Source of the DNA: Eledone cirrhosa
Lineage: Eukaryota
Reading direction: 5' to 3'
DNA length: 64,000 bases
Assembly (NCBI GenBank): GCA_964016885.1
Contig: OZ024751.1
Span: forward strand, 27,838,001 to 27,902,000
The notes below the pieces were generated by a model. The model saw nothing but the letters and a program-made list of their open reading frames with translations. It was not told the origin of the DNA and searched no databases. Positions 1-64,000 of the stretch are shown piece after piece. How positions within the stretch are numbered: the first letter of the stretch is position 1; every line of letters starts with the position of its first letter. The translations under genes were made by a program, and so were the position numbers.

Positions 1-242
1 TAATAAAATTCTATATTTGCTGTTGTCTTTTTAGTTTACTTAGCAATATTTAATGTCTACTATCATATCAGAACAGACATATTTATAGGTTTTAAAAGAA
101 AAATATCAAATTTTTCTGTTAATAAAATTGTCAAAAAAATCTTTGTGATCTGATCATTATTGAGTTCACATAGAAAATATGAACAACTTCACACAGTTGG
201 AGTCTTCTTATCATGCACTGTTGCTAATGGTTGTTTGGGCGG

Positions 243-586
<344 letters not shown>

Positions 587-1229
587 TTCGTCGTCTTCTT
601 AGTATAGGTTAGTAATAAAATATAGAATAATTTTAGTAAATTCCTCAAAATTCTTAATTGATGAATTAATTAATTGTAATAGAGTGTCTGTTGTTTGAAA
701 TACAGTCAGAAACGAATTAAATGTCCTTCCTGCTCTTTGAATCTTACTGGAGTTTGTTTGTTTGTTCTGACAACACATACACAGTGTCTCTCTCTCTTAA
801 TATCACATCACATGCTTCTTCGACTTGAAGCTGCAAGAAAATGGTGTACTCTTATGATTCTCACATAAAACCTGTGTATATTTGAATGTACTGTGATTAA
901 ATGGTAGTAGTAGTAGTGGTGGTAGTATTAGAGAAGACACAGCAGTGTTACTACTGCCTTAAAGTAATAATGTAAATTTATTGATTGCTTTGATTCTGTG
1001 ACAGGTGTATTGTTTCTGGTGTAATAATCTGATGACTTTTTCTGTCTACCTTTCTATATGAAAAATGGGAAAATGAAAAATGAAATACTTAGTTTCTTAC
1101 TGATCTCATACATATAACCAATTTAACCCTTTCAATACGAAACCTTTTAAAAATCAGTAAAGGTAGAATTTGAAGAAGATTTGGCTACTACTTCTAGCAA
1201 GCCAAGCATCTTCATTAGAGGATCTGTTG

Positions 1230-1424
1230 GCATTTAAACTGGCTGTCTGGCCAGAATTATCTCACCTCTTTCTCTTCCAACTGGCTGCCGATACTTATGT
1301 TAAGGCATTGTTCTCAAAATAAATAATGTCAAAATCTCATAGATTTGATATGTGAGATAATTATTTGAAATAAAGTGTTTACTGTGAAAATACAATAATA
1401 ATTATAGAGTAATGTAAAGGTTAA
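1230..1424. mobile_element. piggyBac-like MITE family 2, partial
   Basis: Body similar to 56768-56985 (ggccagaatt.tc.acctcttt...ctcatagatt), ends aaagg-TTAA. Confidence 0.5.
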
Positions 1425-1654
1425 GAGATAGCTGTTAACCCTTTCTATACCAGACTGTTTGAAACCGTCTTTGGTGCTACAATGTAAAGCTGTTTATCTG
1501 CAAGAGTAGCTATATCAGCATGCCTCCCCCGCTATCCTCCAGGGCAACATATTTTTCAATAATGTCTGCTGAGTCCATGAGGTGGCATGTGTCTGGCATT
1601 CTGCACACCAGAAAGCGTTCTCCTATACCGTCTAAAAAAAGTCTAAAGTGTGTC

Positions 1655-1925
1655 TCGAGCCCGGAGGCTCATCACTCCAGTGATTATACCAGTTTCCATA
1701 GCATTAAGTGACTGAGAGTACAAGACTCTTCCCCTAGACAGGACGCCAGTCCATCATGGGGTTAAACTCCCAGCTACTGCTAGTACTTTTTTCATCTGAG
1801 TATACTGGAGCAACATGAAATAAAGTGTTTTGTTCAAGAACACAACACACAACTTAGTCCACAAATTGAATCGACAGGGTTATGATTGTAAGCCCAACAC
1901 ATTACTAAGCCACGCACCTCCACAC
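1655..1925 (-). mobile_element. tRNA-derived SINE with CORE-like domain
   Basis: Reverse strand: A-box-like tggcttagtaa, B-box-like tcgattcaattt, tgtgttcttgaacaaaacacttt core; same family as 48070-48310. Confidence 0.75.
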
Positions 1926-2196
1926 CTACACTGTCTTTGCTTGTATTATTGGGGTTAGCAATGTTGTAGGTTGCTGACATCTATCCACACACATGCAATA
2001 AAATTATCTACTGAATTCTTCAGTATGAAATATTTATAGTTATCCATAAACTTTTCATTTTATGTAAGACCCTTTAAGTTCCATTCTAAATTCTTCCAAA
2101 TTCTTGATTATTTTCTCAATTATTTGAAAATTATAGGTAGTGCCCTTAATTTTTTTTTTTTTTTTTCATAGTAATAAAAAGATTAAAGGGTATTAA

Positions 2197-2338
2197 TACA
2201 TATTGGTTGTGAGTTCTCTGACAGAATCAGTATTACATATTGGTTGTGAGTTCTCTGACAGAATCAGTATTACATATTGGTTGTGAGTTCTCTGACAGAA
2301 TCAGTATTACATATTGGTTGTGAGTTCTGTGACAGAAT
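2197..2338. repeat. 37-bp tandem repeat, about 4 copies
   Basis: tattggttgtgagttctctgacagaatcagtattaca recurs at 2201, 2238, 2275 and 2312. Confidence 0.92.
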
Positions 2339-2629
2339 TGTTAGTACATTGAACAAGATACCTAGCAGTAATTAGTTACAGCATTTTATGATCTTTGTTC
2401 AAATTCTATCAACATCAATTTTTGGCAGAACTGATGGAGTGTTGGACCAAAATCTTTATAGTATTTGTTCTGACACTTTATGGGCTGAGTTCAAATCATG
2501 GCAAGATCAACTTCACCTTTCACCCTTCCAAAGTAGATAAAATCAGTCAAGTATTGGGGTTGTTTTAATCAACTTTGCCCTGCATGCTTTTATTGACAAA
2601 ATGACCATCCCTGAGCATAACAATTCTGA

Positions 2630-2897
2630 TACTAATATACTGGAAAGGGTGGGTAGAAATTCTATGAGGTGTAGCCTGTGGGATCAGTGGATGTTTGAGG
2701 GATATAGTAGGATCACAGGTTGGCTAACAGAGAAGGTAAATGTCATGTCATATGTGACAGGTGCACATGAGTAGTCAGCAGTAAGGGCACTTGGGGAAAT
2801 GAACTTTCTCAAATGCTCAGAAGACTCATTAGAAGTAGTAGATAGCTTTTGCTATCTAGGGGATCTCATTAACAATGGAGGTGGTTGTATCGAAAGA
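2630..2897 (+). mobile_element. RTE LINE fragment (post-RT region), decayed
   Basis: Translates LEVVDSFCYLGDLINNGGGCIE, matching IEVVDSFRYLGDQISMGGG of the LINE at about 29860-29915. Confidence 0.7.
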
Positions 2898-5774
2898 GGA
2901 GAGAAGCAGAGATGGGGGAGGAGGGGGAAGGTGAGAAACTGATGGTAGGGGGTCATTGGAGGGAGATATGGAGTGGGGGGGGGGGTGTGCAGCAATTATC
3001 TAAGAATCTTCAAATCTCAACTAATTACCCAGCTTTTTTTTTTTATTGAATTGATTTAAGAAACAAAATTAACTGGTTTTAATTTTTTGTATAAGGAAAC
3101 AAAAAGAGTGAAAAAAAAAAATCAATATTTAGTGAACTGAAGCCAATATTTTATTAGAATTTCTTCTGTTGTCATAACAGCTAAGCTATCCAATTATTTA
3201 TTCTCCGGATATCTGAAGACAAAAGCAAAAAAAAAAAAATGTAATATAAAAATACACGAAAAAGAATTTTAAGAAAAATGTTAGGATTTGGCCTTGAAAT
3301 TTCAATTATTTGCTAGAAAGACAATTAATGAACTCTGTTATGTTTATTATTATTATTTTTTTTTATTTTTTAAAGAAACTAATTAAATGTTATTTTATAG
3401 TTGAGTAGAATGTTTTAGAGAACAGCTAAATATATGATGTTAAAACTGACCAATTCTTCAACATGACAGGTGGGATGGCATTTCATCTTCATTGCTTAAT
3501 TCTTTTGGGACAATATTTCTAAATGGAATACATTGTATTCCAATTTATTAATGAAGAATTTGGATGGTTCTACATAAAATTATTAACCCTTTCATTACTA
3601 TAGTTCTAATGAAAGACTGCTAATAATTTCAAATAAGTTTAGAAATAAAAAATCTGAAGGGCTTTTGTGATATTTACTTTCTCATTATTCAGCAGGTGTT
3701 TAGAACATAGCTTAACAAAGGTTCTTACATAAAATTATGATGCAATATTTCTAGATAAATATATACACTTTAACTCTATCATGACCATATTTCAGTTAAT
3801 TATTGAAGAATTTTGAGGGATTTACTAGAATTATTATTTCAGTACTAAATTAACTAAGACCACAGTTGAACATTCCTGACAAAATCTCTCCACAATTCAC
3901 GATTTTCTATTGCTCCTTACCAAGGTTTATATCATCTGAGAGATGATCAATGAAAATAGTAACTTAAAATATGGTTCTTATATTATATTGGAAAATTTTT
4001 TAAATTTAAATAGGAACCCTTTAAAATGGGTAATTTTGTTTCATCAAACTAGAACCGAGTTAGTATAAGAAAAGGCCAAAATAAATGGCTTTGTATCAAA
4101 GAAACAAGGATGACTTCAGGCAGTTTGATATCAAAAGGCTTAATATTCTCTGTAATGCTACTATTTTAAGAGTCTTTTAGTTCATGACAACATTCTTTTA
4201 ATGTAATCTTTTTTTTATTTAGTTTCATTTTAGATTTATTTTTATTTTTATTTTTTCCAGAATATATTTCACATGTGGTGTACATTACTAGAGGAATTAA
4301 ACAACGTAGCATTTCATCTTACTTGTAGTAAGTATTTAAAAAATACATTTTTTTTATTGATTTCATATCACTTGTAAGTGAAACATTACACATGATAAAA
4401 TCCTTCATTATTCACAGGTCTTCGTATAAGAAGGTGCGTGGCTTAGTGGGTAGGGAATTGAATTTTTATTTTGTGTGGTTGCGGGTTCGATACCCGGACT
4501 GGGGGGGGGGGGGGGGGGAGGGGGGGGTTTATGTCCTTGAGCAAGACACTTTATTTCACATTGCTCCTTCTGCCAGGAGTTGCGACAGGTAGATAGTATC
4601 AGCAATGGAAAGGTCAATAGAAACATTGTTTCCTTGGTCTAATTTGATGAGTTTCACCCCAATTGGTAACTAAATGAGGTCTGGGAACTTGTTGATGGAT
4701 GTGATAAATGATATAAGATCAATGAAGGTGATTGGCCTAGAGGTTAGGGTGTTGAACTTGTAATCATAAGGTCATGGGTTTGATTCCTGAACAAGGCAGA
4801 GCATCATGTTCTTGAGTAAAATGCGTCATTTCATGTTGCTTTTCATGATATGATTGGTGCCCTTATCATTAAAACACGAGAAACCTCCTATGAGGTAAAA
4901 ATTCATAGGAGGCCAGCTAAATCTGCATAGGTGTGAGCTGTAAATTTCATTTTTTTTTTTTTGGCGGGGGTTTTCTTTTATTCTATATAAGGTGACATTC
5001 ATCTGTAGAAACAGAACAAATATCACATGTTATAAGATATTGGGCTATATAATCTCAGAAATATTGTATATCTTTTTTTCTTTTACTGGTATCAGTCATT
5101 AGACTGTGGCCATGCTGGGGCAGCACCACCTTTATTGACTTACTATTTTTTTTCAAGCCTTATTTTATTGTCTTCTATTTGTGTCCTGTAAATTACTGGT
5201 TCAACAAACACAGGCACAGACATACACACACAACAGGTGCATACACACACAATGGAATTCTGCAGTTTCTGTCTACCAAATTCCACTCATATTACATTGA
5301 TCAATACAAAGTTTTAGTAAAAGACACTTGTCCAAGGTACCACACAGTGGGACTGAACTGGAAACCATGTGGTTGTGAAGCAGACTCCTTAACTACACAG
5401 CTACATCTGTACCTATTACACAAGTATCTTATCCAATGGAAGACTTGTCTTCTATTTAACAATGGTGTTTTGGTATCAAAACAGTTAGATACACCATGGT
5501 TCGATTAGTAATCTCTTGACCAGTCTTCAAGTGGATGCCTCTTGATTGCCAAACCATCTAAAACTGGTTCGATGATACAAAACTGCCTCTCTTATCATCA
5601 CCATCATTGTTGTTTTATGTCTGTTTTCCATGTTTGTATGGGTTAGATGGGCTGTCCCGTTCTGAGGCCAGACATGCCAGGTGGCTGTGTCTTGCCTATA
5701 CATTCCATTTTTGGCATGGTTTCTGTGGCTTGATGTCCTTCCCAATACCAACCATTTCACTGTGTGTACCGGGT

Positions 5775-6952
5775 GCATTTTATTGTGGCACCATCACTAC
5801 CACTTTACGGACTGGACTGTGTGCATTTTATTGTGGCACCATCACTACACTTTACGGACTGGACTGTGTGCATTTTATTGTGGCACCATCACTACACTTT
5901 ACGGACTGGACTGTGTGCATTTTATTGTGGCACCATCACTACACTTTACGGACTGGACTGTGTGCATTTTATTGTGGCACCATCACTACACTTTACGGAC
6001 TGGACTGTGTGCATTTTATTGTGGCACCATCACTACACTTTACGGACTGGACTGTGTGCATTTTATTGTGGCACCATCACTACACTTTACGGACTGGACT
6101 GTGTGCATTTTATTGTGGCACCATCACTACCACTTTACGGACTGGACTGTGTGCATTTTATTGTAACACCATCACTACACTTTACGAACTGGACTGTGTG
6201 CATTTTATTGTGGCACCATCACTACACTTTACGGACTGGACTGTGTGCATTTTATTGTGGCACCATCACTACACTTTACGGACTGGACTGTGTGCATTTT
6301 ATTGTGGCACCATCACTACACTTTACGGACTGGACTGTGTGCATTTTATTGTGGCACCATCACTACACTTTACGGACTGGACTGTGTGCATTTTATTGTG
6401 GCACCATCACTACACTTTACGGACTGGACTGTGTGCATTTTATTGTGGCACCATCACTACACTTTACGGACTGGACTGTGTGCAACGGACTGGACTGTGT
6501 GCATTTTATTGTAACACCATCACTACACTTTACGGACTGGACTGTGTGCATTTTATTGTAACACCATCACTACCACTTTACGGACTGGACTGTGTGCATT
6601 TTATTGTGGCACCAGCACTACACTTTACGGACTGGACTGTGTGCATTTTATTGTAACACCATCACTACCACTTTACGGACTGGACTGTGTGCATTTTATT
6701 GTGGCACCAGCACTACCACTTTACGAACTGGACTGTGTGCATTTTATTGTGGCACCAGCACTACCACTTTACGAACTGGACTGTGTGCATTTTATTGTGG
6801 CACCAGCACTACCACTTTACGGACTGGACTGTGTGCATTTTATTGTGGCACCATCACTACCACTTTACAGAGTGGGCTGTGTGCTTTTATTGTGGCACCA
6901 GCACTACCACTTTAGAGTTCATTGAGTGTATTTTATTGTGGCACCAGCACTA
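5775..6952 (-). repeat. 47/48-bp minisatellite (about 25 copies) derived from an RTE-5'UTR/SINE module
   Basis: Unit ttgtggcaccatcactacactttacggactggactgtgtgcatttta; preceded (5590-5775) by the reverse complement of the usual ggttgg..aggaagggcatc..gatgatg repeat end. Confidence 0.93.
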
Positions 6953-9475
6953 CGATTTTCGATATTAGGCCACTCGTGACCTTGGCCTAGCTGATGAGGC
7001 AGAGAAAGAAGTGGGTGGTATCTGAAAACTTTCCATCATAATTTTACATTTTACCTTCATGTCACCAGCTTGATAAGAAAGTTGGTTATTTTACTAAATC
7101 TCTTAAAATAATTTCAAAATTAAGAGATCATAGGTAATGTATTTCATTAGAAATATAAGAAAATAGTTACCTTATATACTCATATATAAACCGAGAAATA
7201 TGTGACTAAAATAAAATCGATGGTGAAATAGGGGGTTGGCCTGTATTTCAGGTCAATATTTTGCCTATTTTTGCCAGCTTCAAATTGAGATGCTAAAATA
7301 CTTTTGCTTTGGAGGTGAATATCACACTGCTTCCATTTTCGACATGAAATTCTTTTTTCCTGTTGTTTTTGATGCATTTTGAATGAATATGATCTTCAAA
7401 ATGGTCACAAATTAAAAAAAAAAACAAAACAAATTATTATGTAATGGAGTTCTGAAATAACATTTAAAACTTCACAAATATATTCTCATATGCAACATAT
7501 TTTCTTAGAAATTTGGTAACAAAAACATTAAATCATTTCAGAAAGAAACGGAAAAAATTTTTTTTTTTTCCCAGTTAATAAGATATTTAGATTATTACCA
7601 CTTAACATGTTTTTACTTGAATATTAATGTGGAAGAGATAATATTGATATGACGATATGAAGTATTGAGATGAAATTCCTTGGAGGAAAACCAGAAATAA
7701 CTTCCAGAAATAACCCAGCTTAAATTCTCTTAAATATGTCTGACTACGACTATAACTTGTAATATTCATTTGAAAACAAAACACACAAAAAAATCAACAA
7801 CATTTATATACAAGAGGCCTTGAAAAGCTGGCAGTATTATTTGTAGAATAACCACCTCTATAAGAGAAAGCTTTTATAAAATCTTTTATAGATATATATA
7901 TGTTTTTGTTTTCATAGCTAATTGCAATGTGCCTTTAAATAGATTTATTTTCTTTTCATCTCCACTATGAAAGTAAATACAAATTATTGATTTTTTTTTT
8001 TAACAAACTTTCTTTTACATTTTGTGTGTATTTCATTTTATTTTTATCTTAATTAGATTTTACTTTTCTTTAAAACAAACATTTTAATTAATGTTATTTC
8101 CATTCCAATAAGAAATGGTGCAGTAAGTGTATGGTATGGAGATAGGTATAATGGTTTTTACAGAGCAGAATAGAATAAGAATGCACTTAAAAAGAATGAC
8201 TAGAATTACTATAATCAAATTTTTATCCAAAAGAACACAAACAAGAGGTGGTAATATGATGTTAAGTAAAAGATAACAAAGAGTTTGGTAATATAATTCA
8301 GAGCTTTATCAATAACATATAACATTACTTGTGCTGCTGCTGGATATGTTTTTTCTTACAAGGAATAACAAAAAAAAAAAAAATGGTATTTGTATAAAAA
8401 TATTTATTATCTCGCTTAACCATTTTGTTATCACCATCACCATCACCATTGTCTAGCATTCATTTCCCCTGCTAGTAAAGGTTGAACCTGTTGTCACAAA
8501 CTGGTCAGTATTCAATCAGGGCCTCTAACCTCCAAGTGGGCTGGAGGCTCGGCATATGCTCCCATGCTCTACCTAGTGTATTTTATTGTGGTACCAACAC
8601 TAGGGAAGTTGTCATGTCCTTGACACAGCTGAAGAGTCCTTCAGACCTTTTGTTTGGCAGATGTTATATAGCTGGATGCCCTTCTCCCACCAGCAATTAC
8701 TTTACAAAGTAAAAGATGTTGCCTATGATTTTAAAATAATTTCAAAATTAACCAAGAATCTGGAAGAATTTAATAATATAACTAACTTTCTCATTATTAA
8801 GCTGGTGTTTTGAACATAACAAGGGTTCATATATCAAATTATGATGGAAGGTTTTTAGATAAATATAAGCATTTAAAACAAGCAGTTTTGTATCATAGAA
8901 ACCAGCAGGAAGTTTCAAGTAGTTTGATTATATAAATCCTGTTGAAGTCAACGAAGTTGATCTTTCTTCTCTCTTGCTATATTTATACCCCACTCTCTCT
9001 CTGGAAGAAATCAACTGGGGTTAAACCTTGAGAGGGATAGCTGCTACCAAGTTTTATAATGCCCAAGCCTTGTCAGTGAAATTAGGTAGGCAGAAACTGT
9101 GTGGAAGCCCATCAAATGGATTGTACCTGGAATTCAAAGGTCCAGCCATGCCACATATTGTGACATGCTGATTCAACTTAGGAATTATGTTAAGGTTTCA
9201 TGTGCCTGGAATACTCAACCACTTAGATATTAATTCATGAGGTGGATGTACAGTTGAATTAACAACTGGATATTCTTTGTAGAAAGTGAGGGAGTGTGTG
9301 TGAGAGAGAGAGTGTGTGTGTGTGTGCGCGAGGAAGAGAGTGTGTTTGAGGATGAGAGAGGAAGATTGAAGGTGTGTGTATGAGGAAGAGCGAGAGTGTG
9401 TATCAGAGAGAGGGAAAGGGAGAGAGAGAGAGAGATCCTTTGTTGCTAACAGTGCTGATAACTTTCACATTTTTT

Positions 9476-10600
9476 TACTGCAATATTACACCACCTCTCT
9501 ACACTACACTTTCTCACTACAATAGTATAGGTAGTTTTCTCCATGCCACCATCTAAACAGGTTCTACTGTAATATCACTTCATCATCTATACTTTCTCAC
9601 TACAATAGTATAGGTAGTTTTCTCCATGCCACCACCTAAACAGGTTCTACTGTAATATCACTTCATCATCTACACTTTCTCACTACAATAGTATAGGTAG
9701 TTTTCTCCATGCCACCATCTAAACAGGTTCTACTGTAATATCACTTCATCATCTATACTTTCTCACTACAATAGTATAGGTAGTTTTCTCCATGCCACCA
9801 TCTAAACAGGTTCTACTGTAATATCACTTCATCATCTATACTTTCTCACTACAATAGTATAGGTAGTTTTCTCCATGCCACCATCTAAACAGGTTCTACT
9901 GAAATATCACTTCATCTTCTATACTTTCTCACTATAACATAACTATAGTTCTCTCCATGTCACCATCTAAATACTGTAATATCACCTCATCTTCTATACT
10001 TTTTCACTATGATAATATAGCTACAGTTCTCTCCATGTCACCATCTAAATACTGTAATATCATCTCATCTATACTTTCTTACTATGATAACATAGCTACA
10101 GTTCTCTCCATGTCACCATCTAAATACTGTAATATCACCTCATCTTCTATACTTTCTTACTATGATAACATAGCTACAGTTCTCTCCATGTCACCATCTA
10201 AATACTGTAATATCACCTCATCTTCTATACTTTCTCACTATGATAATATAGCTACAGTTCTCTCCATGTCACCATCTAAATACTGTAATATCACCTCATC
10301 TTCTATACTTTCTCACTATGATAATATAGCTACAGTTCTCTCCATGTCACCATCTAAATACTGTAATATCACCTCATCTTCTATACTTTCTCACTATGAT
10401 AACATAGCTACAGTTCTCTCCATGTCACCATCTAAATACTGTAATATCACCTCATCATCTATACTTTCTCACTATGATAATATAGCTACAGTTCTCTCCA
10501 TGTCACCATCTAAATACTTTCCACTGTAATATCACTTCATCTCTTATATTATAGTTTCTCACTACAATAGCATAGCTACAGTTCTATCCATGTCACCTAA
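9476..10600. repeat. Two-phase minisatellite: about 5.5 x 83 bp, then about 8 x 78 bp
   Basis: ttctcac recurs 9511->9594 (83 bp); caccatctaaatactg recurs 9961->10039 (78 bp, giving the 26-aa repeat ORF). Confidence 0.92.
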
Positions 10601-12311
10601 ACAGCAGCAGGGAACCACTAGCAACCAATTAAGCTGAGCATGGACACCATTATGTGTGTGACTGCTGTGACGGCTGCTGCTGCCTTTAACTACTTTTTTA
10701 TACATCAACTAAACATTTGGTTCCCTGTTATTCCAACAGAGATCACACTGCATATCTTATATAACCATTGCTTGTACTTAAACCCTTCCATTGCCATATT
10801 GCTCATAAAGTACATTGTATTTAAATTAATCCTTTTGATACCAACATGCTTAAAACTGTGCCTATTTCTATGAAACAAAACACCCATTTTAAAGTGTTCT
10901 CATATAAATTAAAACATTGCAACATAATTTTATCTAAGAATATTTTGTTATATTACAAATGCCATTTTAATGAGACTATAATTTAAATAAATCCTTTCAA
11001 ATTCTTCATTAATTTATTAAGATACTTAGTATATAATTAGAAATATGGTAACAGATGGTTAGTTACTGAATAATTTGGAAGGGTTTATTAAAAATGTTTA
11101 CAGTTATTAAGATGGTACTTCTTATATAAAATGTCAGGAAGTTTTAATTTAAATCAGAACCATTTAAAATGGGTGGTTTTGTTCCATATAAAGAATTAGA
11201 AGCAGTATTGGGTGGATTAGTATTGAAATGTTTAAAACAATTCTCCCTTTCATTGTTTTTAGTCAAGCCAATTCTTAGATTAACTATTACATTACCATAT
11301 TTCACTGTCCTTTTGTTATTTTGAGTGAGGCTAATTTTTAGATTAACTCTTTTGTTACCATATTTTCAATGACACACTACTCCCTCTTCGTTTATTTTGA
11401 GTGAGGCCAATTCTAAGATGAACTCTTTCTTTACCATATTTCTAATGACAGATACCACTTATGATTTTCAAATAATTTTGAAAATAATCAAGAATTTGGA
11501 GGGATTTAATAAACTAACTTTCTCATTATTAAACTGATATTTGGAGTATAACTTAAAGGTTCTTACATAAAATTATGGTGAAAGGTTTTTATTTTTTAGA
11601 TAAATAAATATAAACGCTTTAAAATAAACAGCTTTGAATCATAGCACAAGGACAGGTTTTAGGCAGTTTTGGTATTAAAAAATGTTTAATAGTTCCCTGC
11701 TGTCTTGTCTTAACTAGTGCATTCTGTTGACTTTTAGGTTGTCTGACTGTAGAATAGTCTTTGAAGTCTGGAGCTTACATATATCACTTTACATTCCATC
11801 CTTCCTCAATAATAGTATGTGGCAATGTTACTTCTTTTTATTTGTACTTTTGCAGAAAGTATTGGAGCAATCATTTTTACAACTGCAAGCTAACTCCACC
11901 ATCATCATCATTATTGTCAATATCACCACAATTAACACCCCACCATCATCATCACCATAGAGACATAATAATGCAATAATTAATGTAATTATTGAATGTG
12001 AAAAAAAAATTTACAGCTCACATCTATGCAGGTTTAGCTGGCCCCATAAAAAGTTGGATCATGTTTCAGATGTTTTAATTATAGGAGCCCCGGTCCTATC
12101 AAGAAAATCATTGGGAAATGAAGTGTCTTGCTCAAGAACATAGCACACGGACTGGTGCAGGAATCTAACTCAAACATGTTAACCACATGCCTTTACTGAT
12201 GGTGAATGCATATACACATAGTTACCATCATCGTCATTATCATCATAAAAATAGAATATTTTACTCTAACTTGTTTCAGGATAATATTAACTATATATTT
12301 CATGGCAAGTT

Positions 12312-12559
12312 TTAACCCTATTGATACTAAACTGCCTGAAACTGCCTCTGATTCTATGATAATAAATACTTTGTTTTAAAGTGTTTATATTTATCTAAAA
12401 GCCTTCCTGTCATAGTTTTATGTAAGAACCTTTTTGTAAGTTATATTCCAAACAACAGCTTAATAATGAAAACGTTCTTCAAATTTTTCATTATTTTCAA
12501 AATTATTTGAAAATCATAGGCAATGTATTTCATTAGAAATATGAAAATGAAAGGGTTAA
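12312..12559 (+). mobile_element. piggyBac-like MITE family 1 (representative; many copies in the window)
   Basis: TTAA|CCC...AAAGGG|TTAA ends. The same ~250-bp body occurs at about 3585, 8720, 11420, 14020, 17590, 19074, 23465, 40330, 51620, 52100, 56510, 56745 and 58899. Confidence 0.75.
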
Positions 12560-14573
12560 TGGGGACCTGACAAAGCCTGCACTCTGATCCTATTTTGCAT
12601 AAAATCTATTTTTTTTTTAAAGGATGCATATTAAAAATATGTTTTGGAATTTTAATAAACTTCCATTAAAACAGAACCAAATTTACAAAAAATAGTTTTA
12701 AAATTTCAATAAGTCCTCCTTTTGATAAAGTTCCCTAACTGTTTTTATAGTAAATTGCCCGAAGCCATCCCTGGTTCTATGACACAAAGCCGTTTGTTTT
12801 AATTTTAAACCTTCCATTATAATTTTATGTAAGCAAATTTTGTTTAAATTATGTTTCATTCAGACATCAACTTAATGAGAAAATTAGTTATATTACTAAA
12901 CCTGTACAAATTTTGGGTATTTTCTAGATTATTTGAAAATCATAGATAATATATACATATATAATGACTGGAACTAATAAAAGACTAAAATAGTGCTTCA
13001 AAGAGTCAAGTTTCCAAATATTCGTCTCATTCCCCTTCCCCTTCAAATTATTCTACAGCAATTTTCATGTCACAAGACAACAAATCAGACAACTCCAGTT
13101 TACAAATCATAGTGAAATATTTCTCACAGCTGAATGTTGATCACCTCATGAGCTTTCTCGGTGTAGTTGTTTTCTAGTGTATTGTTAAGTCAAACCTGCA
13201 GTTCTTTTGTGTTTCATGACCTCAGTTTTCTTTTCAATTCAACACAGTAAATCAATATAATTTGTTTTCAATAAAACTCACTAAGTTTTTGCAGAATTTG
13301 AAATAGATCTTCACAAACGTTTATGATATGAATGCTCAATGCTGTCCACAAAAACCTGGCTTCAGCTGTGTTGCAGTTTCACAAACTAGAACTGGAGAGA
13401 GGTGAGATGGTGTATGTTGTTGGACCTCCATTGTTTTCAACAATGAGGTACTCCAGTCAATTCAATCAATGGAACTGCCTGCTTGTGTAGAATTGGCATG
13501 TAAGTGACTGAGTATTCCAGAAACACATGCACCTCTTAACATAGTTCTCAAGAAAATTCAGCATGTCAAGGCTGGTTCTATGAATTAGGTACAATTCATT
13601 TTTGCCAGCTGAGTTGACTGGAGCAATGTGAAATAAAGTGTCTTGCTCAAAGACAACTGTCCAGGAATTGAATTCGTGAGCTGAACATCCTAACCACTAA
13701 GCCCCATACCTTCATGGACGTTTGTTGTACATCAGTGATATACAAATGTGGTTTTTTTTTGGAGAAACTAATGAACAACTTAACTAAAACAGTTAGCTAA
13801 CAAGATATGTTTTCCCCTCCCCCCTAAAATGTTTGGCCCTGTTCCTAAATCAGAAACCATTATTTAGTTATGTTTGCTTTGTTTTAAGGGGCAGGGATTA
13901 TCAGTATTGATAGGGCGTTGGATGCCAAGGTCAACCCTCTGGGGTCAATAAAATAAAGTACCAGACCCAAAATTTCTAGCCTTATGCCTAAAATTCAAAA
14001 TTAATATCTCCAAGGAAAGACACTGCGTTTGATTTTCAAATAATTTTGAAGATGATCAAGGATTTGGAGGGATTTAGTAATATAACTAACTTTCTCATAA
14101 TTTTGTTAATGTTTGGAACATAACACAACAAAGGTTCTTGCATAAAATTGTGATGGGATGTTTTTAGATAAATATAAACATTTTAAAACAAACAGTTTTG
14201 TATCATAGAACAAAGGGCAGTTTCAGGCAATTTAATATCAAAAGGGTTAAATCAACCTTCTTTCTCTTGCCCCATTTATTGCAACGGAAGCTATTATGAA
14301 AGATTCTTGAATAGAGAATGAAGTAGGGAATAGACAGACAGACAGACAGGTAAGTAGATAGACAGACAGAATAGATAGATAGATAGATGGTGGTGAATTG
14401 GGCAATAAAAGAAGGAAATGTTTTTGTAGTGTTTCTCTGTATGTATGGTAGAGGAAGGGATGGGATGGGAGATCTGCCAGCCAGAATTGCTATACAGAAG
14501 GTGATATTGAGAAGGTTACTAGAGGAATGTCTAATATCTTTCTCTCTGAACCCCTCTCTCTACCCCCCCCCTC

Positions 14574-14625
<52 letters not shown>

Positions 14626-14861
14626 TTCCCTCCTGTTTTTCCCTCTTCCTCCCTTCTCATTCCAGAAGCCCTCTTCCTTCATCTGTTATAAATTACATTA
14701 AGATAGTTCCAACAATTCTGAAGTAGTATTTAAAAAAATATATATTAAGAGTTAGAATTGTTTTCATTATTTTATTTTATAAGTAAGCAGTCTTTTACTT
14801 AGGTAGGTGGGCTGCAAAAAAAAAGCTAACTAATTACTTTTTAGTGGATCTAATTTTTCAG

Positions 14862-14895
<34 letters not shown>

Positions 14896-14900
<5 letters not shown>

Positions 14901-15310
14901 AAATAAAAATCCGAAGGCATGGTATAAATTTCCAATCATTTTAATCACGACACATGTTTCAATAAGAGATAGATAGAGGGACTAAACTCTGTGAGTGAAC
15001 ATCGTTAATTTGCTCTCTCATATCAAGGATTTGAAGACAATTCATTTTCACCTGACGAGATCAGTGATAATCGATCATGGTTACATGATCGATCTATCTC
15101 TTATTGAAACGTGTCGTGATTAAAATGATTGGAAATTTAAACCATGCCTTCGGATTTTTATTTTGATACAAATACTTCATTTTACATCATCTAGCTGTTC
15201 CCATAAATGGAAGTGGAGATATACAAAAGCGTGGAGAACTTAATATTGTTAACAAAAATTTATTGGACCGTTTGACACAACCAATAATACACTTTACTAT
15301 ATAACAACTA
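14896..15310 (+). mobile_element. Non-coding Penelope-like/retrozyme-like element with 5' inverted partial repeat, in a (TA)n tract
   Basis: 14896-14974 is the inverted repeat of 15092-15168; contains a hammerhead motif; flanked by (TA)n on both sides. Confidence 0.7.
15042..15128 (+). ncRNA. Type I hammerhead ribozyme motif (long stem II)
   Basis: tcattttcac-CTGACGA(15052)-long hairpin (atcgatcatg/catgatcgat)-GAAAC(15106) gt GTC(15113-15)-gtgattaaaatga; stem I tcac/gtga. Confidence 0.65.
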
Positions 15311-15757
15311 TATATATATATATATAAATTTTAGTACAGCATTGACGAAGCTTTAGAATACGGCCAAGCTAGCGTATATGCATAATCAGTCTGTAGCTTG
15401 AGCACTCAGATGAGGAAAGACCCCAGAGTAATAACAATACGTTCAGACAGCTTAGCAAATCAGATATAGCGGTCGGCAGTCCAGCCGCATCACTAGAGCA
15501 ACGAAAATACAGGACCCAGGAAAAGATTTATATATATATATTTCTTTTTATCACAACATAAATTCTGCTGCCAAATTGTTTTGTTTCTCATTTTATTTCA
15601 TTATAGTATAAATTATATATTTATTATATTCTATCTTTTATTCTTTTATTGGTTTCAGTCATTAGACTGCAGCCATGCTGGGGGAGGATCCACCTTGGTT
15701 TTAGTCAATCATATCAACACCTATACATATTTATTTTAAGCCCGGTAGTTACATAAT

Positions 15758-15789
<32 letters not shown>

Positions 15790-15872
15790 GGTCAAACAGC
15801 TGAGTTACGAGTCATAAACACAGATACTAATGTAAACATAGATACATGGATACACACATCATCATCATATAT

Positions 15873-16090
15873 AGGTGTTAAGACAAAAAGCACCCAGTCC
15901 ACACTGTAAAATGGTTGTGTTGGTGACACAACAAAAAGCATCCAGTCCACACTATAAAGTGGTCGTATTGGTGACACAACAAAAAGCACCCAGTCCACAC
16001 TGTAAATGAGGTTGGCATTAGGAAGGGCATCCAGCTGTAGAAGCCAGGCCAAAATCAGTTCTGTATGTGCAAGACATGGTCACCTGGTGA
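15873..16090 (+). mobile_element. RTE-related non-autonomous repeat with 3 tandem pseudoknot-like modules
   Basis: Three ggtg..acaaaaagcacccagtccacactgtaaa units followed by ggttggcattaggaagggcatccagctgtagaa. Confidence 0.7.
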
Positions 16091-16407
16091 TAATTGTGTG
16101 AATAGAAAGTTTATGAAGCATGTGGGAGATTGGAATTTGTAATTGTGTGTCTTTCTATAGAACAAAGAACCATGCTGCGTGAATAGTAACTATAAAATAA
16201 TTGTGAATAAATAGAGTATATAACTCCTTGAGGTAGAAAATATATATGGCATTATGCAGTAATAGAGAAGACCCGCCTTCCCGTGTGCACGGGTTGAAGC
16301 ATATATCTAGAATGCACAACTTTCACGACCCACGCTCTAACACCTCATCCACATTCCTAGATTTACCTCTCCAATCCCACACGCATCTCTCCGTCCCATG
16401 TCTCCAG

Positions 16408-17030
16408 CCCACACTGTAAAGTCACAACAACTGTAAAGTGGCAGTGTAGGTGCCATGACAAAAAGCGCCCAGCTTACACTATAAAGTGGTCATGTAGGTG
16501 TCACAACAAAAAGCACCCAGTGCACACTGTAAAGTGGTCATGTAGGTGTCACAACAAAAAGCACCCAGTGCACACTGTAAAGTGGTCATGTAGGTGTCAC
16601 AACAAAAAGCACCCAGTGCACACTGTAAAGTGGTCATGTAGGTGTCACAACAAAAAGCACCCAGTGCACACTGTAAAGTGGTCATGTAGGTGTCACAGCA
16701 AAAAGTACCCAGCGTACACTGTAAAGTGGTCATGTAGGTGTCACAACAAAAAGCACCCAGTGCACACTGTAAAGTGGTCATGTAGGTGTCACAGCAAAAA
16801 GTACCCAGCGTACACTGTAAAGTGGTCGTGTAGGTGTCATGACAAAAAGCACCCAGTGCACACTGTTAATGTGGTTGTCCTTTTGAAGGGCATCCAACTA
16901 TAGAACCCACCCATGCCAGAATCAGTTCCGTATGAGCAAGACACAGTCACCTGATCTGACTTGTTTCACAACGGGACAACTTGTCTAACCCATGCTAGTG
17001 TGGAAAAATGGACGTTAAATGATGATGATG
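16408..17030 (+). repeat. 48-bp minisatellite (about 9-10 copies) inside an RTE-related repeat ending in (ATG)n
   Basis: Unit tcacaacaaaaagcacccagtgcacactgtaaagtggtcatgtaggtg (16501->16549); ends ggacgttaaatgatgatgatg at about 17030. Confidence 0.9.
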
Positions 17031-20000
17031 TTGCTAACAAGGCATTGGTCAACCTGAGTCTATAGTAGAAGACACTTGCCTAAGGCAACACTCTGCAGGA
17101 CTGAACTCTAAACCACATGGTTGGTTGCATAGCAGACTCCTTAACCACACAGCCGTGCCTATAAGTTTCATTCATAATTACATAATAAAGATGATAAATC
17201 TTAACTTTTTTTTTGTTTCCTGACAGTTGTTGAATAAGTAAGTCATACTACTGCTTGGTAGTGAAATTGTGCTGATTTATATGTAGTGGTGATGGGGTGT
17301 TGTGATTAATATAATAGCACTTAAAGCAATAGTTTTATCATTTACATGTCATAAAGTTTCTTGTTTTTTTTCTGTTGACAGCAAGTTATGTTATCAGGCA
17401 ATTTATATACACATGCATTGTCTAATGTGCTCTTACATTTTTAATCGTTCTATTACCAAATCACTTGAAACTGCCCCTGGTTTCCTGGTTCCATGATAAA
17501 GCTGCTCCTTCATTTTAAATCTTTCTGTTACTAAACCACTTGAAACTGCCTCTGGTTTCATGACAAAACTGCTCCTTTATTTTAATTCCTTCTGTTACCA
17601 AACCGCCTGAAACTGTCCCTGGTTTCATGACCAAAGCTGTTCGGTTTAAAGTGTTCATATTTATATTTAAACTTTCCATCAAAATTTTATGTTCCAAACG
17701 CCAACTTGATAATGAGGAACTTAGTTATATTTTCAATATTTGAAAAACAGGTAAAATTATAGTATCAAAAGGGTTAAATGTGTAGGGTGTAATTTTTGGG
17801 AGGATTTGACTGTTATTTCTAGCAAATTTAGCAACCACTTAAGGACTCTTCTTCACTAGTTCAATGGTAAGTGGCAGGTTAGTTGTCAGAATATTAGGTT
17901 TATTAGTTTATTTATGACAACGATGTTATTAGTAATTCCGACAGCAAGTCTTCCTAGCAGTTGTCATAAAAACTACATCATTATTTTACATCCACATTCC
18001 ATGCTAGCATGGGTTAAATAGGTTGGAATACTATGCCTTGCTCATACGTTACATATTTTGTCATGGTTTCCATGTAGCTGGATGCCCTTCACCATCATCA
18101 TCATCATTTAACGTCTGCAATGACACTAGTAGGGTTTTCAGGTCTTCGACATGACTAAAGGATCCTCTTTAACCTATGTTGTCTCAGTTCATTTGTCTAC
18201 CACTTTACAGAGTGCATTTTATCATGGCATTGACACTAGATAAGTTGTCCTGTCTACAGTTATACCAAATTATGCCAGCTCTATATTTCATTGTCATTAT
18301 CATCATCATCATATGCATGCTTTCCTTGCTGGCATGAGCTGGATAGGCTGTCACAGTCCAAGACAGGACATAGTCGGATAACTGTGTCTTGCTCATACAT
18401 TCCATATATTGGCATGCTTTCTACAACTGGACACCCTTTCTAACACCAATCACTTTACAGAATGTACTTAGTGCATTTTATCGTGGTACATAAATGTAGA
18501 TAAGTTTGCAAAACAACATTTCTCTAGGCCAGGCCAAGATCTCATCTGTGACTTTAATGACAAGGTTGTGGTTTTGTAGTTTTTAAAAATGCACCAATTT
18601 TTGCTCCCAACTAAAAAATGTAAATTAAAATAAAATACATTGAAGGCATCCTTTTTACAACTGGACACCTTTCTTGATGCCAACCACTTTACAGAGTGTA
18701 CGTGGTGCCTTTTATCATGGCACATAAATGTAGTTAAGTTTGCAAAACCACATTTCCCCATTTCCCATTAAGTCTTGTAATATCTCATCCGTGACATCTA
18801 ATGACAAGACTGTTGTGTTGTTGTCGTTAAAAGTGTATCGACTTTGGCTCCCAACTAAACGTAAATTAAAAAGCATTAGAATTTCCAATTTCACAGATAC
18901 TAATTTGATAAATCTAGTTTTTATTCTCACGATAATTTATGGTAATACAAATAATTCTAACAGCAGAACATTAAGTGTAATCTTTCATGTTACATTCACT
19001 TAAATTTTACATTCAACCAATGCTTTAATAAAAAAAACAGGGAAGGTTATGCATCTGATTGAATTTATTTCTTTTAACCCTTTCATTACCATTTTTCTAA
19101 TATTTCTAATGAAAAACACTACTTCTCGTGATTCTTATTTAATTTTGAAAATAATAAAGAATTGCAGTGATTTAGTAATGTAACTTAACTTTCTCATTAT
19201 TTAGATGGTGTTTGGAACCTAATAAAGGTTCTCAGAAAAAAATATGATGGGAGTTTTTTTTTAGATAAATAGGAATATTTAAAAACAAACAGTTTTATAT
19301 GTTAGATCAAGGGCTGCTTGGAACAGAACTTAACAAAGGTTTTTACATAAAATATTATGATAGGTTTTTTAGATAAATATAAATATTTTAAAACAAATAG
19401 TTTTGTATCATAGATGAAGGAGTGTTTGGAACATAACTTAACAAAGATTCTTACATAAAATTATGATCGAAGGTTTTTAGATAAATATAAATATTTTAAA
19501 ACAAATGGTTTTGTATCATAGATCAAGGGTTTTAGGTGATTTAGTATCAAAAGTTTTAAATGTTTACTGGGCTTAATATATTACATAAAATAATTGTTTC
19601 TACTTTTGGCACAAGGCCAGCAATTACCCAGTACATTACTGGTACTTTATTTTATCGACCCCGTAAGGATGAAAGGCAAAGTTAACCTTGGCGGGATAAA
19701 ATAATGATGGAAGGTTTTAGATAAATGTAAACATTAAACTAAACAGTTTTCTATCACAGAACCAAGGGTGGTTTCAGGCAGTTAACTATCAAAAGAGTTA
19801 AAATAGTTAAGTTGCTTTAGGTGTTCAATTTTGTTTTGATGTACTTTATAGATTAGGGAATTGGTAAATAGAAAGATGTTCCTTGTTTTCTTTTGTACTA
19901 TTTCTATGGTTTGTTTCCTATACATTTTGTTTTTAATTTATAACCTTTATCCATAATAAACAGCCTCTGTTTTTAAATTTTCTAAGATAGTTTAACAATT

Positions 20001-21964
20001 TTTTTGAATAAATAATATATAAAAAAAAGCCACAATAGCATAACTATAACCTTTAACTCTTTTGATACGAAACTGCCTGAAACCATCCCTGTTTTATGAT
20101 ACCAAGCTGTTTATTTAAAAGTCTTCATATTTATCTTAAAAACCAATAGAACTGTCCATGTAGAAACCCATGCTGGAGCACTGCTTTCAAGGGTTTTACT
20201 GGATCATATTCACCCCAGTACTTATTTCATTTTGAAGTCTGGTACTTGCTGTACCTACTCATGCTGACCCGATCCCTTATTCTATGTCAGAAAAATGGGC
20301 AAAAATCCAAACCCTGTTCTAAGCCAAGGCAGCTAATTAATGCATTATATTTAGTTGGTGCGGTTTTGTAAATTCCCATGAGTGTAGAATATTTTTTAGG
20401 AAGTTTTTATAGAAAAAATGTTATTTAAGTGTTGTTTAGAGAATACTTTTTGTTTTACATCTCTATAACATAATGACTTTTTACCATGTTATCCAGTTTA
20501 TAAAGTTAATCATCAAGTTTCTTGAAATTTTGTTTACTTCCTGTTAACAAACAACAATAGCACCATCTTCCAAATGTTACAGGTTTTTATTTTACATAGA
20601 AATGTAGTAAAACAGTAATTCAGTGTAAAGCAATTACTCCAAATATTTTGACACCTTTTTTTAAATAGATGTTGAAGGTAAAATATTGACTTCGAATATG
20701 TCTACTGCCGCCCCCATTTTATTATCATTTTTTTTTTTTTTTTTTGGTCACATATTTCTCTGCTTAAAATAATATATAGGGTTAGATCGATTGGCAATAT
20801 CCCAAATTTCATTTGTTTACCAAGTGGGGTGGAACTCAACAAATCAAACTAAAGAAGCAATATTTAATAGTCTTTCCATTGCTAATACAGTACTTTATAA
20901 ATCTTTTTTTATGTTGATATAAACACACATACACACACTCGTTTGTTTATATGATAGGCTGTGTCACAGTTTCTGTTTACCCATTTTGATCTCACAAGCT
21001 TGGGCTGACCCGTGACCATAGTAAATGTCCCTTGCCCAAGATGCTAAACAGAGGTATTTAACCCAGAACTTCATGATTGTGAAACAATCTTTTTAACCAC
21101 TCAACCAATAATTGTCCAATAATTGTTTGATGCTGTAAAAAAAGAACAGAATCTAAATGAAGAGATCCTTTGTTATTAAAATACGTTACTGTTGGTAAAT
21201 GTTGTCGACTTTGAACTGATGAGATGAGCTGTTCTGATGAAAGTATTCAACCTTTGAACCATTTATTAACCTCTGAACTCTAGTATGCTAGGAAGAGTTT
21301 CTTCCAATGTGTTGTATTGGCAGCAGTCAACTATTGCTGATGTCGTTTGCCTGAGTAATCAGCTTAGCAACCACAAAAGAATGTTGACACAATTTTGTCA
21401 TTGACAAAATAGCTCTTTTCCAAGGAAATAAATAGTTGATATATATCTCCATAGTCATTCATACAACAGCTAAGAACAAAAAGAAAAGAAAAAAAATCAA
21501 CAGCAACAAAAAGGTCAGAACAAAACAAAAACAGACAGACAAACAACATGACCATTTCTTGACTAATTTAGTTTGGTTTATTTCATTAGGCATGGCTGGG
21601 CAGGGCTGAGGTGGGGGGGACATGTTTCTTCATTGATCAGTTGTTACATTTTAACAGTCCCTATAATAATAATTGTGAAGGCATGCAGCCTGATGGTTAG
21701 GGTATTGAACTTAGGATCATTAGGTTGTGGGTTTGATTCCTGGACTGGACTGGGCTATGTGTTGTGTTCTTGAGCAAAACACTTCATTTCATGTTTTCTC
21801 GAGTATACGACATTGAAACTGGGATAAGTACTGGCCCTATGCACCTTTGGGCTCGAGACAGACTTTAGAATTTTTATAATAATTGTGAAGGCACGTGGCC
21901 TAATGGTTAGGGTGTTGAACTTAAGGTTATAATGTTGTGGGTTCGATTCCTGGACTGGTTTGTG

Positions 21965-22189
21965 CAGTGCTGGAATTATCTATAAGTTAAATAAGCTAAA
22001 ACTTAGGGCCACACACCCTAAGAGGCCTCATTTTTTAAAATTTACTTTTATTTTATTATGTTTTTATTCTTTAGTTTAAAGGTACATTTGATAAATAATC
22101 ATGTTTAATTACTTTAAATGTTTTTAGAGAAAGGCCTCAAATTTCATATAGCCTTAGGGCCTCACTCAACAGGTGAAAGTCCAGCCCTG
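21965..22189. mobile_element. hAT-like MITE inserted into a SINE
   Basis: TIRs CAGTGCTGGA/TCCAGCCCTG; degenerate 8-bp flanks ggtttgtg/attttgcg; splits the SINE at 21885-22400 between its B box and core. Confidence 0.6.
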
Positions 22190-25100
22190 ATTTTGCGTTG
22201 TGTTCTTGAACAAAACACTTCATTTCATTGCTGCTCCAGTACACACAGCTGAAAATAATTACCGACAAGCTTGGGATTAACCTTGTGATGGACTGGTGCT
22301 CTGTCGAGGAAGAGTCTTGTATTCTCAGCTGCTTAATGCCAAGGAAACCGAGATAAGAATTGGCTTAGTGAGTTTCCAGTCTTGGAGCAAACTTTAGCTT
22401 TATATTAATAATGATTGTACTGGATTTCTTTTTCATTCAAATCCTACTAAGGTTAATTTTGCCCTTTATCCTTCTATGGTTGATAAATAAAGTAACAGTT
22501 AATTAAGTACTGGCTTCGATATAATCGACTTTTCCCTTCCTACAAATTACTGGTCTTGTGCTAATAATGTTAGAAAGAATTATTAATCTGATAGAAGGCA
22601 GGTGATTATCTGTATGGGAATTGTCTGATAACTAAATAAACACACTTGGTTTTTAGGTTGGCAGCAGCCATCTACAACACATTTGCTCTAATTACACTAC
22701 TATAACTACCACTGTTATTACTGCTATTACTCTCATTGTGGAAAGTATGTGGCCTAGTTTTTAGGGTGTTGGACTTATGATCATAAGGTCATAGGTTCAG
22801 TTCAGTTCCTTATTTTGTGCATTTTTAAAAATTTTTTTAGCAATATGCTTCATTTCACATTACTTTTCATGATAGGAGTGGGGCCCTTATCATTAAAACA
22901 TTTGAGAAACCTCTTATGAGATAAAACCTCATAGAAGGCTAGCTAAACCTGCAAAGGTGGGATCTGTAAATTTCATTTTTTTTTCTTTTATTCCATATAA
23001 GATCACATTCATCGGTAGAAACAGAACAAATATCACTGATGTTATAAGATATTAGACTGTAACTGCAAATAGTGATTTTATAGATAGATGGAAGTTTCAG
23101 TAGGTAAGGGTCAATGTCTTCACTAAAAATACAAGCATTTTGATTCTACTTTCCCTACTAAATCAGTGGTTAAGTCTTGCAGGGTGTGGTGGTGGTGGTG
23201 GGAAGTCACGACAAACTTCATACTCATTAATGGGGTATTTTTGGGGGCAATGTGTGTGGATTATGATAGGGCTGGGCTCATTAGCCTTAAAAGTTTATAA
23301 ATGCAAGTTCATACGAGACCAACTAAACTTGTATAGGTGTGGAGCTAGAAACAACAACGTGATAGGGCTGGGGTTTCCTTATCCTCAAAACTTCATAGCT
23401 GCAACTTCATAAAAAACCAGATGGAGCTGTAACAACAATGTGATGGGACTGGCGTCCCTATCATTAACACTTTTATTACCAAATTTCTAATGATAGACAC
23501 TACCTCTGATTTTCAAATAATTCTGAAAATAATCAATAAACTAACTTTTGCATTATTAAGCTGCTGTTTGGAACATAACATAACAACAGTTCTTCCATAA
23601 AATCATGATAGAAGGCTTTTAAATAAATATAAAACACTTTGAAACAAATAGTTTTGTATCATAGAACCAGGGGCAGTTTCAGGCAGTTTGGTAGCAAAAG
23701 GGATAAAAAGAAAAAAAATTTTCTCTTTAATTCTGAGTCTTAGTTTTTATAAATAAATAATTAAAAGGCAAGTGGAAAAAAATCAATAAAATTCTAGTGA
23801 ATTTATTGATTTATATAAGTAGTAAGTTGCTTACCTGTGATTTAAAAATAAAATTATAATTACTATATATTTGTTGATAAAATAACTAAATTGATTTGAT
23901 GATGTAAAACAGCTGTTTAAATTGTTTTCACTTAGGAGCAACCAGAAGCAATAAAGTGGTTTACAAGCAGGAACAGTGTCGATTGTAATCCATTCTAAAT
24001 ACACAAATACGGTTAATTTATAACACATTCAGAAATAACTGCTTAAAGCTATATAGTAAACTCTATTTGTTGCTTAATGAACCTATCGTTTTTAAAACTT
24101 TATTTCATTCTTTTCATGAATTTTCTAAATGCCTGCCGAGACTTAAATGATCAGGTTGCACATATGCAGTTGAATTTATCGTGTTGCATATGTGTGTGTG
24201 CATATTAATTTCCAATACAGCAGCATAAGTTTAAAAGAAAGTACATATTTAATTGTTTGTGTATGTTACACGTGGATGAATTTTACACCTAATGTTGATG
24301 CACATATGCAGTTGAATTTATGATGTAGCAGGTGTGTGTGTGTGTGTGTGTGCATATTAATTTTGAATACAGCAGCATAAGTTTAAAGAAATGTACATTT
24401 TTAATAGTTTGTGTATGTTAGACATGGATGAATTTTACACCTAGTGTTGGTGCCATGTTAAAATACACCCAGTACATTCTTGTAAAGTGGATGGTGTATC
24501 AAATGAAGATGGTATAGGGTAGAGAAGATGCTTTGGTTTGACCAAGTGCATGACCACCTTTCTAGAGTTGGCACCACAAAACACACCCAGTCCACTTTTA
24601 TAAACTGGATGGTGATTGCAGTCAGTATATGGTAGAGAAGATACCATATACTGACTTCAATCATGACAGGCTTTCTAGTGTTGGTGCCACAATAAAATGC
24701 ATCCAGTTCATTTTTTTACGAATCTTCCAAATGATTGTTCTCAAGGCTAAATGTTGTGGTTGTACATATATGCAGTTGAATTTATACATATGTATGTTTG
24801 TGTGTACATATTAAGTTTCAGTATGGTAGAATAGGTTTAGCAAAGAAATGTACATATTTAATTGTTTGTGTATTGTTACACATGGATACATTTTACACCT
24901 TGATGTTAAAAACCTGGATTAACAGTGGAAATTGCTGTTATTATGAATGAAACAATCTCAGTACTTGACTGCTTTCTAGTTAGTGTAGCACCAGCAAGTG
25001 TTTTAAGGTTATTTCCCTGCTGAAACAGAGGTTAGGCTTTTTTTATATTTACAACTTTATTTTATTTTATAAAGCTGTTTATCATCATCATCATTTAGCA

Positions 25101-25522
25101 TCCATTTTTCCATGCTTATAAACAAAACACTATTAAAGGGAACAAAAATAAGAATAAAATGAGAAAAGAAAAAAACCAAGCAATGAAAGAAAGAGAGAGG
25201 GACAGACACTACACCGCAGTTAGGTTTGTGTGCTTCATAAAAGGTTCATGCTCAACATGGGGATCCCTTTTTCAGCCAGATGCCCTTCATGATACCAATC
25301 CTTTTTCACTTTTTATGACACACAAGGAAAAAAATGTAACTCTATGCTAAGCTGGATATACACAGCACCACATTTTAGATAGTGGTTGTAGACAATGTCT
25401 TTCTTTTCACCAGCCATAGAGACTGTCCCAAAATATGTAATATATGAACAAAATGGAGTTCATTGTCCCACTAGTCTAGCTTGATGACCGTCTGACACAT
25501 CGACGATGATGATGGTGGACAC

Positions 25523-25909
25523 CAGAGGTTCTTAAACTTTGGGTCACCACCCCCTCACAGCCACGTAATACCCTCAGCGCCCCTAACCCTATTTCAAGAG
25601 AGACCTGCCTACACGCAAATTGTAAATAATATATAATAACTAAAATCGTTAATTCATATATAATAGATAGTATAATATATACTCTTTTACCTGTTCCAAC
25701 CATCTGGCTGAGGCCATGCTGGAGCACCGCCCTTGATACTATGTATAAATAAATATTATATATTTTTTATTTTACTATATTGATATATAATATGTATCAT
25801 TTGATATTTAATATACTATTACATCATCTCTACCCCCTTAGGCCCCAGCTCCCGTTGGACCTTCTCAATGCCCCCCACAGGGCGGTAGCACCCATTTTGA
25901 GAACCTCTG
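25523..25909. mobile_element. hAT (Charlie-like) MITE
   Basis: TIRs CAGAGGTTCTTAAA/TTTGAGAACCTCTG; 8-bp TSD gtggacac/gtgtacac. Confidence 0.82.
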
Positions 25910-26562
25910 GTGTACACAATATACATATACAGATTGTGCCATGTACATATACAGATGACACAATTTAGCAGAATTGAGATGTCAATTGAATCATGTTACA
26001 AACTATTTTATATTATTTTTAAAAACCTATAATTAATATAGCATAGTTTATTTTATGATTTTTAATATCATATAAATCAACTTAGTTATTATATTTATTG
26101 ATCTACTTATCTCGATAGATTTATAAAAAAAAATGAATACTTTGATGTCATTCTATTTCTGTAATTTTATTTCTACATCATGTTCTTGCAATTAAACCAT
26201 TCAATATTAGTGTGATATGATCTATGTAAATATATTTATTTAAATTCACTTTATTTTTAGTATTTTTTTTTCACTGCCATCATGTATTTTTCTACTAAAT
26301 ATGTATATATCGATATATCAATTGAATACTTACTCCAGAAATCTGTCGAGTGCTTTGAATCAGTTGTAAACAAATTTAATATCTCTTCAAATTTAATATC
26401 TCTTCTATATATATATATATATATATACATATATATATGTAGGAGGTGAGTTTTATTGTAGTACAATAAAGCAATGCAGATATCGGATAAGAAGCACTCT
26501 ACAGTTTGTGGGACTGGAGTATGCATAATATAAGATCAAAAGATGGTTAAAGGAGTTCAATA

Positions 26563-26631
26563 TATTTTATTATGCGCATTTCAAAAACAAACATCATCAA
26601 ACAATAATATTTGTGTTTTCATCAGATAAAA
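26563..26631 (-). ncRNA. Type I hammerhead ribozyme motif (family A), left palindrome arm
   Basis: Exact reverse complement of 26756-26824 (tcatcag at 26619-26625). Confidence 0.75.
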
Positions 26632-26755
26632 CAGGAGAACATGATATGAAGGCTAAAAAAACACTTGTTGATAGTGCAGTTTTAAATCAACATATGTTGA
26701 TTTAAAACTGCACTATCAACAAGTGTTTTTTTAGCCTTCATATCATGTTCTCCTG

Positions 26756-26824
26756 TTTTATCTGATGAAAACACAAATATTATTGTTTGATGATGTTTGT
26801 TTTTGAAATGCGCATAATAAAATA
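26756..26824 (+). ncRNA. Type I hammerhead ribozyme motif (family A)
   Basis: ttttat-CTGATGA(26762)-stem II acaaatattatt/gatgatgtttgt-GAAA(26805) T GCGC A TA(26816)-ataaaa; palindromic stem III ATGCGCAT; predicted cleavage after 26816. Confidence 0.75.
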
Positions 26825-27289
26825 TATTGAACTCCTTTAACCATCTTTTGATCTTATATTATACATATATATATATATATATAAGAAGAAAACAACTATA
26901 ATAATAGTAATAACTATTCTGTTCTTGGCACGGGGCAGCGATTTTCCCAGCACATTGCTGGTGCCTTGTTTTGGGGCCTGGGGAGTGGAGCGCCGTTGCT
27001 CTATGCTGTAAAGCAAACAATTATTATTATTATAAAAATACTGAACTGTAAAAGTCAACAGTTGACATGATCTTGTATCAGTACTGACGGTAATATATGT
27101 ATGTATGTGTGTGTGTTTGTATGCATGAGTGTTGCTGTGTGAGTGGTGTGTGTGTTTGTATGCATGAGTGTTGGTGTGTGAGTGAGTGAGTGAGTGTGTG
27201 TGTGTGCCGTGAGTGTCAATAAGTGGTGTTTTTGTTATGACCATGCTGTAAAATGGAGGGGTAGAGAGGGCCCATGAGTCCAGTAAGAC

Positions 27290-30200
27290 ATCCCCTCTAG
27301 TGCTGGTGGCACAAATAAAAGCACCCAGTCCATGCTGTAAAGTGGCACTGGTGTTAGGAAGGGCATCCAACCAGTGTATCAATGCCAAAACAATTATGAG
27401 GACAGCAACAAATATATAGGAACAACAAAAATATGAAGACGTCGCATCTCAGAGTTTCAACACTTAATGTTGGCACTCTCACAGGTAGATCTGGTGAAAT
27501 AGTGGAGATGCTGGAGAGAAGGCATGTGGATGGAGAGGTGCCTCTGCGAGACTAGTCGCAGGCAAACATCTTAGCTATAAGCTTTTCTGGGTAGGTAAGG
27601 ATGACGGGTTAGGGGGAGTAGGCATTTTTCTGGCTGAGAGATGGATCAATAAGACAATAGAGGTAGTTCGAGTTAATAATTGAATAATTAAGCTAGGATA
27701 GTTGTAGGCAGGAGACTACTGACAATCATCTCTGCCTATGCTCCCCAAGCAGGCCTAGGCAAAGAAGAGAAAGACTGCTTTTACGAGCAACTTTTACAAA
27801 CAGCTGCAATGACAGAGGACGGAGACATCGTTATGCTAGCAGGGTTTCTTCAATGGTCATGTTACAGGATGGTTACACTGGAGTACATAGTGGGCACGGT
27901 TACGGCTCAAGAAATGAAGAAGGAGTGAGACTTCTTGAATTTTGTGATGCAAGTACACTGACTATTTGCAACACTAACTTCCAGAAACCTGCCAACCACC
28001 TAATAACCTACAAATCAGGTGAGCACATAAGCCAGATTGGCTTGTTACTAGTTAGGCAGCGGGACAGGCAGATCGTGTCAAATACCAAGGCATACCCTGG
28101 GGAAGAATGTACCCCACAGCATAGGTTAGTCATTAATGATATCTCAGTAAGCAAGAGATGGAATGAGACATACAGGAAGGTATAGAGAAGAAAGGTCTGG
28201 AAGCTAAAAGACCTTTCACTAAAATACAAATTTAGGAAAGCCCTTCAAGATGTGTATGACGAAAAAGATGATGATTTAGAGTCGTATAACATAGATAATA
28301 ACTGGAATTTCTTACATGACAACTTACTGCAGGCTACTGATGAAACTTGTGGATGGAGCAGAGCTCCAACCAGACAGAGAGTGACCTGGTGGTGGAACAG
28401 CACAGTAGATAAGGCCATTAGAGACAAAAGACTAGCATGGAAGGCTTGAAAAAGGGTGGGAGTAAAAAAGGATATACAGCCGCTGAGAGAGAAGCTAGAC
28501 GTCAGGTGTACTTAGCACGCAGGGAGGCTGAGAGTAGGAGGTTTGCCAATGTTCTGCGATGGGAAGATCAGAGGTGTGCGGTGTTCCACATTGCAAGGCA
28601 GTGTGTCAATGCAAATCAGGATGTTGTTGGAGATAAATGTGTCCGGAATGATGCCGGTGTACTTAGTGTCACGAATGATCAGAAAAAGGAGGCCTGGAAA
28701 TGTCATTATGAGAGACTGATGAATGGGGAGAACGAATGGGAGAGAGAGAAATTACCCTCAGTAGATCTGACAGAGGGACCAGCTATTGAGATTGACGAAT
28801 ATAGGGTCCAAGAGGCGATTAAGGAAATGAAAAATGGTAAGGCTGCTGGACCATCGAGGATAGTTGCTGAGATGCTGAAGGCATTAGGGGACGTAGGCAC
28901 TAAACTGGTTGCACGCATCATCAATCAGGCTATATATGGTGGTGTCATACCCAAAGACTGGTGCAGCAGTATCCTCATAAATTGCTACAAAGGTAAAAGG
29001 GATGCTCTGGAGAGGAGCAATTATAGAGGTATAAAACTGATGGATCAGGTTATGAAAGTGGCAGATAGGATATTAGCACAACTAATTAGAGAAAGGGTCA
29101 AACAAGATGAGATGCAGTTTGGTTTTGTGTCTGGGGAAAAGTACAACAGATGCCCTCTTCTTGGTGAGACAATTACAAGAGAGGTTCTTAGAGAAGAATA
29201 AGCCACTATACTTAGCCTTTGTTGACCTAGAGAAGGCCTTTTATAGGGCACCCCGATCTGTCATCTGGTGGTCTCTAAGGAAACTAGGTGTTGAGGAATG
29301 GCTTGTGAGGACAGTGCAAACTTTGTACAGAGGTGCTGTCAGTAAAGTCAGAGTAGGAATGGAGTTTAGTGAGGAGTTCCAGATACAAGTAGGAGTACAT
29401 TAAGGTTCGATCCTCAGCCCGCTCTTGTTCATTATAGTCCTCCAAGCCATAACAGAGGAGTTTAAGACTGGCTGTCCATGGGAACTTCTTTATGCTGACG
29501 ATCTGGTTCTTATAGCAGCATCAGTAGAGGAGCTAGAGAATAAATTCTGGCTATGGAAACAGCAGTTGGAAGCAAGAGGACTGAGAGTGTACCTGGCTAA
29601 GACAAAAGTGTTGAAGAGTAGAAAAGAGGACAAAACTCTGATTCCGTCAGGGAAATGGCCATGTTCGATATGCAGAAAAGGAACTAGCATAAATTTTATA
29701 AAATGCACACAATGCAGATCATGGGTACACAAGAGATGTAGTGGGATAGCAGGCAAACTAACAGGTAGGGAGAAATACGTATGCAGTAGATGTACAGGGA
29801 AATTAGACAGTAGAAGTCGCATTGATAGACACATTTTTCAAATGCAGGCGGGTGCTATAGAAGTGGTGGATAGCTTCCGGTACCTAGGAGATCAGATTAG
29901 TATGGGAGGGGGTGTTCCGAGGCCATAGTATCTAGAATAAGGACAGGTTGGAAGAAGTTTAGGGAGCTGGTTCCTCTGCTGACGAAGAAGGGTTTCTCCC
30001 TGCGTATGAAAGGCCGGTTATATGATGCCTGTGTGAGGAGCGTGATGCTGCATGGTAGTGAGACATGGGCAGCAACTGCAGAGGATATGCGACGGCTGGA
30101 GAGAAATGAGGCAAGCATGCTCTGTTGGATGTGCAATGTCAATGTGCGTGAATGTGTTGATAGAGAAGCTGTGTCTGAGAGGGATAGAATGTAGTGTACG

Positions 30201-30468
30201 AGAGAGGAGACTGTGGTGGTATGGACATGTAATGTGCATGGAGGATGATCGATGGGTGAAGAAGTGCCAGGAAATGCCAGTTGAATGAAGACGTGGTAGA
30301 GGTAAACCACGAAATACATGGGCGGAGGTGGTGAGAACAGACCGCAGATCGCTGAAGCTCACGGTGGAGATGACAAAAGACTGTGACAAGTGGAGAGATG
30401 CTGTGCTGAATAAGACCCGTCCCACCCTTGCAAGCAGGGAAAAGCGGACGTAAAATGATGATGATGAT
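27290..30468 (+). mobile_element. RTE-clade LINE, near full length, frameshifted (APE endonuclease + RT + PHD-like finger, (ATG)n tail)
   Basis: 27433 MKTSHLRVSTLNVGTLTGRSGEIVEMLERR (APE start); NYRGIKLM, QFGF, AFVDLEKAF, YADD (29491), YLG; 3' end aaaagcggacgtaaaatgatgatgatgat; multiple stops and frameshifts. Confidence 0.95.
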
Positions 30469-30579
30469 ATATATTTATAGTTAGTTATTATATTGTAATT
30501 TTTTTAGCTATTAATTTGATATATTTTGTTAAAGTTTGACAGGTGTATCAATTTCTCTGAATACTTTATGTATATAAGA

Positions 30580-30654
30580 TTTAATATAGAAATTGCTTCT
30601 CCAGGACTAGAACAGTTTCATTTGAAGAAATCATCAGGGCTTTCCTGATGATTT
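30580..30654 (-). ncRNA. Degenerate hammerhead-like motif (family C) with inverted core copy
   Basis: Reverse strand CTGATGA tttcttcaaat GAAAC tgttcta GTC; second CTGATGA on + at 30645; homologous to 55140-55269; stem I pairing poor. Confidence 0.4.
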
Positions 30655-31054
30655 GCTTTGCTAGTTTTATATGAGAGCCATATGTTAAGTTATTTAATTA
30701 ATAATGAAATTATGAATACTTTGAATAAATCACTCCAAGTTCTTCAGTGACTAATTGAAATATAGTGTCAGTCCTTTGAAATGTGGTCACAAGAGTGTAT
30801 ATATTGCAGTGTATATTGTTTATAGTGTTTAGTTTCAGAATGTGTGAAGAAAGACTCCAGCAAATCTTCACTTGAAATTGTCATCTCCTGTTTGGGCTTT
30901 GTTTTGCTATAACTATCATCACCATCATTATTTTAACATCTACTTTCTCTGCTAGCAAGGGTTGGGATGGATCTACATAGACCAAGTCAGTACTGAAGCA
31001 GTGGTCTATGTAGACTATCTGTTACGAAATGTCAAAATCAGTCTTCCTCCCTAT

Positions 31055-31109
31055 TTGCAGGTTGGTGAGGCTATTTTCCATGGGAGTAAATAGCCTCACC
31101 AACCTGCAA
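31055..31109. repeat. 22-bp perfect hairpin
   Basis: ttgcaggttggtgaggctattt - 11-nt loop - aaatagcctcaccaacctgcaa. Confidence 0.9.
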
Positions 31110-31220
31110 CTGGCCAAACATGGCAATATGGCTACACCCTTGAAGTCATGACAAAAACCAAAAGTGTTGGAGGTTAACCAGGAAGAGGTTCCTCAATCAG
31201 GATTGAGAAAGCTTTGGATT

Positions 31221-31275
<55 letters not shown>

Positions 31276-31304
31276 GTTATGTAATAAAGATCATAAGATA
31301 ATTA

Positions 31305-31364
31305 TTTCATTTACCAGTGGTTTCTTGAAAGCAAACAAATCTGCTTTCAGTCGTCAGAATGAAA
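31305..31364 (-). ncRNA. Type I hammerhead ribozyme motif (family B)
   Basis: Reverse strand tttcatt-CTGACGA-c tgaaagcaga tttg tttgctttca a-GAAAC cactg GTA-aatgaaa. Confidence 0.78.
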
Positions 31365-31634
31365 AAATCCTGGTGTTTTTATTGAATGTGGATTTGAAAA
31401 TAAAAATATAAGAAATATGAAAGTGAGGTTCGGGGAAGAAGAAAAAAAATTATAAATATATAAGTATATAAACACACACACACACATATACATATGTATA
31501 TATATAAACATACATACACAAACACACACATATATATATATATATAAATATTTGCTCTACGGTTCTTATATATTTGATATATATTTATCCTTTTCGAGCC
31601 CTCTTTGGATTTTAGTCTTCAAATTTATTATTAT

Positions 31635-31683
<49 letters not shown>

Positions 31684-31818
31684 AAAGTTAAACAAGGTTC
31701 AATGAATACATCAAAGAATGAGTTTTACAATAGATTGGAAGCACTCAACAAGAGGGTTTTCCAGACTTATTCATATTAATTCTAAATATTAACAAAATAG
31801 ATATTCTTGTATCAAGTA

Positions 31819-31884
31819 TATTTTATTATACATATTTCAGAGGTACTGAGTTAAGTTCAACAGTACGTCCTCATCAGATAAAAC
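31819..31884 (-). ncRNA. Type I hammerhead ribozyme motif (family A)
   Basis: Reverse strand ttttat-CTGATGA-ggacgtactg..cagtacctct-GAAA tatgta TA-ataaaa; in an element spanning about 31681-31950 between (TA)n tracts. Confidence 0.78.
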
Positions 31885-32011
31885 AAGATGATGCATGACA
31901 TCCTGACATGGTAGATGGTTAAGATTCAGTCATGGTAGTTTGAATTAATATTATATATATATATATATACAATATATTAACAAATGGAAACTATATTTAT
32001 AAAACCATATT

Positions 32012-32058
32012 TATTTTATTATACATATTTCAAAGGCCACCTTTCATCAGATAAAATA
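32012..32058 (-). ncRNA. Type I hammerhead ribozyme motif (family A, short stem II)
   Basis: Reverse strand tattttat-CTGATGA-aaggtggccttt-GAAA tatgta TA-ataaaata. Confidence 0.75.
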
Positions 32059-32119
32059 CAATACAGATTTGTTTTATAAATAAATATTGACATACCCTGA
32101 AAAAAGACAATCTGTATTG

Positions 32120-32185
32120 TATTTTATCTGATGAAAGTGCACCATAATTTACCTTGGTAGCCCTTGAAATATGTATAATATAATA
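32120..32185 (+). ncRNA. Type I hammerhead ribozyme motif (family A)
   Basis: tattttat-CTGATGA(32128)-aagtgcacca..tggtagccctt-GAAA(32166) tatgta TA(32177)-atataata. Confidence 0.72.
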
Positions 32186-32989
32186 AATATGGTTTTATAA
32201 ATATAGTTTCTATTTGTTAATATATTGTATATTTACTCCACTAAGCTGTTGAGTGCTTTATATCAGTTATAAAAATGTTTAAGCTTGTTGAATCCCAACA
32301 AATTAAATATAACCTCTGCATATATATAAAATATACACACACATACATACATATATATACACATACACAATTATAAAAATAAACAAACATATACACACTC
32401 ACCATGCGCATATACTAAAATAAGCAGTTACATCAACTGGCCAAGATAAATCAGTAAAAAATAAAGTCAAATATAAAAATAAAAAATTAGCAAGTTGACA
32501 GCGATACGAAAGAAGAAAAAAAACACAAATAAAAATAAACAAACAAACCCACGTGGTCAGCAAATGCACAAAATAAAATAAATTTTGTGCATTTGCTGAC
32601 CACGTGTGTTTGTTTATTTATTTTTATTTGTGTTTTTTTTCTTCTTTCGTATCGCTGTCAACTTGCTAATTTTTTATTTTTATATTTGACTTTATTTTTT
32701 ACTGATTTATCTTGGCCAGTTGATGTAACTGCTTATTTTGGTATATGCGCATGGTGAGTGTGTATATGTTTGTTTATTTTTATAATTGTGTGTATATATA
32801 TGTATGTATGTGTGTGTGTTTGTGTATGTATGTATGTTTATATATATACATATGTATATGTGTGTGTGTGTGTGTGTGTGTTTATATACTTATATATTTA
32901 TAATTTTTTTCCTTCTTCCCTGAACCTCACTTTCATATTTCTTATATTTTTGTTTTCAAATCGACATTCAATAAAAACACCAGGATTTT

Positions 32990-33049
32990 TTTCATTCTGA
33001 CGACTGAAAGCAGATATGTTTGCTTTCAAGAAACCGCTGGTAAATGAAA
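32990..33049 (+). ncRNA. Type I hammerhead ribozyme motif (family B)
   Basis: tttcatt-CTGACGA(32997)-10-bp stem II tgaaagcaga/tttgctttca-GAAAC(33030) cgctg GTA(33040-42)-aatgaaa; 7-bp stem I, 3-bp stem III. Confidence 0.8.
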
Positions 33050-33143
33050 TAATTATCTTCTGTTGTTTATTACATAACTAATAAGCTCTGTAACCTACAT
33101 AGAGCACTCTTTTTTCCTGGACCTTTCCGACGGAATTACTTCA

Positions 33144-33145
<2 letters not shown>

Positions 33146-33192
<47 letters not shown>

Positions 33193-33502
33193 ATGTATAT
33201 GTGTGTGTGTGTGTGTATGTGTGTGTGTGTGTATGTATATGTGTGTGTGTATGTGTGTATGTATGTATGTGTGTGTGTATATATATGTATGTATATATAT
33301 ATAATGTGTGTATATATGTATGTATATATATATAATGTGTGTATATATATGTGTGTGTGTGTATATATATGTGTGTGTATGTATGTGTATATATATATGT
33401 GTATGTATGTGTATATATATATGTGTGTGTGTGTATATATATATGTGTGTGTGTATATGTGTGTGTGTGTGTATATATATATGTGTATATGTGTATATGT
33501 GT

Positions 33503-33577
<75 letters not shown>
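33146..33577. repeat. (TA)n/(TG)n compound microsatellite
   Basis: Directly visible. Confidence 0.97.
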
Positions 33578-33579
<2 letters not shown>

Positions 33580-34189
33580 TAGTATCTCTGCCTGTCATAT
33601 GAGCTAACTAAAAGGATTGGTACCAGGAAAGGCATCTGGCTGTAAAACCTGTGCCAGCACAGAAAAGTGGGCATGATGACAATGACTGTTATGTCTTAGC
33701 AATCATGCGGAGTGTTCTTTGTTGGCTTGACATGTAGGAGGTGTTGTGTGTGTGTGCTTTTGTGTTGATAGTTTATCTGAGAAAAGATAGCAATTGTTTA
33801 GTGATTGAGTTATTGATAGACTGGAAGTAGTGTTAGATAATATATATATATATAGATAATAAATACACACACACATATATATTATACATATCATTTACAC
33901 ACACACACACACACACACTCATTGGTACTGTTGTTGATATGCGAGACTCTATACTTTTCCTGCCTCCCTATCATAACAGAATAGATAACAATCTAGATAA
34001 GTTACTTAGTACAAAGCCAAACAGTTGGAAGTTGTCATATTTTTGATAATTTATCATGGCTGATAGTGAGTGCCTAGTATGTGCACAAGTGTTGTGAGTG
34101 AATATAATACATCCTGAGGACACAGCTTGAACCAATGGTTAAGACGTTCTAGGCTCCCAGGTTCGATCTTACTGTGTGGCATCTTGCTG

Positions 34190-34475
34190 CCATTGTTGTT
34201 GTTTTTCACCCACTTATTCCTGGGAAGGTCGTGGGGTGGCAGAGTCCTTAAACACTCATTCCAGTGGGTTCTGTAAGAAGCAACCGTCTCCAATTGGTCC
34301 AGCTGGATCCCCAAGCAAGACCAGCCAAGCTCATGGATGTTATCCAACCATCTTGCTCGGGGTTTACCTCTGGGTCTCCTACTGGTTGGTTTCACCCATA
34401 AAATATGTCCAGCAATTCCAGTAGGACCTGTCAAAAGCAATTGGCTCCAATTGATCCGGCAACAGACTGGCATCT
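34190..34475 (-). mobile_element. RTE (second family) 3' fragment
   Basis: ORF ...KPTSRRPRGKPRARWLDNIHELGWSCLGI... is a typical RTE C-terminus; ends in (AAC)n. Confidence 0.75.
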
Positions 34476-34687
34476 GATCATGGGTGAGTTAGTGTGCCTT
34501 TTGATGATAAGACTGCAGAGCCCCTATTATTAGAATACCCCTGAGAAACCTCCTGGGAGATGCAACCTCATATGAGACCAGCTAAACCTGTATTGGTGTG
34601 AGATGTAACAACAACAATAACTATAAAGTTAACAGCACTTGTTATTGTTTCGCTCCAGTTGTTTCTATTTGGAAAAACTAAAATATC

Positions 34688-34960
34688 TTCTTCACCTACT
34701 GAGAGGATCGTGGGGGCATAGTCCTCAAACACTCCTTCTAGCACGTTCTGTCAGGAGCAGCCGTCTCCAATTGATCTAGATGGATCCTCAAGCGTGACCA
34801 ACCGAACTCTTGGATGTTATCCAACCATCTTCCCCGGGGTCAACCACTGGGTTTCCTGCTGGTTTGGTTTTTGCCCGTAAAATTTGTCCAGAAATCCTTT
34901 CTTGAGACATTCCAGCCACATGCCTGTAATATCGAAGATGTGATCTCTCAATTTTTGATT
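34688..34960 (-). mobile_element. RTE (second family) 3' fragment
   Basis: Paralogous to 34200-34410 (ggatgttatccaaccatctt..cgggg shared). Confidence 0.7.
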
Positions 34961-35600
34961 ATTTTCAAATTATTTGAAAGTCATTGGCAGTGTTTTGCAT
35001 TAGAAATGTGGTAATGAAAGGGTTAATAATTTTAGTAGAACCCTTCAAATTCTTTATTAATAAAATGGAATATAGTGTATTCCATTTCGAAATATGGTCA
35101 TACATACATATATAACCTATACTCCTGAGAATGTCATATTTTCTCATTTCCTGACCCCTATAAACTCCCAAATTTATGATCTGACTCAGAAATTAATCAA
35201 TCAACCTTTATTGTACAACATTTGGCATTATTAGTCAAAATAATTTTGCCCTTTAGGCTACAAATTATATATGTATTATGTGATAAAATTATGGTGTACA
35301 TATTTTGGTTTTATTGCAGCTAATATTCATTATCTTAGCAGTAGGTTAGTTATTATTGATGTAACAACAAACACAAGTGTCTGTTGTTTATCAAGCCAGA
35401 CACGATATAATCTGATATATAAAACAGCAAACTGGGGGGAAATGTCTTCGTTTATTCCTCTGCCTTTGTGGTTATAACTGATACTGATAAAACAGCAGAC
35501 ATAGAGAACTGTCTGGACTCTCTCTCTCTCACTGTGTGTGTGTGTGTTTATATATATATATCATTACCGTTTAACATCCACTTTTCCACACTAGCATGGG

Positions 35601-35635
<35 letters not shown>

Positions 35636-35738
35636 TGGAAGTAGAGGACCTACTGCATGCTCAACGGTTTCTGCTAGTTATCTCTTATATAAATATATAT
35701 ATATATATATATATACATACATACACACAGACAGAAGG

Positions 35739-36011
<273 letters not shown>

Positions 36012-36839
36012 GAGAAGGTAAAAACTCAACCACTATGCCAAGCAGTTTCGGTTTGTATTCAGCAAACCTTTTTAAGCTTGGTGTCGCGGATGAATTCTTA
36101 CCTTCCTCTATACCCACTCTACTTCGTCCCATGTATAGAGTACTCCCCTGATTTGTGGTCTCCCCAGTCCCAGCACTGCAGGCTTTCTCTATATATATTT
36201 AGACTTAGGATTATAAAAAGCAGCTGGTATCATTAACCCTTTTGATATGAAGCTACCCTAATCCATCCCCACCCATTTTACATTCTATTGAGTGCAAACT
36301 GAAGGGTTCTCCCAACCCCTTGTTTGGCAAGCTTTCTGCAGCTAGATGCCCTTTCTAACACCAACCACTTTACAGCATGTACTGGGTGCGTTTCTTGTGT
36401 TGATCACCAATACTAGAGAGGTTGCTGTGTCTTTGATATAACTAAAGAGTCCTCTCAACCCTTTTAGGCATGGTTTCTGCAGTGGGGTGCCCTTCCTAAC
36501 ACTAACCACTCTTATGGAGTGTACCGGGTACATCACTAGAGAGGTTGTTGATCATATACCCAACTATATTATTCATTTTACTATTATGTGACTTAACCCT
36601 TTCTTTATTATATTTCTCATAAAAAATACTACAACTAATTTTATTTATTTATCTGAGATTTGGAACATCTCAACATCCTCAAATGATTTAGAAAATAGCC
36701 TAACATAGGTATGTTAATGAGAAAATTATATTACCATCTCGGTAATAACAAAAATATATTACGATAAATATGTGTCTGTGTGTTGATTTTCCCATAGCTG
36801 TCAGAGTAAATCCTCTCTGTTTAAGGGTTAGTTTGCCTC

Positions 36840-37100
36840 ATGGTCCCAGCGGACAGAATAGAGACATCCTGGACGAATGTAAAGGACACACACTGGAATG
36901 GCCACTCTGATAGCAGTGAGTAGGGTTGTGGTCCAAGGACCAAGAACACTGGAACTCTCCACTGCCACATGTTAACAGGTTTGTCAAGAAGGCAGTCCAC
37001 TCATGGGTCTCACTCATATAGATAGCCAACTGCACCCCAATACCAGTGAGCAGGGATGTAGTCGGATGAGCCAAGAATGCTGGAAGTTTTCACATGGACA
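36840..37100 (-). mobile_element. Possible LINE APE-endonuclease N-terminal relic
   Basis: Reverse ORF LTGIGVQLAIYMSETH...GSGEFQ...HCYQSGHS loosely resembles RTE APE (ALSE.R..GSGE...YWSG); GC-richer than flanks. Confidence 0.35.
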
Positions 37101-37542
37101 GATTGATGTGAAACCTTGTGGTATTAGATTAATGACTATGTTTTAATGTGTTGTTTTATACTTTTCATGAACTTTTTAATAATGTGGTTTCATGTGATAT
37201 AAAAATATGGAGCAGGGAATAGAAGTTAGTGGGTTGGTGAGAGTAGGGAGTGCAAATGATAGGGAAAAATGAAGAAGTTTGTTATGGGGGTTTGCCTACA
37301 ATGCTGAGCCCTGCTTTAGCAGGGGAAATGGCCTTAAAACTCTTGTTGTTATTGTTAATGTTGTAATTACATTCATCTTGCTATTATGTAGCTTGGCCCT
37401 TTTGATATCAAACCATCTTCAGTTCGATCAAACAAAACTCTTCATCATTATCATTTAACTGTTTATAATTATCTAAAAACCTTGCACCATAATTTTATGT
37501 AAGAACTTTTGTTAATGTTTGCTCCAAATACCAGCGTAACTC

Positions 37543-37753
37543 TTAACCCTTTAACATTTACTTTATATATACTAATGTATTTTCATACTAAAGACTTTAT
37601 CTCACATAATATTGAATCTATGAGATTTTGATATTATTTATTTTCAGAACTATAATTTAAAATAAGTATGAGTGGCCAGTTATGGCCAGTTTGAACAGAA
37701 AGAGGTGAGAGATTTCTGGTCGGATACAGCCGGTTTAAATGCTAAAGGGTTAA
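37543..37753. mobile_element. piggyBac-like MITE family 2
   Basis: TTAA|CCCTTTAACATTTA...TAAATGCTAAAGGG|TTAA. Confidence 0.8.
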
Positions 37754-40724
37754 TGTCCTGTACTGCATGAAACTGCTTTCTTGAAAAGCACAAAGCAACA
37801 CAGTTAAAACTTGTAATGTTTGCCCTAAAGCTGTTAATTTTTACAACTATTTGTCCATTAGTAATGTTATTATAAACACATGAATTAACAAACCTGTTTC
37901 TAAATATTACGGGGTGTTAAGAGTTAAGTGTTTAGATTGCTAAACTGTATAGTTACTTATTTCTTTTAGAACTGTTAAGAATTTACATAGCTGGTTCTTA
38001 GATCTGGCTTTGTAGCATTAATAAGCCGGTGAGAAAACCTCCTGTAGCTTTGTAGAATTAAACAGCCTACTTAGAGACAACATGACAACTAATAATTATT
38101 GTAAATATGAATTAAAAGAAGCACAAGATGATAGATCTGTGAGGTTTATATCAACTTAGCTAAATTACCTCTTTCTTGTGCTCGCATACATAGATATAAT
38201 TACTGCCACAAGAATCCACTTTTGCTTCTTATAATTTTATAACAACCCCGCCCACAAATCTTACCTTAGTTCACTTGGTAGAAGAAATATAGGTATTCAC
38301 AGTTGGGTAGTAGGCATCAAAAGAGTTTACCTGGCTAGGAAACAACACTAGATCATTATATTTAAAATAATCATGTATGATAGGTACTTATAAGTTTAAC
38401 CTTTATGATATAATATAAACTTATTTGACACTACACTTTGTTGTAATTCATATATCAGATACTGTTTTAACAGTGTATTACATATACTACATTACTAATG
38501 TGTTTGTGTGTTTTTGTGTATATATATTTTAAAATGAACACTTTTGAGAATACACTATGTGATATAGTAATTTTTATCCTAATTTTATGTCTGCTTTTCC
38601 ATGCTTACATGGGTTGGACAGGTCTTTCCACCACAGCCCATGCTCATCACAATCCTTGACTATTAAGCTGATGTTGGTGCATAGCTTAAAGTTTCTTTCA
38701 TAAAATGGTGAAAGAAGCTTTTTTTTAGATAAATATAAACACCTTAAAATAAACAAGTTAGTAATGTAGAACCAGGTAGCTTGGTATTAAGAGGGTTAAT
38801 AACATGTTTAATATTTCATTACTTAGGTATATTAGTCTAGTGAAAAGTATAATGTCTCCATTGTGTACAGTTAGGTGTTCAGGGTTAACCCCTTGAACAC
38901 AGTAATAGGCATAAACATTGTAAAATGCCTACTTTAAGAGGTAAGTGTCTTTTAAGGACCAGTACTTAACTATAACTTTATGGTGTCAGAAGCAGATTAA
39001 TGATAGGATACCTGTTTATTGCAGGTAATGTTCCAAGATGGTTTGTAATCATCATCATCAATATCATCACCATGATCATTATCAATAGTTTCATGTCTAT
39101 TATCACCACCACCAGCATCATCATCATCATTATCACCATCATTGTCATCATCATTATCATCACTATTTCATATTTTGATTTTCTATGGTTAGATGGATTG
39201 ACAAAGTTTGAGGCTATACCAGCAGGTCAGATGACCATATCTGTCTAATATGTAACATTTTGGCCTGGTTTCTATGACTGAATGACCTTCCTAATACCAA
39301 CCACTTCATAAGGTGGATTGGGTTCGTGTTCTCATGGCAACAGCACTATAATTTTACTCTTTGCTGTGCTGTGTATTTTATTGCGACACCAACACTTCTA
39401 CATTCCTATGTGAATGGAGTGCTGCACATTTTATTGTGGTACCAATACTACCACCTTACAGAGCGGCCTGGGTGCATTTTATTGTGGCACCAACATTTCT
39501 ACTTCCCAGTTTGAGCTGAACACATTACATTATGGTACCAGTACTACCACATTTCAACACCAGCGTGTTTGCATTTTTGGCCAAGCTGAGCAGACAGTGA
39601 TGGGAAGTGGGAATGAGTGAGGTTTGAACTGCTCATGGTGTGAGGGGTGTGGTGGCCTTAGGGTAAGTGAATGACATCTGGTGGTAATGTAGGGTGTGCC
39701 TGGCTTTCCATGCTGTCTAAAACACCCTTTCTTCTGCAAAGTAGGTTGATGACCATAGAGTAAAGGACTTTGTTGAAGAAAATAATATATGCATGTTGTT
39801 ATAGTTTGAATCTGTGACATGTTAGTTCAAAATCTGGACCATCTATCATTAAATAAAATATAAAATTGAGCCAGCAAGGGTCTCTACTCAGTTTCTCAAT
39901 CTGCTAGAAATAGCAGCCAAATTAGACTTTACAATCTTGAAAAGTAAAAGAAAGATAAAAATTTGGATAATTTTGGCTTAAATACATAATGCCCATGACA
40001 ACTAACTAAACTACGGAGCATAGAATTCAGTTTACCTGCTCAAATATATATCGCTATCATTGTCATCATTATCATTTAACTAGCATGGGTTAGATGAGTT
40101 GCCTCGTTGTGATATGTTAAATCAGGTGACCGTGTCTCGCTCATACAGAACTGTTTCTGACTTGGATTCTATGGCTGGATGCCCTTCTTAATACCAACCA
40201 CATTTATAGTGTGACCATATCCATTTAGTTATTTCACTTCTCTAATGTGAACTATTGGATGGTATCTAAAGTTTGGGAAATACTTCTACTTTTTTTCTTT
40301 TCTGTTATTAAGCCTTACCACTCGTTCTTTGATAGAAAGTTCTTTGTTTTAAAACCTTTCATCATAATTTTACATAAGAAACTTTGTTAAATGATGTTCC
40401 AAATACCACTAATAATAAGGTAGTTGATTATATTATTGAATCTCTCCAAATTCCTGATATTTGTCAAAAGTATTTGAAAATTATAGACAGTGCCTTTCAT
40501 TAGAAATATAGTAACAAAAGGGTTAAAAGAAAACCACCATCTTTTAGATTTTCTTTCTTACCTGGCACCAAAATTAATGATGATTTGTTGATGATAGAAA
40601 TGGTATGTAACCCAAATGACACCAAGCTGCTGCTGGTTCTATTAAACAACACCATTTATTTTTAAAGGTTCCTATATAAATTGAAATCTTCCAAAATAAT
40701 TTGTTACAAATACCATCCTATTAA

Positions 40725-40945
40725 TGGTTTCTAACTTAGGCACAAGACGAACACTTTTGGGGGAGGAGAAAATCGATTAAATCAACCCAGTGTGTTACTG
40801 GTACTTTGTTTTATCAATCCTGGAAGGGTGAAAGGCAAAGCTAACCTTGGAGGGATTTGAACTTGTAACATAAAGAGTCGTAACTCTATGCTGCAAAGTA
40901 TGGTGTCTGACACTCTACCAATTATATTGCCAATCCACCTCCCTA
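40725..40945 (-). mobile_element. tRNA-derived SINE (second family)
   Basis: ctggtactttgttttatcaatcctggaagggtgaaaggcaaag..ggatttgaact; also at 19600, 22440, 62640 and 63420. Confidence 0.7.
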
Positions 40946-43486
40946 ATACCATCATAATAATGAAATGATTAAGTAATTTTAGTAAATTCCTCCAAATTCT
41001 TCATTTAATATTTCATATATAGAGTATTTCATTAGAAATCTGGTAATGAAAGGGTTAAACATATGTTCTAGTTTAGTTATTCTATTTTTATAGAAAGTAC
41101 ATTTCTTTCTATAATTATTGGAATGGTGACATGACTTCTCTAATTCTTTACAAAGCACACAGCAGCTATAAAATAAAATATAAAATATAAATATATGGTT
41201 ATGATAATGTTTACTATGTATGAATAATTCACATAAAATATGTTAGTTTTTAGCCAATCTGGCACTACTTATCTCTATATATATTGTAATTTTCTCATTT
41301 TATGCCTCATTAATCTACAAGTTCATTAAGCTGTAAAATTATCACAGTTATACGATTCATGTAACTATTACATTCTTTTTATAATTTTCTAACTCTTATG
41401 ACAGATATTAAGTCTGTTTGTTTGTCCGTTTATTTGGTTGGTTCGTGTTTGTTTTAGATTCCATTAATGTGGGATTATGTTTATATTACGTGAAATTGGG
41501 AATATTTATAGCAATAATGGTCATTGGATTGTAAAATTGAATAGAATCTTAATGGTAATTTCTTAACCTTTATTTAGGCAGTGAATTGGCAGTCGTTAGA
41601 TCAACAATACCAGTTGCAAGCATTTTAGGGCTAATTTCCCCATTCACCCTCCCCACTTTAATTAGACCACAGGTAGGTAATAATGTATACAAAGATATAC
41701 CAAGCATGGTCAAGGGATTAAAAACAAGGTACCTTCAGGGTTTAAGTAAAGGGTTCAAATTGAACCCTTTACTTTAGTTAAGAACATTATCGAATAAATA
41801 CAACAGGTTTCCGAAAAAGGTTAGAGGGTTACTTAGTATTTATTTAACATTTTAAGGCCTTTTCCCTTCTAAAACAGAGGTTAGCCTTGCAAGTCCTTAT
41901 GGAAAGCTTCATGCTAATCATAAAATCCTTTTTGAAGAAATGTTTTATGGTTGGATGCCCTCCTGGCACCAATCCTTTTAGTCACCTATTACAGTGTACT
42001 GATTCTAAACTGGATACATAGTAGTGGCCAAATTGTCAGAGCATTGTACTAAATGCCTTAGTATTTCTTGTGTTTCTCTGCTCTCAGTTCAAATCCTGCC
42101 ATGGTCAACTTTGCCCTCTATCCTTTCAGGGGTTGATAAATATACTTCCAGACCAGGGGATGTGAAGCTATCCTTTCAGAAGTTGATAAATATACTACCA
42201 GACATAGGGATAGGGATTAGTGGAATTGTTAACGAGTCTGGTGAGATGCTCTGCAGTATCTATTGGAGCTCTGTGCACTCTCAGTTCAAATCCTGCCAAG
42301 TTCAACTTTGCTTTTCATCTTTTTGAGGGTTGATGAATAAACTAGCAGTCCATTAGTAGGGGATTGGCAGAATAGTTAAAGTGAGGGATGAGATGTTTTG
42401 TGCTATATAATTCTTCATTATCATCATCACCAATACCACCATCATTTTGCATTTGCCTTCCATGCTTGTATGTGTTAGACAAGTTTTCGAGGTCCGAAAC
42501 AAGATGGGTTGGTCACAACTACCACCATCATCATTTTATGTTTGCTTTCCATGCTTGCATGGGCTGGACGAGTTGTCATGGTCCAAAACTAGATGGACTG
42601 GGGAGATCTCATTTTGCTCATGTTGAAAATATAGGAACCCTTTAAAATGGATAGTTTTGTTTCATAGAACAAGTGTTGGCCAGGTTGGTATCAAAAGGGT
42701 TAATGCATATCCTGTTGTTGCTCTTGTGCTTATGTTGTTTGTCATTTTCTCAATAATGATTATTTTGGGATAAGAAATATAGTTTTTAAGTTTTAACAAA
42801 AGTGACCGTAGGCCAGCACATATTTAGAATCTGGTAAAAGTATCACCAAGAGTTTTAATACTTTATTTGTTCAAACACAGAGAATTATTTTGTATTTAAA
42901 TCCCAAGGACTGTATTGTGCAAATTTATCTTTCACTTTCAGAAGTGAAAGAAAGCTGGTGTAAATGTAGTAACAACTAGTGGTAACCTCTAAAGAGATCA
43001 ATTTTGAATCTATTCTTGTTAATTTAAATGCAAAACTTTCCTCTAGCCTCTGTTAAATAGTTGCTGTTTGGTAATCAATTGTGTAAAAAATTGCCTGAGG
43101 TGTGATTTTTGTCTTGGAACTATTATTTATAAACTAGCTAATACACCATGGGAGCTAACTCCAGACAACTCCAGATGGAATGTTTGTAGTAATACTATGT
43201 ATTAATCACTTTTCTTTTCACATCAATAGGCTCTCTGTGTTGAAAGAACAAACTTGGTTTAAAAGTCTCTATCGATCTTTTAATGTTCTATATCAAATGT
43301 TAAAAGCAATTGGGCTGCAGACGACAGTTATGTATGTATGTTTGTATGTGTGTGTGTGTGAGTGTTTAATTTAAAAAGAGAAGAAAGCAACATTGTACTA
43401 TTATTGTGATAAATGTGAGAGTATGTTAAATTGAGTGGAATACTAAAATGTTTATAGATTTTCTGCTTGATTTTTTTTTCTTTCAG

Positions 43487-43551
43487 AATAAGCAGTATCC
43501 ATTGCTGGCTTATTAGTCCTCTTGATTTTTTGCTAGAAGGAAGAAATGAAG
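43487..43551 (+). other. Candidate upstream (5'UTR) exon of the BICRA-like gene
   Basis: Polypyrimidine tttttttttctttcAG acceptor and AAG|gtttgt donor around non-repetitive sequence; no transcript evidence. Confidence 0.35.
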
Positions 43552-44649
43552 GTTTGTTATATTTTTACTTTTTTTCCTTTCAAAGATATTATTTGTGACA
43601 TATAATTAATGTTGTTGTGAGTTCAAATCCACCTATATGTGGTGCATTGTATCCTTGAGCAAGACACTTTATTTCACATTGTTCTAATCTGCTCAGCTGT
43701 AAAAACAATGGTTTGCAAAGACACTGGTGCCAAGCTGTAATGGCCTTTGTCTTTCCCTTGGACAACATTGTATATAGTGTATATGCAATCTATAAATAGT
43801 GTATATGTAGTGTGTGTGTGTATATATATATATATGTAGTGTGTATATGGTCATTCAGTCATAGTTATACAACCCGTGACCAATCAAGACTGATAGGTCC
43901 CTTTCTAAATAGTTTAAATTACAAGTTAAAATATAATCATTGAAGCTGACTGAGGCATTGGATAGTGGTTAGGATGTTGGACTCACTATAATAATAATGT
44001 CATGGGCTCAATTCTTGGACTTGGGTGGTGTGTTGTGTCTTAGAGCAAGATGCTTTATTTCACATTGTTCCATTCCACCCAGCTGGAAAAAAAAAGTTAC
44101 CAGCTGTAAGCTGGGGGAAAGATAATCCTGCAACAGAGTGGCATCTGGTCCAGAGTCGGTGTGTGTGTCTTTTCATGATAAAAATGCAGAGCCCCTATTA
44201 TTAGAACTTCCCTGAGAAACGGCCTGTGAAATGCAACCTCATATGAGACCATCTACACTTGCATTGGTGTGAGATGTAACAACAATAATAACTGAAGTTA
44301 ACAGCACTTACTACTGTTTCTCTCTAGTTGTTTCTATTTGTAAAAAATATGTCTTCTTTTCCCTCTCCACCTCCTCAGGGGGTCATGAGGGCAGAGTCCC
44401 CAAACACTCCTTCCAGCAGGTTCCGTTAGCAACAATCGATTGTACAATGGGAGATTGTCTTATATATGCCACCTAAACAATGCATTGATTAGCTGCCTCA
44501 TTTTATAAAGCAAAAAAGCACCCAGCACTCACTGTACATGAGGTTGGTGTTAGGAAGGGCATCCAGCTGTAGAAATCAAGCCAGAATCAGTTCACGTCCC
44601 ACCCCTGCAAGCAGGGAAAAGCGGACGTAAAATGATGATGATGATGATA

Positions 44650-44715
44650 TATATTTATATATATAATTATATATATTTATATATATATATATTTATATAT
44701 ATAATTATATATATT

Positions 44716-44746
<31 letters not shown>

Positions 44747-44985
44747 ATCTATATATATATATTTATATCTATATATATATATATTTATATATATATATAT
44801 TTATATCTATATATATATATTTATATATATATATATTGATATCTATATCTATATATCTATATATAAATGTCTTCCTTGTGAAATTTGTGGTCTTGTTTTG
44901 CTTAACTAATGAATATTTATATATATCTATATTTATATATATCTATAGATATATATCTATATATATCTATAGATATATATTTATA
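44650..44985. repeat. Degenerate (TA)n tract
   Basis: Directly visible; flanked by a SINE 3' half (44510-44648) and a SINE 5' half (44987-45190). Confidence 0.9.
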
Positions 44986-46377
44986 TGTAGGCATATGGCT
45001 TAGTGGTTAGAGCATTGGCCTTGCAATCTAAAGGTTGTGAGTTCAATTCTCGGACCGGGTGATGTGTTGTTTCCTTGAGCAAGAGACTTTATTTCACATT
45101 GTTCCAGTTTACTCAGCTGTAGAAATGAGATGATAGGGAATGAGGTCCCTATCATTCCACTGCTGTGGTTACCCCGATTGAACCCGAGATACACACACAC
45201 GCGCAAACTTCCCCTCTCTTTCTGCTGTCTGTTATGTGTGTGCACACATACACACACGTATATGTATATATAATTTTTTTTCTTTTCTATTTTCTTTTAA
45301 TGCAGCCATTTTTGTATCTGTCTGATACCATGCCTGGTGAACGTGAAATTCCACGAGAACGGAATGAATAAAAGGTAATTATATATACTAGCAGAAAAAC
45401 CACCCTAAGGGTGGTTTTCTGCTAGCATGTGTAGTGTGCATATTGATATTATATGCAAGTATATGATATATCAAATAAAATTGTAATTGACAATATACAC
45501 AGAAATTGAACAAAGACTGCGTTACACTCTCTTATGTAATCAGTAACGTAATCTATGATATATTAGAAAAAGACGATATTATATATAAACTGCATTAGGA
45601 GAAAATTAGTGACGGAAATATATAAATGTTTATTTAAGCGATAGCTAACTGGAAGTGTTGACATTTGAAAATTTTAAAGAAGTGAATCTTTAAATAAGGA
45701 ATAAAATATATTTAATCAACAGTTACGAAATTTAGTAGATACATTATGTAATGTTCATTCATTATCTATTCAAAGTTTTCCAACTCATTTTACTAACTGG
45801 ATTAAAAGAAATAAAACTGTACGCAGTCCCGCACTCCTTACTTTGTTATAGTCTAGATGTGTGTGTGCGTGTATATATGTATATGTATGTGTGCATATAT
45901 ATATAAAATACAATATGTTGAAAAGGTAACTCACTAGAGAGATATAGTGTGCCATCAATAAAGCAGGGAAAACCACCAGTGTATGGAATCTATAATCTAT
46001 GGCAGGCAGGGTAGACACACAATAATTAAAAATATAAATTAAAATGTATATATGCAACTCTATAACTATATAACACACGCATACAAATCCAAAGAGATCT
46101 GTTTCACCAGGAAGTTGTTGATAGTCTTGCATGCACTGATGAACCATAGGCTATTCCATTTCAGTCAACAATATATATATATTTTGTTTCTGAATTTGTT
46201 TAGCAAGATTCTTTATCTGAAAACGTGTGTTGAAACCGATATTGTTATACTTTGGGAGGGTCATGTTGCCAACACACACCAGTTGCTTTCACTCCAATTT
46301 ATTATAAATTAAATTTATAAATTTATAAATTTCCGGTTGGTTGGTTGGTTCCACAACTGGACGGTTGTTCATATATT

Positions 46378-46420
46378 GTCAAAGTTCTTTCGTCACACAT
46401 TCTGTGACCTCTTCAGTGAC
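46378..46420 (-). ncRNA. Minimal hammerhead motif (family D), left arm
   Basis: Reverse complement of 46533-46575. Confidence 0.62.
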
Positions 46421-46532
46421 TGGGGATTCTTTTCTTTGTTTTTGTGCCTCTCCTTTGTTCTGTCCTACGCCATCTTGTTTTTGTGATGGCGTAGGACAGA
46501 ACAAAGGAGAGACACAAAGAAAAGAATCCCCA

Positions 46533-46575
46533 GTCACTGAAGAGGTCACAGAATGTGTGACGAAAGAACTTTGAC
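46533..46575 (+). ncRNA. Minimal hammerhead motif (family D)
   Basis: gtca-CTGAAGA(46537) g-gtcaca gaatg tgtgac-GAAA(46562) gaac TT-tgac; stems I and II clear, stem III loop only 2 nt. Confidence 0.62.
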
Positions 46576-46859
46576 AATATATGAACAACCGTCCGGTTGT
46601 GGAACCAACCAACCAACCGGAAAGTTATAAATTTAATTTATAATAAATTGGAGTGAAAGCAACTGGTGCATGTGTTTCTTATTGGCAACATGACCCTCCC
46701 AAAGCATAACAATATATTAAAAAAATTTCAAAGATACGAAAGATTTCCTGGTGGAAGTTCAGGTGTACTCCAGATTGGTATCCAGTTTCAAGGTGAAAGT
46801 CCAATCAGAAAATCCAACGAATTTTGAGAGGTCCACGTAAGCGTTGGTATATATATGTA

Positions 46860-47220
46860 TGTAAAAGGTAAACAGAAATAACAACACAATCGGTACAGTA
46901 TATGGAAGGTATATATTAGGTTAACGCTTGATATAGCAGGAAGAGGGTCTTAACGTTTCGGACGCTAGTCCTTCATCAGAAGAAAGAATGAGAAATAAAA
47001 TAGATTGAGGGGACGGGCGGGTTGGAATTGGAAAAAATGTCTTTAGATAAAAATAACAGGTCCATTCATGTTGACATCTCTTGCAAAACTGTTGGTGCTG
47101 GCGTTTTGTGTATGATTTGTTTTTTTAGAAAAGTGGATGATGGCAGGCGTCTACCTGAAATGGAAAAAAAAAAAACGTTTTGTAAAAAGAGCTATACTTG
47201 AGCACGTGCGTAAGCATGAG

Positions 47221-47263
<43 letters not shown>

Positions 47264-47582
47264 ATAGGTCCGTACGAAGCTAAGAAGAAATGTGTGTGTA
47301 TGTGAGTAAAAGAGTGTGTGTGCATGTAAGTATGAAGCTATGAGCAAAAGTATGTTAATATAAGGGTGTGTATCGGCATGTATTAGTAGTAAGAGAAGCT
47401 GCTAATGATTAAGAGAAAGCGATAGGAATCAAGGGGTGTGATAATGGATGGAGTATTAGAGAAATTGGGGGGGGGGGGGAGGTGAGTCCAAGAGGGGAAT
47501 AGGACCCAAGACGGTGAATCAGACTTTATTCAGTCCTTGTGTGCAAGGCCTGTGATCCATGATGTAAAAGAACACCCAGGAC
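46860..47582 (-). mobile_element. 5'-truncated Penelope-like element (GIY-YIG C-terminal remnant + 3' region with hammerhead)
   Basis: 47582->47481 translates VLGVLLHHGSQALHTRTE*SLIHRLGSYSPLGLT (PLE-type E..LI.RLG...P.GL end); hammerhead downstream; (TA)n at both ends. Confidence 0.75.
46948..46983 (-). ncRNA. Minimal hammerhead ribozyme motif (PLE-type, dimer-dependent)
   Basis: Reverse strand tctt-CTGATGA a-ggac tagc gtcc-GAAAC GTT-aaga; palindromic AACGTT stem III. Confidence 0.82.
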
Positions 47583-48069
47583 ATATATATATAGAAAAAT
47601 TTCAATTTCAGTAATGTACAGAATTTCCCAATATCCCCAACAGTTTCTCAGGAATTTACTGTTTTTAACCAACATTTGAGACAAATGTCATGTGTCTTAA
47701 GAATTATACACATTGATGTGAAAAATCGGAATAGTAGGAAGACCCTTAAATCTCTGCCTACCAGTTTGCACCGGTCTCTCTTGTATACCTTCCCCTATTT
47801 TAATACTCCACCATCAGCATTGGGTCCTAAGAAGAGCGCAGTAATAAAGTTCTACCATAATAAGTCTTATAGTAAAGGTTGATTTTCTTCCATGTATCAG
47901 CTCATTTATCAGCAACATCCAGGACTAGAACCCCTCCCCTCCTATATGATAGAACTGGAGCTCCTATCATTAAAACAGCTGAGAAACCTCCTAGGAGATG
48001 CAACCTTGTTGGAGCCAGTTAAACCTGCAGAGGTTTAACAAAGCTGTAATAATATCAATGACTCTAAAA

Positions 48070-48310
48070 GAAAGTCTGTCTTGAGCTCAGAGGCTCATCT
48101 CGGTTTCCATGGCATTAAGTGACTGAGAATACAAGACTTCCTCCAGAGAGGACACCAGTTTGTCATAGGGTTAAACTCCCAGCTGTTCCTTGTACTCATT
48201 TTCAACTGTGTATACTGGAGTAACGGGAAATGAAGTGTTTTGCTCAAGAACACAACACACAACCCAGTCCAGGAATTGAACTCAATATTAGGATCGCATG
48301 TCCAACACCC
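48070..48310 (-). mobile_element. tRNA-derived SINE with CORE-like domain
   Basis: Reverse strand gagttcaattcctggactgggttgtgtgttgtgttcttgagcaaaacacttc; same family as 1655-1925. Confidence 0.75.
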
Positions 48311-51022
48311 ACAACAATGAATACTCTTTGCCAAATCTTAATAATTAAAAAAAAATAATAATAAATTGATTCCTGGCTCTTTACTGTTGGTAAATGAAAG
48401 GTTTAATTAAAAATTATTCTCCTGTGATCTTTCATTAGGTGAATTCTTGTTTTGGAAATAGTATCTACTTCAGTTTTGTGTTTTATAGAAAGTATTGATT
48501 GGTTTGTCAGAACAAATCTTCTTCAAACTAAATAAATGTTTTTCTTTATATTAATACCAAACAAAGTCCGAGTGTAGTTATTTCATGATTACTAAACACT
48601 GGGACTGGGAATTGATATGGAAGGTTGCTTTGTAATTTAGAAGGTAAAACTTATACTCTGCTATATTAATTCCTCCTCCTCATCATCATCATCATCATCT
48701 CGCCCCTCACCATTATCCTTATCGCCACCATCATCCTCTTCATCATCTTCCTCCTCCCCTTCATGTTTGGCCAAGTGGTTGGTGTGTTAGACAAATGCTC
48801 ATAAGGTCGTGGGTTTGATTCCTGGACCAGGTGTTAAATTGTATTCTTGAGCAAGACACTTCACATTGTTTCTCAAAATAAGGACTGGAGGTCTCCATCA
48901 TTAGAAATACCAAGAAACTTCCTATGATCAAAAAACATTCTAACAGTGACCAAGTGAAAATGGTTAGTGTGTTAGACTTACAATCATACTGACGTGGGTT
49001 TGATTCCTGGATCAGGTGTTACATTGTATGCTTGAGCAAGACACTTCATTTCACTTAGCTTTTCAAGATAGGACTGGGGGCTTCTATCATTAAAATACAG
49101 AGAAACCATCTTTTGAAATGCAAAGTAGGTGTCACAACAAAAAACACACAGTCCATGCTGTAATGTGGCCGTGTAGGTAACACGGTAAAAAGTTCCCAGT
49201 TTCACACTGTAAATGTGGTTGGTGTTAGGAAGGGCATCCAGCCATAGAAAACCTGCCAGATAGTCCTATATGAGCGAGACATGGTCACCCGACCAACCTT
49301 GCCTCAAGTGGGACAACTCCCGTCTAACCCATGCTAGCGTAGAAGATGGATGTTAAATGAAGATGATGATAAGAGGCCATCTAAACCTACATAGATGGGA
49401 GCTGTAAGTTTCAACAGCAACCATCTCATCTTCTACTTTTCAAACATATTCAAATGTATTATCTCGGAATACCTTATCTAGCATGTCTTTTGGCATAGTA
49501 TGTATGATGTGAGGGAGATTTGGCTACTATTTCAAGCAGGTGGAACAACTATAGCAACTCATTGATTACATCCAGCTTTATTTCTTTTGATTAGAACATT
49601 TAAAATATTACTTTAAGAAGCCAGATGTATTTTAAAAAGTTTTTTGTATTAGGGCTTATCTCCATTAAAATCCTAAATGTTTGTTCGAAATTTATTGGTT
49701 TCCATCAATTCAGTAATGGGAGAAAAAACAAAATAACCTTGTTTTAAAAGCATCAGCATTCTAAAGCCTGAATCAGCTTAAGAGTATTGTTTTTTGGGGG
49801 GTTGTTTTTATGAGATTTGTGTTATTTGGAGTGGGGGTTAAATCTAAAGAAATATTTCAAATTAATTTTTTTAAATGATCCAAACATTTTGAATTTTGTT
49901 GAAGTCTTCAAATACAATAGAATCCTTTCATTTAATTTCTTTTGAATTGTGGAAACAATTTTAACCCCCCCCCCCCCCTCATCCCATCCTTCCTCTTCTG
50001 CCTTAGTTATCAAGTGGTTTTTGCATATGAAGCATGACTCGACATGTTTAACCCTTTCATTCCTGGTCATATTTCTAATCAAATTATATGCTATTTCAAT
50101 TAATTAACGAAAACTTTTTTAGAGATTTACTAAAATTATTAATAACTTCATTTCTAAGGTAGTAATATAATGTACAATTCTTATATAAGATTATGTGAGA
50201 AGATTTCAATTTAAATGAGGAGGAAGAAGTCGATCGACAAGATCCCTGATCTCATTCACTTACCAACTGGGGTAGACCTCATCAAATCAGACCAAGGAAA
50301 CAATGTGTCTATTGGTGTTTCCATTACTGATACAATCTACCAGTCCCAGCTCCTGGCAGAAAGAGCAAAGTGAAATAATGGCTTGCTCGAGGGCAGAACG
50401 CATCGCCACATCCAGGAATTGAACTCATAACCTCACGATTGCGAATCCAATTCTCTCACCACTAAGCCACACACCTCAATTTAAATTGGAACCCTTTAAA
50501 ATGGGTTGTTTTTGTTTCATTTTAACCATGTTGGTTGTCTTTCTGAATAATGATTATTTTGTGATAGGAATAAAAGTGACCATATGCCGGCATATGCTGG
50601 TAAAAGCATCTATTACTAAGAATTTTTAATAATGAACTAATTTCTATTTAAATTCCAAGGACCATTTCCTATTCCTATGTAAAAAATAAAAGAATATTTT
50701 CCTAGTATTTTTCTCCTGCTTCTTAAAGAAATTTCCTTCATAGAATCACCATCCCAATATGGAAATTATTATTGCATAATATTGCATGCTATCTGCAACC
50801 CTGTTGAAGGGCAGTGTTTCTAAAAATTTCTTTGTTGTCTCATAAAATACAGCAGTTCCCCACTCTCTCAAATCAAGGCCAGGCATTCTCAGCAATGTCA
50901 ACCTAATTTATCAACTTTCTTTTTGCTCTGTGAAGCTGACCTATATATATTTATTTAATTCTATGTCAGCACATATCTGCTGCCATATAGCTGGCTGCTT
51001 CTTCTTTCTCTTTCTCTGTTAC

Positions 51023-51068
<46 letters not shown>

Positions 51069-51177
51069 GAGTTAAGTACACAGTCAAGGTTAGTGTTAAT
51101 TATGATAGTCACTTCTGTCATAGGAGTTAATGAGTATATATATGCACACACACACACACACATACATAATTTATATA

Positions 51178-51208
<31 letters not shown>

Positions 51209-52533
51209 TCATTAATTTTTTTTGTTTCTGCTTTTAAAATACCAAATTGCTTTTTTAAGTACATCTACTTTATTTAAACATTTTTTTTTTTTTTTTTTTT
51301 TTTAGGACTGAAATTGATATTTTATAATAGTTTATTTTCTACAAACTGCTACTAGTCTTTTCAGATTTAACATGGGGTGAAAAGTCTATTAAAAGAGGCG
51401 AAGAACATTATCTCACCTTTCATTTTGAAATTTTTGTTTTTAGAGGGAAAAAATGAGTAGAATCAAATTTTAAGAATTATTATCGTTAGAATGATTTTAA
51501 ATTTAAAATCAAATTAAAAAAATTATCTAATTTAACTAATAGAGGAAACTTTAAAAAAAAAAGTATATATTTGGTAAGTCTGCACTGTATCTATCATTCT
51601 AGTTCTGCAGTCCACCTTTTAACCTGTTTGATATCAACCTGACTGGAACCACCCTGTTTTTATGATACACACTACCAATTTTAAAATGTCCATGTTTATA
51701 TTACAACCTATCGTAAATTATATTTGAAACATCAGCTTACTAATGAAAAAGTTAGTTATTTTATTAAATACCTCTGAATAATAGATTATTTTTCAAAATT
51801 ATTATAAATGCGTAAACAGTGTGTATCATTAGAAATGTAACAACAAAAGGGTTGAAATCACATGGAATTCTTTTACAAATTCCTACTTACAAGATTTGAT
51901 GTTTATCACTTTGAATTTTGAAAAATTCTTGATAAACTTTTATGATATTGGTCATCATCATCATCATCATCGTTTAACATTCATCTTCCACGCTAACATG
52001 GTGGAAATATCAATTGATGGATAAAGTAATTCTTTTGTTATCAACAAAACTGAAGTGGCCCTTACGCCTACTATGGAAAGCCATTTGTTATCACACCAAC
52101 TACATCATGTTTAAATTTAAACCTTTCATTATAATGTTTTGTGAGAAACGTCTAAATTGCATTCTGATTACAAATTTAATAACATGAAAGTTAGTTATAT
52201 TATTAAATCTTTCCCTATCTTTTTAATTATTTAAAAAACATTTTTTTTAAAAACTATAGGCAATAAATTTCATTAGAAACATGGTAATGAAGGGGTTAAC
52301 AGTGTTTTCTGTGTTGTGATGTAGAAGGTTTTCATATTAACTGTATCTACTTAAGTTTATTACGAGATATGTTGTTATAGTGAAGGTGATATAAATAGTC
52401 CTCATATTAATTGTATCTACTTTAGTTTACTATGAGATATGTTGTTATATTAACTGTATCTACTGTGAGATTATGTTGTTATATTAAAGGCTTAACTAAA
52501 CATTTTACATTTGTTATTCCAGTTCACTTTGAC

Positions 52534-52568
52534 ATGGAGGATGGCCGTTGTTTACTGGATGTGATTGG
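52534..52568 (+). CDS. BICRA: BICRA/GLTSCR1-family protein, first coding exon (exon starts at 52523)
   Basis: ttccAG|ttcactttgacATG GAG GAT GGC CGT TGT TTA CTG GAT GTG ATT GG|gtgagt = MEDGRCLLDVI(G); matches the recalled human BICRA N-terminus MDDEDGRCLLDVICDPQALNDFLHG. Confidence 0.88.
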
Positions 52569-53240
52569 GTGAGTATTGATCTTTTGAAGAATTTTGGGGA
52601 GTTTTGTGTTTTGTTTCCTGATGCCCCATGGACATAAAAGGAAGGAAGAAAGAATTGATTGACAAGATTCCACACTCCATTCACTTACCAAATGGGGTGG
52701 TGCTCATCAAATCAGACTAAGGAGACAATGTTTTCATTGGTATTTCCATTACTGATATTATCTACTGGTCTCAACTCCTGGCAGAAAGAGCAATATGAAA
52801 TAAAGTTTCTTGTTCAAGGACATAACGCATAGCCTGGTCCAGGAATCAAACTTGTAACCTCACATTTACAAAGCCACCCGCCTTCATGGACAGATCAGGG
52901 CTGAATAGTTAAGAAGTTCACTTTGCAATTATAAGAGTCTTGGGTTTGACCCCACCGTGTGGTAACTTGGGCAAGTGTCAGTTATCTTAGCCTTGGGTTA
53001 ACCCAAATTTTGTGAGTGAAATTTGGTAGACATCTCAAAGCTTGAAATGTTGCACAGTAGCTTTGAATTGAAAATATTTTTGCTCTAAACATCAAATGTT
53101 CTGCTCAGATGCTGGGAGAAATTATAGGGAATGTTGTCTTTATAGTCATCAATGATGTCATGTTTAATACTTTAATCATTATTCCTTTGTAATTTAATAA
53201 TACAGTTTAATAATATGCCAATCTTTTCCTTTCAATTCAG

Positions 53241-53286
53241 AGACCCAAAGCTTTTGAATGAGTTTTTAAAAGATGGAACTGATGTG
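53241..53286 (+). CDS. BICRA: BICRA/GLTSCR1-family protein, coding exon 2
   Basis: ttcAG|A GAC CCA AAG CTT TTG AAT GAG TTT TTA AAA GAT GGA ACT GAT GTG|gtaagt = (G)DPKLLNEFLKDGTDV; phase fits exon 1 (35+46=81 nt); matches the DPQALNDFL motif. Confidence 0.88.
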
Positions 53287-53559
53287 GTAAGTTGGTTCAG
53301 TTGGAATATTCTCATTGTTGTTGTAGTCAGATAATATAGTTTCCACTGTGTTTACCTGCTTTAAATAGGTACACCATATCTGTGTGTGTGTGATAAGTGG
53401 TGACTAAAAACGGTTGATGCCAAGAAGGGCATCCAACCATAAAACATTGTCTCAAAATGGACCCCATGACGAGTATGAAGCTTGCCATGAGACCAACAAA
53501 GCTAATCCGTTCTTTGGCAGAGAAAATGGCCTTAAAATGCTTCTTGTGTTTTATATATA

Positions 53560-54380
53560 CAGGGTGCGGACGATTACTGTCTAAGAAAAAATAACACAGT
53601 AGTTTTATTTTTTAAGATATATTTATCAAACCTGGGTCAGTTTGTCTTCATGGCTTGTTCTTTTGATCTCACTCGATAAACCTGTCACAGGCCTTCGTCA
53701 TTGTCTCCCAACTTAAGCTCCTAAAGGCACTTGTGATCCTGGCCTTCAGATCGTCTTTCATATTGCAGCTAGATCTATTGGTGTCTTGTTCCACTGCACC
53801 CCACACAAAGAAGTCGAGGGGGTTGCAGTCAGGCGAGCTGGGAGGCCAGATGTCAGGTGAAGTGTGGTCGACGAAGTTCTCTGACAGCCAGGCTTGGGTC
53901 TTTCGGCTGGTATGGCAGGGCGCTGAGTCTTGCTGCCACACGTACGGCCTACCTGCAGCTACCTGGTTGATCCAGGGCTTTACTACCTCGCTCAGAATGC
54001 GGATGTAGCCATCGGTGTTCAGCTTGAGGCCCTCAGGGAAGAAGTGAGGTGGCATGACGTAACCTTGACTGATGACGACACCTAAGACCAATGTTGTCGC
54101 TGGAAACTGTCTGCATGACTCTGGATGAGACAACGAGCCACCTGTTGTTCTGGGAGTTGATCTTCTGGTCTTATTTGTCCTCCCGGCGCAGATTCCAAGA
54201 AGAACTCCGTGTCTCTTCCACAAATTTGGAGGTTCAAAATTATTTATAATCAATTATTCTGAAAATAAATAATGGAAATATAGTCACTGTTTTTATGAAG
54301 ACAAGAGTGACAACGGAAGTAAAAAAAATTTGCATAAAATTAGCAGTTGAAAATTGTGAACAAATATTGTCCGCACCCTG
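53560..54380 (-). mobile_element. Tc1/mariner DD37D (maT-type) transposon, internally deleted
   Basis: TIRs CAGGGTGCGGAC/GTCCGCACCCTG with TA on both sides; ORF 53669-54253 has QQDSAPCH...WPPSSPDCNPLD with 37 residues between the second and third Asp. Confidence 0.9.
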
Positions 54381-54384
54381 TATA

Positions 54385-54622
54385 TCATCATCGTCATCAT
54401 CATTTTACGTCCGCTTTTCATTGCTTGCAAGGGTGGGACGGGAACTGATTCTGGCTTGATTTCTACAGCTGGATGCCCTTCCTAACACCAACCTCATTTA
54501 CAGTGAGTGCTGGGTGCATTTTTTCGGTGGCACCTCCACGACCACTTTGTAGTGGAATGATAGGGACCCCAGTCCCTATCATCTCATTTCTACAGCTGAG
54601 TAAACTGGAGCAATGTGAAATA
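54385..54622 (-). mobile_element. SINE 3' part (RTE-tailed family)
   Basis: Near-identical reverse complement of 61597-61820. Confidence 0.88.
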
Positions 54623-54752
54623 GAGCAGATATAGGTTCTGTGTATATTTAGCTTGGAATAGATACACCATATCATTGCATATTTATAAGAGCCTGTTATT
54701 GAGCCTGCAAGGCTGATCCCTGCTTTAGCAGAGGAAATGACCTTAAATGCTT

Positions 54753-54832
54753 GTTGTATGTATTGTAGGCATATGATGTAGTTTATATATATATATATAT
54801 AAACTACATCATATGCCTACAATACATACAAC
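54753..54832. repeat. 80-bp perfect palindrome centred on (TA)n
   Basis: gttgtatgtattgtaggcatatgatgtagtt(ta)n aactacatcatatgcctacaatacatacaac. Confidence 0.93.
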
Positions 54833-54901
54833 TATCCAGGAAAAACTTGAACCGTGAAGATCTTCTTCCTGGCTATGTCAATATTTATAAAACAAACTTT
54901 G

Positions 54902-54964
54902 TATTTTATCTGATGAGAGTGTACCAAAGTGTTGGTACCCTTGAAATATATATATAATAGAATA
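54902..54964 (+). ncRNA. Type I hammerhead ribozyme motif (family A), sense to the BICRA intron
   Basis: tattttat-CTGATGA(54910)-gagtgtaccaa agtg ttggtaccctt-GAAA(54943) tatatata TA(54956)-atagaata. Confidence 0.75.
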
Positions 54965-55007
54965 AATATGGTTTTATAAATATAGTTTCCATTTATTTAA
55001 TATGATT

Positions 55008-55040
<33 letters not shown>

Positions 55041-55139
55041 ATGTGTATGTGTAGCTCAAGATTAAAAAAGGAATATATAAATGTGTGTAAGTGTATATAT
55101 GTATATGTGTGTGTACATATATGTATGTTTGTGTGAATG

Positions 55140-55269
55140 TGTTTAATATAGAAATGACTTCTACAGGACTAGAACTGTTTCTTTCGAAGGAAATCATCGG
55201 GAAAGCCCCTGATGATTTCCAACGAATGAAACAATTCTAGTCCTGTAGAAGGCATTTCTATATTAAACA
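55140..55269. ncRNA. Inverted pair of hammerhead-like motifs (family C)
   Basis: + CTGATGA(55209) tttccaacgaat GAAAC aattcta GTC; - CCGATGA tttc cttc gaaa GAAAC agttcta GTC; ~60-bp arms; stem I unclear. Confidence 0.45.
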
Positions 55270-55464
55270 TTTATACTCTATTATGTAGTTTCCCCTGATT
55301 GAACTTGGTATATATTATATATATATATATATATGCAAAAGTTCTATTTAAATTGTTGGGATACAACAAGCAAATATTTTTATAACTGATATAAAGCACT
55401 CAACAAGTATTTGGAGTAAACATACGATATTAACAAATGGAAACTATATTTATAAAACCATATT

Positions 55465-55529
55465 TATTTCATTATACATATTTCAAGGACACCAAGTTAA
55501 ATTATGGTGTGCTTTCATCAGACAAAATA
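55465..55529 (-). ncRNA. Type I hammerhead ribozyme motif (family A)
   Basis: Reverse strand tattttgt-CTGATGA-aagcacacca..tggtgtcctt-GAAA tatgta TA-atgaaata; element spans about 55335-55620 between (TA)n tracts. Confidence 0.75.
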
Positions 55530-55778
55530 TAATATAGATCAGTTTTATAAATAAATATTGACATACCCTTAAAAAATGCAACCATTACTGTTGGAAGCTC
55601 CCGGATAGTGGAGTTGTTTATATATATATAGTCTGTATTTCACACCACAAATACATACTCATATATCTACACAAAGCTTGATATAATATATGAATTTTAT
55701 AAGTGATTACAAACCAAGATGATGGTAATTAATATTTGGTTTCTGTTCTTTCGATTGTTGGCGTTGCCACTGTTACAG

Positions 55779-56428
55779 GATGCTTCTCTCTCAGCTGACA
55801 ACCAAATTACCGAAAATGATTTCAAATGGACCGAGGAAGAATTTCTCTCATCCACTTTAGGAACATCGGAAAACGATTGCAGTGATCCTTCATCCCTCAT
55901 CAAGTTTCAGGCGTTGATATCAACCCCTCAGTCCCAAAGTCAGTCGCCGTCAGTGGTAACAGTAGCGTCAGCGACATCAGCAGCAGTATCACAGTCAACA
56001 CAACAGCCACCTCCTGCAACTTCCTTACCACCACCACCACTGCCACCTCCTCCGCCGCCACCACCTCAACAGCAACAGCAACAACAACAAATATCACAAC
56101 AACCACCACCGTCAGCAGCCACTCTACCACCACCACCACCACCTCCTCCTCCACCGCCACCACAACCACAACCATCCTCATCGTTGCCGGCCCAGGCAAC
56201 CGTTGCTGCCTTAGCAACTGCCCCCGAGATAAGCCAGTCGTCTGTTGTAACCACAACACCCTCCATTAGTTCAGTCGCTGGTGCACAGCAGGTTACTGCC
56301 CTTTTGTCGCCCCACTCAGCCAACTTCGGACAAGTGCAGCTTGTTCAACCAGGATGCAGCTCAGGACTTACTCAAGACCAGAAATCCACTTATCAAAATT
56401 TTGCACCTCTCGGCAACGTTGGTCAGGG
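55779..56428 (+). CDS. BICRA: BICRA/GLTSCR1-family protein, coding exon 3 (acidic, then Ser/Pro/Gln-rich)
   Basis: ttacAG|GAT GCT... in phase 0 with exon 2; 650 nt open, GC-rich; DASLSADNQITENDFKWTEEEFLSS...polyP/polyQ; donor GG|gtaggt just before the ORF stop. Confidence 0.8.
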
Positions 56429-56767
56429 GTAGGTTTATACTTTATTCAATTTCTTTTTATTCCTTTTTTTTTTTTTGTTTTTCCACAGCCGAAGCTCAAC
56501 ATAAGTAGGTTAACCCTTTTCTTACTAAATCTCTAATGATAGACACTGCCTATGATTTTCAAATTGTTTTGAAAATAATCAAGAATTTGGAAGGAATTAG
56601 TAAAATAACATTCTCATCTTGGAAATTCAACCAAAATCTTAAGTTATCAATTTGTTTTGGAAATAGTGAAGAATTTGGAGGGATTTAGTAAAATAACTAA
56701 CTTTCTGAATTTCTTGGAAATTCTACTAAAATCTAAGTTGTTTTAACGTTTTCAATACCAACCCACA

Positions 56768-56985
56768 TTAACCCTTTAATGTTAAAACCGGCCAGAATTC
56801 TCTACCTCTTTCTGTTGAAACTGGCTGTAACTGGTTGCTCAAACTGATGTTACGGTATTGTTCTCAAAATAAATACTTTCAAAATCTCATAGATTCGATA
56901 TTATGTGAGATAATTATGTGAGGTAAAGCCTTTACCATCAAAATATAATAGTATATATAATATAATGTGAATGCTAAAGGGTTAA
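56768..56985. mobile_element. piggyBac-like MITE family 2 nested in a family 1 copy (56744-57220)
   Basis: TTAA|CCCTTTAATGTT...AATGCTAAAGGG|TTAA; family 1 body resumes after it. Confidence 0.75.
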
Positions 56986-58071
56986 ACCTCTGATTCTTTG
57001 ATATAAAACTTTGTTTTCAAGTGTTTATATATTTTTCTAAAAACTTTCCAACATGATTTTATGGAAGGGTTTTAGTTAAGTCTCACTTCGAAACACCAGC
57101 TTAACAATGACAAAGTTAAGTTGTATTGCTAATTCCTTCCAAATTCTTGATGATTTTCAAAATTATTTGAAAATCATAGACAATGTCTTTTTATTATGAA
57201 TATGGTAACAAAAGGGTTAATGTTATAGAAATATTAAGAAAAAGAGTTAATGTTATATTTCTAAATCCCTCCAATTTTTTAATAATTTTCAAAATTATTT
57301 GAAAATCCCAAGCAGTGTCCTTCATTGTTAATCTTATAAGACAGCAAGTAACAGCATGTCCTTAAGTTATATTAAAATATTTTAAGAAGTGGTTTCACTC
57401 TATTTCCTTTACGGTGGATACAATATGTCTGTTACTACTTTAATATCAAGAAGATACTGATCAGGAAAGGGTTAGCTCAGGATGGTTTTGTACATGTCAC
57501 TTGTCTCTTGTGTCCTTATCTTTCTGTCTCTGCATGTACCCACACACAAACACACTCACACAGACATACACACACATACGTGTGTATGTGTGCTTTGCTT
57601 TAGCTGTCTTGTCATTGCTGATTATGATAATGGCTCTGGCCCTCTCGTTGCTGTTCGGGAGTAAGCATGCATGTGTGCATGCATGTGTGCATGCATGTGT
57701 GCATGCATGTGTGCATGCATGCAAGCAGATGCAGAAGCAGCAGCTCCTGAAATGTGAGGCACATGTGTGCAAATGCTGGGGCCCACTTTGGTTGGTACTG
57801 TGTTGGTCTTTCTGTTGCCAGTGCACACCTGGCATTGAGTGCCTCTACACCAGCACGAGTGACCAAACACCAGCTGCTACTGTCACAAACCAAATCATCC
57901 CATTGTGCTTGTGAAGTCTTGCACAACTTGAGCAATTGTCTCAATTGATTACATACACATGTGAGTGTTTGTGCACACACACACACACACACATACATAT
58001 ACATATATACTTGCATGCATGCACACTTATATACATACACATATCACACATACACATCATACATTATTCAT

Positions 58072-58625
58072 ATCATCATCATCATCATCATCATTTTACG
58101 TCTGCTTTTCCCTGCTTGCAAGGGTGAGACAGGTCCTATTCAGCACAGCATCTCTCCACTTGTCACGGTCCTTCGTCATCTCCTCCGTGAGCTTCAGCAA
58201 TCTGAGGTCTGCTCTCACCACCTCCGCCCATGTTTTTCGTGGTCTTCCTCTACTGTGTCTTCCTTTTACTGGCATTTCTTGACACTTCTTTACTTAGCGG
58301 TCATCCTCCATGCGCATCACATGTCCATACCATTACAATCTTCTCTCCCACACACTACAATTTGTCCCTCTTAAACACAGCTTCTCTCTCAACACATCCA
58401 TGCTCGGTCGCTCACGCACATTGACATTGCACATCCAACGGAGCATGCTTGCTTCATTTCTCTCCAGCCGTCGCATATCCTCTGCAGTTGCTGCCCATGT
58501 CTCACTACCATGCATCATCGCGCACAGGCATCATATAACTGGCCTTTCGTACGCAGAGAGAAACCCTTCTTTGTCAGCAGAGGAAGCAGCTCCCTAAACT
58601 TCTTCCAACCCGTCTTTATTCTAGA
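58072..58625 (-). mobile_element. RTE LINE 3' fragment (same family as 27290-30468)
   Basis: Reverse ORF MHGSETWAATAEDMRRLERNEASML is essentially identical to the 30006 ORF; (ATG)n tail. Confidence 0.93.
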
Positions 58626-58898
58626 TACATACGTATGCACACATACACACATATGTACATATGCACACATACCTGACATACAAACTCTCATTTACTATAC
58701 ATATTTTTTAATTCCTATGTATAATGTTGATAATTTGTGGTTGTATATTACAGTGGAAAGCCTTGATAAATTACAATTTTAAACCCCCCCTCTCCGTTTA
58801 GAAGTTAAGGGATTAATCCCATGCTTTAGTGCGGGGTTGGGGTGGGGTGGGGGTGGGGGTGTTCTTCTTTGAAGAGCTTCTGAGAGTTTCTTACCACT

Positions 58899-59235
58899 TT
58901 AACCCTTTTGATACCAAACTGCTTAAAACTGCCTTTGGTTCTGTGATACTAAACTGTTTGTTTTTAAAGTGTTTACATTTCTCTAAAAACCTTCCATCAA
59001 AAATTTTATATAAGAACCTTTGTTAAGTTATGTTCCACATACCAGTGTAATAAGGCAAACATTAATTATATCTCTAAATTCATCTAAATTATCAAATATA
59101 ATAATTTTATGAAGAATCTTTAGGTTATGCTTCAAACATTAGTACAGTCATGGACAAAATTACTTATCTAACTAAATCCATCCACATTTATTATTTGAAA
59201 ATTATACATTAGAAATGTGGTAATGAAAGGGTTAA
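58899..59235 (+). mobile_element. piggyBac-like MITE family 1
   Basis: TTAA|CCCTTTTGATACC...GGTAATGAAAGGG|TTAA. Confidence 0.78.
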
Positions 59236-59519
59236 AAAAATCAATATATCTAATGAAGATCTAACCCCACTCAATACATTTGTTGCATGGACATACTAAC
59301 ATTTATTGACTTGTGTTTAACTTCTTCCTTTCTTAAGACTGCTATATTTCTTGCTAAAACATGCTGGCTAAAACCTTCCTTTCCATGTTAAACCTGTCTA
59401 TAATCTAAAGTTTGTTAATATTTGTCACTTAGCAGTAAGAACAACTACAAAATAATTTCTTTCATTCTCTCTGATGGCTCACTAGAAATTGTTTTATAAC
59501 TGCTATTAACTAAGTGAGT

Positions 59520-59770
59520 TGAAGAGCTGTGGTGGAATGTGTTCTGAAAGTATCGTAACGAGAATAAGAATGAGGTGGAAACAAATTCAAGGAACAGTTA
59601 CTTCTGTTGGCAAAAAAGGGATTAATTCTCCCACTAGGTGCAAGGCACATTTTATGATGCTTACATATAAAGTGCAATATTGCATGGTAGCAAGACAGGA
59701 AATATATGTTGAGGATGTGTGAAATCTGGAAAAAATGGAGCAAGCATGCTCTGCTGTTTATGCATGATGA
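59520..59770 (+). mobile_element. Old RTE fragment
   Basis: KSCGGMCSESIVTRIRMRWKQ resembles the LINE's GGGCSEAIVSRIRTGWKKF. Confidence 0.65.
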
Positions 59771-60716
59771 AAGAAATATCTCCAAATTTTTGATTGAAAT
59801 TTTTACAGCTCACACTTATGCAGGTTTAATTGGCCTCCTATGATGTTGCATGCAATAGGAATTTTCTTCGGTGTTTTAATGAAAAGCAACCATGAAAAGC
59901 AACGTGAAAGCTTACTCAAGAACACAGCGTGTTTTTGCCATATCAGCTGGATATGTAATGATGTGCATGTATGATGAAAGTTATGTTACTAAATCCCTCC
60001 AAATTCTTGATTATTTAAAAATATTTGAAGATCATACAACAGGGTCTTTCATTAGAAATATAGTAAGAAAAGGGGCCTGAATATGACACAGTCTTGTTTC
60101 CCTTCCTCTATAAAGCTGAGACCTTGTATTTGTATTAAAAAATGAATGAATGAATCCCTTGCTCATAGATATAGGTCAGGAACCTCAGACACAATTACCA
60201 TTCTTAAACTATTTGGGCCTCTCCTTACCTGATTTACTGTTGGAGTTGACTCCTTTAATCTTAGCCTCTACAAAGGCTCTCACAGGCAGTAAGGGTTCAT
60301 GTTCGGAGTTGCTTTTCTAATCTGCCTACCTTTCATAGCTGCTGAGCCGAGATCACTTCTATCTAGTTATACTACACAGGGATTTAGTGTCCAGTGTGCT
60401 ATTAGACCACTTGGAGTGAGGCAGCAATCAGCTTCTGTTAAATCATGTCTCTCAGTGTATTGGAATAACATTTTCTGAGAAACAGTAGATGATGCTCTGT
60501 CCAGTATTGAAATAACATTTCATTTAATCATTTCACTTTATTTTCAAAAAGACAGTGGGTAGTGGTATGTCCAGTTTTCAGATAATATTCCTTTCAATCT
60601 TCAATAACAAACAGTATGCCTGGTATTGCAATCTGATATATATTTCTTTAAATTGTGGATAATGGTATGTTTCAAATATTATTGATTTTAAAAAGAATCA
60701 TTTATTTGGGATTATA

Positions 60717-60752
<36 letters not shown>

Positions 60753-61492
60753 CATATAAACTGAATTTTAGTGTAGCTGTTTGTCCTGCTTTTGGCTGCT
60801 TTTTTCTGCTTGTTTTATCCTTGATACTCCTTGTTACTCCTTCCTTGTTGTTCCTAGTGCTAGTGTCTTTTGTTAGAAATATAGTAATGAATGGGTTCAG
60901 GCAGCTGCTGTATTTTGGTATGTTAGTACTAATCTTATTTAACTTCTTCCTCTCTTCCTTCTCCTCCTCCCTTACTACACCTGAGAGGTGGAGGCTTCCA
61001 CTGTTTGATTCATTGATAAGTTTCAAGAATATAATCCTCAAAATAGTAACTGCTGGCAGCTGCCACCCAGTCTGCCCTGAGGAGGTTAATGCATTCATTT
61101 CTAAATGAATTCTTTGCAAAATTCAGTCCATTTCCATTGAAGAAATTTCAGTTTTTTAAAGACATATATTTTTTTAAATGTGAACTCCCGCTTTTGTTAT
61201 CTCCTCCCTTCATTATTATTCCTTTTATCATCATCATCATCGTCGTTGTCATCATCATCAGTTTTACATTCGTTTCCCCCCACTCCCTTAGGCAAGATTT
61301 TTTTGAGGTAAAATTCTATGGCCTGATACCTTTCCTGAGGCCAACCCTTGTATTTTAAGTAAAGTACAATGTCTAGCCACTGAGCAGTGGGCTTTTTGTT
61401 TATGCAGAACATAAACAAATATCATTGCCCGCAAAGTCGAATGCAAAGAGACACAGACACACGCACACACACACACATCCATATATATACAT

Positions 61493-61843
61493 GGAGGCAC
61501 ATGGCTTAGTGGGTAGAGCATTGACCTTTCAATCGAAAGGTTGTGAGTTCAATTCTCAGACCGGGTGATGTGTGGTTTCCTTGAGCAAAACACTTTATTT
61601 CACATTGCTCCAGTTTACTCAGCTGTAGAAATGAGATGATAGGGACTGGGGTCTATATCATTCCACTGCAAAGTGGTCGTGGAGGTGCCACGGCAAAAAA
61701 GCACCCAGCACTCACTGTAAATGAGGTTGGTGTTAGGAAGGGCATCCAGCTGTAGAAATCAAGCCAGAATCAGTTCCCGTCCCACCCTTGCAAGCAGGGA
61801 AAAAGCGGACGTAAAATGAAATGATGATGAAATGGTGATGATG
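61493..61843 (+). mobile_element. Full-length tRNA-head SINE with CORE-like domain, RTE-5'UTR-derived body and RTE 3' tail
   Basis: A box tggcttagtgg, B box gagttcaattc, ccttgagcaaaacacttt core, ggtgcc..aaaaaagcacc..ggttggtgttaggaagggcatcc, and a 3' end matching LINE 30418-30468. Confidence 0.9.
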
Positions 61844-62189
61844 CACTTAAAAGAAGTAGTGTGTGTGTGCGTGTGTATTTGTGTTTGATGAAAACTAATT
61901 CAAAGCTATTCTAATACTTCAAACTTTAACAATATTTACAAAGGCCAAATTATTTATTTTTTCCTTTATTTTCAAATTTTTTTTTTGTGTGAACTTTTTG
62001 GCTTCTTGGAATTTTCTCAAAGTGTCTCCCTTCCAGCTTGCTCTGTGTCCATGATGTTTGATGTCTCCCAGGCTCAACTACCTATTGTTGTTGTCGTTGT
62101 TGTTCTTGTTGTTATTGTTAAGGTGAGTATCCTGCTACAGCTGACTGCCTCTTCTTAATGTCTGCTAACCGCCTTCTCCCCAGAGCATT

Positions 62190-62490
62190 TAAAGCTATTT
62201 TTCATGGTCTACCTGCTACTTTTCATGGCATACCTCCTACTTTTCATGGCCTACCTGCTACTTTTCATGGTCTACCTGCTATTTTCATGGCATACTTCCT
62301 ACTTTTCATGGGCTAGCCACTATTTTTCATGGCCTACCCGCTATTTTTCATGGCATACCTGCTAGTTTTCATGGTATATCTGCTACTTTTCATGGCATAC
62401 CTGCTAATTTTCATGGCATACCTGCTAATTTTCATGGCATACCTGCTAATTTTCATGGCATACCTGCTAATTTTCATGCTATACCTGCTG
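62190..62490. repeat. 21-bp minisatellite, about 14 copies
   Basis: Unit ttttcatggcatacctgctaa. Confidence 0.92.
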
Positions 62491-62639
62491 TCCAAAAAGC
62501 CTCCTTTTTCTTTTCTATATTCAGTAGCAACTCCTGATTTATACTGTAAAGCTTTATGGCAAGTCTTTTTTATTATTATCATTATTAAGAATTGTTAATA
62601 AAGAAATTATTATTAATAATTAACTAAATTATTATTTAA

Positions 62640-62832
62640 AATGGCTGGAATGTGAGACAAAAGGCTGTTCTGGTTGTTTACGCTCTGAGTTCAAATCATG
62701 CAGAGATTAGCTTTGCCTTTCAACCTTATAGTGTCAATAAAATAAAGTACCAGTAATGCACTGGGGTCGATTTAATCGACTTTCCCCTCCCCCTCAAATC
62801 GTTGGCCTTGTGCCTAAAGTAGAAACAATTAT
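62640..62832 (+). mobile_element. tRNA-derived SINE (second family)
   Basis: B box gagttcaaatc, ctttgccttttca..gtcaataaaataaagtaccag, ends ggccttgtgcctaaagtagaaacaattatt. Confidence 0.72.
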
Positions 62833-64000
62833 TATTTAAAGCCAGACCTCAATGGTGTTTCACTGACTTTTGCCACTTATTGTTTTTTATTTTGCTACTA
62901 CTACTACTACTGCTACATTTGCTGCTGCTGCTCTACTACTACTACTACTCTTTTACATTTTTTATATTTCCATTCCAGGTAGACTTTTTATCTTAGATCA
63001 GTTCTTGATATTTTGGGGGGTTCTTCAATTCTTGGTTGAGCTTTTGTGAGTGTCTTATGTGTTTAGTGGTTTAGAAAAAATAGCTATTTATTTTTCTTCT
63101 CTTCCTTCCATTTCCCTGGTTTATATTTTCCAGGGGTTATTGCTTAGCTTATATACTCAATATATTCCTTTTAAATGGGATCCATTGATATTACAGAACC
63201 ATTTCGATTTAAGTAATTTTTTATCTCTTCGTTTGAGACCCATAACTCTTGAAGTTCTTGGGTTTCTATAGTGGCATAAAGCAGTGCTTGGGCTTCTTTT
63301 TTTTTTTTAAATCTGGTAGAGCCAACTACCTCCCCAGATCTGAACACAGCTGATTTCTTTCAAAGAAGGAGAGAAAGAGAGAGTGTGTGCAATAGAAAGG
63401 AAGAAGCAACTCCAATATTGGACTGGTACTTATTTTTTTTAATAACCTCGAATGGATGAAAGGCAAAGTTGACTTCGAGTGGATTTGACCTCAGAAAGCT
63501 GGAACAAATACCGCAAAGCATTCTATCTGACATTCTAACAACTCTGCCAATTTTCCACCATAAATATATTATTATATTTCAATGGAAATCAATGTGTCCA
63601 GTATATTTTTATACACCAATTATTAGAAACTTAACTAAACACCTTTTTTTTCTGTACATCATATAACACTAAAGATTCTTCTTCTATATTTCTTCCTCCC
63701 CCCCCGTCTCTCTCTGTTCTCTGGAAGAAATCAGCTGTGTCTTAATCTAGAGAAGGGTTGGGCTTTCTTAGTTTTAAAGTGCCCAAGACACACTGTGACT
63801 TGAAGGCTCTCCAATAGAAATACAGAATGAGATAAGGTTGTCATGTCCTTATTGCATTTCATAGTTGATGTTGATACAGGTTCTTCTGGGGAGTGGGGTA
63901 TGTGTGAATTAAGTCTTGGCAGAAAGAAAGGCTGGAGTGTAGTGATGTAAAATATAATATTGTGTGTCATCTATATAGCAGTGAATACATTATCGTCATT

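What the first reader, a model, noticed from the sequence alone, without database searches (positions are those of the whole stretch)
31273..33080. Russian-doll nest: a ~1-kb family B palindrome invaded by family A elements, five hammerheads in 1.8 kb
Seen: the left arm is split at its internal CA/TA microsatellite (about 31530 to 32331) by a short unknown insert (31550-31637), a single-hammerhead element (31681-31950) and an inverted double-hammerhead element (31965-32320), each bounded by (TA)n. The outer arms differ by scattered substitutions, so this is not a read artefact. Inference: these elements carry their own microsatellite targets, creating self-reinforcing hotspots, and family B here predates family A.
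Basis: partly seen in the sequence, partly recalled or inferred. Interest (0 to 1): 0.72.

Follow-up and report, generated by a model that had tools for sequence, protein, structure and literature searches.

The report
Penelope retroelement ends nested in microsatellite
This stretch is a real nest in which cut-short tail ends of three Penelope-type jumping-gene families sit inside the left arm of a mirror-image copy of a fourth, likely because all four insert into TA repeats and the fourth carries such a repeat inside itself; it is an ordinary footprint of a known kind of retrotransposon.

Summary
The nest is real. Window 31273-31527 plus 32335-32578 is one arm, 96% identical to the inverted right arm (18 mismatches in 495 columns), and both arms share rare variants. 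Five hammerhead-like motifs are present; Rfam finds none. The pieces are not small 'family A/B' elements. They are 5'-truncated 3' ends of four abundant families (B, A1, A2, and C, the 'unknown insert'). Longer genomic copies of each run into a GIY-YIG-type frame with Hydra-clade Penelope motifs. The palindromes are the published Penelope pattern: an inverted 5' copy lacking a fixed 3' tail, seen in 52 of 114 sampled copies. B normally carries (TA)n at the split site (12 of 14 copies). One older nested stub has been copied along with B: 21 of 24 copies with its junction lie in B sequence. 'Self-reinforcing hotspot' is only weakly supported (about 2.4-fold, p 0.04-0.05, fading after controls). 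B-before-A holds here by structure only, since divergence clocks overlap. The scan reported the same kind of thing on other DNA of this genome. Verdict: new members of a known kind, low interest.

The parts
31223..31272 (.). (TA)25 left flank, target repeat of the B insertion
31273..31530 (-). Family B inverted (tail-less) arm, 3' part; starts 65 nt from the family 3' end (family mode 66)
31305..31364 (-). Hammerhead-like motif 1 (B left): core CUGACGA, helix III ACCACUGGU, predicted cleavage after 31312
31531..31546 (.). (TA)8, left remnant of B's internal (TA)n; the family normally has such a run here, the right arm does not
31544..31637 (+). Family C tail-only insertion (the 'unknown insert'); no hammerhead; 0 of 88 differences from the family majority; likely youngest
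31638..31681 (.). (TA)21 shared by the 3' ends of C and A1 (tail to tail)
31682..31939 (-). Family A1 3' end, 5'-truncated at about 258 nt
31820..31884 (-). Hammerhead-like motif 2 (A1), predicted cleavage after 31827
31940..31951 (+). 12-nt stub of A1's own inverted arm (same start letters as inverted arms in other A1 copies)
31952..31969 (.). (TA)9 between A1 and A2
31970..32109 (-). Family A2 inverted tail-less arm; starts 85 nt from the family 3' end; the apparent 44-nt loop is this arm's extra 5' reach
32013..32057 (-). Hammerhead-like motif 3 (A2 inverted arm) with a 19-nt deletion in helix II; folds no better than shuffles
32110..32320 (+). Family A2 main arm with its 85-nt tail
32121..32184 (+). 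Hammerhead-like motif 4 (A2 main arm), one mismatch in helix I
32335..32583 (-). Family B inverted arm, 5' part; reaches about 9 nt further 5' than the main arm; 2-nt AT overlap at the junction
32582..33146 (+). Family B main arm: last 565 nt of a 3' untranslated region more than 2 kb long
32990..33049 (+). Hammerhead-like motif 5 (B right), predicted cleavage after 33042
33082..33146 (+).
33147..33581 (.). (AT)14, (TG)n and (TA)n right flank

Best explanation
The stretch holds the cut-short 3' ends of four repeat families whose longer copies encode a Penelope-type enzyme, likely laid down by four separate insertions into TA repeats, the last three into a TA run inside the first. Shown: (1) each family has a fixed 3' end followed by a microsatellite and variable 5' truncation; (2) longer copies of each run into a C-terminal GIY-YIG-type frame with Hydra-clade cysteine motifs; (3) 52 of 114 sampled copies have an inverted 5' arm that starts at a fixed internal point 66, 92, 85 or 86 nt from the end; (4) B normally has (TA)n at the split site. 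Inferred mechanism, following in-vitro work on another Penelope clade: the enzyme cuts both strands of the self-complementary (TA)n. One strand primes reverse transcription at the RNA's outer start and the other at the inner start, and the two cDNAs stop early and join head to head, leaving a palindrome with a one-sided tail. B did this first. A1 and A2 then inserted into the (TA)n of B's left arm, probably soon after, and C last, as a bare tail. The hammerhead motifs are passengers of the 3' ends and are predicted to be inert here: same-family pairs lie on opposite strands, so they cannot form the dimer that such motifs need from one transcript.
For: Fixed 3' ends and microsatellite flank: 110 of 114 tail-selected copies (sequences). 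Colinear link from endonuclease end to the window's 3' ends: B in L310, L312, L121; A1 in L124; A2 in L125, L311; C in L122, L123. CxCX5C, YIG/YVG and CxxC-E motifs are present for B, A2 and C; CxCX5C and CxxC-E for A1, whose YIG site is broken in the one long copy examined. RT motif LY[RH]DD lies upstream in L123, L124, L311, L138. Inverted tail-less arms: B 14 of 29, A1 15 of 29, A2 14 of 28, C 9 of 28, after dropping 30 automatic calls by hand. Arm ends are coupled: within 10 nt in 15 of 52 against 8.9 expected, p 0.008. Both B arms share variants that are rare in the family, on both sides of the inserts. Literature: inverted 5' copy, one-sided tail and (TA)n bias in PMC8557442; both-strand cutting and two RT starts bracketing the tail in PMC11167929.
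Against: Pfam gives only RVT_1 at E 0.08, below its cut-off, for 1 of 5 fragments and no GIY-YIG hit. The Hydra RWK and DKT motifs were not found in the fragments fetched, and no tree was built. Tails are 65-92 nt against 30-40 nt in print. The right arm lacks the family's (TA)n, so it has lost sequence at exactly this site. No read spans the nest. Divergence does not order B, A1 and A2.
Confidence: 0.87

Rival explanations
1. Self-reinforcing hotspot: element-borne and insertion-regenerated TA runs attract further insertions faster than ordinary TA runs, so nests grow preferentially. This is compatible with the best explanation and adds a rate claim.
For: About 2.4-fold more A1/A2/C pieces near B (9 in 94 kb against 16 in 400 kb, p 0.036). 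Same-run neighbours 7 of 110 against 30 of 1088 (p 0.046). A fossil nest frozen in B's UTR. By my rough arithmetic, uniform targeting would give only a few A1+A2+C triple stacks in the genome.
Against: Per TA run the excess shrinks to 5.3% against 3.5% (my arithmetic, densities). One of the 9 is the frozen passenger. Only 4 of 110 same-run neighbours are of a different family (3.6% against 2.8%). Around A2 loci other families are not enriched (3 in 93 kb against 12 in 400 kb). TA runs occur at about 1.15 per kb everywhere, so element-borne targets are a small share.
Confidence: 0.35
2. The palindromes form by self-priming (fold-back) of one strand, as proposed for rotifer Penelope elements, or by later loss of the centre of a longer palindrome, rather than by two target-primed cDNAs.
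For: Excess of near-symmetric junctions (10 of 52 within 5 nt against 5.8 expected, p 0.03). B's arms meet within about 9 nt after about 500 nt. PMC3846280 reads junction palindromes as self-priming.
Against: Fold-back alone does not explain why the inverted arm starts at one fixed point per family, which matches the second RT start shown in PMC11167929. By my count of the rows, the tail-less arm reaches more than 5 nt further 5' in 33 of 52 and less far in 9, which simple fold-back of the tail-bearing strand does not predict. Independent lengths from an inner start would give such a skew too.
Confidence: 0.25
3. The inserts were already inside the source B element, were copied as passengers, and the right arm later deleted them by slippage between flanking CA/TG repeats.
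For: The right arm has lost the family's (TA)n at this site. A passenger of this kind exists elsewhere in B.
Against: No sibling composite appears among the best 40 scored candidates of the C, A1 and A2 searches; the next full-length A2-junction match is 90% and the next A1 match 96%. These searches score only 40 of hundreds to thousands of candidates.
Confidence: 0.05
4. The pieces are non-autonomous retrozymes or foldback/MITE DNA elements of fixed small size.
For: Short, non-coding in the window, hammerhead-bearing, palindromic.
Against: Variable 5' ends, one-sided tail, colinear continuation into coding sequence for all four families; no head-to-tail monomer array.
Confidence: 0.03

Closest known systems
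Hydra clade of Penelope-like elements (Craig et al. 2021, PMC8557442; passages, section 11 and supplement rows read), including Hydra-1_Obim of Octopus bimaculoides, 2507 bp, (TA)n preference
   Same: RT followed by a C-terminal GIY-YIG, CxCX5C linker, CxxC and CxH around E and N, 3' hammerhead, (TA)n target, inverted 5'-truncated copy, one-sided tail.
   Different: Tails 65-92 nt rather than 30-40; B's 3' UTR alone exceeds 2 kb and is full of microsatellites; at least four families with, roughly, tens of thousands of fragments each (2-8 per 400 kb). Sequences were not compared with Hydra-1_Obim.
Poseidon element of Anolis carolinensis in vitro (Frangieh et al. 2024, PMC11167929; parts 1-2 of 4 read)
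   Same: Two RT start sites bracketing the tail, cutting and extension of both strands of AT-rich DNA; hammerhead not needed for insertion.
   Different: Different clade; start in an AC-rich stem-loop there. The paper parts I read do not explain inverted arms or the coupling of their lengths.
Hammerheads of metazoan Penelope-like elements (Cervera and de la Pena 2014, PMC4209133; parts 1-2 of 4 read)
   Same: Type I, long helix II, short palindromic helix III, mostly in truncated copies, pairs 100-700 bp apart on opposite strands, low activity and only as dimers.
   Different: The conserved G10.1-C11.1 pair does not directly close helix II in these motifs.
Penelope elements of Adineta vaga (Arkhipova et al. 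2013, PMC3846280; passages read)
   Same: A Penelope inserted into another Penelope (Pen2a into Pen3), inverted pLTR, tail, junction palindromes.
   Different: Low copy number; no microsatellite nest in the passages read.
Animal non-LTR retrozymes (bioRxiv 10.64898/2026.07.22.740005; part 1 of 5 read)
   Same: Type I hammerhead, related to Penelope pLTRs.
   Different: Retrozymes are non-coding tandem arrays; these are truncated ends of coding elements.

Membership tests
Penelope-like elements (EN+) | Single ORF with RT followed by a GIY-YIG endonuclease | tested here: met
   Broken but ordered RT (LY[RH]DD) and EN motifs in L123 (C), L124 (A1), L311 (A2), L138 (B); Pfam support weak
Penelope-like elements (EN+) | 5' truncation with an inverted 5' copy | tested here: met
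   52 of 114 tail-selected copies after hand filtering
Penelope-like elements (EN+) | One-sided tail | tested here: met
   Modal inner start 66 (7 of 14), 92 (12 of 15), 85 (11 of 14), 86 (6 of 9) nt from the end; longer than the published 30-40 nt
Penelope-like elements (EN+) | Partial tandems (pLTR) | tested here: inconclusive
   A few copies run on past the 3' end into shared family-specific sequence (L031; L002/L017; L096/L117/L276); the link to an ORF start was not traced
Hydra clade | CxCX5C linker | tested here: met
   All four families
Hydra clade | CxxC and CxH flanking the conserved E and N | tested here: met
   B, A1, C in full; A2 has CxxC-E and CxH with an altered stretch between
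Hydra clade | RWK and DKT motifs in the N-terminal part | tested here: inconclusive
   Not found in 16 loci scanned, whose ORFs are 5'-truncated or broken
Hydra clade | CCHH motif absent from the endonuclease | not tested
   No alignment to canonical Penelope endonucleases was made
Hydra clade | Insertion into (TA)n | tested here: met
   Microsatellite at the 3' end in 110 of 114 copies, the count allowing CA as well as TA; B often ends in (CA)n then (TA)n
Hydra clade | Hammerhead near the 3' end | tested here: met
   B, A1, A2 by descriptor. Family C shows a variant core, CAGAAGA, upstream of its tail, outside this window
Hydra clade | Placement in the RT phylogeny | not tested
   No reference sequences were fetched; membership rests on motifs
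Type I hammerhead ribozyme | CUGANGA/GAAA/UH core with three helices | tested here: met
   5 of 5 with a relaxed descriptor, 3 of 5 strict; both B motifs fold as such at minimum free energy, the others do not fully; Rfam negative
Type I hammerhead ribozyme | G10.1-C11.1 pair (highly conserved, not invariant) | tested here: not met
   Helix II begins and ends C/A (B), G/U (A1), A/U (A2)
Type I hammerhead ribozyme | Self-cleavage | not testable with these tools
   Needs an in-vitro assay
Non-LTR retrozyme | Non-coding tandem monomers, each with a hammerhead | tested here: not met
   No tandem array here; families continue into coding sequence
MITE / foldback DNA transposon | Fixed length with inverted repeats at both termini (definition recalled) | tested here: not met
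   Variable 5' extent and one-sided tail

The most novel reading that the evidence does not exclude
These families give a genomic read-out of how Penelope palindromes form and grow. Both arms would be copied from one RNA at two fixed starts (arm ends are coupled, p 0.008). Nests in an element's own UTR microsatellite can be frozen and amplified with the host element: an A-type stub with its own mini fold-back rides in a B lineage, and 21 of 24 junction-bearing copies lie in B sequence. Retroelement UTRs would thus grow by capturing relatives' tails, perhaps gaining extra priming sites.
Probability: 0.35. Interest if true: 0.5.

Novelty: new member of a known kind. Interest (0 to 1): 0.24.

Why it matters
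The nest itself is ordinary: a known retrotransposon class, known target bias, known inverted structure, and nesting of one Penelope in another is already in print (PMC3846280). Its use is statistical. PMC8557442 names tandem/inverted structure formation and microsatellite bias as open mechanistic questions, and a genome with tens of thousands of fairly young copies lets arm coupling, start sites and target re-use be measured directly. It also warns that such short palindromes are easily mis-annotated as MITEs, retrozymes or unknown repeats.

Tried and rejected
Rfam: no hammerhead at gathering score. Pfam: nothing above cut-off for five fragments. Reads: eight runs were laid. Seven are short-read contigs and one is 150-nt RAD reads; none spans the nest, repeat-derived records swamp the signal, and the joints seen come from other family copies, so neither the assembly nor intermediate alleles could be tested. 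Three runs of one sample do cover unique flanks without differences, but they may be the assembly's own source. Target-site duplication: a possible ACACACAC(AT) repeat at the split was set aside because the family has CA-TA-CA repeats there anyway. The automatic inverted-arm caller gave 82 calls in 114 copies; I dropped 30 (B 9, A1 9, A2 3, C 9) that were microsatellite matches or started far from the family mode, and it missed some short or long real arms. The window's own copies, one duplicate and one reference locus were excluded. The skew towards longer inverted arms was rejected as evidence for a leading/trailing model, since independent lengths give it too. All genomic samples are the best-scoring 30 of 40 scored candidates and are biased towards copies like the window's. 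The background is 40 stretches of 10 kb at round coordinates that I chose. Paper searches returned no listing that describes this nest or a hotspot test for Penelope elements; in the Octopus vulgaris repeat paper (PMC13282606, passages) 'hammerhead' and 'nested' do not occur. Supplements of the bioRxiv preprint were not seen and could list related families. Outputs were cut in the middle.

Full report
Setting. The window is G000:C11:27838001-27902000 of a 3.0-Gb animal genome, AT-rich and full of microsatellites. That it is an octopus is an untested inference, also made by earlier notes.

Observation. The left pieces 31273-31527 and 32335-32578 align to consecutive parts of the inverted right arm, 33081-32818 and 32817-32578, with 18 mismatches in 495 columns. 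Against 27 other copies, both arms share three variants in the outer part (two found in 1 of 27 copies, one in 6 of 27). Against 9 copies they share two rare ones in the inner part (0 and 1 of 9). The arms therefore come from one source, including the part beyond the inserts. Five hammerhead-like motifs are present (3 by a strict descriptor; 5 by a descriptor relaxed afterwards, with 1 hit in 2000 shuffles); Rfam reports none.

What the pieces are. Genome searches gave 2831, 370, 1952 and 3100 first-look candidates for B, the 'unknown insert' (family C), the single-hammerhead element (A1) and the double one (A2). In 400 kb of background I counted 4, 6, 2 and 8 pieces. Every family has a fixed 3' end followed by a microsatellite (110 of 114 tail-selected copies) and a variable 5' end. 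Walking upstream reaches coding sequence in all four, colinear with the window's ends. The frames show RT motif LY[RH]DD, a CxCX5C linker, YIG/YVG (broken in the one long A1 copy), and CxxC-E-N-CxH. Craig et al. 2021 give these cysteine motifs, a 3' hammerhead and (TA)n insertion for the Hydra clade of Penelope-like elements and list an Octopus bimaculoides member. Against this, Pfam is nearly silent, RWK and DKT were not found in my truncated fragments, and no tree was built.

The palindromes. They are not the unit of family B. Among copies selected by the tail alone, an inverted 5' arm is present in B 14 of 29, A1 15 of 29, A2 14 of 28 and C 9 of 28, after 30 automatic calls were dropped by hand. 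It starts at a fixed distance from the 3' end: modes 66, 92, 85, 86 nt. In the window, B's right arm carries a 65-nt tail (33082-33146) that the left arm lacks, A2 an 85-nt tail, A1 has a 12-nt stub of its own inverted arm, and C is a bare tail. This is the published pattern. Frangieh et al. 2024 showed for a Poseidon element that the enzyme cuts and extends both strands of AT-rich DNA and starts at two sites that bracket the tail. I infer two target-primed cDNAs joined head to head. The 5' ends of the two arms are coupled: within 5, 10 and 20 nt in 10, 15 and 23 of 52 pairs against 5.8, 8.9 and 14.6 by permutation (p 0.03, 0.008, 0.002). This suggests one shared template or a fold-back step, and I cannot separate the two. 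Arkhipova et al. 2013 favour self-priming.

The nest. Twelve of 14 other B copies that reach the split site have (TA)>=5 there, and the right arm has none. So the target was B's own run, and the right arm has lost its copy. By structure B came first. By divergence, B (3.6% between arms), A2 (4 substitutions in about 105 columns) and A1 (6 of 252 from the majority) cannot be ordered; C (0 of 88) is probably last, though 88 bases give little power. There is no family-level order: an A-type stub with its own small fold-back sits at one place in the 3' UTR of 13 of 25 long B loci (two of them arms of one insertion) and is absent from L310, where the empty (TA)n is visible. Of 24 genomic hits with its junction, 21 have B UTR sequence beside them, against 1 of 6 without the junction. 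That is direct evidence that B's internal TA runs are invaded and that a nest can be amplified with its host.

Hotspot claim. The enrichment is small and fragile: 9 in 94 kb against 16 in 400 kb (p 0.036), with TA runs 1.6 times denser around B, and 7 of 110 against 30 of 1088 on the same run (p 0.046), 3 of them same-family. TA runs occur about once per kb genome-wide. A triple stack is still rarer than uniform targeting predicts by my rough arithmetic, so some clustering is likely; its cause is not shown.

Hammerheads. They match the Penelope type of Cervera and de la Pena 2014, who also saw pairs on opposite strands 100-700 bp apart in truncated copies, and found no monomer activity and low dimer activity for the motif tested. 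Here same-family pairs lie on opposite strands, one has lost 19 nt of helix II, none has G10.1-C11.1 directly closing helix II, and folding z-scores are weak (-1.9 to +0.3). They are predicted to be inert at this locus.

Earlier notes. After forming this reading I looked up the scan's notes: several reports on other DNA of this genome reach the same class. They are unchecked and not independent support. One lead from them, a short motif pair just past both start points, I checked in part. A GCTC...GAGC pair follows the inner start in B and C and is predicted to pair. It also follows the outer end in tandem copies of C and A2. The ACTC...GAGT version in A1 and A2 did not appear in the predicted folds.

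Verdict. Observation confirmed; interpretation partly supported. New members of a known kind; interest 0.24.

Noticed in passing
L313-L342; L312:3279-3418; empty site in L310: A roughly 140-nt A-type tail with a mini fold-back is frozen in the 3' UTR of a B lineage and amplified with it; its parent family exists separately (L332, L342). Several copies stop right after the stub (for example L314, the inverted arm of L313), as if its end served as an extra start.
   Followed up: partly
L036, L040, L047 and others, about 90-160 nt upstream of family C's 3' end: Family C carries a hammerhead-like motif with core CAGAAGA instead of CUGANGA and a longer helix III, conserved across copies; it is absent from this window.
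   Followed up: no
window 26564-26823: Another inverted pair of hammerhead-like motifs from a different family (helix III AUGCGCAU), beside an A2-like fragment at 26321-26379 and a TA run.
   Followed up: no
window 54831-55613: Two older A2-like pieces on opposite strands, each with a hammerhead-like motif (54903-54963 +, 55528-55466 -).
   Followed up: no
window 44996-45053: Weak Rfam tRNA match (29.4 bits) after a long TA-rich array, probably the head of a tRNA-derived SINE; similar heads appear in L015, L030 and L046.
   Followed up: no
L125 (G000:C4:249354900-249363500): A large A2 palindrome whose inverted arm holds the endonuclease end and is 99.8% identical to the main arm over 486 nt, so probably a recent insertion.
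   Followed up: partly
L124, about 7680-7900 (L069 upstream UTR): Family A1's own 3' UTR appears to contain an internal inverted repeat (seen by eye in the alignment), inherited by all long copies.
   Followed up: no
L088:96-917: A 274-aa Penelope-type RT end plus GIY-YIG frame with a CxxxxCxxC linker, more like Neptune than Hydra (label recalled), near an A1 copy but probably unrelated to it.
   Followed up: no
L121, about 1480-3250: A 1.7-kb foreign insertion in B's UTR flanked by a duplication of about 40 nt.
   Followed up: no
window 5773-6953, 9565-10597, 15883-16875: Minisatellite arrays of 47, 78 and 48 nt; the 47- and 48-mers look related and lie on opposite strands.
   Followed up: no
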